DNA from: an uncultured virus (IMG/VR IMGVR_UViG_3300012344_000022)
Lineage: Duplodnaviria; Heunggongvirae; Uroviricota; Caudoviricetes
Direction: 5' to 3' (one strand)
DNA: 64,000 bases
Virus record (IMG/VR): IMGVR_UViG_3300012344_000022
Both the position numbers and the translations under genes were made by a program. The notes beneath the pieces were generated by a model, which saw only the letters and a list, made by a program, of their open reading frames with translations, was not told the origin of the DNA and did no database searches. Below are positions 1 to 64,000 of this stretch, one piece after another. Position 1 is the stretch's first letter; each line of letters starts with the position of its first letter.

Positions 1-581
1 CTTATACAACAGCAGGTTCATATACTGTTTATTATCAGGTAACTGCACCTAACCATAATACTGCTGAAGGAAGTTATACATTGACTATTACAAATAAGTC
101 AATTTCAATTCCTAATCCTACAAGCAAAAGTGGAGTTTATACAGGAAGTGAATATTCTGCTACATTTGGTGCAGCTACAGGTGCATCAATAACAAATTAT
201 AGATATTCAACAGATAATAAGACATGGACAGAAAGTAAGAATAATCCTTCAAGAAGTATAGTTGGTACTACATATGTTCAGGCATATTATTCTGCAAACA
301 CTAACTATACTGGAAGTGCATGGTCTGCAAGTGCAACAATTACGGTTACCAATGCAACCATCACAGTTTCCGCACCTAACCAGTCTTACACATACAATGG
401 TTCTGCACAGGGTAAGGCAATTTCAGTAACAACTGTAAATAGTCAAACTGCAACTATCAAGTATGGCACATCAAAGGGTTCATATACATCAACGACCGCA
501 CTTACTTATACAACAGCAGGTTCATATACTGTTTATTATCAGGTAACTGCACCTAACCATAATACTGCTGAAGGAAGTTAT
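1..581 (+). repeat. 77-bp exact direct repeat (1-77 = 505-581), with a shorter third copy at about 1359-1392
   Basis: cttatacaacagcagg...gaaggaagttat is identical at both sites. The 504-nt spacing is in frame. Confidence 0.9.
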
Positions 582-2195
582 GTGATTACAATAGGCAAGG
601 CAACTCCTTCATTTGAACTTCAAGGGCAGACTGTTGTATACCACAACACTGCATATATCAAGGCAAGAGCTGGTGTTGTGGGAACAATTTACTGGGGTGA
701 ATCAACAAGTTCAATGACTTCAAAGACAAGTGTTTCCACTGCAAGTTCGGATAGTTTCAACACTACAGTAACATCAAGAACTGCAATAGGAACAACTACA
801 GTATATGCATACTTTGTTCCTACTGATACAACAAATTATAATTCTGTAGGTAGTTCAAGTGCATATTCAAAATCAACTTCTGCAAAGGTTAATCAGGCAA
901 CAGATGCAAATATTGTTGTAACGGTTTCTGGCAATCATGTTTATAATGGATCTGCACAGATTCTTGCAACAAAGACATCTGGTGAAGGTGTTGCTCATTT
1001 TACACTGGGATATACCACATCTGCTTCAGCAACTGTTGATAATGTTACTTGGGGAACACAGGATGCAACCACGATTTCTGCTACTGTTCCGGGAACATAT
1101 TATATCTGGTATAAGTTTACACCTGATGGAAACCATAGTAATACTCAAACAGGAAAGAAACTTGATGCTACTTGTCAGATAACAGGTAATGCTGAAATTA
1201 CTGTTTCAGTTACAAATCCACAGAATTATACATATAATGGTTCTGCACATGGAACAGGTGTTTCTGCAACAACAAAGGGTGGACAGACTGTAACTATCAA
1301 GTATGGCACTGCAAGTGGAACATATACTACAACAACGGTTCCTACTTATGTAAATGCCGGTTCATATACTGTTTATTATCAGGTAACTGCACAGTACCAT
1401 GCAACAAAGACAGGAAATTATGTCATCAATATTGGTAAGGCCGATCAACCTATGACCATTTCTCCTGTATCAAAGACCATATACAATACTGTCGGTTATA
1501 ATACATTCAAGATTGTTCCTTCAGGAAATCAGGGTGTAGTTACATACTCAACAGGAAATGCAAACTATGCTACTGTAGGGACTGATGGTACTGTAACATA
1601 TGTGGGTGCAGGTACAGTTGTAATTACAGTAACAGCCGCAGGAAATGATAACTATAAGTCTGGTTCAAAGACCTGTACGGTAACTTGTGTTGTTGATACA
1701 AAGAAGACTTATGCAGACCTTACAGGTACAATTACATTTACACAGACAAGTCTGCTTCCTGCAAAGGGTCTTACTCTCACAGCATCAAATGTATCTTCTT
1801 ATGCAAAATACACATCAACTGCAAATCAGAAGATTACTTGGGTATCAGGAAATGTAACAAATGGAACAATCACATATTCTGCTTTTGTGGGAGACAATGT
1901 TTCAATACCTACACTTGGAAGTGATGCAACAACAACAACTACATCAAGGACTGTGAAATATACCATTACTGCCACTGGTGAAGGAGGAAAGACATTGTCA
2001 GGAACATTGACAAGTTTGAATCAAGAAATCAACAAACTTGAAAGTATAAGTCTTTCACTCACACCTTCAACAATCAAGTATGGTGGACTTTCAACTCCTG
2101 CTGTTGTTGCCACATATACATCAACTGCAACAAAGGATGTATCAGGTGATGCAAAATACACTTCAGGTACACCTATTGTTGCCGAGATACAGTAA
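1..2195 (+). CDS. 5'-truncated Thr/Ser-rich virion/surface protein with tandem Ig-like (MBG/Big_2-type) repeats
   Basis: The frame is open from the window start (YTTAGSYTVYYQVTAPNH... precedes the called TTG at 81). It has repeated units such as 'YTYNGSAQG...TIKYGT..G.Y...GSYTVYYQVTA' and a Big_2-like segment 'ATVGTDGTVTYVGAGTVVITVTAAG'. Confidence 0.75.
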   Translation, partial: YTTAGSYTVYYQVTAPNHNTAEGSYTLTITNKSISIPNPTSKSGVYTGSEYSATFGAATGASITNYRYSTDNKTWTESKNNPSRSIVGTTYVQAYYSANTNYTGSAWSASATITVTNATITVSAPNQSYTYNGSAQGKAISVTTVNSQTATIKYGTSKGSYTSTTALTYTTAGSYTVYYQVTAPNHNTAEGSYVITIGKATPSFELQGQTVVYHNTAYIKARAGVVGTIYWGESTSSMTSKTSVSTASSDSFNTTVTSRTAIGTTTVYAYFVPTDTTNYNSVGSSSAYSKSTSAKVNQATDANIVVTVSGNHVYNGSAQILATKTSGEGVAHFTLGYTTSASATVDNVTWGTQDATTISATVPGTYYIWYKFTPDGNHSNTQTGKKLDATCQITGNAEITVSVTNPQNYTYNGSAHGTGVSATTKGGQTVTIKYGTASGTYTTTTVPTYVNAGSYTVYYQVTAQYHATKTGNYVINIGKADQPMTISPVSKTIYNTVGYNTFKIVPSGNQGVVTYSTGNANYATVGTDGTVTYVGAGTVVITVTAAGNDNYKSGSKTCTVTCVVDTKKTYADLTGTITFTQTSLLPAKGLTLTASNVSSYAKYTSTANQKITWVSGNVTNGTITYSAFVGDNVSIPTLGSDATTTTTSRTVKYTITATGEGGKTLSGTLTSLNQEINKLESISLSLTPSTIKYGGLSTPAVVATYTSTATKDVSGDAKYTSGTPIVAEIQ

Positions 2196-2205
2196 TTTTA
2201 TATTC

Positions 2206-2254
2206 AAATCTGGGTTTTCATATTCCATATCAAATTGTATGGAAACCCAGATTT
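2206..2254 (+). terminator. Intergenic stem-loop (possible terminator or processing site)
   Basis: aaatctgggttt (2206-2217) pairs with aaacccagattt (2243-2254); an alternative inner pairing is ttccata/tatggaa. Confidence 0.5.
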
Positions 2255-2255
2255 T

Positions 2256-2274
2256 TATAAATAAACCATAAATA
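2256..2274 (+). promoter_or_regulatory. T4-like late promoter elements TATAAATA (2256) and CATAAATA (2267)
   Basis: Matches the T4 late consensus TATAAATA. The same 8-mer recurs upstream of many structural genes. Confidence 0.6.
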
Positions 2275-2298
2275 ATTATAATAAATGAAACAATAGAA

Positions 2299-3255
2299 AT
2301 GAGTTTGATAAAAGGTATCAAAGTAGGTACATCAAATATTACTGCTTCATTTACAGACAATGACACAAAGGATGACAGTAAGATTATCGAAGTTGTTGCT
2401 GTAAATTTGAAATCTATTGCTTCTCCGGATAATACTGTATATACAGGTCTTGAACAGAAACCAGAACCCAATGTCATAGCGACGGTTGGAACAGAAGATA
2501 AGATACTTGAAAAGGATGTTGACTATACACTATCATATAAGAACAATATAAATGTAGGAACAGCTACTGTAATTGCAACAGGTATAGGTAATTTTACTGG
2601 AACAGTGAATGCTAACTGGACTATAAATGGTGCAGACATAACTATTGACATATCTGATCAATCTTATGTATATGACGGAACAGTTCAGGGATATGGTCTT
2701 ACTGTGAGTACAGTAAATAATCAAGCACCTACAGTAAAATATGGAATAAAGGAAGGAACATATGATATTGATGAAGTACCCATGATTTCACATGTCTCCG
2801 ATTCCAAAATGATATATTATCAGGTTTCTGCTCCCAATCATAATACAGTCAGGGGTTCATACAGACTTGAAATGACACCAAGAACCGCGACACTTGTCTG
2901 GGGAACTCTTTCATGGATATATGATGGGAAACCACATAAGACAACTTGTGTAGTGGGAAATCTTATAGGTAATGATGTCTGTGATGTCAATCTTGAAGGA
3001 AATGACATAATTGATATAGGTTCATCCATTGTCAGGGTGATATCATTGACAAACACAGACTATACATTACCTTTGAACGGACTTGAACAGACACTTGTCA
3101 TAAAGGGTGGTCTGTTCATAAAGGACAATGGAATATGGATACCTGTCAAGGATGTATATAGGAAGACTTCATCTGGATGGACAAGGATACCTTATGAACA
3201 ACTTCAAATTGAACTTGCGAAGAATTCCGGAAAGTTTGTAAGAAAAATGACATAA
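2299..3255 (+). CDS. Ig-like (MBG-type) repeat virion protein
   Basis: Contains 'DYTLSYKNNINVGTATVIATGIGNFTGTV' and a 'SYVYDG...TVKYG...IYYQVSAPNH' unit homologous to the upstream gene. Confidence 0.7.
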   Translation: MSLIKGIKVGTSNITASFTDNDTKDDSKIIEVVAVNLKSIASPDNTVYTGLEQKPEPNVIATVGTEDKILEKDVDYTLSYKNNINVGTATVIATGIGNFTGTVNANWTINGADITIDISDQSYVYDGTVQGYGLTVSTVNNQAPTVKYGIKEGTYDIDEVPMISHVSDSKMIYYQVSAPNHNTVRGSYRLEMTPRTATLVWGTLSWIYDGKPHKTTCVVGNLIGNDVCDVNLEGNDIIDIGSSIVRVISLTNTDYTLPLNGLEQTLVIKGGLFIKDNGIWIPVKDVYRKTSSGWTRIPYEQLQIELAKNSGKFVRKMT

Positions 3256-3262
3256 ATAAGAT

Positions 3263-3709
3263 ATGCGGGTTGAATTCATACATAGACTTACAAAACCTGA
3301 ACTTCCTGATTCTGGAAGTTTCTACTGGATATATGGAAATGGAAATCAAATTTGGTTTGCTCCGGATAGAAATCCAGACAATATGATTCTTCTCAATGAT
3401 ACTTTTGAAGGACTTGAAGAAAGACTTGAAGAGTTTGAAGCAAGAATAGAGAAGACTGAAGGTGATATAGAAGTCATAAAGGTTGAACTTGACGGACTTG
3501 AAGAAAACCTGAAAAATGAGTTGAGGGAATTCATAGATGATTATCTCAAGAAAAATTTGAAGACTGTCAATGGAGAAGAACTTTATGGACCCGGAAACAT
3601 AGAGATAAAGACTGAAGTAGTAATAGATGATGAAACAAAGAATGAGATAATAGATCAGGTCAAGAAGGAGGTTGAGACAAGACCTCTTGAATGGACTGTG
3701 ATACAATAA
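3263..3709 (+). CDS. Small coiled-coil structural/fibre-associated protein
   Basis: Heptad-like acidic stretch; fibre-type motif 'LKTVNGEELYGPGNIEI'; CATAAATA at 3251. Confidence 0.6.
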   Translation: MRVEFIHRLTKPELPDSGSFYWIYGNGNQIWFAPDRNPDNMILLNDTFEGLEERLEEFEARIEKTEGDIEVIKVELDGLEENLKNELREFIDDYLKKNLKTVNGEELYGPGNIEIKTEVVIDDETKNEIIDQVKKEVETRPLEWTVIQ

Positions 3710-3753
3710 AACATAAATATATAAAATATACAAAAAAAAAAACAAATAAATTT

Positions 3754-5829
3754 ATGGCAGAGATTTTTAAAAATGAAAAGCCAACCACAGTAGGAGATCC
3801 TGCTGCACTTGAAACACCTAATTATATTTCGCAAATCAATGCAGGTGGGACGGTGTATGATATTGCCACACATCATGGCATTACATTCAAAAACGGAATG
3901 ACTGATACCACAGGAACTGTGTGGAATGGTATAACTGATCTTGAAGTAATTATTCCTACAGTTACTGACCTTGTGAAGACACCTATCCAGTTTGCTGGTA
4001 CGGTAGGTGAGGATGGGATAATCACATATAGGGAAGGTGTAAATAAAACTCCTGAAGCAGGTTATCTTGTATTCATCACTGCGGACTGCACATTCAATGA
4101 AATAGCTTGTGAAGCAGGTGATATGGCAGTATATGATGGTACAAAATGGAATGTAGTAACTGGTGAGAATCAGGTATCCATTGTAGGTGTGGGTAGTGAT
4201 AATGCTGCTAATGTGGTGCTTACTGCAGCAGCAAAGGATGTTCTTACTGTTGAAGGAAAGACACTCAAACTTTCAGTTGATTATACAGGTGTTGAAGATG
4301 TATTGACCATTACAAAGAATGGTGATGTTGTAAAACTCAATGCTGCTGATGGTAAGACTGAAGTTGCAGCTAAATACATCAAACTTACAAAGGCTGCTGA
4401 TGGAACAAAGACAATCGGTAAGTCTGAAAGTGCTAATATACCTACTGCACTCAAAAGTGGTGAAGTTACCATCAATGAAAATGTTCTTGTAAAAGGTGAT
4501 TTTGATTTCAATGCTGGTAGTCTTCCTACACTCAAGAAAAATGATACTGCTATTGTTGCATCTGTAAACAGTACACTTGCTGTAGGTAAGCAAAATGGTG
4601 CAGATGGGGCTGAAGGTGCATATGTTACATCTATTGATGGTGCAATCAAATCTGCTTCTCTTGTTGCATCCGATACTGCTGCTGATGCTGCTCTTACATT
4701 TGTAAAGAGCATTACTGCAAAGGAAGGTGCTGAATTTGTAAATGGAATTCATGTTGCAGCAAGTACAGAGGAAACTGATGGTGAAGGTGATATTGTAATT
4801 CCTGGAAAGGCTTCTTTGAAGGCTGATAAGAAAACATTTGTAACAGGTCTTGGTAATGAAGGAGATGCAGGTGCATTGGTTTCAAAGATTATAGTGGGTG
4901 ATGTTACAGTGGGTGAAGGTACAGATATCGTGACGGGACTTGGTGCAGCAAAAGAGGATGCATCTGGTGAAGTAATCACAAATGTAACTGTGGGAACTGC
5001 TGTTCAGGATACTGCTGCTCAATGGTTCTATTCTGGTCTTGGTGAAGCAAAAACAACAGATTTTGATGTTGTTTCAAGTGTTTCAGTAGGTGCTGTTTCT
5101 CTTGTTGCTGATACTGCAAATTCTTTTGCAAATGATGTTCTTGCCACAGCTAAAGTTGATAATCATATTCTTTCATTCGGAACAGTAAAAGCATCATCTC
5201 CTGTAAAAGTCCAGCAGGCAACATCTACAATAAATGGTAAGTCATTCACAAAGAGTGGTGTGAAACTTTCAGGATTTGCAGTTGCTTCTGCTGATCTTGC
5301 AAAGGGAGGTATTTCACAGGCAAAATCTACTATCAAATATAAGGATGTTGTAACTGGTGATGCTGAACTTACATATGCTGATGATGTAAAATACTATTTT
5401 GATAAGGCAAAGGGCAGCACATTTGAGGCAACGACAGGTTATGCAAAATTTAATACTGTAAATGCCACAATCAGTAAGAATACTCCTGTTTTGACTGGTG
5501 GTGTGACTGCATCAATTCCTACAGATAAGGTTGTAGTTGATTTTGCATCTGCCGGAGAACTTCCTTCATTTAATGTAGGTGATGCATCTGGTGCTCTTAC
5601 AGGTTCAGTTGGTACAGCATTGACAACTGAAACAAAGACTTGGATTGGTCTTAAAAGTGCAGACATTACTGTTGCAGGAGCATATACACTTGGTGAGTCT
5701 ACTGAAAAAACAGAAGATGCAATTGAGGTTGCAAAGGCTGGTTCTTATGATCTTACCGGTGCTCACTGTGATATTGATGCGGAGACATTTGTTACAGGTG
5801 TTACTGTTGGAGTGAAATCGAAATTATAA
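3754..5829 (+). CDS. Ala/Gly/Thr-rich tail-fibre-like structural protein
   Basis: Likely start is ATG 3754 after CATAAATA at 3712. The 'IQFAGTV...AGDMAVYDGTKW' module is shared with the gene at 62921-64000. Confidence 0.6.
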   Translation: MAEIFKNEKPTTVGDPAALETPNYISQINAGGTVYDIATHHGITFKNGMTDTTGTVWNGITDLEVIIPTVTDLVKTPIQFAGTVGEDGIITYREGVNKTPEAGYLVFITADCTFNEIACEAGDMAVYDGTKWNVVTGENQVSIVGVGSDNAANVVLTAAAKDVLTVEGKTLKLSVDYTGVEDVLTITKNGDVVKLNAADGKTEVAAKYIKLTKAADGTKTIGKSESANIPTALKSGEVTINENVLVKGDFDFNAGSLPTLKKNDTAIVASVNSTLAVGKQNGADGAEGAYVTSIDGAIKSASLVASDTAADAALTFVKSITAKEGAEFVNGIHVAASTEETDGEGDIVIPGKASLKADKKTFVTGLGNEGDAGALVSKIIVGDVTVGEGTDIVTGLGAAKEDASGEVITNVTVGTAVQDTAAQWFYSGLGEAKTTDFDVVSSVSVGAVSLVADTANSFANDVLATAKVDNHILSFGTVKASSPVKVQQATSTINGKSFTKSGVKLSGFAVASADLAKGGISQAKSTIKYKDVVTGDAELTYADDVKYYFDKAKGSTFEATTGYAKFNTVNATISKNTPVLTGGVTASIPTDKVVVDFASAGELPSFNVGDASGALTGSVGTALTTETKTWIGLKSADITVAGAYTLGESTEKTEDAIEVAKAGSYDLTGAHCDIDAETFVTGVTVGVKSKL

Positions 5830-5850
5830 TTGATTTTTTCAAATACTTGT

Positions 5851-5885
5851 GAAAAGGAGTTATATCAATAACTCCTTTTCTTTTT
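5851..5885 (+). terminator. Intrinsic terminator hairpin
   Basis: gaaaaggagttat-atca-ataactccttttc followed by a T tract. Confidence 0.8.
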
Positions 5886-5902
5886 ATTTCCATAAATAAG
5901 TT

Positions 5903-6895
5903 ATGGCAGAGAACACTGAAAATAAAGATTCCATAGGGTTTTATAAGGTCTTGAATCCTGATAAACTGAATGATACAAAAACAGAGTATCCTAATTCCTT
6001 TATTCATTTTCATAATGAAGGAAAGGAAGACAACCTGTATATAGGTGATTGCAGGATAACGGACAATTTCAATATAAGAAATGTTCCGGATAAGGTGAAT
6101 ACCATGCAAGTGGGAGGACTTGACCCTACCACGATAGGTGCATTGAAAGACAAATCCTTGAGTGAGATTGTCATGCAGATGATTTGCCCGAGAACACCAC
6201 CTGAACCAATATCAGAACCAAGTATGACAATATCATATTCCGGAAACAGACTTGTCAAGGTAGGTTCAAACTTACCTGCAAAAGAAGACATAATCATTAC
6301 TTGTGATAAAGGCAAATGGTCTGATGGAACAGACTATGCCGGAGAACCATCAAATACTGATATTTCAATGTCTTCTGGCAAATGGGGAGAAACAAGTGAT
6401 GAAGGAAATTATGTAATTTCAGGTTCGACTATTTTCGGTGCAGGACCAAAACCCAAGGACAGTTATGGTGAAAAATATGATGATAACTACACAGGTGGAA
6501 CAGTTATTTCAAATGAAATAAAGATAACATCTGTTTATCCCATTTATGCAACAACTTATTTTGGCACTGATGATAAAGGTGATATAAGTAAACTCATTGA
6601 ACAACCATTACAAGATTATGTAAATAATGAAGATGTATCATTTGAAATAACTGTTCCACCAGAAGAAGATGGAAATCTCAACAAGTTCAAGATATATCTT
6701 CCTTTTGAAAAAAAACCCACTGTGAAACAATATAATCCTGTGAGTGGGAAATATGATATAGAGATTGAAATGATATATGATAAGAAGATAAAAATAACTG
6801 ATTATCCAGATTATTTATATCATTGTTATATAAGGACAAAAGATGAATATGATACAAAGGGTCCTACACAATATGAAATAAATTTGACAAGATAA
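5903..6895 (+). CDS. Hypothetical structural protein
   Basis: 330-aa ORF; CATAAATA at 5891; lies within the structural cluster. Confidence 0.6.
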   Translation: MAENTENKDSIGFYKVLNPDKLNDTKTEYPNSFIHFHNEGKEDNLYIGDCRITDNFNIRNVPDKVNTMQVGGLDPTTIGALKDKSLSEIVMQMICPRTPPEPISEPSMTISYSGNRLVKVGSNLPAKEDIIITCDKGKWSDGTDYAGEPSNTDISMSSGKWGETSDEGNYVISGSTIFGAGPKPKDSYGEKYDDNYTGGTVISNEIKITSVYPIYATTYFGTDDKGDISKLIEQPLQDYVNNEDVSFEITVPPEEDGNLNKFKIYLPFEKKPTVKQYNPVSGKYDIEIEMIYDKKIKITDYPDYLYHCYIRTKDEYDTKGPTQYEINLTR

Positions 6896-6897
6896 AT

Positions 6898-9800
6898 ATG
6901 TCTCAAACATATAAAGGTTCAATAAATTTTCCAAGCAATTTTGATGTCCAGACGACTGCGCCTCTGGATAATAGAATTGTTGTAGATAGTAAGGAAGACT
7001 TGATAAATGGTTCAATAAAGTTTCCTTATCAGGGTCTTGTTGTCAACATTAAGAGAACATCTGAACTCTGGATATTGCAGACACAGGGAATTGACAAGTC
7101 CAAAGACATAAACAACTGGAAACTTGTTACAGGAACCGGTTCAGATTCAAAAGGTCTTTCAAAGTATTCCATACCGGTGATGACAGAAAAGATGGCAGAA
7201 GATGCCACAAATGATCCAGATGTTGATTTTGATGGTTCAGAAGACCCGTATATCATCACTGATTATGATGGTGATTCATTGTCAGGTGAGACAACTACAA
7301 ATACCATAACTTCCATCAATGGAACTTATCTGGACATTATGATGAAAGCAATCCGTTCTCTTCAGGCCGAAGTTGCAAGACTGAAGAATTCATTTGAGTA
7401 TGGTATTGATTCATATAAGGATGAACATACAGCAAAGTCAAAACAACTTGAAGATTATAGGGATGTAAAGACTGATGAACCATTATGGGCAATTGATCCT
7501 GGATATTTGTCTGAAGTTTCAGATAGTATCACATTCAATACATATCTTGACAAAAATCATAGTTTTGTCAAATATGGAGCTGGGGACATTGATGTGAGTG
7601 TTGATGGTCAGTTGACATTCAAAGACTGTTCTGGAGAATTCCATGATGGTGTGAAGAGTGAGTCTGGTGAATATGATAGTTTTACATTATACAATCTTAC
7701 GGATTCAAAACTTATAACATATCTTATAACAGACCAACCATATATAAGGTTCAATCTTGTGTCTCTTGATGACAAAACCATTACAAAATCATTTGATTTC
7801 AAATCTTTGATGCAAGGAAATTATCTGAGTCGATATGGTATATGTATGGTGATAAGCAGGAAGGTTGATACAAAATCAAAAGATGAGTCTGAAAGGTGGA
7901 AAGGTTTCAACTATATATATTTCTCGATAATAAATTATGATACAGATGAGAAGATATATGAAGGATATTTGAATAATTATGATATCTTGCAGGATGAGAG
8001 ATATGATATGGATGCAAGATATTCCATTTCTTCCATAAGGTTCGGTGATACTTCCGATAAGGAATATACCACTATGACTCTTTATAGGATGAAATACTAT
8101 ACAAAGTTTGAGGATTTCAAGGATGAGGTGATTTCTTCAGCTCCCAGTGAGGATGACTGGAAATATGGTGTGTCTCATATAACCATAAGGTCTGTGGAGG
8201 ACAAGACAATACTTGACAGAATAACTGATCAGCTCAAGGAAGATGAACTTGTGTGGGACAAGAAGAACAAGACGCTTTATATAAAATCAAATGGAAAGAT
8301 GTGCGTCATCGGTTCAAACAAGAATTCTGGTGATAATGACAATAATGATGATAATATGACAAATAAGGAAATTATAGATGCTCTTACCAAGATGGGTATC
8401 GTCATAAATGTAAAATACAAGAAGGATGACAATGGTGATGATACCGATGTCATAGAGTCTGTCAGTGATATGTCTCTGGCACCTATATCGGATTTCACTT
8501 TTGTCAATAATGACACAGGAAAGAAATTTACATTTACTGTTGATAATGAAGGTAATCTTGTTGGAAAGGACAAGTCTGCACAGACTATTGATGAGTTTAT
8601 GAAATCAATCGGTTCATCTGCTGGTAAATATGATGTCGAGAATTATCAGGCAGTCCGTGGATTTTCATCTGATTTTCTTTACAGAAAAGGTGGTGAATAT
8701 ACTACAAAGAATGGTGTAAACTATGAGAAAGATGCAGGAAAGAAATCAGACAGATTGAGATTTTCTTCATTTTATGCTCCATTGCAGACAGATACAGTTC
8801 ATGGATGCACACACTCTTTTGTGGAACTTGAAAACACATCGGATGTTGATATTCCTTTGACAGGAGTATATCTTCATTTTTATAATCCAGCTGCTGATGA
8901 CTATAAGGGTAAGGTATATCATCTTGAACTTGACGGTGTGATAAAGGCTGGAGGAACATATCTTGTCAGGGGGGCAAAACATGCAGAATATGATGATGCA
9001 TCCGCTTTTATCAAGGTGAGAACTTATGACAAGGAATGGTATGAAGATGGAAAACTTCTTTCGTTTGAGCAGGAAGTTGTGAAGACGACCGGAGGTACAA
9101 GTCCCAGTGTGGCAGGAGACAGTAAGGTAAAATCAGCATACAGGTTCTGTCTTACATATGGATTACCTGATTTGAAGGAGGATACCGTACTGGTAAAGAA
9201 GAATTCCACAGGTGTAGAGATTGATGGATCTACATATGCAAAGGGAGATTTTCCTTGGATTATTACAAGCCCTAGGTTTATTGATTCTTGTTCATTTTCA
9301 AGTTTTGCTTCTGTTGCTGCAAAGGTTGAAGCCGAAAACCCTTGGTATGCAAATGGTGCTGGTGGTATAGGTATCACAATCACCCCGAACACAATGTTCA
9401 GACTGATGTTTGCTCTTGATCCTGCAAAGCAGGCATACAACGGGTTCAATGCAAAGGATGGATCAAGGACAAGATACAACAAGGCAACAGATATCCAGAT
9501 ACTGAATCTTGACAAGGAATTCATAGGATATCCGAAGAGTAATGAAATCATAAAAATAAGCAGGTTCACGCCGAAGGCATCTTATGAGAACAGGAACGTG
9601 ATGACCGATAAGACACAGCTTGACAGTGAGAAACCAAACATGGTTACTTGTTCTTTCGGTATTGATGTGTATAATACAAGATGTTTCAACTGGATTTCAT
9701 GTGGTGTCTTTGATGAATATGTATGGATAAGAAAGAAAGGTGAGACAAACTGGTCAAGATTTCAGTCTTATATAAAAGTAGATGAAGATAAAGTTGAGGA

Positions 9801-11886
9801 AACTTCTCTTCCGAGAAGAAAAGAATATCCTGCACTTGTGAATAATACTGTATATGCAAGAATGACTGACAGGTTTCCGGGGAATAATGTATTGTTTACT
9901 GCACATAAGTGTGTTGTTGTGCTTCCTGATGCTGAATCTGATCAGGTGGTATATGAATATGTTGTGGGTCGTCCGGATAAAAATGGAAATCCTGATTTTG
10001 AACATACAAATGAGATTTATACATTTACACTTTCACCCAGAACCTATGAAGGAAGGGTTTACCAGATAACAGACCAGCAGGGATTCCACTGGATTGAGTA
10101 TCAGGTATGGGCTGCTTCTGCCGAGTTCCTGAACAAGAAGATAAAGGAAGAGTGTGATGTTATAAATGCAGATTCTTCAAATACAAAGGTGTTCCCTATA
10201 CTGATAAACACAGGGGATATGACACAGTCTGGTTCAAGAATAAATGAATGGCTTGACTACTATAATGCAGGAAAGTCTTTGTTCAATCATATGGAACAGA
10301 TAAACTGCGTGGGCAACAATGACCTTTGTGATATTGATCCACACAATCTTGGAACAGGAAATGACACGAACAAGTCGAATTCCCATTTCTTCCATTATTT
10401 TTACTGTTTTGACTTGAAGGATGAAGACAGACTTGAATCTGCAACAGAAGACAACAGAAAGTTCTTCAATGGAGAAAGTCTTGTTGTGAAGGCACATGAT
10501 TGTACTGTTGATGGTGTTACTACTTCAATCCCAGACAGGTATATACCATCCACATATTATTTCAAGACAAAGAATGTGATGTATGTGATGCTCAATTCCG
10601 AGCTTCCTGAACCGATAGGACAGAAGTGGTTTGGTCTCTGTTCAACTAACAACAAGTATGTGAATATATATACGGGCATAGAGACAAATGCGGGAGGAGA
10701 ATATGATGAGAACATACACAATTATTTCACACCTGTATATGAGTCTCTGTATGAATGGTTGGATGACAATAAGAAGAATGAGAATAAGAAACTTGTGTTT
10801 GCTATGCATGAAATGCCTTTCACTGTCATCACCGCAACATCTTTGAATAAATCAAAGACAGATCAATATACATATACAAGAAACTATCCAACAGGAACAT
10901 CAAGACTTGGTTCAAATACAAATCAGTTGAATGTGAATGAAAACAGGGGAATTTACTGGTGTTCAAGACTTCTTGAATATTTTGGATGCAAGATTGTAAT
11001 AGGTGGACATAAACATACATATGCACTTTCTTATCCAGTAAAAGAAAGATATTCATGGACATATAATGGTGAAACATATGACAGTAAGGACAGTATAAAA
11101 CCATTGTTTTCAACTCTTGCAGATGAGGCAGGTGCAGAACCTGTTTATAAGATTGATTGGACAATAACACTTGATAAAAATAATGATTTCAATGCAACTA
11201 TAAAGGATGGTGTAGAAACAAGTATATTCAGTTCCACAAAGACACCATATGTTCCTCAAGAACTTTATGACAGATATGGAAAGTCTGCATTTGAAAAGGA
11301 TGGTAATAATACTGTAAGATGTTGTTCACCTATTACTGTCAATGATGAAAAACATGATGGTTTTGTATCATATTCAATGTGTCAGGCTACAGGATATAAG
11401 TTGAAGTCAAACAAGGAACTTCCATCTTGTGTTCAGGTGTTTTCAAAAATTGTTCCTATGACAAAGAACACATGGTCTGATGATGGAACTACTGTTGTTG
11501 ATTCACCTAATGCAAATCAGTTATATCCTATGTATAGTATTCTTGAATTCAGTAATGACTGTTCTGAACTTGATGTGAGAATGTCAAGAATACATGGAAT
11601 ATTCAAGGCAGACGGAAAGGATTCATTTACACAGATGAACTATGGAACAAAGGATATGACAAACACATATCTTTGTCAGAATTATAAATATACTGCATCA
11701 AATCAAACATTGATGAATGCTCTTGAATCTGTAAGTGAAGGTGATATTTGTTATAGGACTGATGAGAAGAAATATTACAAATACAGTAATAAAGTTTGGA
11801 CCGAATATAAGGAAATGATGTATGGTGGATGGGAGAAGACACTACCCACAGAACCGGACAAGAATTATCTGCATATCAAATTTTAA
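6898..11886 (+). CDS. Large multidomain protein with a lamin-tail-like domain and a calcineurin-like (purple acid phosphatase-type) metallophosphoesterase
   Basis: LTD-like 'SFVELENTSDVDIPLTGVYLHF...IKAGGTYLVRG'. Phosphoesterase motifs occur in order: ITDQQ, TGDMT, VGNND, MHEMP, GGHKHTY. Confidence 0.7.
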   Translation: MSQTYKGSINFPSNFDVQTTAPLDNRIVVDSKEDLINGSIKFPYQGLVVNIKRTSELWILQTQGIDKSKDINNWKLVTGTGSDSKGLSKYSIPVMTEKMAEDATNDPDVDFDGSEDPYIITDYDGDSLSGETTTNTITSINGTYLDIMMKAIRSLQAEVARLKNSFEYGIDSYKDEHTAKSKQLEDYRDVKTDEPLWAIDPGYLSEVSDSITFNTYLDKNHSFVKYGAGDIDVSVDGQLTFKDCSGEFHDGVKSESGEYDSFTLYNLTDSKLITYLITDQPYIRFNLVSLDDKTITKSFDFKSLMQGNYLSRYGICMVISRKVDTKSKDESERWKGFNYIYFSIINYDTDEKIYEGYLNNYDILQDERYDMDARYSISSIRFGDTSDKEYTTMTLYRMKYYTKFEDFKDEVISSAPSEDDWKYGVSHITIRSVEDKTILDRITDQLKEDELVWDKKNKTLYIKSNGKMCVIGSNKNSGDNDNNDDNMTNKEIIDALTKMGIVINVKYKKDDNGDDTDVIESVSDMSLAPISDFTFVNNDTGKKFTFTVDNEGNLVGKDKSAQTIDEFMKSIGSSAGKYDVENYQAVRGFSSDFLYRKGGEYTTKNGVNYEKDAGKKSDRLRFSSFYAPLQTDTVHGCTHSFVELENTSDVDIPLTGVYLHFYNPAADDYKGKVYHLELDGVIKAGGTYLVRGAKHAEYDDASAFIKVRTYDKEWYEDGKLLSFEQEVVKTTGGTSPSVAGDSKVKSAYRFCLTYGLPDLKEDTVLVKKNSTGVEIDGSTYAKGDFPWIITSPRFIDSCSFSSFASVAAKVEAENPWYANGAGGIGITITPNTMFRLMFALDPAKQAYNGFNAKDGSRTRYNKATDIQILNLDKEFIGYPKSNEIIKISRFTPKASYENRNVMTDKTQLDSEKPNMVTCSFGIDVYNTRCFNWISCGVFDEYVWIRKKGETNWSRFQSYIKVDEDKVEETSLPRRKEYPALVNNTVYARMTDRFPGNNVLFTAHKCVVVLPDAESDQVVYEYVVGRPDKNGNPDFEHTNEIYTFTLSPRTYEGRVYQITDQQGFHWIEYQVWAASAEFLNKKIKEECDVINADSSNTKVFPILINTGDMTQSGSRINEWLDYYNAGKSLFNHMEQINCVGNNDLCDIDPHNLGTGNDTNKSNSHFFHYFYCFDLKDEDRLESATEDNRKFFNGESLVVKAHDCTVDGVTTSIPDRYIPSTYYFKTKNVMYVMLNSELPEPIGQKWFGLCSTNNKYVNIYTGIETNAGGEYDENIHNYFTPVYESLYEWLDDNKKNENKKLVFAMHEMPFTVITATSLNKSKTDQYTYTRNYPTGTSRLGSNTNQLNVNENRGIYWCSRLLEYFGCKIVIGGHKHTYALSYPVKERYSWTYNGETYDSKDSIKPLFSTLADEAGAEPVYKIDWTITLDKNNDFNATIKDGVETSIFSSTKTPYVPQELYDRYGKSAFEKDGNNTVRCCSPITVNDEKHDGFVSYSMCQATGYKLKSNKELPSCVQVFSKIVPMTKNTWSDDGTTVVDSPNANQLYPMYSILEFSNDCSELDVRMSRIHGIFKADGKDSFTQMNYGTKDMTNTYLCQNYKYTASNQTLMNALESVSEGDICYRTDEKKYYKYSNKVWTEYKEMMYGGWEKTLPTEPDKNYLHIKF

Positions 11887-11894
11887 CTTGGATT

Positions 11895-14800
11895 ATGAAA
11901 ATAAAGAAAGGTGATAAGATATATCCTATAATAACAGGTGAGGATGTCATTGCAACAAAAGGATACAGTATAGAAAATGATTTGAATTCATTTCCTACTG
12001 TTGATGATGTGCTTGACAAACACCGTAAAGATATAGACAAACTGAAGAGTAATATGAAATATATTTACTCTTATGGTGGTGTGGGTGGAAATGGTTCAGG
12101 AAATGGAGGGTCATCAAATGAGAAGGAACCATCTCTTTATATTGCCTTGGGTGGATATCAGTTGCAGTCAGGTGGGAACACCATTGTTCTTTCTGAACCA
12201 GGTGAATATATTATTGAAGGTAATGTGAGAAATAGTAATGGTAATACTTTTTATCTCAAGGTTGCCTGTGGAACTGATATCAGTCTTGCAAAGTTTTATA
12301 AATTGAATGAAGACAATCAGTGTAAGTATAAGCAGACTTTCAATTTGAAGACAAATGGGAAGGTTGTGATTGAGTTCTATGATTCTAACTATGATATATT
12401 GTCTCAAATTGTACAGGATTATATTGTCAATCCTCATACTTTCAGTGTCAAGTTCAAGTATAAATACGATAATGGAAATCAGGAGGCGGAATTTGGTAGT
12501 GCTAATGAATATTTTATAGGAAGTACCACCCAGACTGATCCTTATATTGACATATCATATAAGATTGATATACCTAATGTTTCAAATGTTTCTGTATATT
12601 ATAAAATAGGTGATACTAATGGTGAACAGACAAAGGATTATGGAACAATTACAGACATTTCAAATGATCATTTGAAAATATCTCTTGATGATTTGAAAAG
12701 GAATGGAATTTCTTTTCTTGATGACCGTAATGTGGGTGTATATGATGTTGATGTGATATTGAAATATTCATCAAATGCATCTCCTGTCGAATCTCCTTTT
12801 CATTTCAGGATAACATTGATACCTAATCATCTTTATATCAATGTACGAAATCCAGAGAATATACTGTATGATACAATTGATGAATTGATGAGTGCCATTG
12901 CTACAGGAACTGACGGAATACCAGATAAATGTGTGTATGTGGGTTCTTATGTCTCATTTTATTACAAGGTATATGAAGGAAATATTATATCCGGTAGACA
13001 CAGTTATACTGTAAATTTTGGAGCATATGATGGTATTGAAAATGAGAATGATCATACATATACTTTCAGTGATGAACCTTCAATATCAAGTAATGACTAT
13101 AATATTACGGTTCAGGAACAGATTGAGAATACAAATCCTGTGTCTGTACCTTTTGATACTGTGGGTGTGAAGAAACTTGTGTTCAAGACAAACAACAGTA
13201 AGTATGACAACACTACTGATATTGTTCCTACCATAAAATACATTTATGTAAGATCAACATCATCAAATCTTGACTGGTTTCCTACCGGTATTGGTATGGC
13301 AAGCAGTTATTTCAGGTCAAATCAGGGTAATGATACATACACTTCTGACTTTCCTGCATTTTCAACAGGAAACAGTCCATTTGTGATGAAAACATCAGAT
13401 AAGATTTTTACATTGGAAAATACTTTGTGTTATAATAGACCTGCTGAATATGATACCACTATTCTTTCATTGGGAATACAGTATAGTTCAATGAATATTG
13501 AATCATCTAATATACTCAAGATATATTCCCCTAAAGGTGGTCAGGGACAGGGATACTCCGATACAGCTGAAATCAATTTGAGATCTGATAAATTGTTTTC
13601 TGATGACTCTTCACAGAAGGCTATACTGATGCCTTATGATGACAATTATAATACATCAGACAGTTCAAAGTATCATCTTGTTCAAATTGTAAGAACAAAG
13701 GTAGGTCTTGAAGATACAACACCTATTTATGCCACATATCTTTATATTGACGGTATATTGGAATCAAATAACCAGAATACCGGAATATATTCATTGTCTG
13801 CTGGAAAGTTTGAATTCAATAATGTAAATGTCGCATATAATCTTATTGAAATTGATTATCTTGCATCAACAAATGAAGGAAAGTCCATAAATGTTGATGG
13901 ATTGATTTATAGGTATTACTTGAAGTATAAGGAAACTATGCGACATGAAACTATTTCTAAATTGGAGAGATCAATACTTCAGCAGGTTGATAATATAAGA
14001 TTTGATGGAAAGGATGTGATAGTTGGTCAGTCATTGGTCGAGACTATTGTCCCGGATATGCCTATTCCTACTATGATGGTTGATTTCAACCTAACTGATC
14101 AGAAGGACATTGATGAACTGAAGACAAACATTTTCAAGGGATATCCTAATGGGGATACTGCTTTCGGAACAAAGGATGTGAAGATTTACTGGAGTGACGG
14201 ATGGAAAAATGGAAACAGTAATAATTTGAAACTCATTGATGTTCCTGTAATGACATATGGTGCTTATCAGCTTACAGGAAAATGGCAGATTTCATTGCAG
14301 GGAACATCTACAATGCAGAACAAGATAAAGAACTTTTCTCTCAAGGTTGCCACTACAGGAGAAACAGAATATGCCGGATTTATATTGATGTCTCCTAATT
14401 TTGATCCTAATGATGGTTCTACATTTCTTCCCGAAATGGAATGGACATTGAAGGCAGATATTGCAGATTCCGCACATGCAAACAATACATCAGTAGGAAA
14501 GTTTGTAAATGAAGTCTGCACAAAGTTTGAGACAGGTCTGCTTGTTGAGGATAATATAAAGAAATATATAAAGAACACACTTGAAGGGTTTCCTATTTTG
14601 ATGTTTGTCAGAATAGGGGAGAATGTATATTATCAGGGTGTGTATAACTTCAACCTTGGTAGAAAGTCTTTCTATAATCTCGGTTATAATACGAGTGAGG
14701 ACACAACTAATATGTTCAATACAATTTCTCAATCTGATGGTACATCATTTGTTTTTGCAAGAGGTATGAATACACCTAATCCTAATCTGGCGATAGGTGA

Positions 14801-17800
14801 AATTCAGGACAATTTTGCGGCATTTGACTTTCATCAGTTTGACAGATCTGTATTGTTTGCACCAGATAATTCTTCAAGAACAAGGATGTTCGGTAAGGCA
14901 TCAAAACTTACATATACGAATTTGAGCAGGGCACAGGATACATTGGCAAACTTTGTCGAGTCTGTGGCAAAGGCAGGTGCATATTGTTTTGCCAATATAG
15001 ACAAGAATCCAGTGTCGAGTCAGACAGAGAATGGAACTGGATGTGAAAACAGATATGATGTGAAAAATCAGGTTCCAGATATACATCATCAGTTCAGGTA
15101 TAATGATAAGGAAGAACCTGAATGGTATGAGAATGAATTGACATTTGATAATATAAAGATTGATGTGAATAATCTATTGAGATGCATATCAACAACATTA
15201 TCAGATGGGGAAACACAGAATGAACCTATTCTGGATTATACATCTGCATCAGAGTATTACACGATATGTATGATATTTGGACTTGTAGATTCAATCTTGA
15301 AGAATATGAATATCAAGTCCTGGGATGGTAGAAAATGTTATGTTGCATTTTATGATATGGACTGTGCTAATGGAGAGAATAATGCCGGAGGTGAGGATGT
15401 ATCATATCTTGCAGCCACTGATTACTGGCATTCAGATGTAAAGAACGGATATACAACACCAGTAACTATTGATTATGATTACTGGGACAATAATGTGGGT
15501 AAGGGATTTGACTTCAATACAAGTTATCTTTTTGCCATAGTCAAATATGCAAAGGCAATATTGAACAGACTTGATTCAAAGATAAATCTCAATTATCCTC
15601 AAAACTTCTGGGCAAAGTTGAGACAGAAGGATGGTGAATTGAGAAATGCTGATTATTTTGTCGATAATTATTTTACTACAGGTATAGGTGAGATACCTAC
15701 ATATCTTGCTTCATTGAATTATCAGGTGAAGTATCTTTATTATGGTACTACATTGAATGAAAATGGGGAGGAGACATCTGCAAAATATCTTGCAAACAGT
15801 ACTGCATTCAATGGTAGTCGTATATTCAAGGTAAGAAACTGGTTGAACAAACGTATTCATTTTATGGATGCAATGTTCAATGTGCAGGGCATAAACCTCA
15901 GGATTTCCGACAATACATATATACCTATACCTGATAGTATTTCAGATTTGAACAACAATCCTGATGTGGTCTTATTGACGGATGCATTTTCACTTGGAGA
16001 GAAGGCAAGAATATTGTCTTCAAACAATGCTCTACCAGTGAAGATAACAGCACCATTGAACACACCTTTGATACTTGTGAGAGGTTCGGATTATATGATG
16101 TATCTTCTTGCTGGAGATAATATGGAGAATACTATTCAACTTACTACACAGAAAACTGTCACCACAAAATTTCTGGGATCGAAGGAATTCACAAATGTAA
16201 GTGCTATAGAACCTTTCTTGACAGATGCATATCAAATAGATTCAAACAAGCTCGAAGAGATTGTATATAGTGGAAGTTCTTTTGCAAGAACAAATAATTC
16301 ATTGACAATCAATTCTGCATCAGTAAAGGTGGTGAAACTTGATATGCCTACATTTTCAGGAAGACTTGACATAAAGAACAATGGACTTTATGGACAGTCA
16401 ATACATACTCTCAATGTTTCAGGTTCAGGATTTTATGGAGAATGGACAAATTTGAGTGCTCTTCAAACAGTGAACATTTCATCTTTGAACTGCACATCGG
16501 GAGAAAGTATAGTCATATCTGGTTCAAAACTTCTTACAGGAGACAGGTTCATAATTTCTGGAACACCAGAGAACAAGACAAATCTGCCTATATTGAAGGT
16601 AAGTGATGTTTCAGGAAGATTCAATCTGTTGAATACAAATATACAGTCAATAGACATAACTGTTATTGATGGGGAGGATGCTACATTTGAGATTGTAGGA
16701 GATGAGGCATTGACTGATTTGTCATTGACAGGTTTCAGAAGTGTAAGGATAAGTGGTTGTCCTAAACTGGCATCATTGTCCATTACAGAGGGGGACAAGA
16801 ATAAATGTGAGACAATTGTGATAGAAATGCCTTATGTTTATGATGCAAATAATCCTGATAATATGGGGACTCTTTTGAGTTTCAAGTCAAAGATTCAGGG
16901 AGTTTTTGATTTTACAGGATTTTCAAGACTTGAAACACTCGGACTGTCAGGAATTCCTGCCACAGAAGTGATAAGGATACCAGATAGGAAGGTAAAGGTT
17001 GAAACTCTCAATAATAATATCAATCTTGAGTTTGTTGATACAATGGGAAGGAATTCCTGTATATCTCTCACAAGAAGTTATACTTTTTTCAATTGTCCAA
17101 GATATGGTATGAGACAGAGTTGGTATAACAAGAGTACATCTGAACTTGCATATACAAAGATGTGTATTGATGAAAGTTGCACAGATCTTTCCAGTACATT
17201 TGAAAGACAGTATGATTTCAATACAAAATATACAAATGAAAATCCATATAGAAATATATGGGGTCAGGATGTAAGTAATGTAAGTATAAATTTGTATGAG
17301 GTGAAGGAATTCCTAAACAAGATTGTTGCTGGTGCAAAATTGAGAGATGAATATATAGATGCTGATAATGTGATACACACTTCAGTCAATGGATATGTGT
17401 ATGGTTCAAACAGATGTTCATATATTGAATCATTACAGAGTTGTTTCAGGGGACAGAAAGGAATATTTTTTACAAATAGTTCTCCTATAGTTCATGACAC
17501 AAAGAATCCTGATTTGAATACAAACATTCCTGATTTGTCAGCATATACTTCATTGAACAATATATCAATGTTGTATTATTCCACAGGAGTTACTTTTTTG
17601 TGTAAGGAAATATTGAGTCTTCCTTTTGAAAAAAATACATCAGATAATGTTCTTAACTGGACAGGTGTCATAAAGGAAGGAGATATGTCAATATCATCTG
17701 ATGCATTTGAGAATATATCATATAGGATAACTAATTTGTCATCAATGATATTGTCTATATATGGACGTGTGGATAGCGAAACATCGGAATCCCATACTTA

Positions 17801-20291
17801 CAGTAAGTTGCTTGACAGTATAAAAATTATAGACATACTTTGTCCTAAAGAAAATGAGACTGAAGGGAAGAAATTGAAGAACTTAACATCATTCAATTCT
17901 TTCAATGTCAATGCAAAACAGAAGGTTGATTATACAGGAATGTTTGATGTGTGTCCTAATGTATCCACATTGATAGGTTTCCTGAATGGTGATTTGTCAA
18001 ATGCAACTATTGATGGACTGTTGAAAAATTGTGAGAAACTTATGTTCATAAGTGATTCTTTCAGTCATTCCGGTGCAGAGATAACAATATTACCTGTAAT
18101 AGATTTGTATGATTTCTTCAATTGGGGAAAGAATACTGATATGACTGTTATGTTTGCATCATCCACATCTACAGTTCCTGGGTTTTGTCTCAACAAACAG
18201 ATTAATTATGAAAATTTCAAGAAAATACTTGAAGTTCTTCCGGAATATACAAAGATAGAAAGATTGACTAATCTATTCAGTTATTGTGAGATTACGGGTT
18301 ATGATGGTGAAGAAATAGTATTGTCTGGAGAAATGTCAAATATTATTTCATTGAATTCATTATTTTATAAGTGTAGGGCAACTGATCAGAATGGTAATGA
18401 CAAACCTTTGAATATAAGAAGAACTTTCTTTGAGAAACTTCCGAAAGTTGCAGCATTGTCAAATACATTTTATGGGGTTCATTTCTCGAATTTTCCTACA
18501 TATGATTTCTTTGCAAAGAGAAGAAAGAAGGAAGTAAGTCTGAATGTGTATATTATGAACTCAGATGATACATATTCTCCTGCTATACTTGAAACATATG
18601 ATTATACATCAATGGGATCCATAACAGATATGTATAACTGTTTCAGGGAAGCAAAGTTTGTTGATTGTGCATGTTGGTTTGATCAGAATTCAGAAGAAAA
18701 TGTGTCTCTCAAACAATCATATGATGTAATCAAGGGTCATGAGGATATTGATACATATTATATAAAAAGTGGTTCAAAATATGTGGAATATAAGATAGGT
18801 ATTCCTGATGTGGTTGCTGATACAGTTAATAATTTTACTAATTATGTGGAACATATCAATATTGCATCAGGAAACACATCCATTGACAACCATAACATCA
18901 AGGCAGATTTGAATAGGTATTCAAATGATGTTCATATGACGGAAGACAAATATGGTCTAGATATTGTTTCTGCTTGCTGCTGTCTTCCACCTGACATATT
19001 TTATGGATGTTATTATAGTTGTGATTTGACAGGTGTGTTTGCATATACTAATATAGTGGGAACAATACCTCAACATCTTTTGAACAAATGTTATAATGGT
19101 GTATATAAGGATATGTTCCTGAATACTAATATACTTCCTAATGTGATGTATTATTATAACAAAAGGATGAAGACAAATGATAAGTCAAAGTTTTTGCAAC
19201 TGATTTCAGATGTTCCTGTTAACAAGAACAACAGCATTATCAATACACCTAAAAATCAGGATGATAGTATAGTTTATTCATTTGACAATGGTCTTACCGA
19301 TGATGATGCTGTGGTTCTGTTCAGGGATTCAAATGGAAAACTTTGGAGACGTCATCCGAGAAATGGTGATGACAGAAGCACAGAAAATGACCAGAAATTA
19401 AATACAGATTACAGCAAATCTCAATATGTATATGTGCCTATTGGATATGCAATGACTAATTCAAATTTGTCAAGGGCATTCAATTTCAGGTATAATCTTC
19501 CTAAACAGATTGATCTCAATTCACAGACATTGAAGAATGAATATAATATTACATGGGCAGCTGGCAACAATTATGACAATACCTATGCTCCCGATAAGAA
19601 TGGAAGACAGGATCTCTGGCCTTATTATACTCAATATTTCTTCCTTACTACAGAAAGTGTGGGATGGTCGAGAGTCAATGATTTCAGTTATCCTTTCATA
19701 TCTGACAGTGGTGATATTGATTATATCAACAATACAATAAGAACATTTTCTTCTGCTGAAGAAGATTCCAACAAAATCAATAAATGGTGGAGTGAAATGA
19801 AGGTCAATGTTACCAAGGATTATTGGCATAACAAGACCAATGGACTTTTCAATGTGTTCCTGAATCTTTGTGGAGACAGAGATACAAGAACAGGAGAGAT
19901 TGAAGACTATGGTTGTCCTGTGAGTCTGGCAATATCTGCTCAGCAGTATCCTAAACTTGATTCAATAGTTTCTGGAATACTGGGAATATTTTTGAATGGA
20001 AAGGTTCTTGATGATGGAACTGATGCGGGTATGCTTACAAATATAAACATATATGGTGCAAAGGTGGTGATATTCAATGGATTCGGTAGAAATATCATAC
20101 TTCCTAGTATAGTGGGTGCTCCTGAAAAGGACAAGGATCCTAAAGTTGTTCTTGAATATAATGCACAGTTGTCTCAATTTTATGAGTTTATGTTTCCTGT
20201 AAATAGTTTTGAAATATATAAAAGAAACTATTCTCTTGATAATACGGCAGGACTCATAAGAACAGATGGTAAAAAGTATATAGTATCATAA
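11895..20291 (+). CDS. Giant (~2,800 aa) protein: LamG-like region, CotH-family kinase domain, leucine-rich/BspA-like repeats
   Basis: CotH-like motifs LQGTST..KNFSL, LKADIADSAHANN, EGFPILMF, YQGVYNFN, DSILKNM, FYDMD. LRR-like 'LQTVNISS', 'ISGCPKLASLSI'. C-terminal 'SLNSLFYKC', 'ITDMYNCF' repeats. Likely start is ATG 11895. Confidence 0.7.
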   Translation: MKIKKGDKIYPIITGEDVIATKGYSIENDLNSFPTVDDVLDKHRKDIDKLKSNMKYIYSYGGVGGNGSGNGGSSNEKEPSLYIALGGYQLQSGGNTIVLSEPGEYIIEGNVRNSNGNTFYLKVACGTDISLAKFYKLNEDNQCKYKQTFNLKTNGKVVIEFYDSNYDILSQIVQDYIVNPHTFSVKFKYKYDNGNQEAEFGSANEYFIGSTTQTDPYIDISYKIDIPNVSNVSVYYKIGDTNGEQTKDYGTITDISNDHLKISLDDLKRNGISFLDDRNVGVYDVDVILKYSSNASPVESPFHFRITLIPNHLYINVRNPENILYDTIDELMSAIATGTDGIPDKCVYVGSYVSFYYKVYEGNIISGRHSYTVNFGAYDGIENENDHTYTFSDEPSISSNDYNITVQEQIENTNPVSVPFDTVGVKKLVFKTNNSKYDNTTDIVPTIKYIYVRSTSSNLDWFPTGIGMASSYFRSNQGNDTYTSDFPAFSTGNSPFVMKTSDKIFTLENTLCYNRPAEYDTTILSLGIQYSSMNIESSNILKIYSPKGGQGQGYSDTAEINLRSDKLFSDDSSQKAILMPYDDNYNTSDSSKYHLVQIVRTKVGLEDTTPIYATYLYIDGILESNNQNTGIYSLSAGKFEFNNVNVAYNLIEIDYLASTNEGKSINVDGLIYRYYLKYKETMRHETISKLERSILQQVDNIRFDGKDVIVGQSLVETIVPDMPIPTMMVDFNLTDQKDIDELKTNIFKGYPNGDTAFGTKDVKIYWSDGWKNGNSNNLKLIDVPVMTYGAYQLTGKWQISLQGTSTMQNKIKNFSLKVATTGETEYAGFILMSPNFDPNDGSTFLPEMEWTLKADIADSAHANNTSVGKFVNEVCTKFETGLLVEDNIKKYIKNTLEGFPILMFVRIGENVYYQGVYNFNLGRKSFYNLGYNTSEDTTNMFNTISQSDGTSFVFARGMNTPNPNLAIGEIQDNFAAFDFHQFDRSVLFAPDNSSRTRMFGKASKLTYTNLSRAQDTLANFVESVAKAGAYCFANIDKNPVSSQTENGTGCENRYDVKNQVPDIHHQFRYNDKEEPEWYENELTFDNIKIDVNNLLRCISTTLSDGETQNEPILDYTSASEYYTICMIFGLVDSILKNMNIKSWDGRKCYVAFYDMDCANGENNAGGEDVSYLAATDYWHSDVKNGYTTPVTIDYDYWDNNVGKGFDFNTSYLFAIVKYAKAILNRLDSKINLNYPQNFWAKLRQKDGELRNADYFVDNYFTTGIGEIPTYLASLNYQVKYLYYGTTLNENGEETSAKYLANSTAFNGSRIFKVRNWLNKRIHFMDAMFNVQGINLRISDNTYIPIPDSISDLNNNPDVVLLTDAFSLGEKARILSSNNALPVKITAPLNTPLILVRGSDYMMYLLAGDNMENTIQLTTQKTVTTKFLGSKEFTNVSAIEPFLTDAYQIDSNKLEEIVYSGSSFARTNNSLTINSASVKVVKLDMPTFSGRLDIKNNGLYGQSIHTLNVSGSGFYGEWTNLSALQTVNISSLNCTSGESIVISGSKLLTGDRFIISGTPENKTNLPILKVSDVSGRFNLLNTNIQSIDITVIDGEDATFEIVGDEALTDLSLTGFRSVRISGCPKLASLSITEGDKNKCETIVIEMPYVYDANNPDNMGTLLSFKSKIQGVFDFTGFSRLETLGLSGIPATEVIRIPDRKVKVETLNNNINLEFVDTMGRNSCISLTRSYTFFNCPRYGMRQSWYNKSTSELAYTKMCIDESCTDLSSTFERQYDFNTKYTNENPYRNIWGQDVSNVSINLYEVKEFLNKIVAGAKLRDEYIDADNVIHTSVNGYVYGSNRCSYIESLQSCFRGQKGIFFTNSSPIVHDTKNPDLNTNIPDLSAYTSLNNISMLYYSTGVTFLCKEILSLPFEKNTSDNVLNWTGVIKEGDMSISSDAFENISYRITNLSSMILSIYGRVDSETSESHTYSKLLDSIKIIDILCPKENETEGKKLKNLTSFNSFNVNAKQKVDYTGMFDVCPNVSTLIGFLNGDLSNATIDGLLKNCEKLMFISDSFSHSGAEITILPVIDLYDFFNWGKNTDMTVMFASSTSTVPGFCLNKQINYENFKKILEVLPEYTKIERLTNLFSYCEITGYDGEEIVLSGEMSNIISLNSLFYKCRATDQNGNDKPLNIRRTFFEKLPKVAALSNTFYGVHFSNFPTYDFFAKRRKKEVSLNVYIMNSDDTYSPAILETYDYTSMGSITDMYNCFREAKFVDCACWFDQNSEENVSLKQSYDVIKGHEDIDTYYIKSGSKYVEYKIGIPDVVADTVNNFTNYVEHINIASGNTSIDNHNIKADLNRYSNDVHMTEDKYGLDIVSACCCLPPDIFYGCYYSCDLTGVFAYTNIVGTIPQHLLNKCYNGVYKDMFLNTNILPNVMYYYNKRMKTNDKSKFLQLISDVPVNKNNSIINTPKNQDDSIVYSFDNGLTDDDAVVLFRDSNGKLWRRHPRNGDDRSTENDQKLNTDYSKSQYVYVPIGYAMTNSNLSRAFNFRYNLPKQIDLNSQTLKNEYNITWAAGNNYDNTYAPDKNGRQDLWPYYTQYFFLTTESVGWSRVNDFSYPFISDSGDIDYINNTIRTFSSAEEDSNKINKWWSEMKVNVTKDYWHNKTNGLFNVFLNLCGDRDTRTGEIEDYGCPVSLAISAQQYPKLDSIVSGILGIFLNGKVLDDGTDAGMLTNINIYGAKVVIFNGFGRNIILPSIVGAPEKDKDPKVVLEYNAQLSQFYEFMFPVNSFEIYKRNYSLDNTAGLIRTDGKKYIVS

Positions 20292-20293
20292 GA

Positions 20294-20321
20294 AAAAGGT
20301 CAGGAAATTTCCTGACCTTTT
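20294..20321. terminator. Bidirectional terminator between convergent genes
   Basis: Perfect palindrome aaaaggtcagga-aatt-tcctgacctttt. Confidence 0.85.
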
Positions 20322-21817
20322 CACATTTTCAGTTTCTTCACTTCATAAGGAAAACCCTGACTTTCATATATTTTTATTCTTTCCCTTGCATGTGCCATCT
20401 CATAACATCCGGAATAAAGATCATCAGATATGTCATATATATTGACGAAGTCTTTTCCTATTTTCTCACTTTTTCGCAATCCCCTACCTATACTCTGCAA
20501 AACTGTAGATACGGACTTATAACTACTGACAAAGAATATGTTGAAAATCTTGTTGATGGAAATTCCTGTACTTGATGTGCCGAAACTGGCCACCAGTATC
20601 ACATCATCCTTTATCTCCATCCTCTTTCTTATTTCTTCTCTCACATTCTTGTCAATGTCACCATCAATATAATAAACCATTCTTGTGGTATTTTCCTTCA
20701 ACCATTTGAATATTCTCTTTCCATAATCCCTGTCCTTGAACAATACCATAGTGTTCTTGTCAGTTTTTGAGATGAGTTTTGTTATGATGAAGAATCTTTT
20801 TTCACTTTCATTCACATACTTGTTTTCAAGCTGAAACATATCCTTTCCATTTCCCACCTTTACAAGTTGTTTCTTTGCATTTTTGAAAGCATCTTTCTGT
20901 TGATCAGATGTATAGTCAAGTCTTATTTGTGAGATTTTGCAGTTTGAGATATATCCTTCTTGTTGAAGCTGTTGTGCTTTTACATCCACTATTATCGGAC
21001 CGAAATTTGTTGCAAGAGTAAGACCGTCAGCATATTTTGTAGTGGGTATAGTTCCTGATACTCCTATTCTGTATGGACATTTGATCATCCCAGAAATCTT
21101 AATTTGACTTGAACTTGTTGCCAAATGACATTCATCTGTTATCTCTGCATCAAACTGCTCAAAATACTCTGGACATTCCTTGCACAATGACTGATATGTT
21201 CCTATGAAAATATTAGCATCTGGTTCAACCTTACATCCTGAATATATCTGCTGGATTTTGATGTCAAGTTTACCGTTATTATATCGAAAAAAATCTTCTC
21301 GGGGCTGTAGTACGAGGTCCACTTTCGGAACGATCATAACAACTTTCCTGACATTATCCTTATGTGTGAAGAGCCATGCAAAAATTATAAATGATATGAG
21401 TGTCTTTCCTGCCGATGTTGCCAGTTGAAGCATACATCTTCTGTATTTCAATGCTTTGTATGCAGCATCTACCTGATAATATCTAGGTTTTATCTCATTG
21501 TCCTTGAAAAAGTCATCACACCATTCCTTGAATTCATCATAATCTATCATATTGTCAAACAGTATGTCAAGATTTTCGATTTCGCAGGTAAATCCGAATT
21601 CTTCACATATATTGAAAAGATACTGATATGTTCCTGCCGGAAGATATTTCCCCTTTATGAAATTGATTTTACCATCCCATGTCCCGTGCTTGTATGCCGG
21701 TGAAAACCTGCCGTTCTTCACATCCTTGTTATATGAAATGCACAACTGATCATACTCCTTTTGGGAACATTCATCAATTACAAGATATTCTTTTGTATCA
21801 TCAATGTGTAATTTCAT
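20321..21817 (-). CDS. uvsW: UvsW-like SF2 DNA helicase
   Basis: T4 UvsW-like N-terminus 'FSPAYKHGTWDGKI'; Q-motif 'PRYYQ'; Walker A 'ATSAGKT'; 'DECH'; 'LQSIGRGLR'. Confidence 0.9.
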   Translation of the reverse strand: MKLHIDDTKEYLVIDECSQKEYDQLCISYNKDVKNGRFSPAYKHGTWDGKINFIKGKYLPAGTYQYLFNICEEFGFTCEIENLDILFDNMIDYDEFKEWCDDFFKDNEIKPRYYQVDAAYKALKYRRCMLQLATSAGKTLISFIIFAWLFTHKDNVRKVVMIVPKVDLVLQPREDFFRYNNGKLDIKIQQIYSGCKVEPDANIFIGTYQSLCKECPEYFEQFDAEITDECHLATSSSQIKISGMIKCPYRIGVSGTIPTTKYADGLTLATNFGPIIVDVKAQQLQQEGYISNCKISQIRLDYTSDQQKDAFKNAKKQLVKVGNGKDMFQLENKYVNESEKRFFIITKLISKTDKNTMVLFKDRDYGKRIFKWLKENTTRMVYYIDGDIDKNVREEIRKRMEIKDDVILVASFGTSSTGISINKIFNIFFVSSYKSVSTVLQSIGRGLRKSEKIGKDFVNIYDISDDLYSGCYEMAHARERIKIYESQGFPYEVKKLKM

Positions 21818-21891
21818 AAACAAAAAAACTATATAATAAATATAACAAATATGTGAAATGGTCTGATTTTCAAATTATTTCACTATTATAT

Positions 21892-23556
21892 TTATGAATT
21901 TTTCATCATTTCATTTCTTTCTTCATCAGTGAGTTTATCAAGTATGGATATATATCTTTTCAATGTACTCAAAGAAATCTTTCTCATATTGTTTTGTTGA
22001 AGACATATGTTCGTCTGTTTGAAAAGTTCAGATCTTGTCATATATCTTGACATCAATTCATTTACCACAACAAGATTCATATTCATTCTCTTCCGTCTTG
22101 TTTTCAATGATTTTTCTCTGTCAAAAGAAGAATATGGGTTTTGTATGTTTACCTTATTTATTGCAAAGTTGAAACCACTCATGAATGTCTTCTTGAATTC
22201 GCTTATTGAGTATTCCCCCTTGTGTGTAGTTCCGGGCCAATTTCCTTTATATTCACTGTCCTTAACTTTATATTGATTTCTTACTTCATTATATACTTCA
22301 TTTTGAAACTCTTTCATCTGTTCTGGTTTCATAGATTTTATTTTTTCACTGTCAAGTTTGAACTGTCTTATCATATTCCATGTAGTGTCTCTTGAACAGT
22401 TAAGAACAAAATCATTTCTTGATGAACTTTCTTCCTGATTTTCATCGGTATTCTTTCTTTTTCTTATTTGTTTTTCTTCCATCACATTCTCGGCATCCTT
22501 GATATCCTTCACCGTATCATTTGAAATCTTCTTTACGATATTGTCCATTATGTCCGCAATTCTTCCGTACCATTCATCAAGTTCTGGTGCCTCATCATAA
22601 TACATCTGTCTCACTTCCTTTGTCGAGAAGTAAAATTCCATATCCTCATTTGACAAAAATTTTATTTTACCGTCTCTCATCACGGGCATTTTGAGTTCAA
22701 GATTGTATTTTTTCTTCAATGCACACATCGGATTCTTCGCTTTCCAGAAAGTATAGTTCTTGTCCCCGAATTTTCTTTTATTCTTTATATCACATAATGC
22801 CATAGTGAATCTTCTGTATATTATTCCATTTTCTGTTAATTTTGTGAAGTCCGTCTTTTTATTGACCATCTCACAGTTCTTGTTCTTGACAATATATAGT
22901 TCCTTCAAAGTGTTCTCATATAGTTCATTGTCAATGGTCTTATATTCCAGACTTTTTATCAGCCACTGCAACTGGACATGTTTTGACTCCCTGTTGAATA
23001 TTATGAAATCCGGTAAATTGTTTCTTGTGCCAAACTTATACAGAAGGTCTTTCAGGTCATCCTTATTGTCCTGTCTGGTGCAGTCCACATCGATATCCAT
23101 TACCACAAGATTTCTCAAATTTCTAGTATATCCTGTCCCTATGGCAGAATAATCATTGTATTCATAACACAGGTCAAGAAAATTGTCAATATGCTTTGAC
23201 TTCATCTCCCTTTCCATAATCTTGAATGACGGGTCATCCTTTCTTTTTGATATATCATTGCTGTATACGGAATATTGAATTTGATTCAAAAGATATTTTG
23301 ATGGTGAAGTTCTGAATATTGATATTCTTGGATCCACAAAATAAATATTTTCAAATTCATCACATTTGAAAGCCATAAAGAAACAGTTTTCCCGTCTCAA
23401 AACAACATAATGAAACTGAAGGGTGCATATGTCTTCACCTTTCCATCTTTTGTCTACCATATAGTAAAACCATGTCATTTTGTTTCTTTTGTCCTGTTTC
23501 TGGACTTTTATCTCAAATAAATCATCACTACTGTATATAATATCCTTGATTGTCAT
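21892..23556 (-). CDS. ColE2-type replicase (AEP-family primase + PriCT-like + C-terminal HTH)
   Basis: 'VVMDIDVD' (DxD), 'PDFIIFNRESKHVQLQWLI', 'FGDKNY...KNP', 'SRNDFVL', and a terminal HTH-like 'ISLSTLKRYI'. Confidence 0.6.
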   Translation of the reverse strand: MTIKDIIYSSDDLFEIKVQKQDKRNKMTWFYYMVDKRWKGEDICTLQFHYVVLRRENCFFMAFKCDEFENIYFVDPRISIFRTSPSKYLLNQIQYSVYSNDISKRKDDPSFKIMEREMKSKHIDNFLDLCYEYNDYSAIGTGYTRNLRNLVVMDIDVDCTRQDNKDDLKDLLYKFGTRNNLPDFIIFNRESKHVQLQWLIKSLEYKTIDNELYENTLKELYIVKNKNCEMVNKKTDFTKLTENGIIYRRFTMALCDIKNKRKFGDKNYTFWKAKNPMCALKKKYNLELKMPVMRDGKIKFLSNEDMEFYFSTKEVRQMYYDEAPELDEWYGRIADIMDNIVKKISNDTVKDIKDAENVMEEKQIRKRKNTDENQEESSSRNDFVLNCSRDTTWNMIRQFKLDSEKIKSMKPEQMKEFQNEVYNEVRNQYKVKDSEYKGNWPGTTHKGEYSISEFKKTFMSGFNFAINKVNIQNPYSSFDREKSLKTRRKRMNMNLVVVNELMSRYMTRSELFKQTNICLQQNNMRKISLSTLKRYISILDKLTDEERNEMMKNS

Positions 23557-23604
23557 TTATTCCATAAATAAACTTGAAAAACAAATAAAAAATAACAACA
23601 AAGA

Positions 23605-24180
23605 ATGCAGAAATATGACATTCTTGAATGGGTGAACTATTTTGAGAGAACAGACGGGAAAGTAAACCCAGATGCTGACTTTCTTGACAGTTCAAGTAGA
23701 GTTCTTTATCCGGGAAGATTCTATGTATTGAAGTATGTCGCACAGACAAAAGACAGATATAATGCGAGACCGGTTCTGATAAGTATGGGAATAAGTCAAA
23801 AAGATCCTGATTCATTTCTTTGCATTGATTTGAGCATACTTCCGAAAAATGTAAGACTGAAATTCATAGAGATGTATTTCAATCTGTATAGAACTGACAT
23901 AATGCAGAACATTGAGAGATATCCTTCCGTGGAGGATGCGGACAGACAGTCATGGATGAGAAGTTTCAGTTATGAGAACATATGTAAAATGGTAAATATG
24001 ATACCATTGAAACATGCAATCAAGAGATACAAGATAAAGAATACCGTCAAGATATATTCAATTCCTTTCAGCAAGGTATACAAGATTGTGGGGGATTACT
24101 GTGATGAAAACTTTTATGTGAATGGAACAGTGGGGGACGTACAGAGAGAGTTCATTGAAAAAATAAGAACATCAAGATAG
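23605..24180 (+). CDS. T4 gp2-like DNA end protector protein
   Basis: 'PGRFYVLKY...YNARPVLI...FLCIDLSILP..VR' resembles gp2. Late-type CATAAATA at 23563. Confidence 0.6.
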   Translation: MQKYDILEWVNYFERTDGKVNPDADFLDSSSRVLYPGRFYVLKYVAQTKDRYNARPVLISMGISQKDPDSFLCIDLSILPKNVRLKFIEMYFNLYRTDIMQNIERYPSVEDADRQSWMRSFSYENICKMVNMIPLKHAIKRYKIKNTVKIYSIPFSKVYKIVGDYCDENFYVNGTVGDVQREFIEKIRTSR

Positions 24181-24194
24181 TTTGTTATTTTTAT
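24181..24194 (+). promoter_or_regulatory. Representative copy of the recurrent TTTGTTATWTTTAT upstream element (putative early/middle promoter)
   Basis: About 13 copies in the window, always intergenic and oriented toward a nearby ATG. Confidence 0.65.
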
Positions 24195-24206
24195 ATAAAA
24201 AGTTAT

Positions 24207-25142
24207 ATGGGAAGAAATATAAAGTCATATAATGAATTCATAAATGAACAGGTAGAAGAAATAAAGACATATAAAATCATAGAGTATACTCCTGATTCAA
24301 ATTGGAATTATATCTTACAGAATAAAGTGGAGATATGGAATTTTCTCAATGATGGGTACATATTTGCCGGATATGACAAATTTTGTGGATGTGATAATGC
24401 AAGAAGTTTGATAAAGAATTCTTCCCTGATAAAAATTGCATACTATAATAATGTATATATTGCAATAAGTGTTTATACCAGTTATAGGAGTGGGTTCAAA
24501 AATGTTGGTATAACTGCGACAACTGATGAAACTTTGAGAATACTTGGTATTGATGCTGTTCATACTATTATAAAAAATGATATTTGCAATTATGACAATT
24601 TTTTCTGGACAGAATGCAGTGGTGCAATTGAACATCTATGTGAAAAATATAATGGTATAAAAATCCCGAATGAATATGTGTTCGGAATACTTCAGAAAGA
24701 AATCAAACTTGAAAATGATGGGTTTCATTATATCAGAACAATCAAGGGAGATGAACAGAGAAAAATCATATATGGTTTCAATAATTATGAAACATTTCAA
24801 AAAATAAAATCTGAAAATGAAGAATATATCAATAATTGTATTGATAAAATTTTGAATATGCAGATTGATGAAAGCATTGAAAAACCTTCATTTGGAAAGT
24901 TGTCAAAATTGGATACTGTAATAGGTATTATCAATTTCTTTATTGATCAAAGAGTTGAGGAAGACTGCTATGATTTACCTGAATCATCATTGAATATTTT
25001 GAAAAAATATATACATATTGCAGATGAACTTGTGGATTCTGGTGGTGAAACTTCATATGATATGAACACAGTGAAACACATTATACTTATGGGAAAGGAT
25101 GTTTTATATACTTCATCCCCATTGAAAATTTCAAAATTATAA
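24207..25142 (+). CDS. Hypothetical protein with N-terminal capsid-targeting-like peptide
   Basis: Starts MGRNIKSYNEFINE. Confidence 0.6.
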   Translation: MGRNIKSYNEFINEQVEEIKTYKIIEYTPDSNWNYILQNKVEIWNFLNDGYIFAGYDKFCGCDNARSLIKNSSLIKIAYYNNVYIAISVYTSYRSGFKNVGITATTDETLRILGIDAVHTIIKNDICNYDNFFWTECSGAIEHLCEKYNGIKIPNEYVFGILQKEIKLENDGFHYIRTIKGDEQRKIIYGFNNYETFQKIKSENEEYINNCIDKILNMQIDESIEKPSFGKLSKLDTVIGIINFFIDQRVEEDCYDLPESSLNILKKYIHIADELVDSGGETSYDMNTVKHIILMGKDVLYTSSPLKISKL

Positions 25143-25145
25143 TTT

Positions 25146-25439
25146 ATGACATTTGAAGAACTGAAACAACAATTTATTGATAATGGATTTCAAGTGAACG
25201 GAAATTCATTCATACTTGATCAGGTGAGTTATTCAACAATGATTATAAATGGTGTTCCACATCAACAACCACAACATCATAAGTTTGAAATGGAATATGT
25301 CTTTGAAGGAAGTGTATGTGATGCGGGTGATTCAGAAACTGAACCATTATATCAGTTTGATGTTCTTGATGATAATGGGAACAAGGTGATGGGAATTCTT
25401 ATTGATGACTTTGATTCTTTCACAAAATTGGTTGGTTAA
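25146..25439 (+). CDS. Hypothetical protein
   Basis: 97-aa ORF starting 3 nt after the upstream gene. Confidence 0.6.
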   Translation: MTFEELKQQFIDNGFQVNGNSFILDQVSYSTMIINGVPHQQPQHHKFEMEYVFEGSVCDAGDSETEPLYQFDVLDDNGNKVMGILIDDFDSFTKLVG

Positions 25440-25494
25440 TGAAAATTTTATATAGAAAAGAATGTACTTGAAACAATAAATAAAATGAATTCCA

Positions 25495-26883
25495 TCAACA
25501 AGATGAAGTCATTTGTCTCACAAGAGACTTGGTTGATTTCAAGCTGAAAAACTTTGAATTCAAAGAATTCAAAGAAACTCTATACATCATTTTAGAGTTT
25601 TTGAAGAAATCATATAGATTCTTGAAATCCTTGAATTCTCCGGTCACACCAAATTCTTCCAATGACTTGGTGCATCTTTCATAGAAATCATTGATTTCAG
25701 GCTGTATTATATTCTTTCTTTGTGGTTTTGTCTTTATAACATATTGATTATAAAACTCATAACATCTTCTACTTATCTCTATTGAAGCAAGAACCATATC
25801 AGGGAGATTCAAGTCTCTGAACAAAAAGTTTCCTATGAAAGAACTGTAATTTGGTTTAACCTCAAACAGTTTCAAACCATAGATGTTGCATCTCTTCTTC
25901 AGGTTGTTCACCATCTTGGTTCTGTTCCACAGGTTGTTACACAATGAGTTGTATTTTGAACCTTTCTTCTTGTCAGAAGACTTGATTGAAAGGTCTTCCA
26001 CCGCAAACAAGGAACATCTGTAATACAATGCCTTGTCTATCAGGTTCTTGGATATTTCATAGACTTCATGTTCCCTTTTGTTGTTGAGATGGGTTCTCTT
26101 TGGATGGTCTGAACTCAATCCATCAGGGTTCTTCTTTGACTTCTTCAAAGCAAAGTGCTTGTCATTCAATGACTTGATGGAGATGACACCAGAAGAAATC
26201 ACAGAAAATTCACTGGATGATTTCCAGTCAACAACTGACCACCCCACATAGTTGGGGTTCAAATCTATTGAGAACACCCTGTTCTCTATTTTCCTTGATT
26301 CTATCTCTTTAAGTATGATTTCATCAAATGAAATATAGACATAATTCAAATCAACCTTGAAGGTCATACCTATAGTCTTATGTAATTGACAATCAAATAG
26401 TTTATTGATTATTTTCTTATAACCTTTATGGAAATTACAAGAAACATCAAGTTTTATATGTGTCTTTCTGTTGGGTTTGAAGATGATGGTGTTTATGTCA
26501 TCAAAGGCAAACAACCTGTTTGTGTGTTCCTTGTCGCCTATAGAATAGAGCAGTCTCATCCTTTTCTTCAGGAATTCTTCCTTTGAAATCTTTCCCTGAC
26601 ACCTTTTGATAAAGTTGTTCTTTCCGCCGAAAATGATTCTCTTGTCTTCATCCGTAGATGCCTTTATCTGCAATGACTCCTTTATTGAACTGTGTATGAG
26701 ATAATAGTTCATCAATGGTATGTTATTGACTGTCAGACTCTTCAACTCCTTCTCTGTGATATCAGGGTTGTCCATAAGCCTGTTGTACATAAAATGCAGA
26801 CAGGAATTGTACTGTCTGATATACTCAAACAACAAGTCCTTGTCTTCATCACTTACTCTGTATTTCAGCTTTATGGTTGTCAT
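25495..26883 (-). CDS. tnpB: TnpB/Cas12f-like RuvC nuclease (IS200/IS605-type accessory protein) with no adjacent transposase
   Basis: RuvC-I 'VFSIDLNPNYVGW'; RuvC-II 'FAVEDLSI'; 'VKPNYSSFIGN'; RuvC-III 'PDMVLASIEISRR'; N-terminal 'YNSCLHFMYNRL' helix. Confidence 0.8.
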   Translation of the reverse strand: MTTIKLKYRVSDEDKDLLFEYIRQYNSCLHFMYNRLMDNPDITEKELKSLTVNNIPLMNYYLIHSSIKESLQIKASTDEDKRIIFGGKNNFIKRCQGKISKEEFLKKRMRLLYSIGDKEHTNRLFAFDDINTIIFKPNRKTHIKLDVSCNFHKGYKKIINKLFDCQLHKTIGMTFKVDLNYVYISFDEIILKEIESRKIENRVFSIDLNPNYVGWSVVDWKSSSEFSVISSGVISIKSLNDKHFALKKSKKNPDGLSSDHPKRTHLNNKREHEVYEISKNLIDKALYYRCSLFAVEDLSIKSSDKKKGSKYNSLCNNLWNRTKMVNNLKKRCNIYGLKLFEVKPNYSSFIGNFLFRDLNLPDMVLASIEISRRCYEFYNQYVIKTKPQRKNIIQPEINDFYERCTKSLEEFGVTGEFKDFKNLYDFFKNSKMMYRVSLNSLNSKFFSLKSTKSLVRQMTSSC

Positions 26884-27054
26884 ATAAATATTTATGAAAA
26901 AATAGTTTTGTTATTTTTATGGTAAATATGGATGAATTTTATTATTTTTATCAATTTGGATACAACATTGCTTGTTGACAGAAAGAAAAGAAATATTGAA
27001 AAATTGTGGTGAACATATAATAGTTTGTTATTTTTATTGAAGAAAAAATGTTTC

Positions 27055-27270
27055 ATGAAAAGGTATAGAATAAGAAAGTTGACACCAAGAGAGTGTGGAA
27101 GACTTATGGGAGTTGATGACATTGACATCAACTATATGCTTTCCTGTGGATTGAAAGACAGTGAGTTGTATAAAATGTATGGGAATTCTATTGTAACATC
27201 ATGTATGATTCATATGTTTGATAATCTGTTTTTGAACAGACCTGTGAAAAAAAATGTAGAGTTGTGGTAG
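27055..27270 (+). CDS. Free-standing motif IX-X fragment of a C5 cytosine DNA methyltransferase
   Basis: 'YRIRKLTPRECGRLMG' (motif IX) and 'LYKMYGNSIV' (motif X). It has its own upstream element at 27024. Confidence 0.85.
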   Translation: MKRYRIRKLTPRECGRLMGVDDIDINYMLSCGLKDSELYKMYGNSIVTSCMIHMFDNLFLNRPVKKNVELW

Positions 27271-27282
27271 AAAAATAATTTT

Positions 27283-28446
27283 ATGATGAAAAAATATACA
27301 GAAGAAGAACCTTTGAAGGTTTTTACAGCATTTTCGGGTTATGATTCCCAGTGTCTTGCTTTGAAGAGACTTGGGATTCCTTTTGATCTTGTGGGATGGA
27401 GTGAGATAGACAAGGCTGCAATAAAGGCACATGATGCTTTGTTTCCTGAATATAAGGACAGGAATTATGGGGACATTTCAAAGATTGACTGGTCTCAGGT
27501 TCCTGACTTTGAGTTGTTTACTTATTCGAGTCCATGTTTTGTTGCTGGAACTCAAATTTTGACAAAAACAGGATATAAGAATATTGAAGATATACAAAAA
27601 GGTGATGAAGTATTGACACATACCGGAGAGTATCATAGAGTAGTTGATACTATGAATCATCTTTATGCAGGAGTAATGTATCATATACATACAGATTCCG
27701 GATTTGTGGATTGTACAAGAAATCATCCATTTTATGTATATACATCAGGTGAGTATGAATGGGTGAGAGCTGAAGATTTGAATGGGGATACAATGTATAC
27801 CTGCGGTGTAGGACTTTATGGAGATGGAAACTGGACACATGATGAAATCTGTGAAAAGAAGTCATATGTATCTGATGCTCCTATTGTTGTATATAATTTT
27901 GAAGTGGAGAAAGATCACAGCTATATAGCTAATAATATTGTAGTAAAAAACTGTACTGATTTCAGCAATGCCGGTCTGCAAGCAGGTGGTGAAGAGGGTT
28001 CAGGCACAAGGTCTTCACTTCTCTGGGAATGCAGAAAGACCATTCTTGCAAAGAAACCGAAATATCTTATGTTCGAGAATGTGAAGGCACTGGTGAGTGA
28101 AAAATTCTTCTATCTTTTTAACAAATGGTGTAAGGAACTTGAAAGTTATGGATATGTCAATTATTATCAGGTCTTGAATGCAAAGGATTATGGTGTTCCC
28201 CAGAACAGAGAAAGAATCTTTATGATTTCCATATTGAAGACTGATGATGAACCAAATCCTTATTATGAATTCCCAAAACCAATGAAACTGGAAAAGACTG
28301 TCGAGGATGTGCTTGAAGATGATGTTCCAGAGAAGTATTATATGTCTCAGGAAGTGACCGACAAGTATATTCAGAGGATGAAGGAAGAATATCCCGATGG
28401 AATAGGTGAGGATATTGAGGATGATATGGAAGATGGTTTATGGTGA
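27283..28446 (+). CDS. C5 cytosine DNA methyltransferase catalytic fragment (motifs I-VIII) interrupted by an intein
   Basis: FSGYDS (I), GDISKID (III), SSP-[intein]-CTDFSNAG (IV), MFENV (VI), PQNRERIF (VIII). It lacks a TRD and motifs IX-X. Confidence 0.9.
   Translation: MMKKYTEEEPLKVFTAFSGYDSQCLALKRLGIPFDLVGWSEIDKAAIKAHDALFPEYKDRNYGDISKIDWSQVPDFELFTYSSPCFVAGTQILTKTGYKNIEDIQKGDEVLTHTGEYHRVVDTMNHLYAGVMYHIHTDSGFVDCTRNHPFYVYTSGEYEWVRAEDLNGDTMYTCGVGLYGDGNWTHDEICEKKSYVSDAPIVVYNFEVEKDHSYIANNIVVKNCTDFSNAGLQAGGEEGSGTRSSLLWECRKTILAKKPKYLMFENVKALVSEKFFYLFNKWCKELESYGYVNYYQVLNAKDYGVPQNRERIFMISILKTDDEPNPYYEFPKPMKLEKTVEDVLEDDVPEKYYMSQEVTDKYIQRMKEEYPDGIGEDIEDDMEDGLW
27535..27951 (+). mobile_element. Mini-intein (139 aa) inserted in the catalytic Pro-Cys motif
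   Basis: Starts CFVAGTQI; block B 'CTRNHPF'; block F/G 'VYNFEVEKDHSYIANNIVVKN' followed by Cys. No homing endonuclease. Confidence 0.9.
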
Positions 28447-28622
28447 TGAAAAAAGTGAAGAAGACTGTCATCAATACTTGTGAGGACGGAACTGCACATA
28501 CTATTGTGGCTTGGTATGCAAAGGGGGGAAGAAGTAATTTTGCTGGATGGAATGGTTCAAATAGGTTTGTGATGACTGCGGTTCTTGAAGAATACGATGA
28601 TGAAGAAAATGAAGAAAAATAG
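28446..28622 (+). CDS. Free-standing TRD-like peptide 1 of the C5 methyltransferase
   Basis: 'INTCEDGTAHTIVAWYAKGG' (T-I/L motif of C5 TRDs); ends 'AVLEEYDD'; ATG overlaps the MTase TGA. Confidence 0.6.
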   Translation: MKKVKKTVINTCEDGTAHTIVAWYAKGGRSNFAGWNGSNRFVMTAVLEEYDDEENEEK

Positions 28623-28803
28623 GGAAAGGTTCATAGTTGACCATCAGGGTTATGGCAAAGCAGATCCAAGACCGGGATCACATATGGTTATGTCTGCAAA
28701 CAAGAATGTCTGCACCACATTGACCACGTTCTGTTCATTGAACAAGGCTGTGGTGGAGATTTATGAAGATGATGAAAGTTCAGACAGTGAAAGTTTATGG
28801 TAA
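28609..28803 (+). CDS. Free-standing TRD-like peptide 2 of the C5 methyltransferase
   Basis: 'VMSANKNVCTTLTT' TL motif; ends 'AVVEIYEDD...LW'; overlaps the upstream ORF. Confidence 0.55.
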   Translation: MKKNRERFIVDHQGYGKADPRPGSHMVMSANKNVCTTLTTFCSLNKAVVEIYEDDESSDSESLW

Positions 28804-29189
28804 TGAGAATTCTGGATTTTGAAAGTTTTGTGAATGAATCGCACGAACATCTTGCGATTCTTATTACAATCCCAAAAACAATAAAATGGGAAGACTACAA
28901 GAAAGAGTTGGAAACTGTGAAGGATGGAAATCAGGAAATGAGTTTCAGGGTGTCATCAAAACCTACAAAGGTAAAACCAGGAGACAGATGTTATCTTTGT
29001 CATAATGGTTTTATCAAGGGATGGATGATTATTTCAAATATTGAATACAGGAATGCATTCGACTGTTCAACCACAGGGAAACACTGGGATGAAGGATGGT
29101 ATGTATCTCGTTCAGGAGAATTCCATAAACTTGACAAGGAAATTCCACAGAAAGGGTTTCAGGGGTATCATTATATAAAGGAAATATAA
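28803..29189 (+). CDS. PUA-superfamily (ASCH/EVE-like) protein with capsid-targeting-like N-terminus
   Basis: Starts MRILDFESFVNE; 'VKPGDRCYLCHNGFIKGWMII'; ends 'QKGFQGYHY'. Confidence 0.5.
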   Translation: MRILDFESFVNESHEHLAILITIPKTIKWEDYKKELETVKDGNQEMSFRVSSKPTKVKPGDRCYLCHNGFIKGWMIISNIEYRNAFDCSTTGKHWDEGWYVSRSGEFHKLDKEIPQKGFQGYHYIKEI

Positions 29190-29191
29190 TT

Positions 29192-29926
29192 ATGGGCAAT
29201 GTTGTAAGAAATTCACAGTTGTTTGATCAGTGGCTTCATAGTTGCGGACTGACTTACAAGGATGTTTATAGATGTCTCAATGAGAATGGTATTACAGATT
29301 TCAATAATGTAATATCAAAATCAGGTATACTTCTTGAAGAAGATGACAGTGATTATTCCGGAAGAAGGGATTATCATGGATGTGATGAAGGTCTTCGTAC
29401 GCATGCAGAGAAGGACTTGGACTGTGCAATAGGAAACATACAGGAAAGACTGTTCTGTATTGATAACAAGGATTTCAGAATAAATGAAACTGCTACACAT
29501 AATGGGGATATCAGGAAAGATACGGATATCACCACCAGAAGACTTGATTTTATACACATCCCCACAGGAAAAGAGGTGGAATTCAAGGTGTCTTATTGTA
29601 AGACCATAAATGCCGAATATGATACCGTGATTTACAGGCACAGGGATGGAAAGTTTGCAGATTTTATGAGAAATGGGAATATCATCATCATATATTTCCC
29701 TTATCTTGACAAGGTTGCAGTCTTTGACAAAAATAACTTTATGGATCCGGACAAGCATGGACCGAAGAGATCAGTGAGAATTATAAAGACGGAAGAACAG
29801 TATGGGAAACTCTGGAACATAGTCTCCATATGGAAGGGTATGCTTATGGACTATCATATGATGAAGGAAGGGAATGGTGAAATCAGTGAGAAGATAATAA
29901 GATTATGTGCAAATAAAATAAAATAA
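29192..29926 (+). CDS. Hypothetical protein, possible PD-(D/E)XK nuclease
   Basis: 'IGNIQERLF...RLDFIHIPTGKEVEFKVS' (E...D...ExK spacing). Confidence 0.45.
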   Translation: MGNVVRNSQLFDQWLHSCGLTYKDVYRCLNENGITDFNNVISKSGILLEEDDSDYSGRRDYHGCDEGLRTHAEKDLDCAIGNIQERLFCIDNKDFRINETATHNGDIRKDTDITTRRLDFIHIPTGKEVEFKVSYCKTINAEYDTVIYRHRDGKFADFMRNGNIIIIYFPYLDKVAVFDKNNFMDPDKHGPKRSVRIIKTEEQYGKLWNIVSIWKGMLMDYHMMKEGNGEISEKIIRLCANKIK

Positions 29927-29930
29927 TAAT

Positions 29931-30593
29931 ATGTATAATGTCAAAAGTTTTCAAGATTTTTTGAATGAAGGTCTAATAAAAACATATCCCATCAAAAAAG
30001 TTGTCTCATATATACAGAAGACATTGAATTTGACAGATGATGATATAACTATTGTTCATGAAGGAACAAAATTTGAATCCATAATGGTAGATGAAACAAT
30101 GAATGCTGAAGTTCTCAATAAAGTTATTGAGATATTGAATCTTGGTGGTTATTTTGAAAATTATAGAGAAGATGGAATAATATTTTATGATAAGTTATTT
30201 ACAGAAGAAGTTTTTCAAAAATTAAAAAAATCTGGTGAAGTCAAATATTTATATCATATAACATTATCAAAAAATGATGATAAAATACAATCACAGGGTC
30301 TTGTTCCTAAATATAAGAATTCAAAATATACTTATCCAGAAAGGGTGTTTTTATTATCTGATGAAAATTTGAAAATAAATAAAAATTTTATCAATGAATT
30401 CTGTATTCATTTGGTGAAGCAAATGAAAAAGAAAGAGGATGAATATATCTTTTCAGTTTATCGTATTGATTTTTCAAAATTGAAAAATATCAGATTATAC
30501 ATTATTCCTAATGCAAAGGATTATGTAGGTTATTATACAATAGATTGTATAAGACCTGAATTGCTTGATAAAGTTGATACAATTGTGTTATGA
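29931..30593 (+). CDS. ADP-ribosyltransferase-like (KptA/Tpt1-type fold) protein with capsid-targeting-like peptide
   Basis: MYNVKSFQDFLNE; 'YLYHIT....I...GLVP...YPERVFL...VYRID...YYTIDCIRP'. Confidence 0.6.
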   Translation: MYNVKSFQDFLNEGLIKTYPIKKVVSYIQKTLNLTDDDITIVHEGTKFESIMVDETMNAEVLNKVIEILNLGGYFENYREDGIIFYDKLFTEEVFQKLKKSGEVKYLYHITLSKNDDKIQSQGLVPKYKNSKYTYPERVFLLSDENLKINKNFINEFCIHLVKQMKKKEDEYIFSVYRIDFSKLKNIRLYIIPNAKDYVGYYTIDCIRPELLDKVDTIVL

Positions 30594-30805
30594 ATGATAT
30601 AGATGTTTTTGGATTCAAATTTATATGGATATCAGACAATACAAATCAATGTTCATTGTGTGATTTGAAAAAATCAGGAAGAAATTGTCCTGACAAGTGC
30701 ATAAAAAATGGATATTATAAAATTTTGGGTGGTGAAGATTTGAGATATTATGAAATACATAAATGGATACAAGATAATAAACCTAATTTTGGGAAAAGAA
30801 AATAA
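30590..30805 (+). CDS. Small Cys-rich hypothetical protein
   Basis: CSLC...CPDKC; ATGA overlap with the upstream gene. Confidence 0.55.
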   Translation: MNDIDVFGFKFIWISDNTNQCSLCDLKKSGRNCPDKCIKNGYYKILGGEDLRYYEIHKWIQDNKPNFGKRK

Positions 30806-30852
30806 TATAGAAATAGTGAGATAAGTGAGAAGATAATAAGACTGTGTGCAAG

Positions 30853-31020
30853 ATGAATAAAATTTTGAAATTGAATGACAATGAGAGTTATGAACTCATT
30901 GATAATAAAGGTATTATATGTGAAAATTGTTGTTTCTGTGGAAATACTGGAAATTGTTGGTTGATTTGTAATGGTTATAAATGTGCTGACAGAAAGAAAT
31001 TTATTTATAAACCTTTGTAA
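30853..31020 (+). CDS. Small Cys-rich hypothetical protein (55 aa, not in the ORF track)
   Basis: Read directly: MNKILKLNDNESYELIDNKGIICENCCFCGNTGNCWLICNGYKCADRKKFIYKPL. Confidence 0.55.
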   Translation: MNKILKLNDNESYELIDNKGIICENCCFCGNTGNCWLICNGYKCADRKKFIYKPL

Positions 31021-31091
31021 TTGTTATATTTATAAATATATAGGGAGGCCTTTATTGAGACTTCCCTTTTTGATAAAATATAGTTTAGTTT

Positions 31092-32933
31092 ATGGGAAAA
31101 AGTGTTGATGAAGTTTATAAGACATTATCGGATATAGATCATACCCTTTTGAGACCGGCATCATTTCTGGGGAGTATAATAATGGAGAAGTCAAATCAAT
31201 ATATACTTGAAGACAAGAGATTTGTATTGAAGGAGATTGAATATAATCCTGGATTGATGAAGACAGTTGATGAACTTGTATCAAATTCCATTGATGAATC
31301 GAAGAGACCTGGAACAAGACTCAATACAATAAAGGTTGAGGTTGATCAGGAGAATGGTACAATAATGGTGCATGACAATGGTGGAATTCCAGTAGAGATG
31401 CATAAACAGTCAAAAATGTATGTCCCGCAACTCATATTCGGCAATTTGAGGTCTTCGTCGAACTATGATGATAATGATGACAGGACTTGGGTCGGAACCA
31501 ATGGACTCGGTGCAAAAATATGTAATATCATGTCGAATAGATTTGAACTTACCACCGCAGACGGGAAGAACAAGTTTCATATGGTCTGGACAAACAATAT
31601 GAAGAGACATACGCAGGTAGAAGTGTCAAGATCAAATTCCCATTTCACGAAAATCATATATACCCCTGATCTGAAGAGATTCAGTATGGACAGGATAACT
31701 GATGACATGTTGAAGTCCATAGAAAAAAGAGTGTATGAACTTGCTGGATGCAATCCTGAATTGAACATTTGCTTTCAGGGAAGAAGGATTATGATAAATT
31801 CATTTCAGGATTACTGCAATATGTATCTTGATGATAACAATCCGTTGATATATGAGGAGAACAAGGACTGGAAGATAGGGATTGCGGTTTCCAGATCAGG
31901 AAACTTCCAACAGATAAGTTATGTCAATTCTGTTTATACATATGACGGGGGGACACATATAGATTATGTACTGAATCAGATTATACCTTTTTTGAGGGAA
32001 AAGATAAGTAGGAAATATAAGACTGACATACTTCCTGGACAGATAAAGAACCATCTGTTCTTATTTGTGGATGCTACCATAATAAATCCATCCTTTGGAT
32101 CTCAGACGAAAGAAAAGATGATATCTGATGTGAAGAATTTTAAGACAGAGATAAAGTTATCTGAAAAATTTCTCAACAATATATATAAGAGCGAGATTAC
32201 GAATTCCATCACAGACTGGCTGGATCAGAAGAAGTCCGCCGATGAAAGGAAGGCGGAAAGGGATGCGAACAAGGCATTGTCAAAGGTGCGGGTCGAGAAG
32301 TTGATTGATGCTACAGGAAAGGATAGAAAAAAATGCATACTTTATATTGCGGAAGGTGATTCACCACTGGCATCATTCAGAAAAAGCAGGAATCCACAGA
32401 TACATGGTGCCATACCTATCAGAGGGAAGATAAAGAATGTATATGGACTGTCAGGAACACAGGCATTGCAGAATGATGAAATAAAAAGTATATTTGCAAG
32501 TCTTGGATTGAAAATTGGACAGCATGATCATACCGATATGAGATATGGAGAAATAGCGTTTATGACAGATATGGATAGGGATGGTGATTGTATATGTGCT
32601 CTACTTCTAAATATTTTTTATAGATTTTTTCCTGAACTTATTGAAGAAAAAAGAATATTCAGGGTGGTTACACCATTGTTGACTGTTGTGAGGGGAAAGG
32701 ATGAGAAGGAATTTTATACAATGGATGAATACAATGAGTGGTGTTCAAAGAATGATTCTACAAAATGGGAGGTAAAATATGCAAAGGGTCTTGCAGCATT
32801 GAGCAATAAGGCATCAGAAAAGATGATAAATGATCCAAAGAAATTCTATTTTACAAAGGATGACTTGTCTGATGAGAAATTTGAAATATGGTTTGGTAAT
32901 GATACGGATTTGAGAAAAAAACAATTGATGTAG
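31092..32933 (+). CDS. Type II DNA topoisomerase ATPase/TOPRIM subunit (T4 gp39+gp60-like, fused)
   Basis: GHKL motifs 'ELVSNSIDE', 'DNGGIP', 'GTNGLG'; TOPRIM 'AEGDS', 'PIRGK', 'TDMDRDG'. Confidence 0.93.
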   Translation: MGKSVDEVYKTLSDIDHTLLRPASFLGSIIMEKSNQYILEDKRFVLKEIEYNPGLMKTVDELVSNSIDESKRPGTRLNTIKVEVDQENGTIMVHDNGGIPVEMHKQSKMYVPQLIFGNLRSSSNYDDNDDRTWVGTNGLGAKICNIMSNRFELTTADGKNKFHMVWTNNMKRHTQVEVSRSNSHFTKIIYTPDLKRFSMDRITDDMLKSIEKRVYELAGCNPELNICFQGRRIMINSFQDYCNMYLDDNNPLIYEENKDWKIGIAVSRSGNFQQISYVNSVYTYDGGTHIDYVLNQIIPFLREKISRKYKTDILPGQIKNHLFLFVDATIINPSFGSQTKEKMISDVKNFKTEIKLSEKFLNNIYKSEITNSITDWLDQKKSADERKAERDANKALSKVRVEKLIDATGKDRKKCILYIAEGDSPLASFRKSRNPQIHGAIPIRGKIKNVYGLSGTQALQNDEIKSIFASLGLKIGQHDHTDMRYGEIAFMTDMDRDGDCICALLLNIFYRFFPELIEEKRIFRVVTPLLTVVRGKDEKEFYTMDEYNEWCSKNDSTKWEVKYAKGLAALSNKASEKMINDPKKFYFTKDDLSDEKFEIWFGNDTDLRKKQLM

Positions 32934-32935
32934 AT

Positions 32936-34279
32936 ATGAAGGAAGAAAAGACTATAAGTGATTTTTTTGATAAGGAATACAGGGATTATGCAATGTCAGT
33001 TATTGAGGACAGATCAATTGCATCTGTGTGTGATGGACTGAAACCCAGCCAAAGAAAGGTTATATTTGCTGCGGACAAAATATGGAAGAACAATGATAAA
33101 CCGAAGAAGGTGTTTCAGATTTCCGGAATCACAGCTTCAGAATCAATGTATGTACATGGTGATGCATCCTTGAATGCATGTATCACATCAATGGGACAGA
33201 AATTCAAAAACAATCTTCCTCTTCTTGATGATTGTGATACTCAATATGGTACCAGATTTTCACCTTTCGCCGGTGCTCCACGGTATATATCATCAAAATT
33301 GTCTTCAAATTTCAGACTTCTGTATAAGGATTTTGAAATACTTGAAGGGAAGATAGAGGAAGGTGTTGTTGTTGAACCACCGTTCTATCTTCCTGTGATC
33401 CCAGTTCTTCTTGTGAACAGTTCTGAAGGTGTTGGAGTCGGTTTTGCACAGAACATATTGAACAGAAATCCTAAAGATGTGGTTGATAGTTGTATAAAAT
33501 GTCTCAATGGAAAGAAATTTATAGAACCAATACCTTATTATAATGATTTCAGGGGAGAATACAGAAGAGATAAGGATAATCCGTTGAAATGGTATTGTTG
33601 CGGAAAATATGAGATTATGAATACAACAACTGTTCATATTACAGAAATTCCGTATTCTATGACATTTGAAAAATATGAAAACATATTGAATTCACTTGTT
33701 GATAAAAAGATTATAGTGGGATATGAGGATCATTCTGCACAATGTGCAGACTATATTGTCAAATTTCAAAGAAATGTATTGAATGATTTGAAGGAAAAAG
33801 GATTTATTGAATCTACATTGAAACTTATTGAAAGTGAAACTGAAAATCTTACTGCACTTGATGAAAATGGAAAGTTGAAGATATTTGATTCTATAGAAGA
33901 TATCATAAAGTATTTCGTTGATTTTCGTCTCAAATATTATCAGAAGAGAAAGGATTATCTTATTGACAAATATAAGAAAGAACTTACTGAACTTTGTTGG
34001 AGAGCAAAGTTCATAAAGTCCATAATAGACAAAAAACTTGTTGTAAATAACAAACCAAAGGATGAGATTGTGAAATGGCTTGAAGAGAACAAGTTTGAAA
34101 AGATGAATGGAGATTATGGATATCTTCTGTCAATGCAGATTTATTCCCTTACAAAGGAAAGATATGATGATCTTATGGACAAGGCAAAACAGAAGAAGGA
34201 AAATCTTGAAGATGTGATGAAGAAGGAACCGAAGGAGATGTATCTGGAAGATTTGCATGATTTGAAGAAAAAGTTGTAG
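32936..34279 (+). CDS. Type II DNA topoisomerase breakage-reunion subunit (T4 gp52-like)
   Basis: 'DGLKPSQRK', 'YVHGDASL', catalytic 'APRYI'. Confidence 0.93.
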   Translation: MKEEKTISDFFDKEYRDYAMSVIEDRSIASVCDGLKPSQRKVIFAADKIWKNNDKPKKVFQISGITASESMYVHGDASLNACITSMGQKFKNNLPLLDDCDTQYGTRFSPFAGAPRYISSKLSSNFRLLYKDFEILEGKIEEGVVVEPPFYLPVIPVLLVNSSEGVGVGFAQNILNRNPKDVVDSCIKCLNGKKFIEPIPYYNDFRGEYRRDKDNPLKWYCCGKYEIMNTTTVHITEIPYSMTFEKYENILNSLVDKKIIVGYEDHSAQCADYIVKFQRNVLNDLKEKGFIESTLKLIESETENLTALDENGKLKIFDSIEDIIKYFVDFRLKYYQKRKDYLIDKYKKELTELCWRAKFIKSIIDKKLVVNNKPKDEIVKWLEENKFEKMNGDYGYLLSMQIYSLTKERYDDLMDKAKQKKENLEDVMKKEPKEMYLEDLHDLKKKL

Positions 34280-34342
34280 ATATATTTTGAAATGTGAAAA
34301 TAAATGATTATATTTGCATAAATAATTATATTTTATTATTAT

Positions 34343-35467
34343 ATGAAGTATATAAAAACATTTGATGAATTTATTGATACAGAGACATTTGATGAACGAT
34401 TGTCAATTATGGATTTCATAGAACTCCTGCTTGAAGAGGAGCATAATTCCGGATATGACAATATTGATGAAGGATGGTCATTTGGAACCAGAGGAAGGGG
34501 GAGTGACAGGACTTTCAAATTCACACCTGGAAAGAATGATACTGATATCACATCAACAGAAATCTTCAATGATGACAAGAAGTTCAAATATCATGAGGTT
34601 CTTCTCCCGAAAAGCGGGGTGATGTCATATAATCTTTATAAGATTTCGGATATGAGGATTTCAAAGGCATTGAAACATCCGCAGAAATTCAAGGATATGG
34701 AGAAAAGGAACATAGATTTTGACAGTATTGAAAAATTTATGCAAAGGACTTCTCTTTATATATATTCCATTTTGAAACATAATCCTGTGGATATTATCAC
34801 ATATCCCCAAAGTTCAAGTGAATTCAATAAGGATATGGTTGACCACATTATGAAAAGGATGCAGGGAGCAGAATGTATTCCGAATCTTATGGTGAAGAAT
34901 GTCGATAATGTTTATGTCAATTTCACAGTTGCAAAGGAACTCGGTTTGACAGACAAGGAGATAAATCAGTTGAGACATGACATAGAGAACTGGCAGAAGG
35001 ATGCCGACATATATAAGGACAGACTCAAAGTTGATGAACTGAAAGACTCCATTGCATATAAGCTCGGCAAAAGAGGAAGACCATCAAAAGAAATTATGAG
35101 AGTGAAAGAAGAAATAAAGGCACTTGAAGAACTTATAAGAATCAAGAGAAAGGGAAGAAAAGGAAGAGACAAGACAATAGACTCTGAAGGAAGGGCAAAG
35201 AATTTTGAAATAAAGTCCATAGAGGATAGAAGAAGGAGATCTCTGGAAGGTTTGTTCGGAATAAATCCAAAATTGAATGGAATTCAACAGAATTTGAAGG
35301 GAAAACATATTGTTGTATTCGATGACAATATATCTTCAGGTGCTACATTAGATGATATTTGTCTTGAATTGCAGAAATATGGGGTTGCATCCATATTGCC
35401 TATTACTCTTGCCATAATTCCCAAAACAGTTTATGGTGATAAACATGAATCATTGAAAGATAAATAA
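34343..35467 (+). CDS. Type I phosphoribosyltransferase-fold protein with capsid-targeting-like peptide
   Basis: MKYIKTFDEFIDTE; PRPP-binding loop 'IVVFDDNISSGATL'; CATAAATA at 34317. Confidence 0.7.
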   Translation: MKYIKTFDEFIDTETFDERLSIMDFIELLLEEEHNSGYDNIDEGWSFGTRGRGSDRTFKFTPGKNDTDITSTEIFNDDKKFKYHEVLLPKSGVMSYNLYKISDMRISKALKHPQKFKDMEKRNIDFDSIEKFMQRTSLYIYSILKHNPVDIITYPQSSSEFNKDMVDHIMKRMQGAECIPNLMVKNVDNVYVNFTVAKELGLTDKEINQLRHDIENWQKDADIYKDRLKVDELKDSIAYKLGKRGRPSKEIMRVKEEIKALEELIRIKRKGRKGRDKTIDSEGRAKNFEIKSIEDRRRRSLEGLFGINPKLNGIQQNLKGKHIVVFDDNISSGATLDDICLELQKYGVASILPITLAIIPKTVYGDKHESLKDK

Positions 35468-35536
35468 TTTATTTGACAGGAAAATAATTTCATTTCCTGT
35501 TTTTTTTTTGTTATTTTTGCATAAAATAATGTGATT

Positions 35537-37704
35537 ATGGGATTTGTTTCACCTTATTATTTTTATATATTTGAAATTATATATAAGTCAAAGAGATATT
35601 TCAAACTTGGGTATTCGATTCATCCCATTCAAAGGGTTGATGAATGGAGAAAGGATTGTCCTGATGGAGAAGTGAGAATTATATATACATTTGCTGGTGT
35701 TTCAAGAATAGGTTCAAATTATATACTCATAGGAGAAAGAGATAAACACCCACAGAATTCAGATGCGGTTGTAAGAAAATGGTTTCATCAAAATAGGTAT
35801 ACATCCATACAAGATTATAAAATATCTTTGGATAATGGTTTTTTCACAAAGGAAGGTCTTGACTTTTATGATAAGGACATCACTGATGATAAAATCATAG
35901 GATATGTCAAGGAATTTATCAAGGAAACAACAGAATGGTGTTTTGAGTATTCATATAAACTTTCAAAGAAGGAGTATGATAAATTTATTTCCAAGTTCAA
36001 TGATGAATGTGGATATGTTGATTATAATAATAAACAGTTTTCTGACTACATTCTTGACAAATATAAATTAGATTTACATGATTTTATTGATGTAATGCAG
36101 ATGATGTCATTATCAGGAGAAAGGACTGATTTGATTTCTGTTTGTGATTATGGAAAACATGATTTTATTGATAAAAATGATAAGAAGTCATTAATGAATT
36201 CATATAACCAGATAATTTTGAATTCAAATTATATTGCAATAAAGGAAAGAATAGAAAACTGGTTAAATGAAACAAACAATAGAAAAGAAATCATGGAAAA
36301 AATCATACCATCTCAAAATATAAAACACGGTATGGTTACTGATGATGTATATCAAAGACTTATTCATAATGTTGATAGGAGTGATAATGAATATGTAATC
36401 ACAAATTGTTTTGAATCCATTGAAAATATAAGAAAGGATTTTCCTGATAAACAGATAGTTTGTATTGCATTTACTGTTGTTGAAGCACTTGGATTTGAAA
36501 TGATGGGTGTTGATAATGAGTTTGTTATATTTAATAGAGAACTATGCAAGGAGATAAATAGAAAAAATCTTCTTGATTATTTTGATTATATAAACACAAG
36601 AATCAAAGAAATGGGTTTCTGGAATAAAAAATGTGCAGTTGTTGGTAATCCACCATATAATGTGGGGAACAGTCAAATATATCCTTTATTTTATAAGTGG
36701 TGTATAAATCATTTTGATGATGTGTGTCTTATATTTCCGTCTGGATGGCAAAAACCAAAAGACAAGAAAGGATTGAGTGTCATGAACACCCCAGAAATAA
36801 AATATGATAAACAAATTGTATACATTGACAATATAGATAATGCATTTGAGGGTGTGGATGGTGCAAAATCAACAAATATAATATATTGGAAAAAAGGATA
36901 TGATAATAAACTTGACGGAAGTCAATTGTTGTATAATAATGGAAATAATCCACAAGTGGTTAAATTTGATACATCAAAAGATGATGTGAAAAGAGTTGAT
37001 GAAGTAGGGGAAGTCAAGAAATATTTAGGTAATTTTGTGGGTATGGATACTATAAATACAGGAGGTATGCCATATAATATCAATACATTTTTTCTCAAAG
37101 AACCAGAAAGGGGAGGATTTCCAAATACATTATATGATAAGAGAATACATGATGATGATATAAAAGTTGTAGGATCAATAGACAGAACAAGGATAGAAAA
37201 ATATGTTGATATAAATTATCCTTTCCCTGAACCTGTAAAGGATTGTCATAGGAATTATTATAAAGTATTCATACCGAATGTTTGGGGTGGTCAAAGTGGA
37301 CAGTTTCTTGGAGGAACATATAGTGATATTTATATTGCATTTCCAACAGATATATGCACTGCCACTTATATAGAGTCTGGATATTGCAAAGATTTTGAAA
37401 CTGTGAAAAGACATGCAAAATATTGTATGTCAAAGTTTGCAAGATTTCTGTTGCTTGACAATAAATTTAGTATTGCAAATTCAAAGACTGCTTGGAAATC
37501 TGTTCCTACTCAAAATTATTCAGAAGATTTCTGGAAATCAGATGACATANNNNNNNNNNNNTTCCGGAACATTTGAGAGAATTCATAAAAAAGAATATAC
37601 AACCGAGAACTGTGAAGAATATCATAAACTACAATGATGAACAAATTGTTGATTGTAAATCTTCATCAGTTTCTGTAGAAGATGAATGGAGTGAGTTCTT
37701 ATAA
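35537..37704 (+). CDS. N6-adenine DNA methyltransferase (Eco57I-like) fused to an N-terminal T5orf172/GIY-YIG-like domain; spans the assembly gap
   Basis: 'YFYIF...FKLGYS..P..RV.EW' and 'VVGNPPY'. After the N-run an open frame reads PEHLREFIKKNIQ...EDEWSEFL* to 37704. Confidence 0.65.
37550..37561. other. Assembly gap (12 N)
   Basis: Run of n characters. Confidence 1.
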
Positions 37705-37712
37705 AATAAGAA

Positions 37713-38684
37713 ATGACTATGAACAATATAGTTGATTATGAATCATTTTGTTCCCATATGAAGGAACAGATCGAGAAGGAAAGGATAGAACAGAGCAAAT
37801 ACAAATATAGTGATATATTTGATGATTTTCTGAAAATAAATGGTGTTGATGATGATACTGTGACGGAGGATATGATGGACTGGTATGCATATCATGTCTG
37901 TGATAAGAAAGGATATTTCAATCCTTATTCATTTTATTCTGATTGCTGCAATTATAATGATTATGTCAATGAAATGTTGGAAAAAACAACATTAGATGTT
38001 TTGAAAAAACAGTTGAACATAAATCTTGGTGCAGGTAAGAAATACCATGTCTCAAATTATACAGACAATGATGATAAGATGAATATTCTGCTTGTTTCAA
38101 AGGAAATATATGACAGAGATAAGATATTCAACACATGCAACAGTATGATGTGGTCATTTTCCGCAGTTGAATATGATGAAGGAAAATGGAAGAACCCTAT
38201 GATAGTGGATAATCCTTATGTCTTCAATGACTATGGGTTTCCTTTGATAAGAATTCAGGTTGAACCAGTGAAGACAAAGAACATAACTGATTTTGTCAAC
38301 AATAACTGCAAGGGAAAGATATATCATCTGTGTGAAAAGAAAAATATTCAATATATATTGAAATCTGGATTGAGAATAAAAGGTGAAAACAATAATTACA
38401 GATATATACAGAACAAGGTATATTTCTTTTGTGGTGAGACAAAGGAAGATATTGAGAATAATTTTCAAATAGTCTTGAAGTCAAAGGATTTGTTGAAATA
38501 TGGGATTCCCTGGATAGTTGATAATTATTCACTCCTGGAAATTGATGTAAATGGTTATAATATAGATTTCTATCAGGATGGTTATTATATGGATGATGTG
38601 AGATACATAGGTTATACATATAACTATTTTCCACCAAAGAGACTGAAGGTTGTTGATATCAATGATTTTATAAATGATTTATGA
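37713..38684 (+). CDS. ADP-ribosyltransferase-like protein, tandem copy 1
   Basis: 'IYHLC....IL.SGLR...NKVYFF...LLEID...YTYNYFPP'; N-terminus NIVDYESF..HMKE. Confidence 0.55.
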   Translation: MTMNNIVDYESFCSHMKEQIEKERIEQSKYKYSDIFDDFLKINGVDDDTVTEDMMDWYAYHVCDKKGYFNPYSFYSDCCNYNDYVNEMLEKTTLDVLKKQLNINLGAGKKYHVSNYTDNDDKMNILLVSKEIYDRDKIFNTCNSMMWSFSAVEYDEGKWKNPMIVDNPYVFNDYGFPLIRIQVEPVKTKNITDFVNNNCKGKIYHLCEKKNIQYILKSGLRIKGENNNYRYIQNKVYFFCGETKEDIENNFQIVLKSKDLLKYGIPWIVDNYSLLEIDVNGYNIDFYQDGYYMDDVRYIGYTYNYFPPKRLKVVDINDFINDL

Positions 38685-39652
38685 AGAATATAATTGATTA
38701 TAAATCTTTTTGTTCTCATATAAAGGAACAAATTGAGAAGGAAAAGATTGAACAGAACAAATACAAATATCCCACAGATTTTGAAAGAACATTTGACAAT
38801 TTTCTTGAAGAGAATAATGTAGATAATGATACTGTCACAGAGGATATGATGGACTGGTATGCATATCATATTTGTGATAAGAAAGGTTATTTCAATCCTG
38901 ATATATTTCATATCCATTATCCCAATTTCAATGTTCATATCAATGAAATGTTGAAAAATACATCATTGTCTGTCTTGATCAAACAATTGAATATCTGTCT
39001 TGGTGCAGGTAAGGAATATTATGTCTCAAATTATACAGATAATGATGATATGGCAAATGTACTGCTTGTTTCAAAGGAAATATATGACAGAGATTATATC
39101 TTTGAAATATGTGGTAGAATGATGTGGTCATTTTCTGCTGTGGAATCTGAAGAAGATGTATGGGAGAATCCTATGATGGTTGATGAACCATATGTATATG
39201 ATAAATATGGTTTTCCTTTGATAAGAATTCAGGTTGAACCCATAAAGACAAAGAATATAACTGATTTTGTCAATGACAATTGCAAGGGGAAGATATACCA
39301 TTTATGCAATATAAAAAGAATTGATGATATCTTGAAATCTGGTTTGAGACCAAAGGGTGAAAACAATAATTACAGATATATACAGAACAAGGTATATTTC
39401 TTTTGTGGTGAGACAAAGGAAGATTTGATGAAAAATCTGTCCATCATTATAAAATCAAAAAAAGAAAAAATAAATGACAAATCATCAATAATTGAAAGAT
39501 ATGGTTTATTGGAAATTGATGTAAATGGTTATAATATAGATTTCTATCAGGATGGTTATTATATGGATGATGTGAGATACATAGGTTATACATATAACTA
39601 TTTTCCACCGAAGAGACTGAAGGTTGTTGATATCAATGATTTTATAAAATAA
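38681..39652 (+). CDS. ADP-ribosyltransferase-like protein, tandem copy 2
   Basis: Paralog of 37713-38684; both are 323 aa in the ORF track. Confidence 0.55.
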   Translation: MKNIIDYKSFCSHIKEQIEKEKIEQNKYKYPTDFERTFDNFLEENNVDNDTVTEDMMDWYAYHICDKKGYFNPDIFHIHYPNFNVHINEMLKNTSLSVLIKQLNICLGAGKEYYVSNYTDNDDMANVLLVSKEIYDRDYIFEICGRMMWSFSAVESEEDVWENPMMVDEPYVYDKYGFPLIRIQVEPIKTKNITDFVNDNCKGKIYHLCNIKRIDDILKSGLRPKGENNNYRYIQNKVYFFCGETKEDLMKNLSIIIKSKKEKINDKSSIIERYGLLEIDVNGYNIDFYQDGYYMDDVRYIGYTYNYFPPKRLKVVDINDFIK

Positions 39653-39657
39653 AATAT

Positions 39658-39906
39658 ATGAGACATAATAAAACAAACATTTTTGAAAATTCAAAGTTTG
39701 GTGATCATTTCACCTTTGATGACAAGGACTGTATCTTTCTTGAAAAGATAGGGATGGACTTGTCTGATGGTTCGGAACAGCTTTATAAGCTTGTGGTTCA
39801 TCATTATGTGAAATATACTGATGGTAGTGAAAATGATTTCACATCCACAATTCTTGCCCGACCTGATGGTTTTGCCTATGGTGATAAATATGTGAAACAG
39901 ATATAG
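39658..39906 (+). CDS. Hypothetical protein
   Basis: 82-aa ORF within the operon. Confidence 0.55.
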   Translation: MRHNKTNIFENSKFGDHFTFDDKDCIFLEKIGMDLSDGSEQLYKLVVHHYVKYTDGSENDFTSTILARPDGFAYGDKYVKQI

Positions 39907-39908
39907 TT

Positions 39909-40532
39909 ATGGGAAGATTGAAAAATGATGTGAAATGGACCGAAGAACTTATACAGGATTGTTTGAGAAGAAATTTTCTTTCATTTTCGACAAAGAAGTA
40001 TGAGATATTCGGGAGATTTGTATATGACTGGGAATCTGATTATCTTGCAATAACAAGATCAGGATATGCATATGAATGTGAGATAAAGATTTCAAGATCT
40101 GATTTCTTCAATGACAGCAAGAAGGTGGAGAAACACATTATACTTGAAGGAAAGGATGAAAAAAGACAGAGACCTAATTATTTTTATTATGCTGTTCCAG
40201 AAGGACTTTTGAAACCGGAGGAAATACCCGACGATTATGGATTGATTTATGTCCATACTGGTTTTGTAGATATTGTGAAACCAGCAAAACTTCTACATAA
40301 GGAAAAGGTTGATATATGTGGTCTCAATCTTATTGATAAGTTTTATTATGGTATGTGGGACTATATTGATAAATATAGGAAGACAGATGTTAATGAAATA
40401 AAGACATACAAGAACAGAGTGAGAAAACTTGAAAAAGAACTTGTGAAATATGATGAATTACTTTCAGATGCAAACTGTCAGATTGATGAACTGAAGGATG
40501 AAATTGCAGGATTGAGAAATAATATTAGATAA
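39909..40532 (+). CDS. MmcB-like PD-(D/E)XK family protein
   Basis: 'ESDYLAIT...ECEIKISRSDFFND...PNYFYYAVP' and a C-terminal coiled coil. Confidence 0.7.
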   Translation: MGRLKNDVKWTEELIQDCLRRNFLSFSTKKYEIFGRFVYDWESDYLAITRSGYAYECEIKISRSDFFNDSKKVEKHIILEGKDEKRQRPNYFYYAVPEGLLKPEEIPDDYGLIYVHTGFVDIVKPAKLLHKEKVDICGLNLIDKFYYGMWDYIDKYRKTDVNEIKTYKNRVRKLEKELVKYDELLSDANCQIDELKDEIAGLRNNIR

Positions 40533-40572
40533 AAATGGGAACTATATACTCGATTACTCCAAAAGATAAAAT

Positions 40573-40604
40573 CAAAGGCACCATCAAACAGATGATGCCT
40601 TTTG
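40573..40604. terminator. Hairpin between convergent genes
   Basis: caaaggcaccatc...gatgatgccttttg imperfect stem. Confidence 0.55.
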
Positions 40605-40624
40605 GTCATTCTTACATCTGGACA

Positions 40625-41521
40625 TCAGTTTTGCATTGTATCATCTGGTGCTGTCACAGTTATCTGTTCTCCATGGTATGCTAATATATCAGTGTAAGTA
40701 ATGTTCCCGAATAATTCTATACAATCTGAAGGGATGTTTTCTTTTGTGATATATCCATGTTCATATCTTGGATCCCCATAAAAAGAAATTGACAAAGGTA
40801 TTTTAGATACATCAAGCCTCAATATTGCATATTTTCCATCCTTGCACTTGTTGTTCTCTGAAAATAGTTGCCACCCGAAATATGCCACATCACATTTTCT
40901 TGTGTCTCCCTTTATCACATGTGCCCTTGGAGGATAATCCAGATACTCATTTTCACTTCTAATCTCTATGCCATGTGATAATATAGAGTCCACATTTACA
41001 ATAGGAGTAATGTGATACAGATATTTATGTCTGTGGACTTCTTTTGTCAAGTCTCTTTGAAATGCTGGATCAAAACCCATAGCTCTGCATTTGACACCAT
41101 ATAGTAGCATTGGTTCAGAAATCATGGCCTTGTCCCATCCCATAGATTTCATTTCCAAAATTATTGTCTGGGTGTTTTTTGCCACATCTGCATACAATAT
41201 TACAACCCTGACTTTATTCGCAATCACCTCACTGACCACCTGCCAGCTTTTGAATCCCATTGTCCTGAGTCTCTTTCTCAGTTCAAGAACAGGAACTGTA
41301 GCTGTAATAGTTTCTGACTCTGCAATTAATTTCTTGCCCTTACACAATATGCTATCACCGAACCCTCTACCTTGCAAAAAGATTCTCATGTCACTGTTGA
41401 TGGACCTGATGTCCTTTTCTGATATGGATGAAACATCAAAAAAGTCTTTAATCCTTAAAGTGTCTTCTGATTTTTTGCCCTCCTTTGTGAACTCATCAAA
41501 AGTTTTGATATGTACAGTCAT
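40625..41521 (-). CDS. ADP-ribosyltransferase-like protein with capsid-targeting-like peptide
   Basis: MTVHIKTFDEFTKE; 'YLYHIT....SILSHGI...YPPRAHVI...ILRLD...FYGDP...YITKENIP'. Confidence 0.6.
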   Translation of the reverse strand: MTVHIKTFDEFTKEGKKSEDTLRIKDFFDVSSISEKDIRSINSDMRIFLQGRGFGDSILCKGKKLIAESETITATVPVLELRKRLRTMGFKSWQVVSEVIANKVRVVILYADVAKNTQTIILEMKSMGWDKAMISEPMLLYGVKCRAMGFDPAFQRDLTKEVHRHKYLYHITPIVNVDSILSHGIEIRSENEYLDYPPRAHVIKGDTRKCDVAYFGWQLFSENNKCKDGKYAILRLDVSKIPLSISFYGDPRYEHGYITKENIPSDCIELFGNITYTDILAYHGEQITVTAPDDTMQN

Positions 41522-41552
41522 AAAATCAATTTTTAATTATTTATTCTTAAAA

Positions 41553-41601
41553 ATAACAAACAATTCAGGAATGACAGTCCATTTCCTGAATTGTTTGTTA
41601 T
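41553..41601. repeat. 19-bp perfect inverted repeat carrying two divergent promoter-like elements
   Basis: ataacaaacaattcaggaa (41553-41571) and ttcctgaattgtttgttat (41583-41601), with an 11-nt spacer. Confidence 0.85.
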
Positions 41602-41629
41602 ATTTTAGAGTAAGTAAATCTGATTAGGT

Positions 41630-42418
41630 ATGGAAAAAATAAAAAGTTTCAATGAGTTTATAAATGACAAGTCCATACCCTCAATAGATGAAGTCCTGAA
41701 AGACAGCATCACAGAAGAGAAAAGATGGGAAAAGATTATGAAGATGGATTTTGATGAGACATCCATCAATCATGAGTTCAAAGTAGATATGAGGTTTGAC
41801 AACTATTATGTTTATGAAAGCTCAAGGCATAAGCCCTGTGTTTATTTCAGGGTTGGTGAAGGTGAGTCTGATTTTTTACCAATGATGATATCAGACACAC
41901 CTTATGTCCCATATTCATTTGAACAGACCATCAATGATGAGGATCTGTACTGGGTGAGCAATTTTGTGAAGACAAACAAGGCAAATCTGCTGAAATATGC
42001 AGATGGTGAGTTTGGATACAGCTCATTTATGTCCCTTGTGAATAAATGTGAAAACATTGCAGAAATCACAGAGGACTCAAAAAGAATACATCCATCAGAT
42101 ACAAATCTGAGCAGGGTTATCTGGATCGGTCCATATGACAAGACAGGACATTATTTGAGAATCAAGATTCAACAATCAAAAGGAAGTCATAACTCTAATG
42201 AATGGGCAGCATTGACCATACCTGAACTGAAGTTGATACCCAATATAAGTAAGACTGACATTTCAAGGTCTGAGATGAAGGTATTCAAGGACTTTGCAAT
42301 AAAACACAAAGATCTCATTGACAAGTTTGCAAAAGGTGAGATAGATTTCAAGAAGTTCTGTGAAGATCTGAAAGGAGAAAAGGCCACAAATACTGACCAA
42401 GAAGAAAATCATCAATAG
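41630..42418 (+). CDS. Hypothetical protein with capsid-targeting-like peptide and two related His-containing modules
   Basis: MEKIKSFNEFIND; 'RHKPCVYF...FVKTNKANLLKYADGE' and 'GHYLRIKI...FAIKHKDLIDKFAKGE'. Confidence 0.6.
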   Translation: MEKIKSFNEFINDKSIPSIDEVLKDSITEEKRWEKIMKMDFDETSINHEFKVDMRFDNYYVYESSRHKPCVYFRVGEGESDFLPMMISDTPYVPYSFEQTINDEDLYWVSNFVKTNKANLLKYADGEFGYSSFMSLVNKCENIAEITEDSKRIHPSDTNLSRVIWIGPYDKTGHYLRIKIQQSKGSHNSNEWAALTIPELKLIPNISKTDISRSEMKVFKDFAIKHKDLIDKFAKGEIDFKKFCEDLKGEKATNTDQEENHQ

Positions 42419-42432
42419 AATGTTGCAGATGC

Positions 42433-42469
42433 AAAAGAGTCTTGTGATTATGGTCCCAAGACTCTTTTT
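42433..42469 (+). terminator. Intrinsic terminator hairpin
   Basis: aaaagagtcttg...caagactctttt. Confidence 0.7.
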
Positions 42470-42501
42470 ATGTTGTTGTGGGTAATCAGGTATATAGTTC
42501 C

Positions 42502-42541
42502 AAAAAAAAAATCTTTCTCAAATGAGAAAGATTTTTTTTTT
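42502..42541. terminator. Bidirectional terminator hairpin
   Basis: A-tract, atctttctca-aa-tgagaaagat, T-tract. Confidence 0.75.
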
Positions 42542-42569
42542 AATTATGTTTTATTATCTTTGAATTTGA

Positions 42570-43241
42570 CTATTTTTTATAAAACCTATTATTTTTTTCA
42601 TATGCTTTATTAAATGCATCAACAAATTTAGGAATATCATAAGAATATAACATATTACTACCATCATTTGATTTCCTAATATTAGGATCATGTGACATAT
42701 ATTTATATGTAGATTTTAAAATTTCTACAGAGTCTTCATAAATTTGCTGTGCATTTGCAAAATCTTCATCTTCAATGTCCATAAGTTCATGATCATATCC
42801 AATATGTCTTTCATCCCATGATATAACAATAGATTCTACAGTTTCATCTTCATCAAAATCTCTATTATTATTAAGTGCTTTTAATATTGATTCATAAGCA
42901 TTAGACATATCATATTTCAGTTCATATGATTTGGATCCAAAAGAATCTATAATATAATAATTATCAGATATTTTTGAACAACCTACATTTATGTCATATT
43001 CAGCATCAATGTTTGGACCAATTAAACCAAGAGAAAAATAAGTAGTGTTGGGGTATAAATTATGATTTATAATAAGATTATCAATAAAATATTGAATTTT
43101 TGATAAATACCAATTTTTATTTCTAACCCTTGATTTTATAAACAAAGGGTCAGTTTTGGTACTATATGGTTTATTAGTTTTTCTTTTTAGGATTTCCTGA
43201 CCCATACTTTCTTTTATAAAATCTTCAAATTTAAGTATCAT
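42570..43241 (-). CDS. Hypothetical protein with capsid-targeting-like peptide
   Basis: MILKFEDFIKE; CATAAATA on the minus strand at 43260-43267; visibly more AT-rich than its neighbours. Confidence 0.6.
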   Translation of the reverse strand: MILKFEDFIKESMGQEILKRKTNKPYSTKTDPLFIKSRVRNKNWYLSKIQYFIDNLIINHNLYPNTTYFSLGLIGPNIDAEYDINVGCSKISDNYYIIDSFGSKSYELKYDMSNAYESILKALNNNRDFDEDETVESIVISWDERHIGYDHELMDIEDEDFANAQQIYEDSVEILKSTYKYMSHDPNIRKSNDGSNMLYSYDIPKFVDAFNKAYEKNNRFYKK

Positions 43242-43312
43242 ATGTTTTTTTGTATAATATATTTATGCAAATAGTTTTTTTTTTTGTTATTTTTATATAA
43301 AATTTGAACATT

Positions 43313-44266
43313 ATGATCCAGTTTATAAAGGATAATTTTGAATTCATACAACAGGAACCTGGTATTGAGGGTGCATACAAGATGGCTGAACTTGCAGCCA
43401 GAACCTGTTACAGAAGTGAAAACTATATAAAAGAAGGTTCCGCACACAAGATTGTGGATGATATCTGCATAAAGAACGGACATACTTCCATAACTGAATT
43501 TGCCACCATTTATTTGAAGGTGAACATATGGAATGTAAGTGTCTTGAAAAAATATATTATGGACAGATATTCGAGAGTGAATGTCCATAATGCAAGTGCT
43601 TATATTACCACCACATTGAGGACAATCATACAGGGTGATTATAATGATCCCATTGATGCGATAAAGAATAATTTTGACAGGAACTGGAAGGAAGACCTGC
43701 AATACTGGTGTGAACCTACCGAATATCATCACAAGAGATATTGCTACAAGTTTGAGTGTGACAGGGTAGGAAGCCAGAGTTTTGAGAGACATAGGGGTAT
43801 ATATGGTATCTCTTATGCACAGGAGAGTACAAGATACTGCAACTATAACGGAAAAAAGTTTGGAGGAACAATAAAGATAAGTCTTCCGTCAAAGTTTTAT
43901 GAACTCATAGAAGACTGGTCCGGATGTGCGGATATCAAGACAGGAAAGGATTATTCATATTTGCAGGACTGTACTCTTGATGTTAAGCTTGACTTTCTTT
44001 ATAAAAATGACAAGGCATGGAAAGTTTATGTGGATGGATTGAACAAGGATGCAGATGACTATATCAGTTTGATAAATGCTGGGTGGAAACCAGAAGATGC
44101 AAGGGGGACACTTCCACTTGATCTTGACACCACATTTATGATGTGTGCATATCCGGAAGACTGGAAGATGTGGTTATACAGAAGAACAGACAATCATGCT
44201 CATCCACATGTTCAGAGAATTGCAAAGGAAGTTGAGAATGATATGAAAAAAAAGGGGATTATATAG
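43313..44266 (+). CDS. thyX: Flavin-dependent thymidylate synthase
   Basis: 'AARTCYRS', 'GHTSITE', ThyX signature 'RHR...SYAQESTRY', 'PEDARGTLP'. Confidence 0.9.
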   Translation: MIQFIKDNFEFIQQEPGIEGAYKMAELAARTCYRSENYIKEGSAHKIVDDICIKNGHTSITEFATIYLKVNIWNVSVLKKYIMDRYSRVNVHNASAYITTTLRTIIQGDYNDPIDAIKNNFDRNWKEDLQYWCEPTEYHHKRYCYKFECDRVGSQSFERHRGIYGISYAQESTRYCNYNGKKFGGTIKISLPSKFYELIEDWSGCADIKTGKDYSYLQDCTLDVKLDFLYKNDKAWKVYVDGLNKDADDYISLINAGWKPEDARGTLPLDLDTTFMMCAYPEDWKMWLYRRTDNHAHPHVQRIAKEVENDMKKKGII

Positions 44267-44267
44267 T

Positions 44268-44711
44268 ATGTGGATTAAGAATTTTATAAATGAGTTGAAG
44301 GCCTGGAAAATAGTAAGAAAGGTTTATAAGGAAAACAGGAAGGAATTTGAGAAACTTCATATCCATATGGACTGGGGAGGTAAATTGTATACTGTAATAA
44401 ACCGAGATACTGATGTGGCATTGGGATCTGATGAGGACAAGGTGTATCTTCATAATGATTTGGCAAAGATATGGAGTCTGTTTACAAAATTGAATATTGC
44501 TGATATAGTGGCATATGATTTGAAACCTCTTGAAGATGAGAGAAAGATTGATGATGGACATATTGAATATGAGCATGGATATTTACTCATCTTCACACCG
44601 GCATGGAAACTTGACAGACAGTATGTGAACTGGAAGTCATTATTGTTTGTTTTTCTGTTTTTTTGCAGTATTATAATAGGGGTTGTTTATACCATATTGA
44701 AATATATGTAA
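44268..44711 (+). CDS. Hypothetical membrane-anchored protein
   Basis: C-terminal hydrophobic helix 'LLFVFLFFCSIIIGVVYTIL'. Confidence 0.6.
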   Translation: MWIKNFINELKAWKIVRKVYKENRKEFEKLHIHMDWGGKLYTVINRDTDVALGSDEDKVYLHNDLAKIWSLFTKLNIADIVAYDLKPLEDERKIDDGHIEYEHGYLLIFTPAWKLDRQYVNWKSLLFVFLFFCSIIIGVVYTILKYM

Positions 44712-45079
44712 TGGTCATTGATAAGGAAAGACTCAAACTCTATGGTCTTGAAAAGTTCAGGAATGATGTTGAAAACATAGAGATGCAGTATCTCAATCTC
44801 ATATATGATCCTAATTTCGATCATATAGTTGACAGACGGACATATGACAGAACAAGGGGTCTTATGAAATGGAGATGTGCCATATGTGGAACAGAAATAT
44901 TGACTGATAAAAACAGGGAAGATGTGGAAAATTTCGTGTGTGAGAAATGCAGGGAATTATACAACAATGGAAGTCCTTTGATAGACAGAAGGATAATGGA
45001 TTCAAGAACAAAAATGTTCAAATATATTGAAAATAAGTTATATGAAGAACTGGAAGACAGTTTGAAAGGCGGAAAATAA
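44711..45079 (+). CDS. Zinc-ribbon hypothetical protein
   Basis: CAIC...CEKC; TAATG overlap with the upstream gene. Confidence 0.6.
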   Translation: MVIDKERLKLYGLEKFRNDVENIEMQYLNLIYDPNFDHIVDRRTYDRTRGLMKWRCAICGTEILTDKNREDVENFVCEKCRELYNNGSPLIDRRIMDSRTKMFKYIENKLYEELEDSLKGGK

Positions 45080-45125
45080 TGATTTTCTGCCTTTTTCACA
45101 TAAATAATGATATATATTTGTTTAT

Positions 45126-48047
45126 ATGGAATTGTTTGTCAATAAACCGGATTATGTAAGACTTGATGATGACGTGTCCTTCCAGATTATGAGGACAAAC
45201 CCTAAACTGACCACGAATGTCAAGCTTTTGTATGATGGGAAGAACCTGTATATGGATTCCTATTCTGCAAATCCGTTGCTGTCTTCAAACAATTATAAGA
45301 ATTATAAGGTATTGAAGACTGGTCTGTATAATGATGATTTGAAAAGGTTTCTTCTGGGAACAAGTTCTTCCGCATATGAAGTAGGACAGAATATGGAAAA
45401 TACCATTGTGGGAGACAGTTTTGATAATCAGTTCGAGAACATATATTGGTCCGGGTGTGAATCAATCAATTCTTCTGTTTATCCGCAGGAGATGGGATTT
45501 GTAGCCCCAATTTATTTGAGAAAGAAAAGACCTAACTACTTTGTCATATTCAAGATAGACACCCCAGCAAACACAAATCTTGTCCCTATTGATGACAACA
45601 AGAAGGACAAGACATTTGATTTCAAAAATGACATACTTGACAGATCAAGAATAATCAAGGCTTTTGATTTGAGACCAGGAACTGTCATAGGAGACTATAT
45701 AGACAGATATGTAAGTCAAAAGGATTTCAAATATGACAAATCATTGTATGTGAATTTTGCTGCAAAGGAAATATATTATTATGGTATAGATAAGTCTACC
45801 GGTGTCCTTTGTCAAAAGGTGAATAATATTTCTGAAACTCTTCTTGAAAATGACATAACCATTTCAAGATCTGATGACTGGATAACTTCCGGATATGAGA
45901 GGAACAATATGATATTTCCATATATCATAAATCTTGAATTCCTGTTTGATGACAATGAGACTAATGAATACAAGTTTGCCAGATATTTCGGTATGTATTG
46001 CAATGACATTGACTTGTATGAATATGAAATTCAGGAGTTCAATGAACCTGTCAAGATAAACGGAAAGATATTGAACAGTATCGTCAATCTTGATAAAATC
46101 AATATGGACAATGGTGCATTTTATTATGCAAAGTCAAAATATGATGAGATTTTTTCCATTGATGACAAGATGCGAATCATAGGAAACATCAAACAGGATG
46201 ACTTTACCGGATTTGAACCAGTAACCATATCATCATATGGTGAAAAAATTTCAGGAACACAACCTGCCACTATGATGATCAAGGTTGACAAACCTCTGTT
46301 GAAGGGAGATAAGGTGATGATATATGATGTGTTCAGTTCAAATGGGACAGATGATGTATATAAGACATTTACTGCCACAAATACCGATAGACTTGAACCA
46401 GGAAAATACAGTATGACAAAGTTTTCATGTCTTGGAACAACAAAAGATAATGCAAAGGCAATTGCAGGTATAATTCGTGAGTATGCAACTGAAAACAAAT
46501 GGATAACTGCATTCTCGGTAGATGATGTTGTGGTGATAAGATCTGCAATTCCGGGAAGTCAAATGAATGGAATGCTGAAAGTGAAGACAAGGGGGACAAT
46601 TTCAGTATTGAACAGTTTCAATATGACTATTGATTCGGATGGATGGGTTGACTGCTTTACTGGAGGAACGAATTATGACGGAAGTCTTTTGAAGATATTG
46701 AAGGATGATATGAATATGTTCACATCCAACAGGTATTTAAAAAGTTATAACGGAAAGAAGAGTTCAAAGATAATGTCAGTCATCCCTTATATTGATGACA
46801 ATGATGTCATTGATGAGAAATATTGCATAGTTTCTCTTGATGACAATGGAAAATATGTCAACTTGTCAAGGACAAGACAGGTGGAGATAATGGACATATA
46901 TTACACAAGATTCGGTGTATTGAGTTTCTTCCCCGTGAAGGACTTTGATTTTGATACAGTAAATTCCGATTATGGGGAAGATACTATGATGAAGAATGAG
47001 ATTTCAAAGATGGATGAATATCTCAACAACAAAAATAAATCAATATATGTAACTGTAGGTGTGGGAACCAATGATACACATAATGAGGACTTTGAAAATA
47101 AAGGCAATTGGGATATAGATATTATTGATACAAAAGATGGTAACAATAATACATCATATGTGAATTCTACGACAAATCTTCCTTATTACAGATTTATTTC
47201 AGATACAGGGGAGGAAATAGATACAGAATATGACTATTTCTGTGAAAATGTTCTTCCTGAATTGTCAATTGTGAACAAAACTGTTCCATTTATATCAAAA
47301 TGGGGATATATGGATGAAGGCAAGGACAGCTGTGAAAATCCCTACAGGTTAAATACAAGCAAGATATTTGATACATGTAATTTCTCATCAAATACATTTA
47401 TGCAGGATTGTGACATATTTGAATATACTCATTCCATGCCTTATTATATGGTAGACTGGAATGTGAATGAAAATGATAATATGAACAGGGTATACAATGA
47501 ATTTCAATATGTCAATATTCCGGAAGTCTTGAAGAACAAATATTATGATGAAATTGATAATGCTGTAAAGGAGTGGTCATCATATTTTTCATCTGCCATT
47601 TATGATCGTTTTGATGAATTGTTTGGTGATTCTATTGACAGTGCAGAAAGTTCTTTCAAGAATAAGAGATTCAACAGGAAATATTCCAGATTTCTTCTTG
47701 GAAATGACAGTTCAAAATCATCTACATTGTTCAGAGGTGTGAAATTTGAAGTGGTCGGTATAAAGAATGGAAAGGAAATATATGGAAGTGATTATAATGG
47801 ATATAAATTTACATTTCTGTATATACCTGTGAATTTATTGAACAAGGATGTTTTGACTGATGGTGAAGAAAATGAATATGTAAATTTCAAGATTGAGTTT
47901 GTCAAAAATGATGAATTCAAGTTCATTGTCGGTATGGTATTCTTTGATAGTTTGTCAAAATATATTGACAATGAGATGAAAGATTTCAATAAGACATATC
48001 TTTATGGGGGATGTCTTGGATTCAATATATACAGGAATAATAAGTAA
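45126..48047 (+). CDS. Large hypothetical protein, probably structural
   Basis: 973-aa ORF; CATAAATA at 45099 follows a hairpin. Confidence 0.6.
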   Translation: MELFVNKPDYVRLDDDVSFQIMRTNPKLTTNVKLLYDGKNLYMDSYSANPLLSSNNYKNYKVLKTGLYNDDLKRFLLGTSSSAYEVGQNMENTIVGDSFDNQFENIYWSGCESINSSVYPQEMGFVAPIYLRKKRPNYFVIFKIDTPANTNLVPIDDNKKDKTFDFKNDILDRSRIIKAFDLRPGTVIGDYIDRYVSQKDFKYDKSLYVNFAAKEIYYYGIDKSTGVLCQKVNNISETLLENDITISRSDDWITSGYERNNMIFPYIINLEFLFDDNETNEYKFARYFGMYCNDIDLYEYEIQEFNEPVKINGKILNSIVNLDKINMDNGAFYYAKSKYDEIFSIDDKMRIIGNIKQDDFTGFEPVTISSYGEKISGTQPATMMIKVDKPLLKGDKVMIYDVFSSNGTDDVYKTFTATNTDRLEPGKYSMTKFSCLGTTKDNAKAIAGIIREYATENKWITAFSVDDVVVIRSAIPGSQMNGMLKVKTRGTISVLNSFNMTIDSDGWVDCFTGGTNYDGSLLKILKDDMNMFTSNRYLKSYNGKKSSKIMSVIPYIDDNDVIDEKYCIVSLDDNGKYVNLSRTRQVEIMDIYYTRFGVLSFFPVKDFDFDTVNSDYGEDTMMKNEISKMDEYLNNKNKSIYVTVGVGTNDTHNEDFENKGNWDIDIIDTKDGNNNTSYVNSTTNLPYYRFISDTGEEIDTEYDYFCENVLPELSIVNKTVPFISKWGYMDEGKDSCENPYRLNTSKIFDTCNFSSNTFMQDCDIFEYTHSMPYYMVDWNVNENDNMNRVYNEFQYVNIPEVLKNKYYDEIDNAVKEWSSYFSSAIYDRFDELFGDSIDSAESSFKNKRFNRKYSRFLLGNDSSKSSTLFRGVKFEVVGIKNGKEIYGSDYNGYKFTFLYIPVNLLNKDVLTDGEENEYVNFKIEFVKNDEFKFIVGMVFFDSLSKYIDNEMKDFNKTYLYGGCLGFNIYRNNK

Positions 48048-48051
48048 TATT

Positions 48052-50958
48052 ATGGAAATCAATATAACTGTAAAACAGACTATATATAATAGTATTCATA
48101 GTTATCCACCTTCTTTAACTGGATTTGTAAAAAATGCAAAAGTATATTTATATAAAAATAAATATGCATGTACACCATCATATGTATTTTATACAGGCAT
48201 TCATGGAATATCAAAAACTGTGTATGAAGATGTAAAACTTTATGCACAAGCATTTTTTGGAAAACATAAAAGTGGTATTGTTGAAGTTAGTACATCTGGT
48301 GAAACTGTGATAGAACTTCCTAATATATTTAGTGATGGATGGTTTCTCTCTGATACATGGGGAAATCTCCCAGATAGAAATGACACAGATGATATAAAGA
48401 GATCAATATACATTACAAACACAAGTAGTCCTTCAAAAATAGATAGTCAAACTACAGTATCAAATTTTGTAAATGATGAAGGTACACAAATTATTGAAAT
48501 GTTTGCAAATTCTGAACTATCTTTTGATGGTGTTGCATTGATAGATACATCAATAGGTTTGACAAACAGTAAAATTTCAACAAACCCTGCTGTAGTAAAT
48601 AATAATTTTTTGTATAGTTTTTATGATGCAGATGTATATAAACCTGCATATGTTTCAGGAAATTCTGTTTCGAGAGTATTTGCACTTCATTCATATGCAG
48701 GCAATACAAGTATAAATACATCCATAAAACCGGCATTTATAGGTGATAACACAATATTGAAATTTGATGGAACATCAAGTGATCATTCAATTGGTCAATA
48801 TAGATGTTCTCAAAGTGTTCCAGATAATCAATGGGCAAGTTATGTTGCTGATAATGGAAATCTATATTATTCTATTGCAGTAACTAATCTTGATTGTATA
48901 TTGCAGCAAACAGTAAAACTTATAAAAGGATATAAATACAAATTTAATATTTTTACTGCATCTGAAGCAAATAATGATGGTATTGTTATTACAAAAGTAT
49001 CTGATTTTTTGAATGAAAATAATGGATATTCAGTTTCGAATGTAAAAGATTGTCTTGGTAAGTGTTCAGGCATAAGAAAAACAAATACATTTTCATATAT
49101 ACCACAACAAGATGAGACTATATATATTTCATTTCTTTCAGATAGTGAAGATACTGGATGGATTGATTCAAATGGAACAGATCCAGATGGTGTTGAATAT
49201 ACTGAATATGGTGAAGTTGAAATACAAATTGAAAAACCTGCAATATATGAAGTTAAGTTCTATGCGAATGGAAATTCATGTATAATAGGTAATGTTGAGA
49301 CTTCTGAAAATGGTTATGTGATAGGTGAATATATCTTGAAAGACAAACTGAAAACTGTTGATACTGTCGACAAATCCCACATATTTATGGGATGGGGAGA
49401 CAGTCCTGAAAATCCTACTACAATATACAATATTGACAATATTGTTGATCCATCAACACTACCTTCTGAATTGTATGCAGTATGGGAAGACAAATATGGA
49501 TATTATAAGGTAAAGGTTGTAGATACAAATGAGAATGCCATTGCATCTGCAACAGTGATATTCTATGATGACATATCCAATACGAATAAAATTGGATCTG
49601 CAATTACAAATGAATCTGGTGAAGCTATATTTTCAGTAAGTATGAACAATGCACCAGCAAAATTATATGCATTTCCTATACTTGATGGATATGTGTATAA
49701 TTCTGTTCGTAAGGATGTTGACAGGACTGAAACAAGAGATATGAACACAGGTGTCTCCATATTGTATATGTCCATATCAAATGATGGAGAAGACGCCGGA
49801 ATGAAATCAATTTTGAAGACAATGTTTTCAAAACTGTCATCGAACCATATAAAGAAGTGTATAAATGACAATGAAGATGTGGATTATGATGAAGATGGAT
49901 ACAGAATAAATATAGTTGACCCTGATTCTGTAGATACTCTGGACATTTTTACATCTATTCCTGTCATAATGAACAGTGATAATAAAAACATAATAGGTTC
50001 TGTAGATACATCATTGAAACAGGATACAAATGAACTCAATATAAAGACTGTAAATAGATATTCGGGATATTATAATCCCATTTTCAAGGATATATTATTT
50101 TATGACAACTACAACAAAAACTGTCCTTATTCCAACACAAAATTTGATGATGACTATGAGGACAATTATGGAAAGTTTGGTATAATAAGAAATATGTGGT
50201 TTCATAAGGTGAATGATGAGAAATCTACAGAAATAGTGTCATCATTGACACCATATTATCCATTGACAGGTCAGTATGCTCTTGACTGTAAGGACTACAA
50301 CATATTCGCGAGCAACTGGGATATGAATTATTACACAAAACAGACGGACACCCTTCATAGTGAAGAATGTATGAATGTGGCAAGTATGAAGAATGGATTG
50401 TGTATGTTCGGTTCAAAATATTTGAATACTCCTGAAACTATAGAAATTGAATGTCTTTCTGGTCATCAGGAATGGAATGATGAATGGATAACAAGTCCTA
50501 ATGCCTGTGATGGGGAAATGATGTATAAGGAGGTAAACAGAAACAGTGTCAGGTTCTATCTTTTTTTGAAAAAGAGAATATTAAGATACTTTTATGAAAA
50601 ACTATACAATGAGTTTTCAAAATACATAAGCAAAGACTATTCATATGGAAATAAGGGTCTGGAAGATGATATTAATGAATATGTAAGTAAGAATATACTG
50701 AAACTTTATAAACTTGAAAGAATAAGACTGTTTGTGAGACAGGATAAGATGGGGATTCATGATAATAGAATTGACAATGACTATATAACTTATATAGACA
50801 GGACTGTGGATGAACTGAAAAGAGAAGGTTTTAATGAAACAAGGACAATATCAATGTCAAAAATAAGTCTTGATGACTTTGACAGACAGATAACATATAA
50901 TTTGAAGAATGGGTATAAAGAAGATTTTGGTTTCAGTTTCATAATAAAGAAGATATAA
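48052..50958 (+). CDS. Large hypothetical protein with central beta-sandwich-like modules, probably structural
   Basis: InlB-B-repeat-like 'YEVKFYANG...FMGW...LYAVW' and 'VKVVDTNENAIASATV...TNESGEA'. Likely start is ATG 48052. Confidence 0.55.
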   Translation: MEINITVKQTIYNSIHSYPPSLTGFVKNAKVYLYKNKYACTPSYVFYTGIHGISKTVYEDVKLYAQAFFGKHKSGIVEVSTSGETVIELPNIFSDGWFLSDTWGNLPDRNDTDDIKRSIYITNTSSPSKIDSQTTVSNFVNDEGTQIIEMFANSELSFDGVALIDTSIGLTNSKISTNPAVVNNNFLYSFYDADVYKPAYVSGNSVSRVFALHSYAGNTSINTSIKPAFIGDNTILKFDGTSSDHSIGQYRCSQSVPDNQWASYVADNGNLYYSIAVTNLDCILQQTVKLIKGYKYKFNIFTASEANNDGIVITKVSDFLNENNGYSVSNVKDCLGKCSGIRKTNTFSYIPQQDETIYISFLSDSEDTGWIDSNGTDPDGVEYTEYGEVEIQIEKPAIYEVKFYANGNSCIIGNVETSENGYVIGEYILKDKLKTVDTVDKSHIFMGWGDSPENPTTIYNIDNIVDPSTLPSELYAVWEDKYGYYKVKVVDTNENAIASATVIFYDDISNTNKIGSAITNESGEAIFSVSMNNAPAKLYAFPILDGYVYNSVRKDVDRTETRDMNTGVSILYMSISNDGEDAGMKSILKTMFSKLSSNHIKKCINDNEDVDYDEDGYRINIVDPDSVDTLDIFTSIPVIMNSDNKNIIGSVDTSLKQDTNELNIKTVNRYSGYYNPIFKDILFYDNYNKNCPYSNTKFDDDYEDNYGKFGIIRNMWFHKVNDEKSTEIVSSLTPYYPLTGQYALDCKDYNIFASNWDMNYYTKQTDTLHSEECMNVASMKNGLCMFGSKYLNTPETIEIECLSGHQEWNDEWITSPNACDGEMMYKEVNRNSVRFYLFLKKRILRYFYEKLYNEFSKYISKDYSYGNKGLEDDINEYVSKNILKLYKLERIRLFVRQDKMGIHDNRIDNDYITYIDRTVDELKREGFNETRTISMSKISLDDFDRQITYNLKNGYKEDFGFSFIIKKI

Positions 50959-50962
50959 TTTG

Positions 50963-50994
50963 AAAAATCCTGTGAGACATCTCACAGGATTTTT
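50963..50994. terminator. Bidirectional terminator
   Basis: aaaaatcctgtgaga-ca-tctcacaggattttt between convergent genes. Confidence 0.85.
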
Positions 50995-51529
50995 ATTTTG
51001 ACTGATATGGTATCAAAGTCCATGAACATTTTATTTCCATATCTCCATATTTCACAGTAAAGTCAATCTTTTTCTTATTGTTTTTTTCAAAAACAAAATT
51101 GGTAGTATTATTATCAACCGAATGTGTGAATATTATTTTTCTTGTATTTGTCTCATTGTAATAAGATTGTGAAAAATATTTAGATATGTTTTCATCAACT
51201 TCATCAAATGAAACATTGATGTCTGCACTCTTGTCATTTTCATAATAGAACAACTGTATACATGTTTCATCATCTTCTACTGCATTCCAGTTTTCATCAC
51301 ATTTTATATACACACAAGGTGATGACATGATGACACTGTATCCTACACCATCCACACCATCAATTCCTTGTTCTCCTTGACTTCCTGTTGGACCACCACC
51401 ATGCATTGCAATGTTTGAGAAATTGTCATTTATCTTTCTCACCATTTCGGCAATTGTGTCTTCATTGTCTATCTTTATAAGCTTGAGATTGTCTCTCTTA
51501 TCTCCATATTCAAATTCCGTATCTGCCAT
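50993..51529 (-). CDS. Baseplate/fibre-like protein with a short collagen-like stretch
   Basis: 'KINDNF' motif followed by GPTGSQGEQGIDGVDG (Gly-X-Y). Confidence 0.55.
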   Translation of the reverse strand: MADTEFEYGDKRDNLKLIKIDNEDTIAEMVRKINDNFSNIAMHGGGPTGSQGEQGIDGVDGVGYSVIMSSPCVYIKCDENWNAVEDDETCIQLFYYENDKSADINVSFDEVDENISKYFSQSYYNETNTRKIIFTHSVDNNTTNFVFEKNNKKKIDFTVKYGDMEIKCSWTLIPYQSK

Positions 51530-51531
51530 AA

Positions 51532-52227
51532 TTATAATTCAGTTATCATAAGTTTATTGTATGGAATCACACCATCATAAAAGAATGTTGGTTCATTTTC
51601 ATCATCGAACTGTTGGTTCGTGTCTATTGAAAGCAGATTTATGTTCAGATCAGTTATCTTCACTTTCAGGACAATTATTTCAAGTTCCTTGGCATATTTT
51701 TCTTCATATTGATCTGCAAGTTCATCAAACTCATCAGATGTTTCAAGATATGAATATGCAACATATTCATCAGTCGCAAGAAAACATCCCTGTGAAATGT
51801 TTTCGTATGGTGTGCTTTCATAAGACCAGAATGTTTTTCTGGGAAGTTTACCACCGAGACCATATTTTTTGATTGAATTCAAATAACATGACGGTGTGGA
51901 ATGATAAAGATATTCCTTTCCTTCAAGATATTTCATAACAGGATTTTTAAGACTTTCCTTTATATCATCAACTTTTTCTCCGAACTTGATTATATATGCA
52001 TCCATATTATAATTCACGAGTCTTCCTTTCTTTATCCATTCGAATTTGTATCTCATAGGAGGGATGTCCTTTTTGAACCTGTGATAGAATTCTACCACAT
52101 CATATGTCTTTCCTTCAAGTCTTTTTGACCAGTACGGTTTTATCTCACGATAATCATGTGTGAGTTTTCCATCCTTTATCAAGTTATACCAGTATTCATT
52201 TACTGGCAGTTTCAAAACATTGTCCAT
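51532..52227 (-). CDS. ASCH domain fused to an ADP-ribosyltransferase-like domain
   Basis: ASCH-like 'LKLPVNEYWYNLIKDGKLTHDYREIKPYWSKRL'; ART-like 'YLYHST....SIKKYGL...GCFLA...VLKV...YDGVIP'. Confidence 0.6.
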   Translation of the reverse strand: MDNVLKLPVNEYWYNLIKDGKLTHDYREIKPYWSKRLEGKTYDVVEFYHRFKKDIPPMRYKFEWIKKGRLVNYNMDAYIIKFGEKVDDIKESLKNPVMKYLEGKEYLYHSTPSCYLNSIKKYGLGGKLPRKTFWSYESTPYENISQGCFLATDEYVAYSYLETSDEFDELADQYEEKYAKELEIIVLKVKITDLNINLLSIDTNQQFDDENEPTFFYDGVIPYNKLMITEL

Positions 52228-52270
52228 ATAATTATTTATGGGATTTTATGTTTGTTATTTTTATAGTGTT

Positions 52271-52996
52271 ATGAAAAATGAAATAAAATATAATAAAGAT
52301 AATCCATTGAAGGTATTCACCACATTTTCTGGTTATGACTCCCAGTGTCTTGCCTTGAAAAAATCAGGAATACCTTTTGATCTTGTGGGATGGAGTGAAA
52401 TTGAGAAGAGAGCAATTGATGCCCATAATTTGATATTTCCGGAATATAAGGACAGAAACTATGGAGACATCTGCAAGATTGACTGGAAAAGTGTTCCTGA
52501 TTTTGATTTCTTTACTTATTCAAGTCCTTGTCAGTCATTTTCAATATGTGGCAAAATGTTGGGTGGTGAAGAAGGGTCTGGAACAAAATCATCACTTCTC
52601 TGGGAATGTAAAAAGGCAATTGAAATCAAGAGACCCAGATATCTTATGCTTGAAAATGTAAAAAATCTTGTATCTGACAAATTTATACATACTTTTAATC
52701 TCTGGCTTGACTATCTTAAATCACAAGGATATACAAACTGGTGGAAGGTCTTGAAGGGATCAGATTATGGTATCCCACAAGAAAGAGAAAGAGTGTTCTG
52801 TGTTTCAATACTTAATCCAGATGGTAATTTCATATTCCCAAAAGGACACAAATTGTATAAATCTGTTGAAGATTTTATGCAGACAAAGGAACAGATGGGT
52901 GATACTTATGAAAATATTGTAGATCCCAAAGAAAATTATGAAAATTATATAAAAGAAAATCCACAATTATATAAGTTTGCAGTAAAACAAAAATAA
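52271..52996 (+). CDS. Split C5 cytosine methyltransferase, alpha part (motifs I-VIII)
   Basis: FSGYDS, SSPCQSFS, MLENV, PQERERVF; intein-less paralog of 27283-28446. Confidence 0.9.
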   Translation: MKNEIKYNKDNPLKVFTTFSGYDSQCLALKKSGIPFDLVGWSEIEKRAIDAHNLIFPEYKDRNYGDICKIDWKSVPDFDFFTYSSPCQSFSICGKMLGGEEGSGTKSSLLWECKKAIEIKRPRYLMLENVKNLVSDKFIHTFNLWLDYLKSQGYTNWWKVLKGSDYGIPQERERVFCVSILNPDGNFIFPKGHKLYKSVEDFMQTKEQMGDTYENIVDPKENYENYIKENPQLYKFAVKQK

Positions 52997-52998
52997 GT

Positions 52999-53466
52999 AT
53001 GGGATCAAAAGTATCAAAAATAAAAACAGGAAAACAGATTGCAAATGTAAATACTGTTGTAAAAGATTTTGATGAAGATATGTGGGGGACAGAATCAAAC
53101 TTATTTGGAGAAACACCTGAAGATGCAATACCAAATAAATGTCCATATATAATTCAGTTGGGAAATATCAGACAGGACAGGAAAAAATTTTCAAACCCAC
53201 AGGATGGACGAGTATATTCAATGAAAGGATGTTGTCCTACACTTCATCTGGGTGAACCACCAAGATTTATAATTGAAGATGATGATGGATATAAAATAAG
53301 AAGTTTGAGTGGGTTTGAGTCAATGAGACTTATGGGTGTAGAAGATGAAGATATACAAAAACTTGTTGATGGTGGATTAAGCAACAAACAATTATGCATG
53401 CTTGCTGGTAATTCCATAATAGTAAACATTATGAGTGAGATGTTCAATGAATTGATAAAACATTAA
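52999..53466 (+). CDS. Split C5 cytosine methyltransferase, beta part (TRD + motifs IX-X)
   Basis: TRD 'PQDGRVYSMKGCCPTL'; IX 'IRSLSGFESMRLMG'; X 'LAGNSIIV'. Confidence 0.85.
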   Translation: MGSKVSKIKTGKQIANVNTVVKDFDEDMWGTESNLFGETPEDAIPNKCPYIIQLGNIRQDRKKFSNPQDGRVYSMKGCCPTLHLGEPPRFIIEDDDGYKIRSLSGFESMRLMGVEDEDIQKLVDGGLSNKQLCMLAGNSIIVNIMSEMFNELIKH

Positions 53467-53470
53467 ATGT

Positions 53471-53749
53471 ATGGAACAAGAAAAAATAGTTGCATTTGAG
53501 GATGCGAAGTTTGATGACAAGACTCCTGAAATATATTTTGATGACGTGAAGGTAAAATATGTTCAGGATCCTGACTGCACGGAAGACAGGGATGGTGAAG
53601 TGCAGACACTTTTTATGGAGACAAGAAACAATGGAATTGACAGATTTATTGCATTTTCCACTGATGGAAAACATTTCTGGTCGGTAGATGATGTTGATGA
53701 CATTATAAAATTATTCAATGATTTCAAGAAAAAAGCTGAAATAAAATAA
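53471..53749 (+). CDS. Hypothetical protein
   Basis: 92-aa ORF within the operon. Confidence 0.6.
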   Translation: MEQEKIVAFEDAKFDDKTPEIYFDDVKVKYVQDPDCTEDRDGEVQTLFMETRNNGIDRFIAFSTDGKHFWSVDDVDDIIKLFNDFKKKAEIK

Positions 53750-53756
53750 AAATAAA

Positions 53757-54200
53757 ATGAAAGTAAGAGTAAAGAAATTGAATCCGAATGCGGTTGTTCC
53801 ATTCAAGACACATGACAGTGATTTTTGTTATGACTGTGTCGCTGTAAGTCGTGAAGAGATTGCACCCAATGTGTATAAATATGGACTTGGACTTGCATTT
53901 GAAATTGTAAGAGAAGATGGTTCTGTTGAAACTATTATGGATCTGGATGCCAGACCAAGATCAAGTGTGTGGAAGACAGGTATGGTATTGTCCAATTGTA
54001 CAGGGACAATAGATGAATCATATCGAGGAGAAGTCTGTGCAATCTTTTATCATGTATTGCCAGATATGCCTATATATGAAATAGGAGATAGGGTTATCCA
54101 GATATGTCTTGGAAAGACTGAAAAGATTGATTTTGAAGAAACAGATGAACTTACATCAACAGAAAGAGGAACTGGTGGTTTTGGATCAACAGGAAAATAA
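53757..54200 (+). CDS. dut: Trimeric dUTPase
   Basis: 'RPRSS', 'GTIDESYRGE', 'GDRVIQ', 'RGTGGFGSTG'. Confidence 0.95.
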   Translation: MKVRVKKLNPNAVVPFKTHDSDFCYDCVAVSREEIAPNVYKYGLGLAFEIVREDGSVETIMDLDARPRSSVWKTGMVLSNCTGTIDESYRGEVCAIFYHVLPDMPIYEIGDRVIQICLGKTEKIDFEETDELTSTERGTGGFGSTGK

Positions 54201-54203
54201 AAG

Positions 54204-54235
54204 AAATTGCAGTGGAAATAACCACTGCAATTTTT
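54204..54235. terminator. Bidirectional terminator
   Basis: aaattgcagtgg...ccactgcaattt. Confidence 0.8.
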
Positions 54236-54236
54236 A

Positions 54237-54449
54237 TTATATCTTACTCAAAAGAGTATTGATGTCACCAAGAAGGTCATACACACATTTTGCCGAAGGA
54301 TATTGCAAGTCGGTAGATGATTCACTTATTGATGAAACAAGATTTTTTTCCTGAAACTTGTCTGATGTCTTTCCATCAAGTGTAGTAGTCTCAATAGGAT
54401 GAATAACATCACCTATTTTTATACTTTTGATTGTCTCTATATCTGTCAT
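54237..54449 (-). CDS. Small fibre-motif protein, paralog 2
   Basis: 'FQEKNLVSSI.E.STD.QYPSAKCVYD'. Confidence 0.65.
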   Translation of the reverse strand: MTDIETIKSIKIGDVIHPIETTTLDGKTSDKFQEKNLVSSISESSTDLQYPSAKCVYDLLGDINTLLSKI

Positions 54450-54460
54450 AATTTATATAA

Positions 54461-54676
54461 TTATTTTTTATTCAAAAGTGATTTTATGTCTCCTACAATA
54501 TCATACACGCATTTTGCGGAAGGGTATTGGTCATCCGTTGAATTTTCATCTACTGATGAAACAAGATTCTTCTGTTGAAAATAACTTGCAGGATGACCAT
54601 TGAGATATTGTGCATCCAGAGGATGTTCAACACCGTCAGTAGTTCTGATATGAGTTATAGTCTCTATATCTGCCAT
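54461..54676 (-). CDS. Small fibre-motif protein, paralog 1
   Basis: 'FQQKNLVSSV.E.STD.QYPSAKCVYD'; CATAAATA on the minus strand at 54698-54705. Confidence 0.65.
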   Translation of the reverse strand: MADIETITHIRTTDGVEHPLDAQYLNGHPASYFQQKNLVSSVDENSTDDQYPSAKCVYDIVGDIKSLLNKK

Positions 54677-54747
54677 AATAAATCATAAAATATATTATAT
54701 TTATGAAAGTTTCTTTGTTATATTTTATATGATAAAAATATTTAGAT

Positions 54748-55716
54748 ATGTCATCAGTAAAAAATTTGGATACAATTCTTTGGACAGAAAAATATAGACC
54801 AGATACTCTTGATGGGTGTATTCTTCCAAACAGAATCAAAACACTTCTTCAAGATGGTGTAAAAACTAATATGCTTTTTTATGGAACTGCTGGAATAGGT
54901 AAAACCACAACGGCAAAGGCCATATGTAGTCAATTTGGACATAATACATTATATATAAATGGTTCTACAGAAAACTCTATTGATGTTGTTAGAAACAAAA
55001 TCAGTGATTTCGCTATGAATCAGTCAATTCTTCATTATGATAACCCCATCAAAGTTGTCATTATTGATGAATCGGACTTCATGAGTCAAAATGCTCTGGC
55101 GGGAATGAGAGCAACTATCGAGCAGTATGCCACAAACACTAGATTTATTTTTACTTGCAACTATGTCGAGAAAATACCTGATCCTATTCAATCTCGTTTC
55201 CAGATGATTGATTTCAATTTCACACAGGAAGAACAAATTGAAATCAAGAAAGGTCAGTTCAAGAGAATTATTGAAATCTGCAACAAGGAGGGAATGTCAA
55301 TCACGAAGGAAGCTGCATTAAAACTCTTACAGACATATTATCCAGACTTCAGGTCAATTATCAATCATTTGCAGAGATACAAGCTTGAAGGAAAGACAAA
55401 CATTGTTGATACAGATGTAAAAGATTCAGCAAGTGAATATTCAGAACTTTATGATATGATTATCACACAGGACAATCCTGTGGAAAATTACAAGTTTGTG
55501 ATGAAGAACTATTCAAATTGTGTAGATGAAGTAATTTCTGCACTAGGATATCCATTCATTGAGTATATATTGAAATCAAAACCTGCTCTTATGGGTAAGA
55601 TACCTGTGATTTCTGTTCTCAATGCAAAGTATCAGCAGAATTTAAAAAACTGTATAGATCCTGTGGTGGTTCTTCTTGCAAATATTTTCGAACTTCAAAT
55701 GGAGTTTCAAAAATAA
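54748..55716 (+). CDS. Clamp loader AAA+ subunit (T4 gp44/RFC-like)
   Basis: 'LWTEKYRP', 'GTAGIGKT', 'IIDESD', 'QSRF'. Confidence 0.92.
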   Translation: MSSVKNLDTILWTEKYRPDTLDGCILPNRIKTLLQDGVKTNMLFYGTAGIGKTTTAKAICSQFGHNTLYINGSTENSIDVVRNKISDFAMNQSILHYDNPIKVVIIDESDFMSQNALAGMRATIEQYATNTRFIFTCNYVEKIPDPIQSRFQMIDFNFTQEEQIEIKKGQFKRIIEICNKEGMSITKEAALKLLQTYYPDFRSIINHLQRYKLEGKTNIVDTDVKDSASEYSELYDMIITQDNPVENYKFVMKNYSNCVDEVISALGYPFIEYILKSKPALMGKIPVISVLNAKYQQNLKNCIDPVVVLLANIFELQMEFQK

Positions 55717-55811
55717 ATAAAAAATATTGAAATTTATCACAAAAAGAGATGTCATTTGATGTCTCTTTTGTTATTTTTATTTCAAAAGTTTGAATAATAA
55801 TTTTTATTTAT

Positions 55812-57782
55812 ATGGGAAAAATATATAATGATGTTCAACAGTCTGGGAGTTCTGATCAGAAAAAGAACAATCCTGAAATTCTCCTGAATATGGGAACAAT
55901 GGTAATAGGAAGAGATGATGTGATGCATAGGGAGAATGAAATAGACCGCATATACAACATTATGGATAAGGCTTCACACAGAGCCGTACTTCTTGTGGGG
56001 GATACAGGAATAGGAAAAAGAAGTATCATTGAAGGATATGTGCAGAAACTCAGGGACAATTACAGAAATGAATATGTGGTGGAGATTGATTTTGATGAAC
56101 TTATCAAACAGACACACAATGCAGATTTTAGTCAGGTTGTTTCCACTATACTTGATACTGCTGTAAATAATGACAGTGCTCAAATAACTCTTATGCTGAG
56201 CAATATAGGTTATCTTCTCAATATCAACTGTTATGGTAATGCAGGATTTGCATTTATCAACAATATGATGAAATATATTGATGAAGACAATCTTCAGGTA
56301 ATTATTACTGCAACAACAGATGAATATAAGGTAATTGAAGATTCTTTCAAAAAAGTCATTGATACATTTACCATCATCAAACTCAATGAACTCACAAAGG
56401 AACAAACTATTGATATTTCAAAAAGTTTTGTTGATTTTTATGGTGATGTATATGATATGACATTTCCAGAAAATGTTTGTGAACTCATATGTGATAATGC
56501 AGACAAATATATCAAAACCAAACCATTTCCCGGAAAGGTTGATGACTTATTTGATGAAGTCTGTGCAGGAGTATCAAATAAATACAGACATCTTGACAGC
56601 AGAATTATAAAACTCATTGGTGACAGTGATAAAATCAAGGAAGATATCAAGAAGTCAATGGAGTCAAATGATTTGATTACTTGTGAAACATTGAAAAAGA
56701 AACTTCAAAAGAATATTGACAAAGCAAACAAGATTGATGATGAAACATATACAGTCATTGACTTGACAGAAACAGATATTCTTGAACAGATAGGTAAGAT
56801 TGTGGATGTGAATATCACGAAACTGTCGAAGGATCAGACAAAGTTTCTCAAGGATATGCCTGATGAAATCAAGAAATATGTGATAGGTCAGGATCAGGCT
56901 GTTGATATGGTTGTCAAGAATATACGAAGAAACAAGCTTGGGTTGAGAAAAACAAGACATTCAGCGGGAAACTTTATGTTCATTGGTTCTACAGGTGTGG
57001 GAAAGACTTATCTTGCAAAACAGCTTGCAAAATATCTTTATGGAAGTGAAGAAAATCTTTTGAGACTTGATATGAGTGAATTCCAGAATGAAATAGATGT
57101 ATCAAAACTTCTTGGATCTGCACCAGGTTATGTAGGATATAAGGAGTCCGGTCTTCTGGTAAAAGGTCTTGCAAAGAAACCTGAAACTGTGGTTCTCTTT
57201 GATGAAATAGAGAAAGCACATCAAAGTGTCTACAATGTTCTTCTTCAATTGCTTGATGAGGGTTTCATAACTGGAAGTGATGGTAAGAAAGTGGATGCTT
57301 CAAAGGCTTTGATTATATTTACATCGAATATTGGTGTAAGACAGGCACAGGAAATGTCAAACCCTCTTGGATTTTCAAATAATACTGAAAAGAAAAAGAA
57401 TGAAAACAAAGAGAAAATTATACGTCAGGCATTGAAGAAAAGATTCAGTCCTGAATTCTTGAATAGACTTGACAATATTTGTTATTTCAATTCCCTTGAT
57501 TTGGAAACATTGAAATCAATTCTTCATAAGGAACTTGATGAATCAAATGAAAAAATAAAGTCATTGACAGGAAAGACTGTAGTTCTATCTCCTGAAGTGG
57601 AAGACTGGGTAATTGATAAGGTTGAGAAGGAAGACAATGGTGCAAGACCTATCATAAGGATACTTCAACAGAATATTGAGGAAAATATTGCGGATATGAT
57701 TATCAATGAAGACAATATTCTTGATATGAAGAAAAAGACATTGACAGCAAAATTGATAAATGATGAAATTGTAATAAAATAA
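55812..57782 (+). CDS. Clp/Hsp100 ATPase (ClpA/C-like) with a degenerate first AAA+ module
   Basis: NBD2 is intact: GSTGVGKT, DMSEF, APGYVGY, FDEIEKAH, PEFLNRLD, GARP. LGF loop present. NBD1 reads GDTGIGKR with no Walker B DE. Confidence 0.85.
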   Translation: MGKIYNDVQQSGSSDQKKNNPEILLNMGTMVIGRDDVMHRENEIDRIYNIMDKASHRAVLLVGDTGIGKRSIIEGYVQKLRDNYRNEYVVEIDFDELIKQTHNADFSQVVSTILDTAVNNDSAQITLMLSNIGYLLNINCYGNAGFAFINNMMKYIDEDNLQVIITATTDEYKVIEDSFKKVIDTFTIIKLNELTKEQTIDISKSFVDFYGDVYDMTFPENVCELICDNADKYIKTKPFPGKVDDLFDEVCAGVSNKYRHLDSRIIKLIGDSDKIKEDIKKSMESNDLITCETLKKKLQKNIDKANKIDDETYTVIDLTETDILEQIGKIVDVNITKLSKDQTKFLKDMPDEIKKYVIGQDQAVDMVVKNIRRNKLGLRKTRHSAGNFMFIGSTGVGKTYLAKQLAKYLYGSEENLLRLDMSEFQNEIDVSKLLGSAPGYVGYKESGLLVKGLAKKPETVVLFDEIEKAHQSVYNVLLQLLDEGFITGSDGKKVDASKALIIFTSNIGVRQAQEMSNPLGFSNNTEKKKNENKEKIIRQALKKRFSPEFLNRLDNICYFNSLDLETLKSILHKELDESNEKIKSLTGKTVVLSPEVEDWVIDKVEKEDNGARPIIRILQQNIEENIADMIINEDNILDMKKKTLTAKLINDEIVIK

Positions 57783-57795
57783 AATTTATTTATAT

Positions 57796-58185
57796 ATGAG
57801 AATAGCAGTTGTTGGACCTCACAGAGATGAGGTCATTTCAAAAGTGGAAAGTGCATTTGACACTACAGTAAAGAAACCATGGGATATAAAAGATGGTGCA
57901 AACATAATTGATTATGCAGCTGAGACATACAAATATTTCAATGAACACAATGTTGTGTTTGAAGGATCACCATTTGATTTTCTTGCAAAGGAAGAAGGTG
58001 AAGGTTATGATGATGTGTATGAACAGATTGCATTGAATACTCTGGATAATCTTGACTATATCGCTGTAATCACGCTTGATATGGATAGAAATGATCTTAA
58101 GATGTATAAGGAATATGCAAAGATTTATCCTGATAAATTCTATTTTTATACATCATACAATGATTTTGAACTTGCATTGAGATAA
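57796..58185 (+). CDS. Hypothetical protein
   Basis: 129-aa ORF; the 'MRIAVVGP' start is suggestive of a degenerate P-loop fold. Confidence 0.55.
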   Translation: MRIAVVGPHRDEVISKVESAFDTTVKKPWDIKDGANIIDYAAETYKYFNEHNVVFEGSPFDFLAKEEGEGYDDVYEQIALNTLDNLDYIAVITLDMDRNDLKMYKEYAKIYPDKFYFYTSYNDFELALR

Positions 58186-58187
58186 AT

Positions 58188-59837
58188 ATGAAGCTGAAGA
58201 AACTGTCATTTAGAAATTTCAAGTCATATAGCAATGTTCTGACCGAAATACAGTTTGATAACAGGTCTTCACTCAATCTTATAGTGGGAGAAAATGGCAC
58301 AGGCAAGACGTCAATTGCAGAATGTGCCACTTATCTCCTGTATGGAAAACTTGACAACTTCACAGCATCTGATATTCCGAACAGGATAAACAAGGCATTT
58401 TATGGGAGGATTGAACTTGATTGTGATGGTCATATTGTAATAATAGAAAGAGGATTGAATCCTTCAATGTTCAGGGTTGAGATTGATGGTCAGGTTGTCG
58501 ATACGGCAGGAAAGAACAATGTCCAGACAATGCTTGAGGAAAATTATTTCAAGATACCTTACAGCGTGTTCCATAATATACTTGTTCTTGAAGTGGGTGA
58601 AGTGAAGTCTCTTCTTTCTATGAATGTTGCAGACAAGAGAAACATCATTGATAAGATATGTGGATTCACACTATATAATACATACAATAAGTTCGTGAAG
58701 GATGATATGAAGAATCTCGGGGACAGGATGAATTCAAATATGGGTTCAATTCGTTCCGTCAATACTTCACTGAACCAGTATGACAGACAGATTGAAGAAA
58801 TCAAGGAAAATGAGATTTCACAGGAAGAACTGGATGATCTTGAACAGAAAGTCATTGAAGCAAAAAAATTGAAACAGGAGAATGATGGTCTCGCAAAGAA
58901 AATCATCACTGCCAGAGAACAGATAAAGGGTGTGAAAATCCAGAAAATCGGTGAATACAACAATTTGAAGGACAAGATTGTTGAGATAGACAAGAAAATA
59001 AGACTGATTGAAAGTGGAAGATGTCCCACCTGCGGAAGTTCTCTAGAAACTGAAGAATTCAGGAAAGAAAAGGAAGAACTGATTGAACAGAAGAAGGAAT
59101 ATGCACTTCAAATGAAACAGATAAAGGAACTTGTTGACAAGTCTCAATCAAAATTGACTGTTCTTGACACAAAGGAACAGGAAATACGAAAGTCCGGAAA
59201 TGACATAAGACTTCTTGACTTGCAATCAGACTTGAAATATAAGCAGACATTGAAGGAAAAGAATACAGTGTCAATTGAAAATTTGAAGGAAGGTCTCATA
59301 TCCCAGCTTGACGAGATGAACAGGGAAAAGGAAGAACTCGAAAAGGAAAAAAGACTTCTTGACTATATGACAAATCTTACTGGAGAAGGAAAGGACAGTG
59401 TCAAGAGATATATATCAAATACATATATTCCCATTATCAACAGTCTTATAGAGGAGATGTTGAATTATATGAACCTGAACTACTCTATCACATTTGACGG
59501 CAATTTTGATGCTTCAATCAAGCAGAATGGAATGAATGTCAAATATTGCACATTGAGTAAGGGCGAAAAGAGGAGAGTTGATTTCGCCACCGTCATAGCA
59601 TTTATAAAGTTTCTCAAGATACAGTTTGCTGAACTCAATCTTTTGTTCCTTGATGAGATTTTTTCAAATGTAGATATAAACGGTGTCAATGATATGATTG
59701 ATATATTAAAGGATTTGAGTGAAGATATGAACCTGAACATCTATCTCATACATCATGCAAGACTTGAAGGAGTAATGTTTGACAATGTTCTACACACTAC
59801 AAAGAAGGATGGATTCAGTCATATTGAGTATATATAA
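58188..59837 (+). CDS. Recombination endonuclease ATPase subunit (T4 gp46/Rad50/SbcC-like)
   Basis: 'FRNFKSY', 'GENGTGKT', zinc hook 'CPTCG', signature 'LSKGE', 'LFLDE'. Confidence 0.92.
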   Translation: MKLKKLSFRNFKSYSNVLTEIQFDNRSSLNLIVGENGTGKTSIAECATYLLYGKLDNFTASDIPNRINKAFYGRIELDCDGHIVIIERGLNPSMFRVEIDGQVVDTAGKNNVQTMLEENYFKIPYSVFHNILVLEVGEVKSLLSMNVADKRNIIDKICGFTLYNTYNKFVKDDMKNLGDRMNSNMGSIRSVNTSLNQYDRQIEEIKENEISQEELDDLEQKVIEAKKLKQENDGLAKKIITAREQIKGVKIQKIGEYNNLKDKIVEIDKKIRLIESGRCPTCGSSLETEEFRKEKEELIEQKKEYALQMKQIKELVDKSQSKLTVLDTKEQEIRKSGNDIRLLDLQSDLKYKQTLKEKNTVSIENLKEGLISQLDEMNREKEELEKEKRLLDYMTNLTGEGKDSVKRYISNTYIPIINSLIEEMLNYMNLNYSITFDGNFDASIKQNGMNVKYCTLSKGEKRRVDFATVIAFIKFLKIQFAELNLLFLDEIFSNVDINGVNDMIDILKDLSEDMNLNIYLIHHARLEGVMFDNVLHTTKKDGFSHIEYI

Positions 59838-59871
59838 AAAAAATGAGAGACATAAGTCTCTCATTTTTTTT
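59836..59871. terminator. Bidirectional terminator
   Basis: A-tract, tgagagac-ataa-gtctctca, T-tract. Confidence 0.85.
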
Positions 59872-59873
59872 GT

Positions 59874-62846
59874 TTAGAATTTTATATATTTTATATAATC
59901 ATAATATGCAGTTGATCTTGTATCCCCTTGAACAGAACCTACATCAAATGATGTCAATGCAGTTAGTGAGGACAAATATGAAGATACCCTTGTTGGATTA
60001 TCATAATTAGATGCATCTATCAGTTTATTATTGACAAAAACACCATTCTTATTCAATTTGACATAAACTTTTCCATCAACATAAACATTTGTCTTTGTAT
60101 TTGATCCACTGGAAGTAACAAGACACAATTCAAGTGCTCTTGATGATGGTGTATAATAACAATGAAAATTGATACCACCCCATGTTGATATACTGTTTCC
60201 TATGGACAATATATTTTGATTTGACAATGTGGTATTACATTTATCTGCATCAAATAAACATTCAATATAGTCATCATTTGAAAAATCAAAATTTGAAACT
60301 GTGTTTGACCATGATTTTCCATTGGCATAATGATTTTCAACAAGTATATTTTCTGTTGAAGAAATATTGCAGACAACATTACAAGATGCTGACTTATCAC
60401 CAAGAGAAACATGCACATTTGTGTTTCCATTACCCACATATCTCAAATAACCATCAATGACATCAACAATACTTGTGTTATCACTATACCACATCATACC
60501 ATCTGTGGTATTATCAGGAGTTATAGTAGATTTTAGGAATAATTCATTTGAAATATTCTCCTTTGATATTGTGAAACCAGTATTGTCAAGTGATACACTT
60601 TCACATGGTATATTTGAGTATCCAAATGTATGTGCCGTTATTTGAGTATATGATGCCAAACTTCGTACATTACCTTCAGATGAACCTATGAGTACATTTG
60701 ATTCATCACATATTTCACTCCATATATTTGCAAAATTATACTGTTTTCCACCTGATACATATGACCATGAACTCAAAATGACACCATTTACATATATACC
60801 TGTACTATCCATCTTTATTGTTATTGAACCTTTATCCACACTGACAGATGATCTTTGTACACCGAGAAGATGATCAATAACATTTACCTGCAACATTCCT
60901 GAAGAATCTGGATAATAACACTGTACAGACCTGATATCTTGACCAGATGACCCCCAAGTATTGATAACATTACCAACACCAAGTATATTCTCATTTGTAT
61001 TTGTGCAGTTTGTCAAATCAATAACAAATTCAAGACTACCACCAAGATTCATATTGAGACTGTTTACTGTCTTTTCCCATGACTGACCTGATACAATGTC
61101 ATCAGTAGAAATTGTTATATTGTTTTGAACTGGTGCAACTTCACAAGTTATGGTACAGATTACAGACTGTTCCCCACATACTGCCTTTATTTGACATGTA
61201 CCGGTTCCTATACATTTTACAACTCCATTCTTTACCTTTGCTACATTAGGATTACTTGAAATCCATATAATATTATCTGTGGTATCAGTAGGTGTAACAG
61301 TAACACCTATTGTGAAATCATCATAATCAGTAGATGTAAATGTATGTTCTGTAGTGTCAAATTCAATACTTGTACATGATTTATCTACACCAAATTGACT
61401 CACCATACTATCTACATATGCAAGACGCTTGGGTATATAACTTCTCAATTGTGTCAAATTTACAGTATCTGTATTAGGTATTGAAGTATATGGTGTATCT
61501 GTTATTTCTTCATCATACAAGTCCTTACCTATACTATAATAAAAATCTTCAAATTTTGAAAGAATATTATAGTCGCTCAATGCACCATTTCTCAATTCTT
61601 CATATCTTGATTTCATTTCATTAGGATAAAACTCAACAAGTCTGTTATAAAGAAGATTATATGGTTCCTCATATTGATCGGGACATTTATAATCAACAGA
61701 AACAAATGACTTGCCATCCCAGTTCAATCCCCATGTGCTGTCCATATCATATGATATCATCATTAATTTTGTTCCATCATAACTTGCGACAAGTTGATTC
61801 TTTCCCAATGAATCAAGTCCACAGTTTGCATATTGAAAAAGATAATAATCAATCGCAGACTGAACATCAATATATTGAGAAATACCTTCTCTGAATGTGT
61901 CTTTATCAGCAGTATTCTTCAAAAAAACTATAAGATTATTGATTGCAGATGCATATAATTCAGCACTTTCTTCTGTTTTATTACCTACTTCTATACTCCA
62001 TGTACTCTCTGCAAGAATTTCAGCAGCAGTAGTTGTCTTCCTGAAATTTGAGGATGTCTCATTGAACACACTAACAGTATTCTGTTCACCACCAAGAACA
62101 AATTGAAGATTTGAAGAAATTCCATCATCTGTCATACCATAACACCATTTATCTTTTGGTATATTCCATGTATAAAGTCCCTGATATATACCATTTGCAT
62201 ATATCTTGAATGGAAATCCATCAATGGCACCTGCATTAGGTGCAGTCCTGAATGCATTTGGAAGTGATGAATAATCTGATCTGCTTCTTACAATATCCGC
62301 CCATAAATTTGCATTTACCACATTTCTTGCATGTGTATGATCCATATAGTTTGCTTTCAAACAATACTTTGTCTGTTCACTCCATCCCATATCAACAGGT
62401 TGAAGAATAGAAAGACTTTCATCAGAATAAAGAACTATAGTGAAATTCTTTTTAGGATAATTCATTGAACTTGTTCCCTGACACTTGATTTTGCAATACC
62501 CTGTATAAACCTTTCCGTCATTTTGCAGTCTGAACTTCATCTTGGCATTTGATTTACTTGTAGGCAATTCACCATAAAGATATAGAACAGGCATCTTTGT
62601 CTCTTTTTTTGTATTCACAGATGGTATCAAGTTCTTGATTTCATTGAGAGCACCTACAATATTTGTTTTATTGACGGTATTCAGTCCTGTCAAATCACCT
62701 ATTTTACTATCTGTAAGTTCTTTCCATCCTTCCTGTGTACCTATATAAAGTTTGTTCTTATTATCAAGTACATACCATCCAAGATAATCAGAAACATATT
62801 CAGGAATACTTTCATCTATATTGATAAATAATACTTTATTATTCAT
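59874..62846 (-). CDS. CotH-family kinase fused to two Big_2 Ig-like domains and two lectin-like modules
   Basis: 'CQGTSSMNYPKKNF', 'LKANYMD', 'IDGFP', 'DSLGKN', 'SYDMD'; Big_2 'WISSNPNVAKVKNGVVKCIGTG' and 'WYSDNTSIVDVIDG'. Confidence 0.8.
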   Translation of the reverse strand: MNNKVLFINIDESIPEYVSDYLGWYVLDNKNKLYIGTQEGWKELTDSKIGDLTGLNTVNKTNIVGALNEIKNLIPSVNTKKETKMPVLYLYGELPTSKSNAKMKFRLQNDGKVYTGYCKIKCQGTSSMNYPKKNFTIVLYSDESLSILQPVDMGWSEQTKYCLKANYMDHTHARNVVNANLWADIVRSRSDYSSLPNAFRTAPNAGAIDGFPFKIYANGIYQGLYTWNIPKDKWCYGMTDDGISSNLQFVLGGEQNTVSVFNETSSNFRKTTTAAEILAESTWSIEVGNKTEESAELYASAINNLIVFLKNTADKDTFREGISQYIDVQSAIDYYLFQYANCGLDSLGKNQLVASYDGTKLMMISYDMDSTWGLNWDGKSFVSVDYKCPDQYEEPYNLLYNRLVEFYPNEMKSRYEELRNGALSDYNILSKFEDFYYSIGKDLYDEEITDTPYTSIPNTDTVNLTQLRSYIPKRLAYVDSMVSQFGVDKSCTSIEFDTTEHTFTSTDYDDFTIGVTVTPTDTTDNIIWISSNPNVAKVKNGVVKCIGTGTCQIKAVCGEQSVICTITCEVAPVQNNITISTDDIVSGQSWEKTVNSLNMNLGGSLEFVIDLTNCTNTNENILGVGNVINTWGSSGQDIRSVQCYYPDSSGMLQVNVIDHLLGVQRSSVSVDKGSITIKMDSTGIYVNGVILSSWSYVSGGKQYNFANIWSEICDESNVLIGSSEGNVRSLASYTQITAHTFGYSNIPCESVSLDNTGFTISKENISNELFLKSTITPDNTTDGMMWYSDNTSIVDVIDGYLRYVGNGNTNVHVSLGDKSASCNVVCNISSTENILVENHYANGKSWSNTVSNFDFSNDDYIECLFDADKCNTTLSNQNILSIGNSISTWGGINFHCYYTPSSRALELCLVTSSGSNTKTNVYVDGKVYVKLNKNGVFVNNKLIDASNYDNPTRVSSYLSSLTALTSFDVGSVQGDTRSTAYYDYIKYIKF

Positions 62847-62920
62847 ATGTTTATTATTTGTCATGTTTATTAAAAAACCTCCATGTTTCAGGAGGTTTTT
62901 ATTCAACTATTTATATCATA

Positions 62921-64000
62921 TTATACAGTAGGCCACTCAGTCAACCACACAAGAGTAGCATCAGCAACTGCCTTGTCAGCATATTTCTTTGCGCCTTTTA
63001 TAGTATTGGATACATCAGTGTCATCATCCTTTCCAAGAAGTTCAGTCTTCACTGCATCAGCAGCACCCTTCTTATCATATAATTCAGCAAAATCAGGAGC
63101 AACAACTTCAACTGCACTTACTTCACCCTTTGATGAAGAAACCTTTACACTTACTCCATTTGATTCTCCTGTTTTTTCACCGGCAAGATTATCAATAAGT
63201 CCTTTTGCAGTTCCTTTTATTTCATATGCACCTTCATCTCCAAATTCAACCCATTTTGCACCATCATATACAAATTCCTTGACTCCCCAGAGAACAATAT
63301 CACCGGATTTAGGAGTATATCCATCTTTTGCAGCAACAGCAGAATCAAGTGTTTCTCCTTCAACTATGCCTGCAAAATGCATAGCACCTGCAAGATCTGC
63401 AACACTATCCTTTACAAATGCAGCAACCTGTTTTGCATTTACAAGATTTTCATCAACTGAATCAATAATGATATCATCTGTTGCGAAATCCTTTCCTGCG
63501 GCTGTTCCAAGAGTGTCCTTTACAATTTTTGCTGCATCATCTGCATATTTCTTTGCACCAGCAATAGTTGCAGAATCCTTTGTATCATCAGCACCACCAA
63601 GAAGTTCAGTCTTCACTGCATCAGCAGCACCCTTCTCATCATATTCACCAGCAGCAGAATCATCCCAAGATTTTACCTTTTCAGCAGAAATTCCAGACAA
63701 TACAGAAGCATTTTCAAATGCATCCTGTTTTCCATTCCATTTCAATCTTTCTTCAGATGTAATATGTACATCCTTATCATTTACATGATCATCAATTACA
63801 CTTACTATTGTCTCCAGTGCATCCTGAACATCATTTATAGGTTCACTATCATTACCAAACTCGAAACCTGGATTAATAGTTATATCCTTTGCAAGTCCAG
63901 TAGTCGCAACTTTTGATAATTTGATATCATCAGCAACCTTATTTGAAATCTTTCCATCAGATTCAACAACACCTGATTTGATGGTAACTACACCATCAGC
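62921..64000 (-). CDS. 5'-truncated tail-fibre-like protein
   Basis: The frame stays open to the window end. It contains 'HITSEERLKWNGKQD', a duplicated 'YD.KGAADAVKTELLG..DD.....TI.GAKKYAD', and 'AMHFAG...EFVYDGAKWVEFG'. Confidence 0.65.
   Translation of the reverse strand, partial: ADGVVTIKSGVVESDGKISNKVADDIKLSKVATTGLAKDITINPGFEFGNDSEPINDVQDALETIVSVIDDHVNDKDVHITSEERLKWNGKQDAFENASVLSGISAEKVKSWDDSAAGEYDEKGAADAVKTELLGGADDTKDSATIAGAKKYADDAAKIVKDTLGTAAGKDFATDDIIIDSVDENLVNAKQVAAFVKDSVADLAGAMHFAGIVEGETLDSAVAAKDGYTPKSGDIVLWGVKEFVYDGAKWVEFGDEGAYEIKGTAKGLIDNLAGEKTGESNGVSVKVSSSKGEVSAVEVVAPDFAELYDKKGAADAVKTELLGKDDDTDVSNTIKGAKKYADKAVADATLVWLTEWPTV

Follow-up and report, generated by a model that had tools for sequence, protein, structure and literature searches.

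The stretch of DNA analysed here (64,000 nt of an uncultured Caudoviricetes virus, IMG/VR record IMGVR_UViG_3300012344_000022; hereafter the window) comes from a large phage whose replication genes, among them topoisomerase II subunits, a clamp loader and a helicase, are T4-like. Within it, four closely spaced genes encode separate parts of a cytosine-C5 DNA methyltransferase, which the original prediction read as a multi-subunit enzyme with free-standing target-recognition (TRD) peptides. The four ORFs were found at the predicted positions (27055-27270, 27283-28446, 28446-28622 and 28609-28803), and the TI/TL motifs and acidic ends ascribed to the two small peptides are present in the sequence. 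The features of the locus are as follows:

27055-27270, plus strand: TRD-less small subunit of 71 aa with motifs IX-X only (PF00145 positions 272-319, E 7.5e-7).
27283-28446, plus strand: catalytic core of 387 aa with motifs I-VIII, a linker and a C-terminal LW tail (PF00145).
27535-27951, plus strand: mini-intein of 139 aa (core residues 85-223) at the motif IV Pro-Cys, with Hint/intein Pfam matches.
28446-28622, plus strand: free module 1 (T1), target-recognition-type, 58 aa (alternative ATG at 28440).
28609-28803, plus strand: free module 2 (T2), probable target-recognition module, 64 aa (alternative ATGs at 28597 and 28600).

Overlapping stop and start codons, originally attributed to the whole set, occur at the core/T1 and T1/T2 junctions, where the start of T2 lies within the acidic T1 end, in the +1 frame; the IX-X and core ORFs do not overlap, being separated by 12 nt in the same frame, with TAG as the IX-X stop. 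Since TAG terminates 6 of the 44 long ORFs in the window, the standard genetic code is used and motifs IX-X and I-VIII are not in one chain here. An alternative code with TAG as a sense codon was considered and is ruled out by the same count. One contig, L111, is identical to the window over 7.5 kb. In the diverged sister contig L112, whose intein is longer and whose DNA is 92-97% identical over three aligned blocks, all four ORFs recur and T1 meets T2 in the same way; the breaks are therefore no assembly error.

The core matches PF00145 over its N-terminal two thirds with E 7e-47, the profile match ending near position 219, and scores above the TIGR00675 cut-off. It has the C5 hallmarks, namely motifs I-VIII, the catalytic Pro-Cys, ENV and the motif VIII arginines, with motifs IX-X in the separate 71-aa ORF. 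The mini-intein in this gene was overlooked in the earlier reading of the sequence. It scores above the TIGR01443 cut-off and possesses an N-terminal Cys, block B and a C-terminal Asn followed by Cys, with no endonuclease; it ends in K-N instead of H-N, the penultimate residue being Lys. The catalytic Cys corresponds to the C+1 residue of the intein, and Pro84 and Cys224 would adjoin once it is spliced out. Inteins of ~300-360 aa are found in L004, L005, L112 and L119, and most relatives have none. The C-extein is 80-90% identical to the cores of six jumbo contigs, both intein-free and intein-bearing.

The 71-aa chain starts at motif IX with a basic N-terminal strand and ends in an LW tail. 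The source of the locus is a jumbo gut-type phage. In related contigs, which reach 411 kb, the core is likewise accompanied by a TRD-less IX-X gene (71-74 aa) and by a gene for a free module. Two or three IX-X genes per core are clustered in the relatives, comprising TRD-bearing chains of 177 and 113 aa alongside the TRD-less one; L112 has an additional 130-aa IX-X gene in the cluster. A single-chain enzyme near the cluster and a second split pair ~40 kb away are also present in relatives. The parts are frequently dispersed: with the window included and near-relatives not dereplicated, the core is separated from the TRD-less IX-X gene in 4 of 10 loci scored and from T1 in 12 of 18 pattern-scored loci.

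Neither small peptide matches any family in a Pfam search. By applying iterated local profiles, we connected T1 to ~40 small segments downstream of the core gene in the smaller phages L007-L020, and the T1-family profile covers 609 clusters at 50% identity. Among the best 150 of these 609 clusters, 107 are at most 100 aa long and 28 are at least 150 aa long. The long matches include 24 proteins with PF00145 (23 above the cut-off), three without a Pfam match, one of which has motif IX, and one unrelated repeat protein. In P0157, P0176 and P0247 the T1-type module sits between motifs VIII and IX. The only match of the T1 profile in E. coli Dcm is the TL segment of the variable region, a score reached by 1-2 of 2000 shuffles; this match leaves the target of T1 itself unspecified. 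The profile has no match in M.SPRI and nothing relevant among PDB sequences. Folded alone, T1 reaches a pLDDT of 83; the predicted fold has no PDB match at Z of at least 2 and no viral match under E 0.001, and the atlas search gave no usable match. A motif VIII or X signature occurs in none of the 61 retrieved proteins with the T1 core motif, and no longer protein containing the fused T1-T2 pair of L003 was found among 107 candidates of a single-query search. A generic profile of modules in cis ranked T1 fourth (iE 2.6), with T2 outside the top 15. Judged by these profile matches, T1 belongs to a family of TRD-type modules in the variable region of C5 methyltransferases.

The assignment of T2 is based on weaker evidence. 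With a T2-only profile, array-module tails bearing the TL motif are the best matches outside its own family and rank above decoys (iE 0.002-0.07, 4640 segments). The best place of T2 on M.SPRI is the TL motif of the first module, but 111 of 2000 shuffles reach it, and the best iE against modules in cis is 0.06, which is not significant. In the atlas, the closest cluster to T2 that has a Pfam family carries PF00145 (0.91), which serves as a lead. The many PF00145 matches of another profile, A2, were dropped as evidence for T2, because A2 contained four array modules of a different type; T2-type sequences alone lost those matches. The prediction that both peptides are of TRD type thus holds for T1 through its homology to variable-region modules, and T2 is probably a TRD-like module.

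Although most related loci encode the two modules as one protein, some share the split observed here: in 29 related loci the T1/T2 junction is fused in 25, split as in the window in two, and cut by contig ends in two. T1 is also a separate gene in L004, located upstream of IX-X, and L005 has only a T2-like gene. A Met is kept at the T1-T2 junction in 49 of 51 fused proteins. Two near-complete records searched have one copy of T1 each. Corrected dN/dS ratios are 0.054 for T1 (25 sequences, 41 codons), 0.057 for T2 (16 sequences, 44 codons) and 0.12 for IX-X (14 sequences, 56 codons), in estimates whose inputs are motif-pattern matches at the commonest length, favouring conserved copies, and whose synonymous sites are near saturation. 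The uncorrected pN/pS ratios are 0.10, 0.14 and 0.26, respectively, and the window-versus-relative pN/pS is as low as that of the clade. On these estimates, the small pieces T1, T2 and IX-X are under purifying selection in related jumbo phages.

The fit of T1 to the other chains was modelled with the intein-free set of L003 (core, IX-X and, as the partner, T1), proteins of a relative that are 86% (core, over the C-extein), 66% (IX-X) and 80% (T1) identical to those of the window. The prediction scored 0.87 versus 0.07 for the best of three controls. On this test 116 of 157 solved complexes reach the mark, as do 2 of 215 mismatched pairs; split-gene pieces can pass it through likeness to solved single-chain enzymes, and a three-chain job with custom alignments differs from its calibration set. 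Given this likeness and the uncalibrated type of job, the model supports binding of T1 and is no demonstration of it. The runs agree in at least 95% of contacts, with a partner pLDDT of at least 82. Residues 13-16 of T1 contact core residues 167-170 (motif VIII), and the last strand of T1 (residues 42-45) pairs with residues 5-7 of the IX-X chain. The small domain of single-chain C5 enzymes is described as the TRD plus motif IX (PMC3404938, PMC5944983), and the modelled position of T1 is where the TRD sits in those enzymes. For the fused T1-T2 protein, prediction gave no usable fold (pLDDT 41).

A survey covered 80 genome loci, most of them labelled as Bacteroidales. Core and IX-X are in one frame in 35 loci, 18 have a core plus a small chain, 19 are split with free TRD-like segments (some of which may be frameshifted pieces) and eight are incomplete. 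Free-module loci occur in Prevotella sp. P2-180 (L184) and Prevotella sp. MGM1 (L221). Permuted chains, with IX-X before I-VIII, occur in 13 of the 80 loci; ten of them have at most 27 residues before motif IX, and free TRD-like segments lie beside 12. By their order of motifs, these chains are the gene order of the window in fused form. The smaller phages L011-L020 have arrays of modules with G or C runs of 7-17 bases. No G or C run of at least seven bases was found within modules at the jumbo loci; at the locus in the window there is a single G6 run, in T1, and it is broken in six of the eight relatives read.

Five further features of the window bear on the reading of the locus:

25495-26883, minus strand: TnpB-like ORF of 462 aa, in an IS200/IS605-like element inserted in the methyltransferase cluster.
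26968-27012, plus strand: orphan 3' remnant of the TRD + IX-X gene (113 aa) that the insertion disrupted.
27024-27037, plus strand: promoter-like motif TTTGTTATWTTTAT upstream of the IX-X gene, its function suggested by position only.
52238-52996, plus strand: second C5 core, motifs I-VIII (PF00145 2-208; likely start 52271).
52999-53466, plus strand: classical TRD + IX-X chain, partner of the second core (PF00145 270-324, E 0.018).

The TnpB-like ORF has sub-cut-off matches to TIGR01766 (E 2e-6) and to TIGR01765 (E 2e-7). The element is absent from L112, where the interrupted gene is whole; the segment at 26968-27012 aligns with the 3' end of this intact 113-aa gene, and the 5' part, outside the window, lies to the left of the element in L111. 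By its domain content, the interrupted gene is an alternative small subunit with TRD and motifs IX-X. The upstream motif, formerly regarded as dedicated to the locus, is phage-wide: it has 11 matches in the window at no more than one mismatch versus 0.5 expected, with copies at 26907 and 26938 beside the IS-like element, another of its type at 52251 ahead of the likely start of the second core, and most of the rest ahead of unrelated genes. The uncut TRD-IX junction noted originally is present in the paralog at 52999; this chain, however, is just the C-terminal half of an enzyme whose core is the separate ORF at 52238-52996. The TRD of the 52999 chain matches array modules (E 9e-7), and the chain has counterparts in G001 and G004. 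As their motif content indicates, the two ORFs at 52238-53466 form an M.AquI-like two-chain enzyme, in which the 52999 chain carries TRD and IX-X together.

Cores and IX-X chains share a C-terminal L[WF] motif, present in 22 of 23 cores and 40 of 41 IX-X chains. It is rare among free modules (2 of 26) and other ORFs (1 of 99), and the sole IX-X chain without it is the IS-cut gene. In 400 kb of G001, L[WF] ends 11 of 426 genes versus 1.7 expected. These 11 comprise the DNA polymerase, four C5 pieces, two further DNA methyltransferases and four genes without assignment. The DNA polymerases of G001 and G004 end in GLW, and small chains of the smaller phages often end in QLxLF. C-terminal QL(S/D)LF and LDFL motifs are reported to bind bacterial and T4 clamps, and Dnmt1 to use PCNA (PMC9690074). 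A gp45-type clamp (PF09116) was not found in G001 or G004; a clamp loader is encoded in the window. As this tail is shared with the phage DNA polymerase, cores and IX-X chains alike probably ride a sliding clamp, to which it would tether them.

We consider it likely that the parts encoded here are translated separately and assemble into an orphan C5 DNA methyltransferase of the phage. The multi-subunit reading originally put forward is upheld by the observed anatomy and conservation of separate genes with unrelated genes between them, by the purifying selection on the small pieces, by the homology of T1 to C5 variable-region modules and by its modelled three-chain fit, which passed the complex test. 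Relatives were also checked for one continuous ORF: the related jumbo phages keep core, IX-X chain and modules as separate genes, and the sister contig L112 has all four breaks. To a broader proposal we give about even chances, namely that Bacteroidales-type phages have a mix-and-match C5 system, in which a clamp-tethered core and a TRD-less IX-X adaptor load free 45-65-aa microproteins in trans, and that the homopolymer arrays of the smaller relatives could switch such modules singly.

The activity and multispecificity of such an enzyme, the role of T2, the clamp binding and the purpose are proposed as follows. After intein splicing, the core (motifs I-VIII) would bind the IX-X chain, restoring helix X of the SAM site, and the bound IX-X chain would offer a free N-terminal strand. 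T1 or T2 would then add its last strand to this IX-X strand and lay its TL-type loop against motif VIII. A module loaded in this way would rebuild the small DNA-reading domain and set the target. One core could serve a pool composed of the TRD-less IX-X chain with the free modules, plus one or two IX-X chains with their own TRD, these alternative small chains adding further targets. Riding on the clamp would concentrate the parts on new DNA, and the likely purpose would be protection of the phage DNA against several host restriction systems. The engineered split of M.MpeI and M.SssI into X-I-VIII plus TRD-IX is reported to be inactive (PMC5944983), and thus not every cut complements. The predicted exchangeability of the TRD peptides fits the wider family better than the jumbo clade, since in this clade the modules are ~80% identical and mostly fused together.

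Four rival explanations were weighed against assembly from separate parts. In the best surviving of them, which we regard as unlikely, the core is active only with TRD-bearing IX-X chains in the manner of M.AquI; the TRD-less chain and the modules would act as regulators, decoys or competitive inhibitors, or the core with the TRD-less chain would be a low-specificity enzyme. Two-chain enzymes are known (PMC3404938), the 113-aa and 177-aa TRD + IX-X chains lie in the same cluster of the relatives, and free modules mostly lack the L[WF] tail. However, T1 takes the canonical TRD position in the L003 model, the TRD-less chain is found again in loci with enough upstream sequence, and permuted TRD-less chains exist with free modules alongside.

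It is quite improbable that the architecture works in the clade and the copy in the window is crippled or reduced, either by an unspliced intein or by a T1/T2 break and an insertion that mark a recent loss. The K-N end of the intein points this way, although the N- and C-terminal blocks are present. The IS-like element does cut the neighbouring 113-aa gene, and T1 and T2 are fused in most relatives, but L112 has the same split in an intact cluster, T1 is also separate in L004, and both the conserved junction Met and the low pN/pS of the window point away from a recent loss.

Recoding that joins the ORFs appears very unlikely; in this reading, ribosomes would pass the amber codon of IX-X and continue into the core, yielding a permuted enzyme, and frameshifts would lead on into T1 and T2. 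The in-frame core 12 nt after the IX-X TAG, the overlaps at the next two junctions and the existence of natural permuted fusions (13 fused relatives; PMC5944983) would suit recoding; in contrast, TAG is a normal stop here, relatives have TAA or TGA at this place and often 0.4-1.4 kb of other genes between the parts, and cores and IX-X chains each have their own conserved terminal motif. Separate, rearranged parts with low dN/dS fit poorly with one-chain recoding and equally with decay of a formerly single-chain multispecific methyltransferase, which is hardly credible: single-chain relatives with such modules do exist (P0157, P0247), but the strong purifying selection on every small piece, the conserved starts and ends and the breaks at module borders across dozens of contigs bear out the original view that this is not simple decay.

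If the proposed assembly is true, a free TRD peptide acting in trans gives C5 enzymes a logic like that of HsdS and explains a large family of unannotated phage microgenes (609 clusters of the T1 type alone). TRD-to-sequence codes would become testable by swapping one 50-aa gene, and the system would provide a natural scaffold for programmable cytosine methylation. With this arrangement, a single enzyme may be able to protect the phage at more than one target sequence. The jumbo locus is a convenient test case, with two modules, no long homopolymer switches and existing intein-free orthologues.

Several known systems resemble the locus in part. M.SPRI (K02124.1) is likewise a phage orphan C5 enzyme with several short TRD modules per catalytic core; a hydrophobic strand with Glu closes the modules, as is visible in M.SPRI, and a profile of in-cis modules from chains of this family matches the first SPR module (iE 1e-5). 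It differs in having all its modules in one 439-aa chain between motifs VIII and IX, whereas the modules here are encoded apart; SPR gives no sequence match to T1 and only a non-significant one to T2. The further Bacillus phages phi3T, rho11s and H2 also have multispecific C5 methyltransferases. M.AquI is divided behind motif VIII, giving a core plus a C-terminal chain (PMC3404938), a type represented in this phage group by the 52238-53466 pair and by the 113- and 177-aa chains of relatives. Its small chain consists of the distal variable region plus IX-X, whereas the 71-aa chain lacks a variable region, which is supplied here by the third and fourth genes, and there are several small chains per core.

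M.EcoHK31I is another natural two-polypeptide C5 enzyme with a small motif-bearing chain; as described in PMC3404938, TRD and motif X are in its large chain and only motif IX is apart. The permuted enzymes M.BssHII, M.Alw26I, M2.Eco31I, M.Esp3I and M2.BsaI share the order of IX-X before I-VIII (PMC5944983). They are single chains that include the TRD, whereas here IX-X and the core are separate and the TRD lies outside both. In the natural split C5 methyltransferases that we found described, the TRD is on one of two chains, and no C5 enzyme with a free TRD gene was found in print among titles and abstract openings from a collection with few subscription papers. By its motifs the locus is a C5 methyltransferase that would work like the multispecific enzymes of the M.SPRI type and, in its logic, like Type I HsdS, and it stands outside the single-chain multispecific, M.AquI, M.EcoHK31I and permuted groups because each of them fails a tested feature. 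Type I HsdM/HsdS systems also take their specificity from a separate, exchangeable subunit (PMC12707154), but with another fold and chemistry (an amino-methyltransferase, bipartite sites and a large S subunit); the specificity part here is a 45-65-aa piece of the C5 small domain. New here are the polymerase-like L[WF] tails, the two to three alternative IX-X chains per core and the permuted TRD-less chains, and the locus adds a stable, switch-free version under measured selection together with a pool of small chains.

The catalytic core of the split C5 methyltransferase is itself interrupted, as is also seen in the relatives L004 and L005, in the diverged sister L112 and in the related locus L119, all of which carry inteins of 300-360 aa at the same site; in most relatives this site is unoccupied.

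Window 27535-27951: mini-intein with a K-N terminus, inserted at the catalytic Pro-Cys.

Both C5 loci in the window are preceded by a promoter-like motif, which is also found upstream of helicase, topoisomerase, thymidylate synthase and Clp ATPase genes.

Window 21836, 24181, 26907, 26938, 27024, 31020, 36521, 41547, 43283, 52251 and 55767: TTTGTTATWTTTAT, in intergenic gaps.

Comparison of the left flank with the related contig L111 (window 25459-27012 against L111 1-2100) revealed 7544 identical bases from within the IS-like element rightwards, while the left 600 bases of the element have 58 mismatched positions. The left flank of L111 is unlike that of the window and contains the remainder of the methyltransferase cluster. 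Judged from these alignments, the window looks like the product of recombination or of a misjoin between two copies of the element.

In the related phage record G001, four further, unassigned proteins share the L[WF] ending of the cores and IX-X chains, which makes them candidate replication-fork partners.

L145 17917-18378: protein ending L[WF].
L147 2469-3047: protein ending L[WF].
L147 6123-6884: protein ending L[WF].
L151 5555-5854: protein ending L[WF].

Two sets of tandem paralogues were also observed in the window, namely two similar neighbouring 70-aa ORFs on the minus strand (54237-54449 and 54461-54676), located between dUTPase and the clamp loader, and a pair of 323-aa ORFs (37713-39652) alike at their starts and ends, beside which 12 N bases occur near 37560.

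Other arrangements of the chains were found among the related loci. Circularly permuted IX-X-I-VIII chains with scant or zero space for a TRD are flanked by free TRD-like microgenes in L195, L196, L202, L205, L208, L212, L214, L215, L219, L220, L221 and L225. The 177-aa small chain of the relative L003 (219-752) and its orthologues overlaps the core C-terminus, because its N-terminal start copies the post-motif-VIII linker of the core. In 77 loci from gut-type viral contigs of 2-99 kb (L034-L110, ~2750-4190), IX-X chains of 88-479 aa have an N-terminal part of highly variable length, and a motif-pattern search matched no core.

In L004 (980-1460), a T1/T2-like cassette is inserted 5' of the IX-X gene and bracketed by a duplicated stretch, comprised of the small-chain gene end and the promoter-like motif, which truncates the T2-like ORF; such a duplication-flanked cassette is a possible route for module movement. 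In the smaller phages L011-L020 (~3450-6380), many TRD-like microgenes of 45-70 aa are arrayed downstream of the core, adjacent ones overlapping with the ATG within the terminal Tyr-Glu. Most of them contain a homopolymer tract of G or C, 7-17 bases long, and a homologous module is in frame with G11 in L020 and out of frame with G7 in L016, the pattern that phase variation would give.
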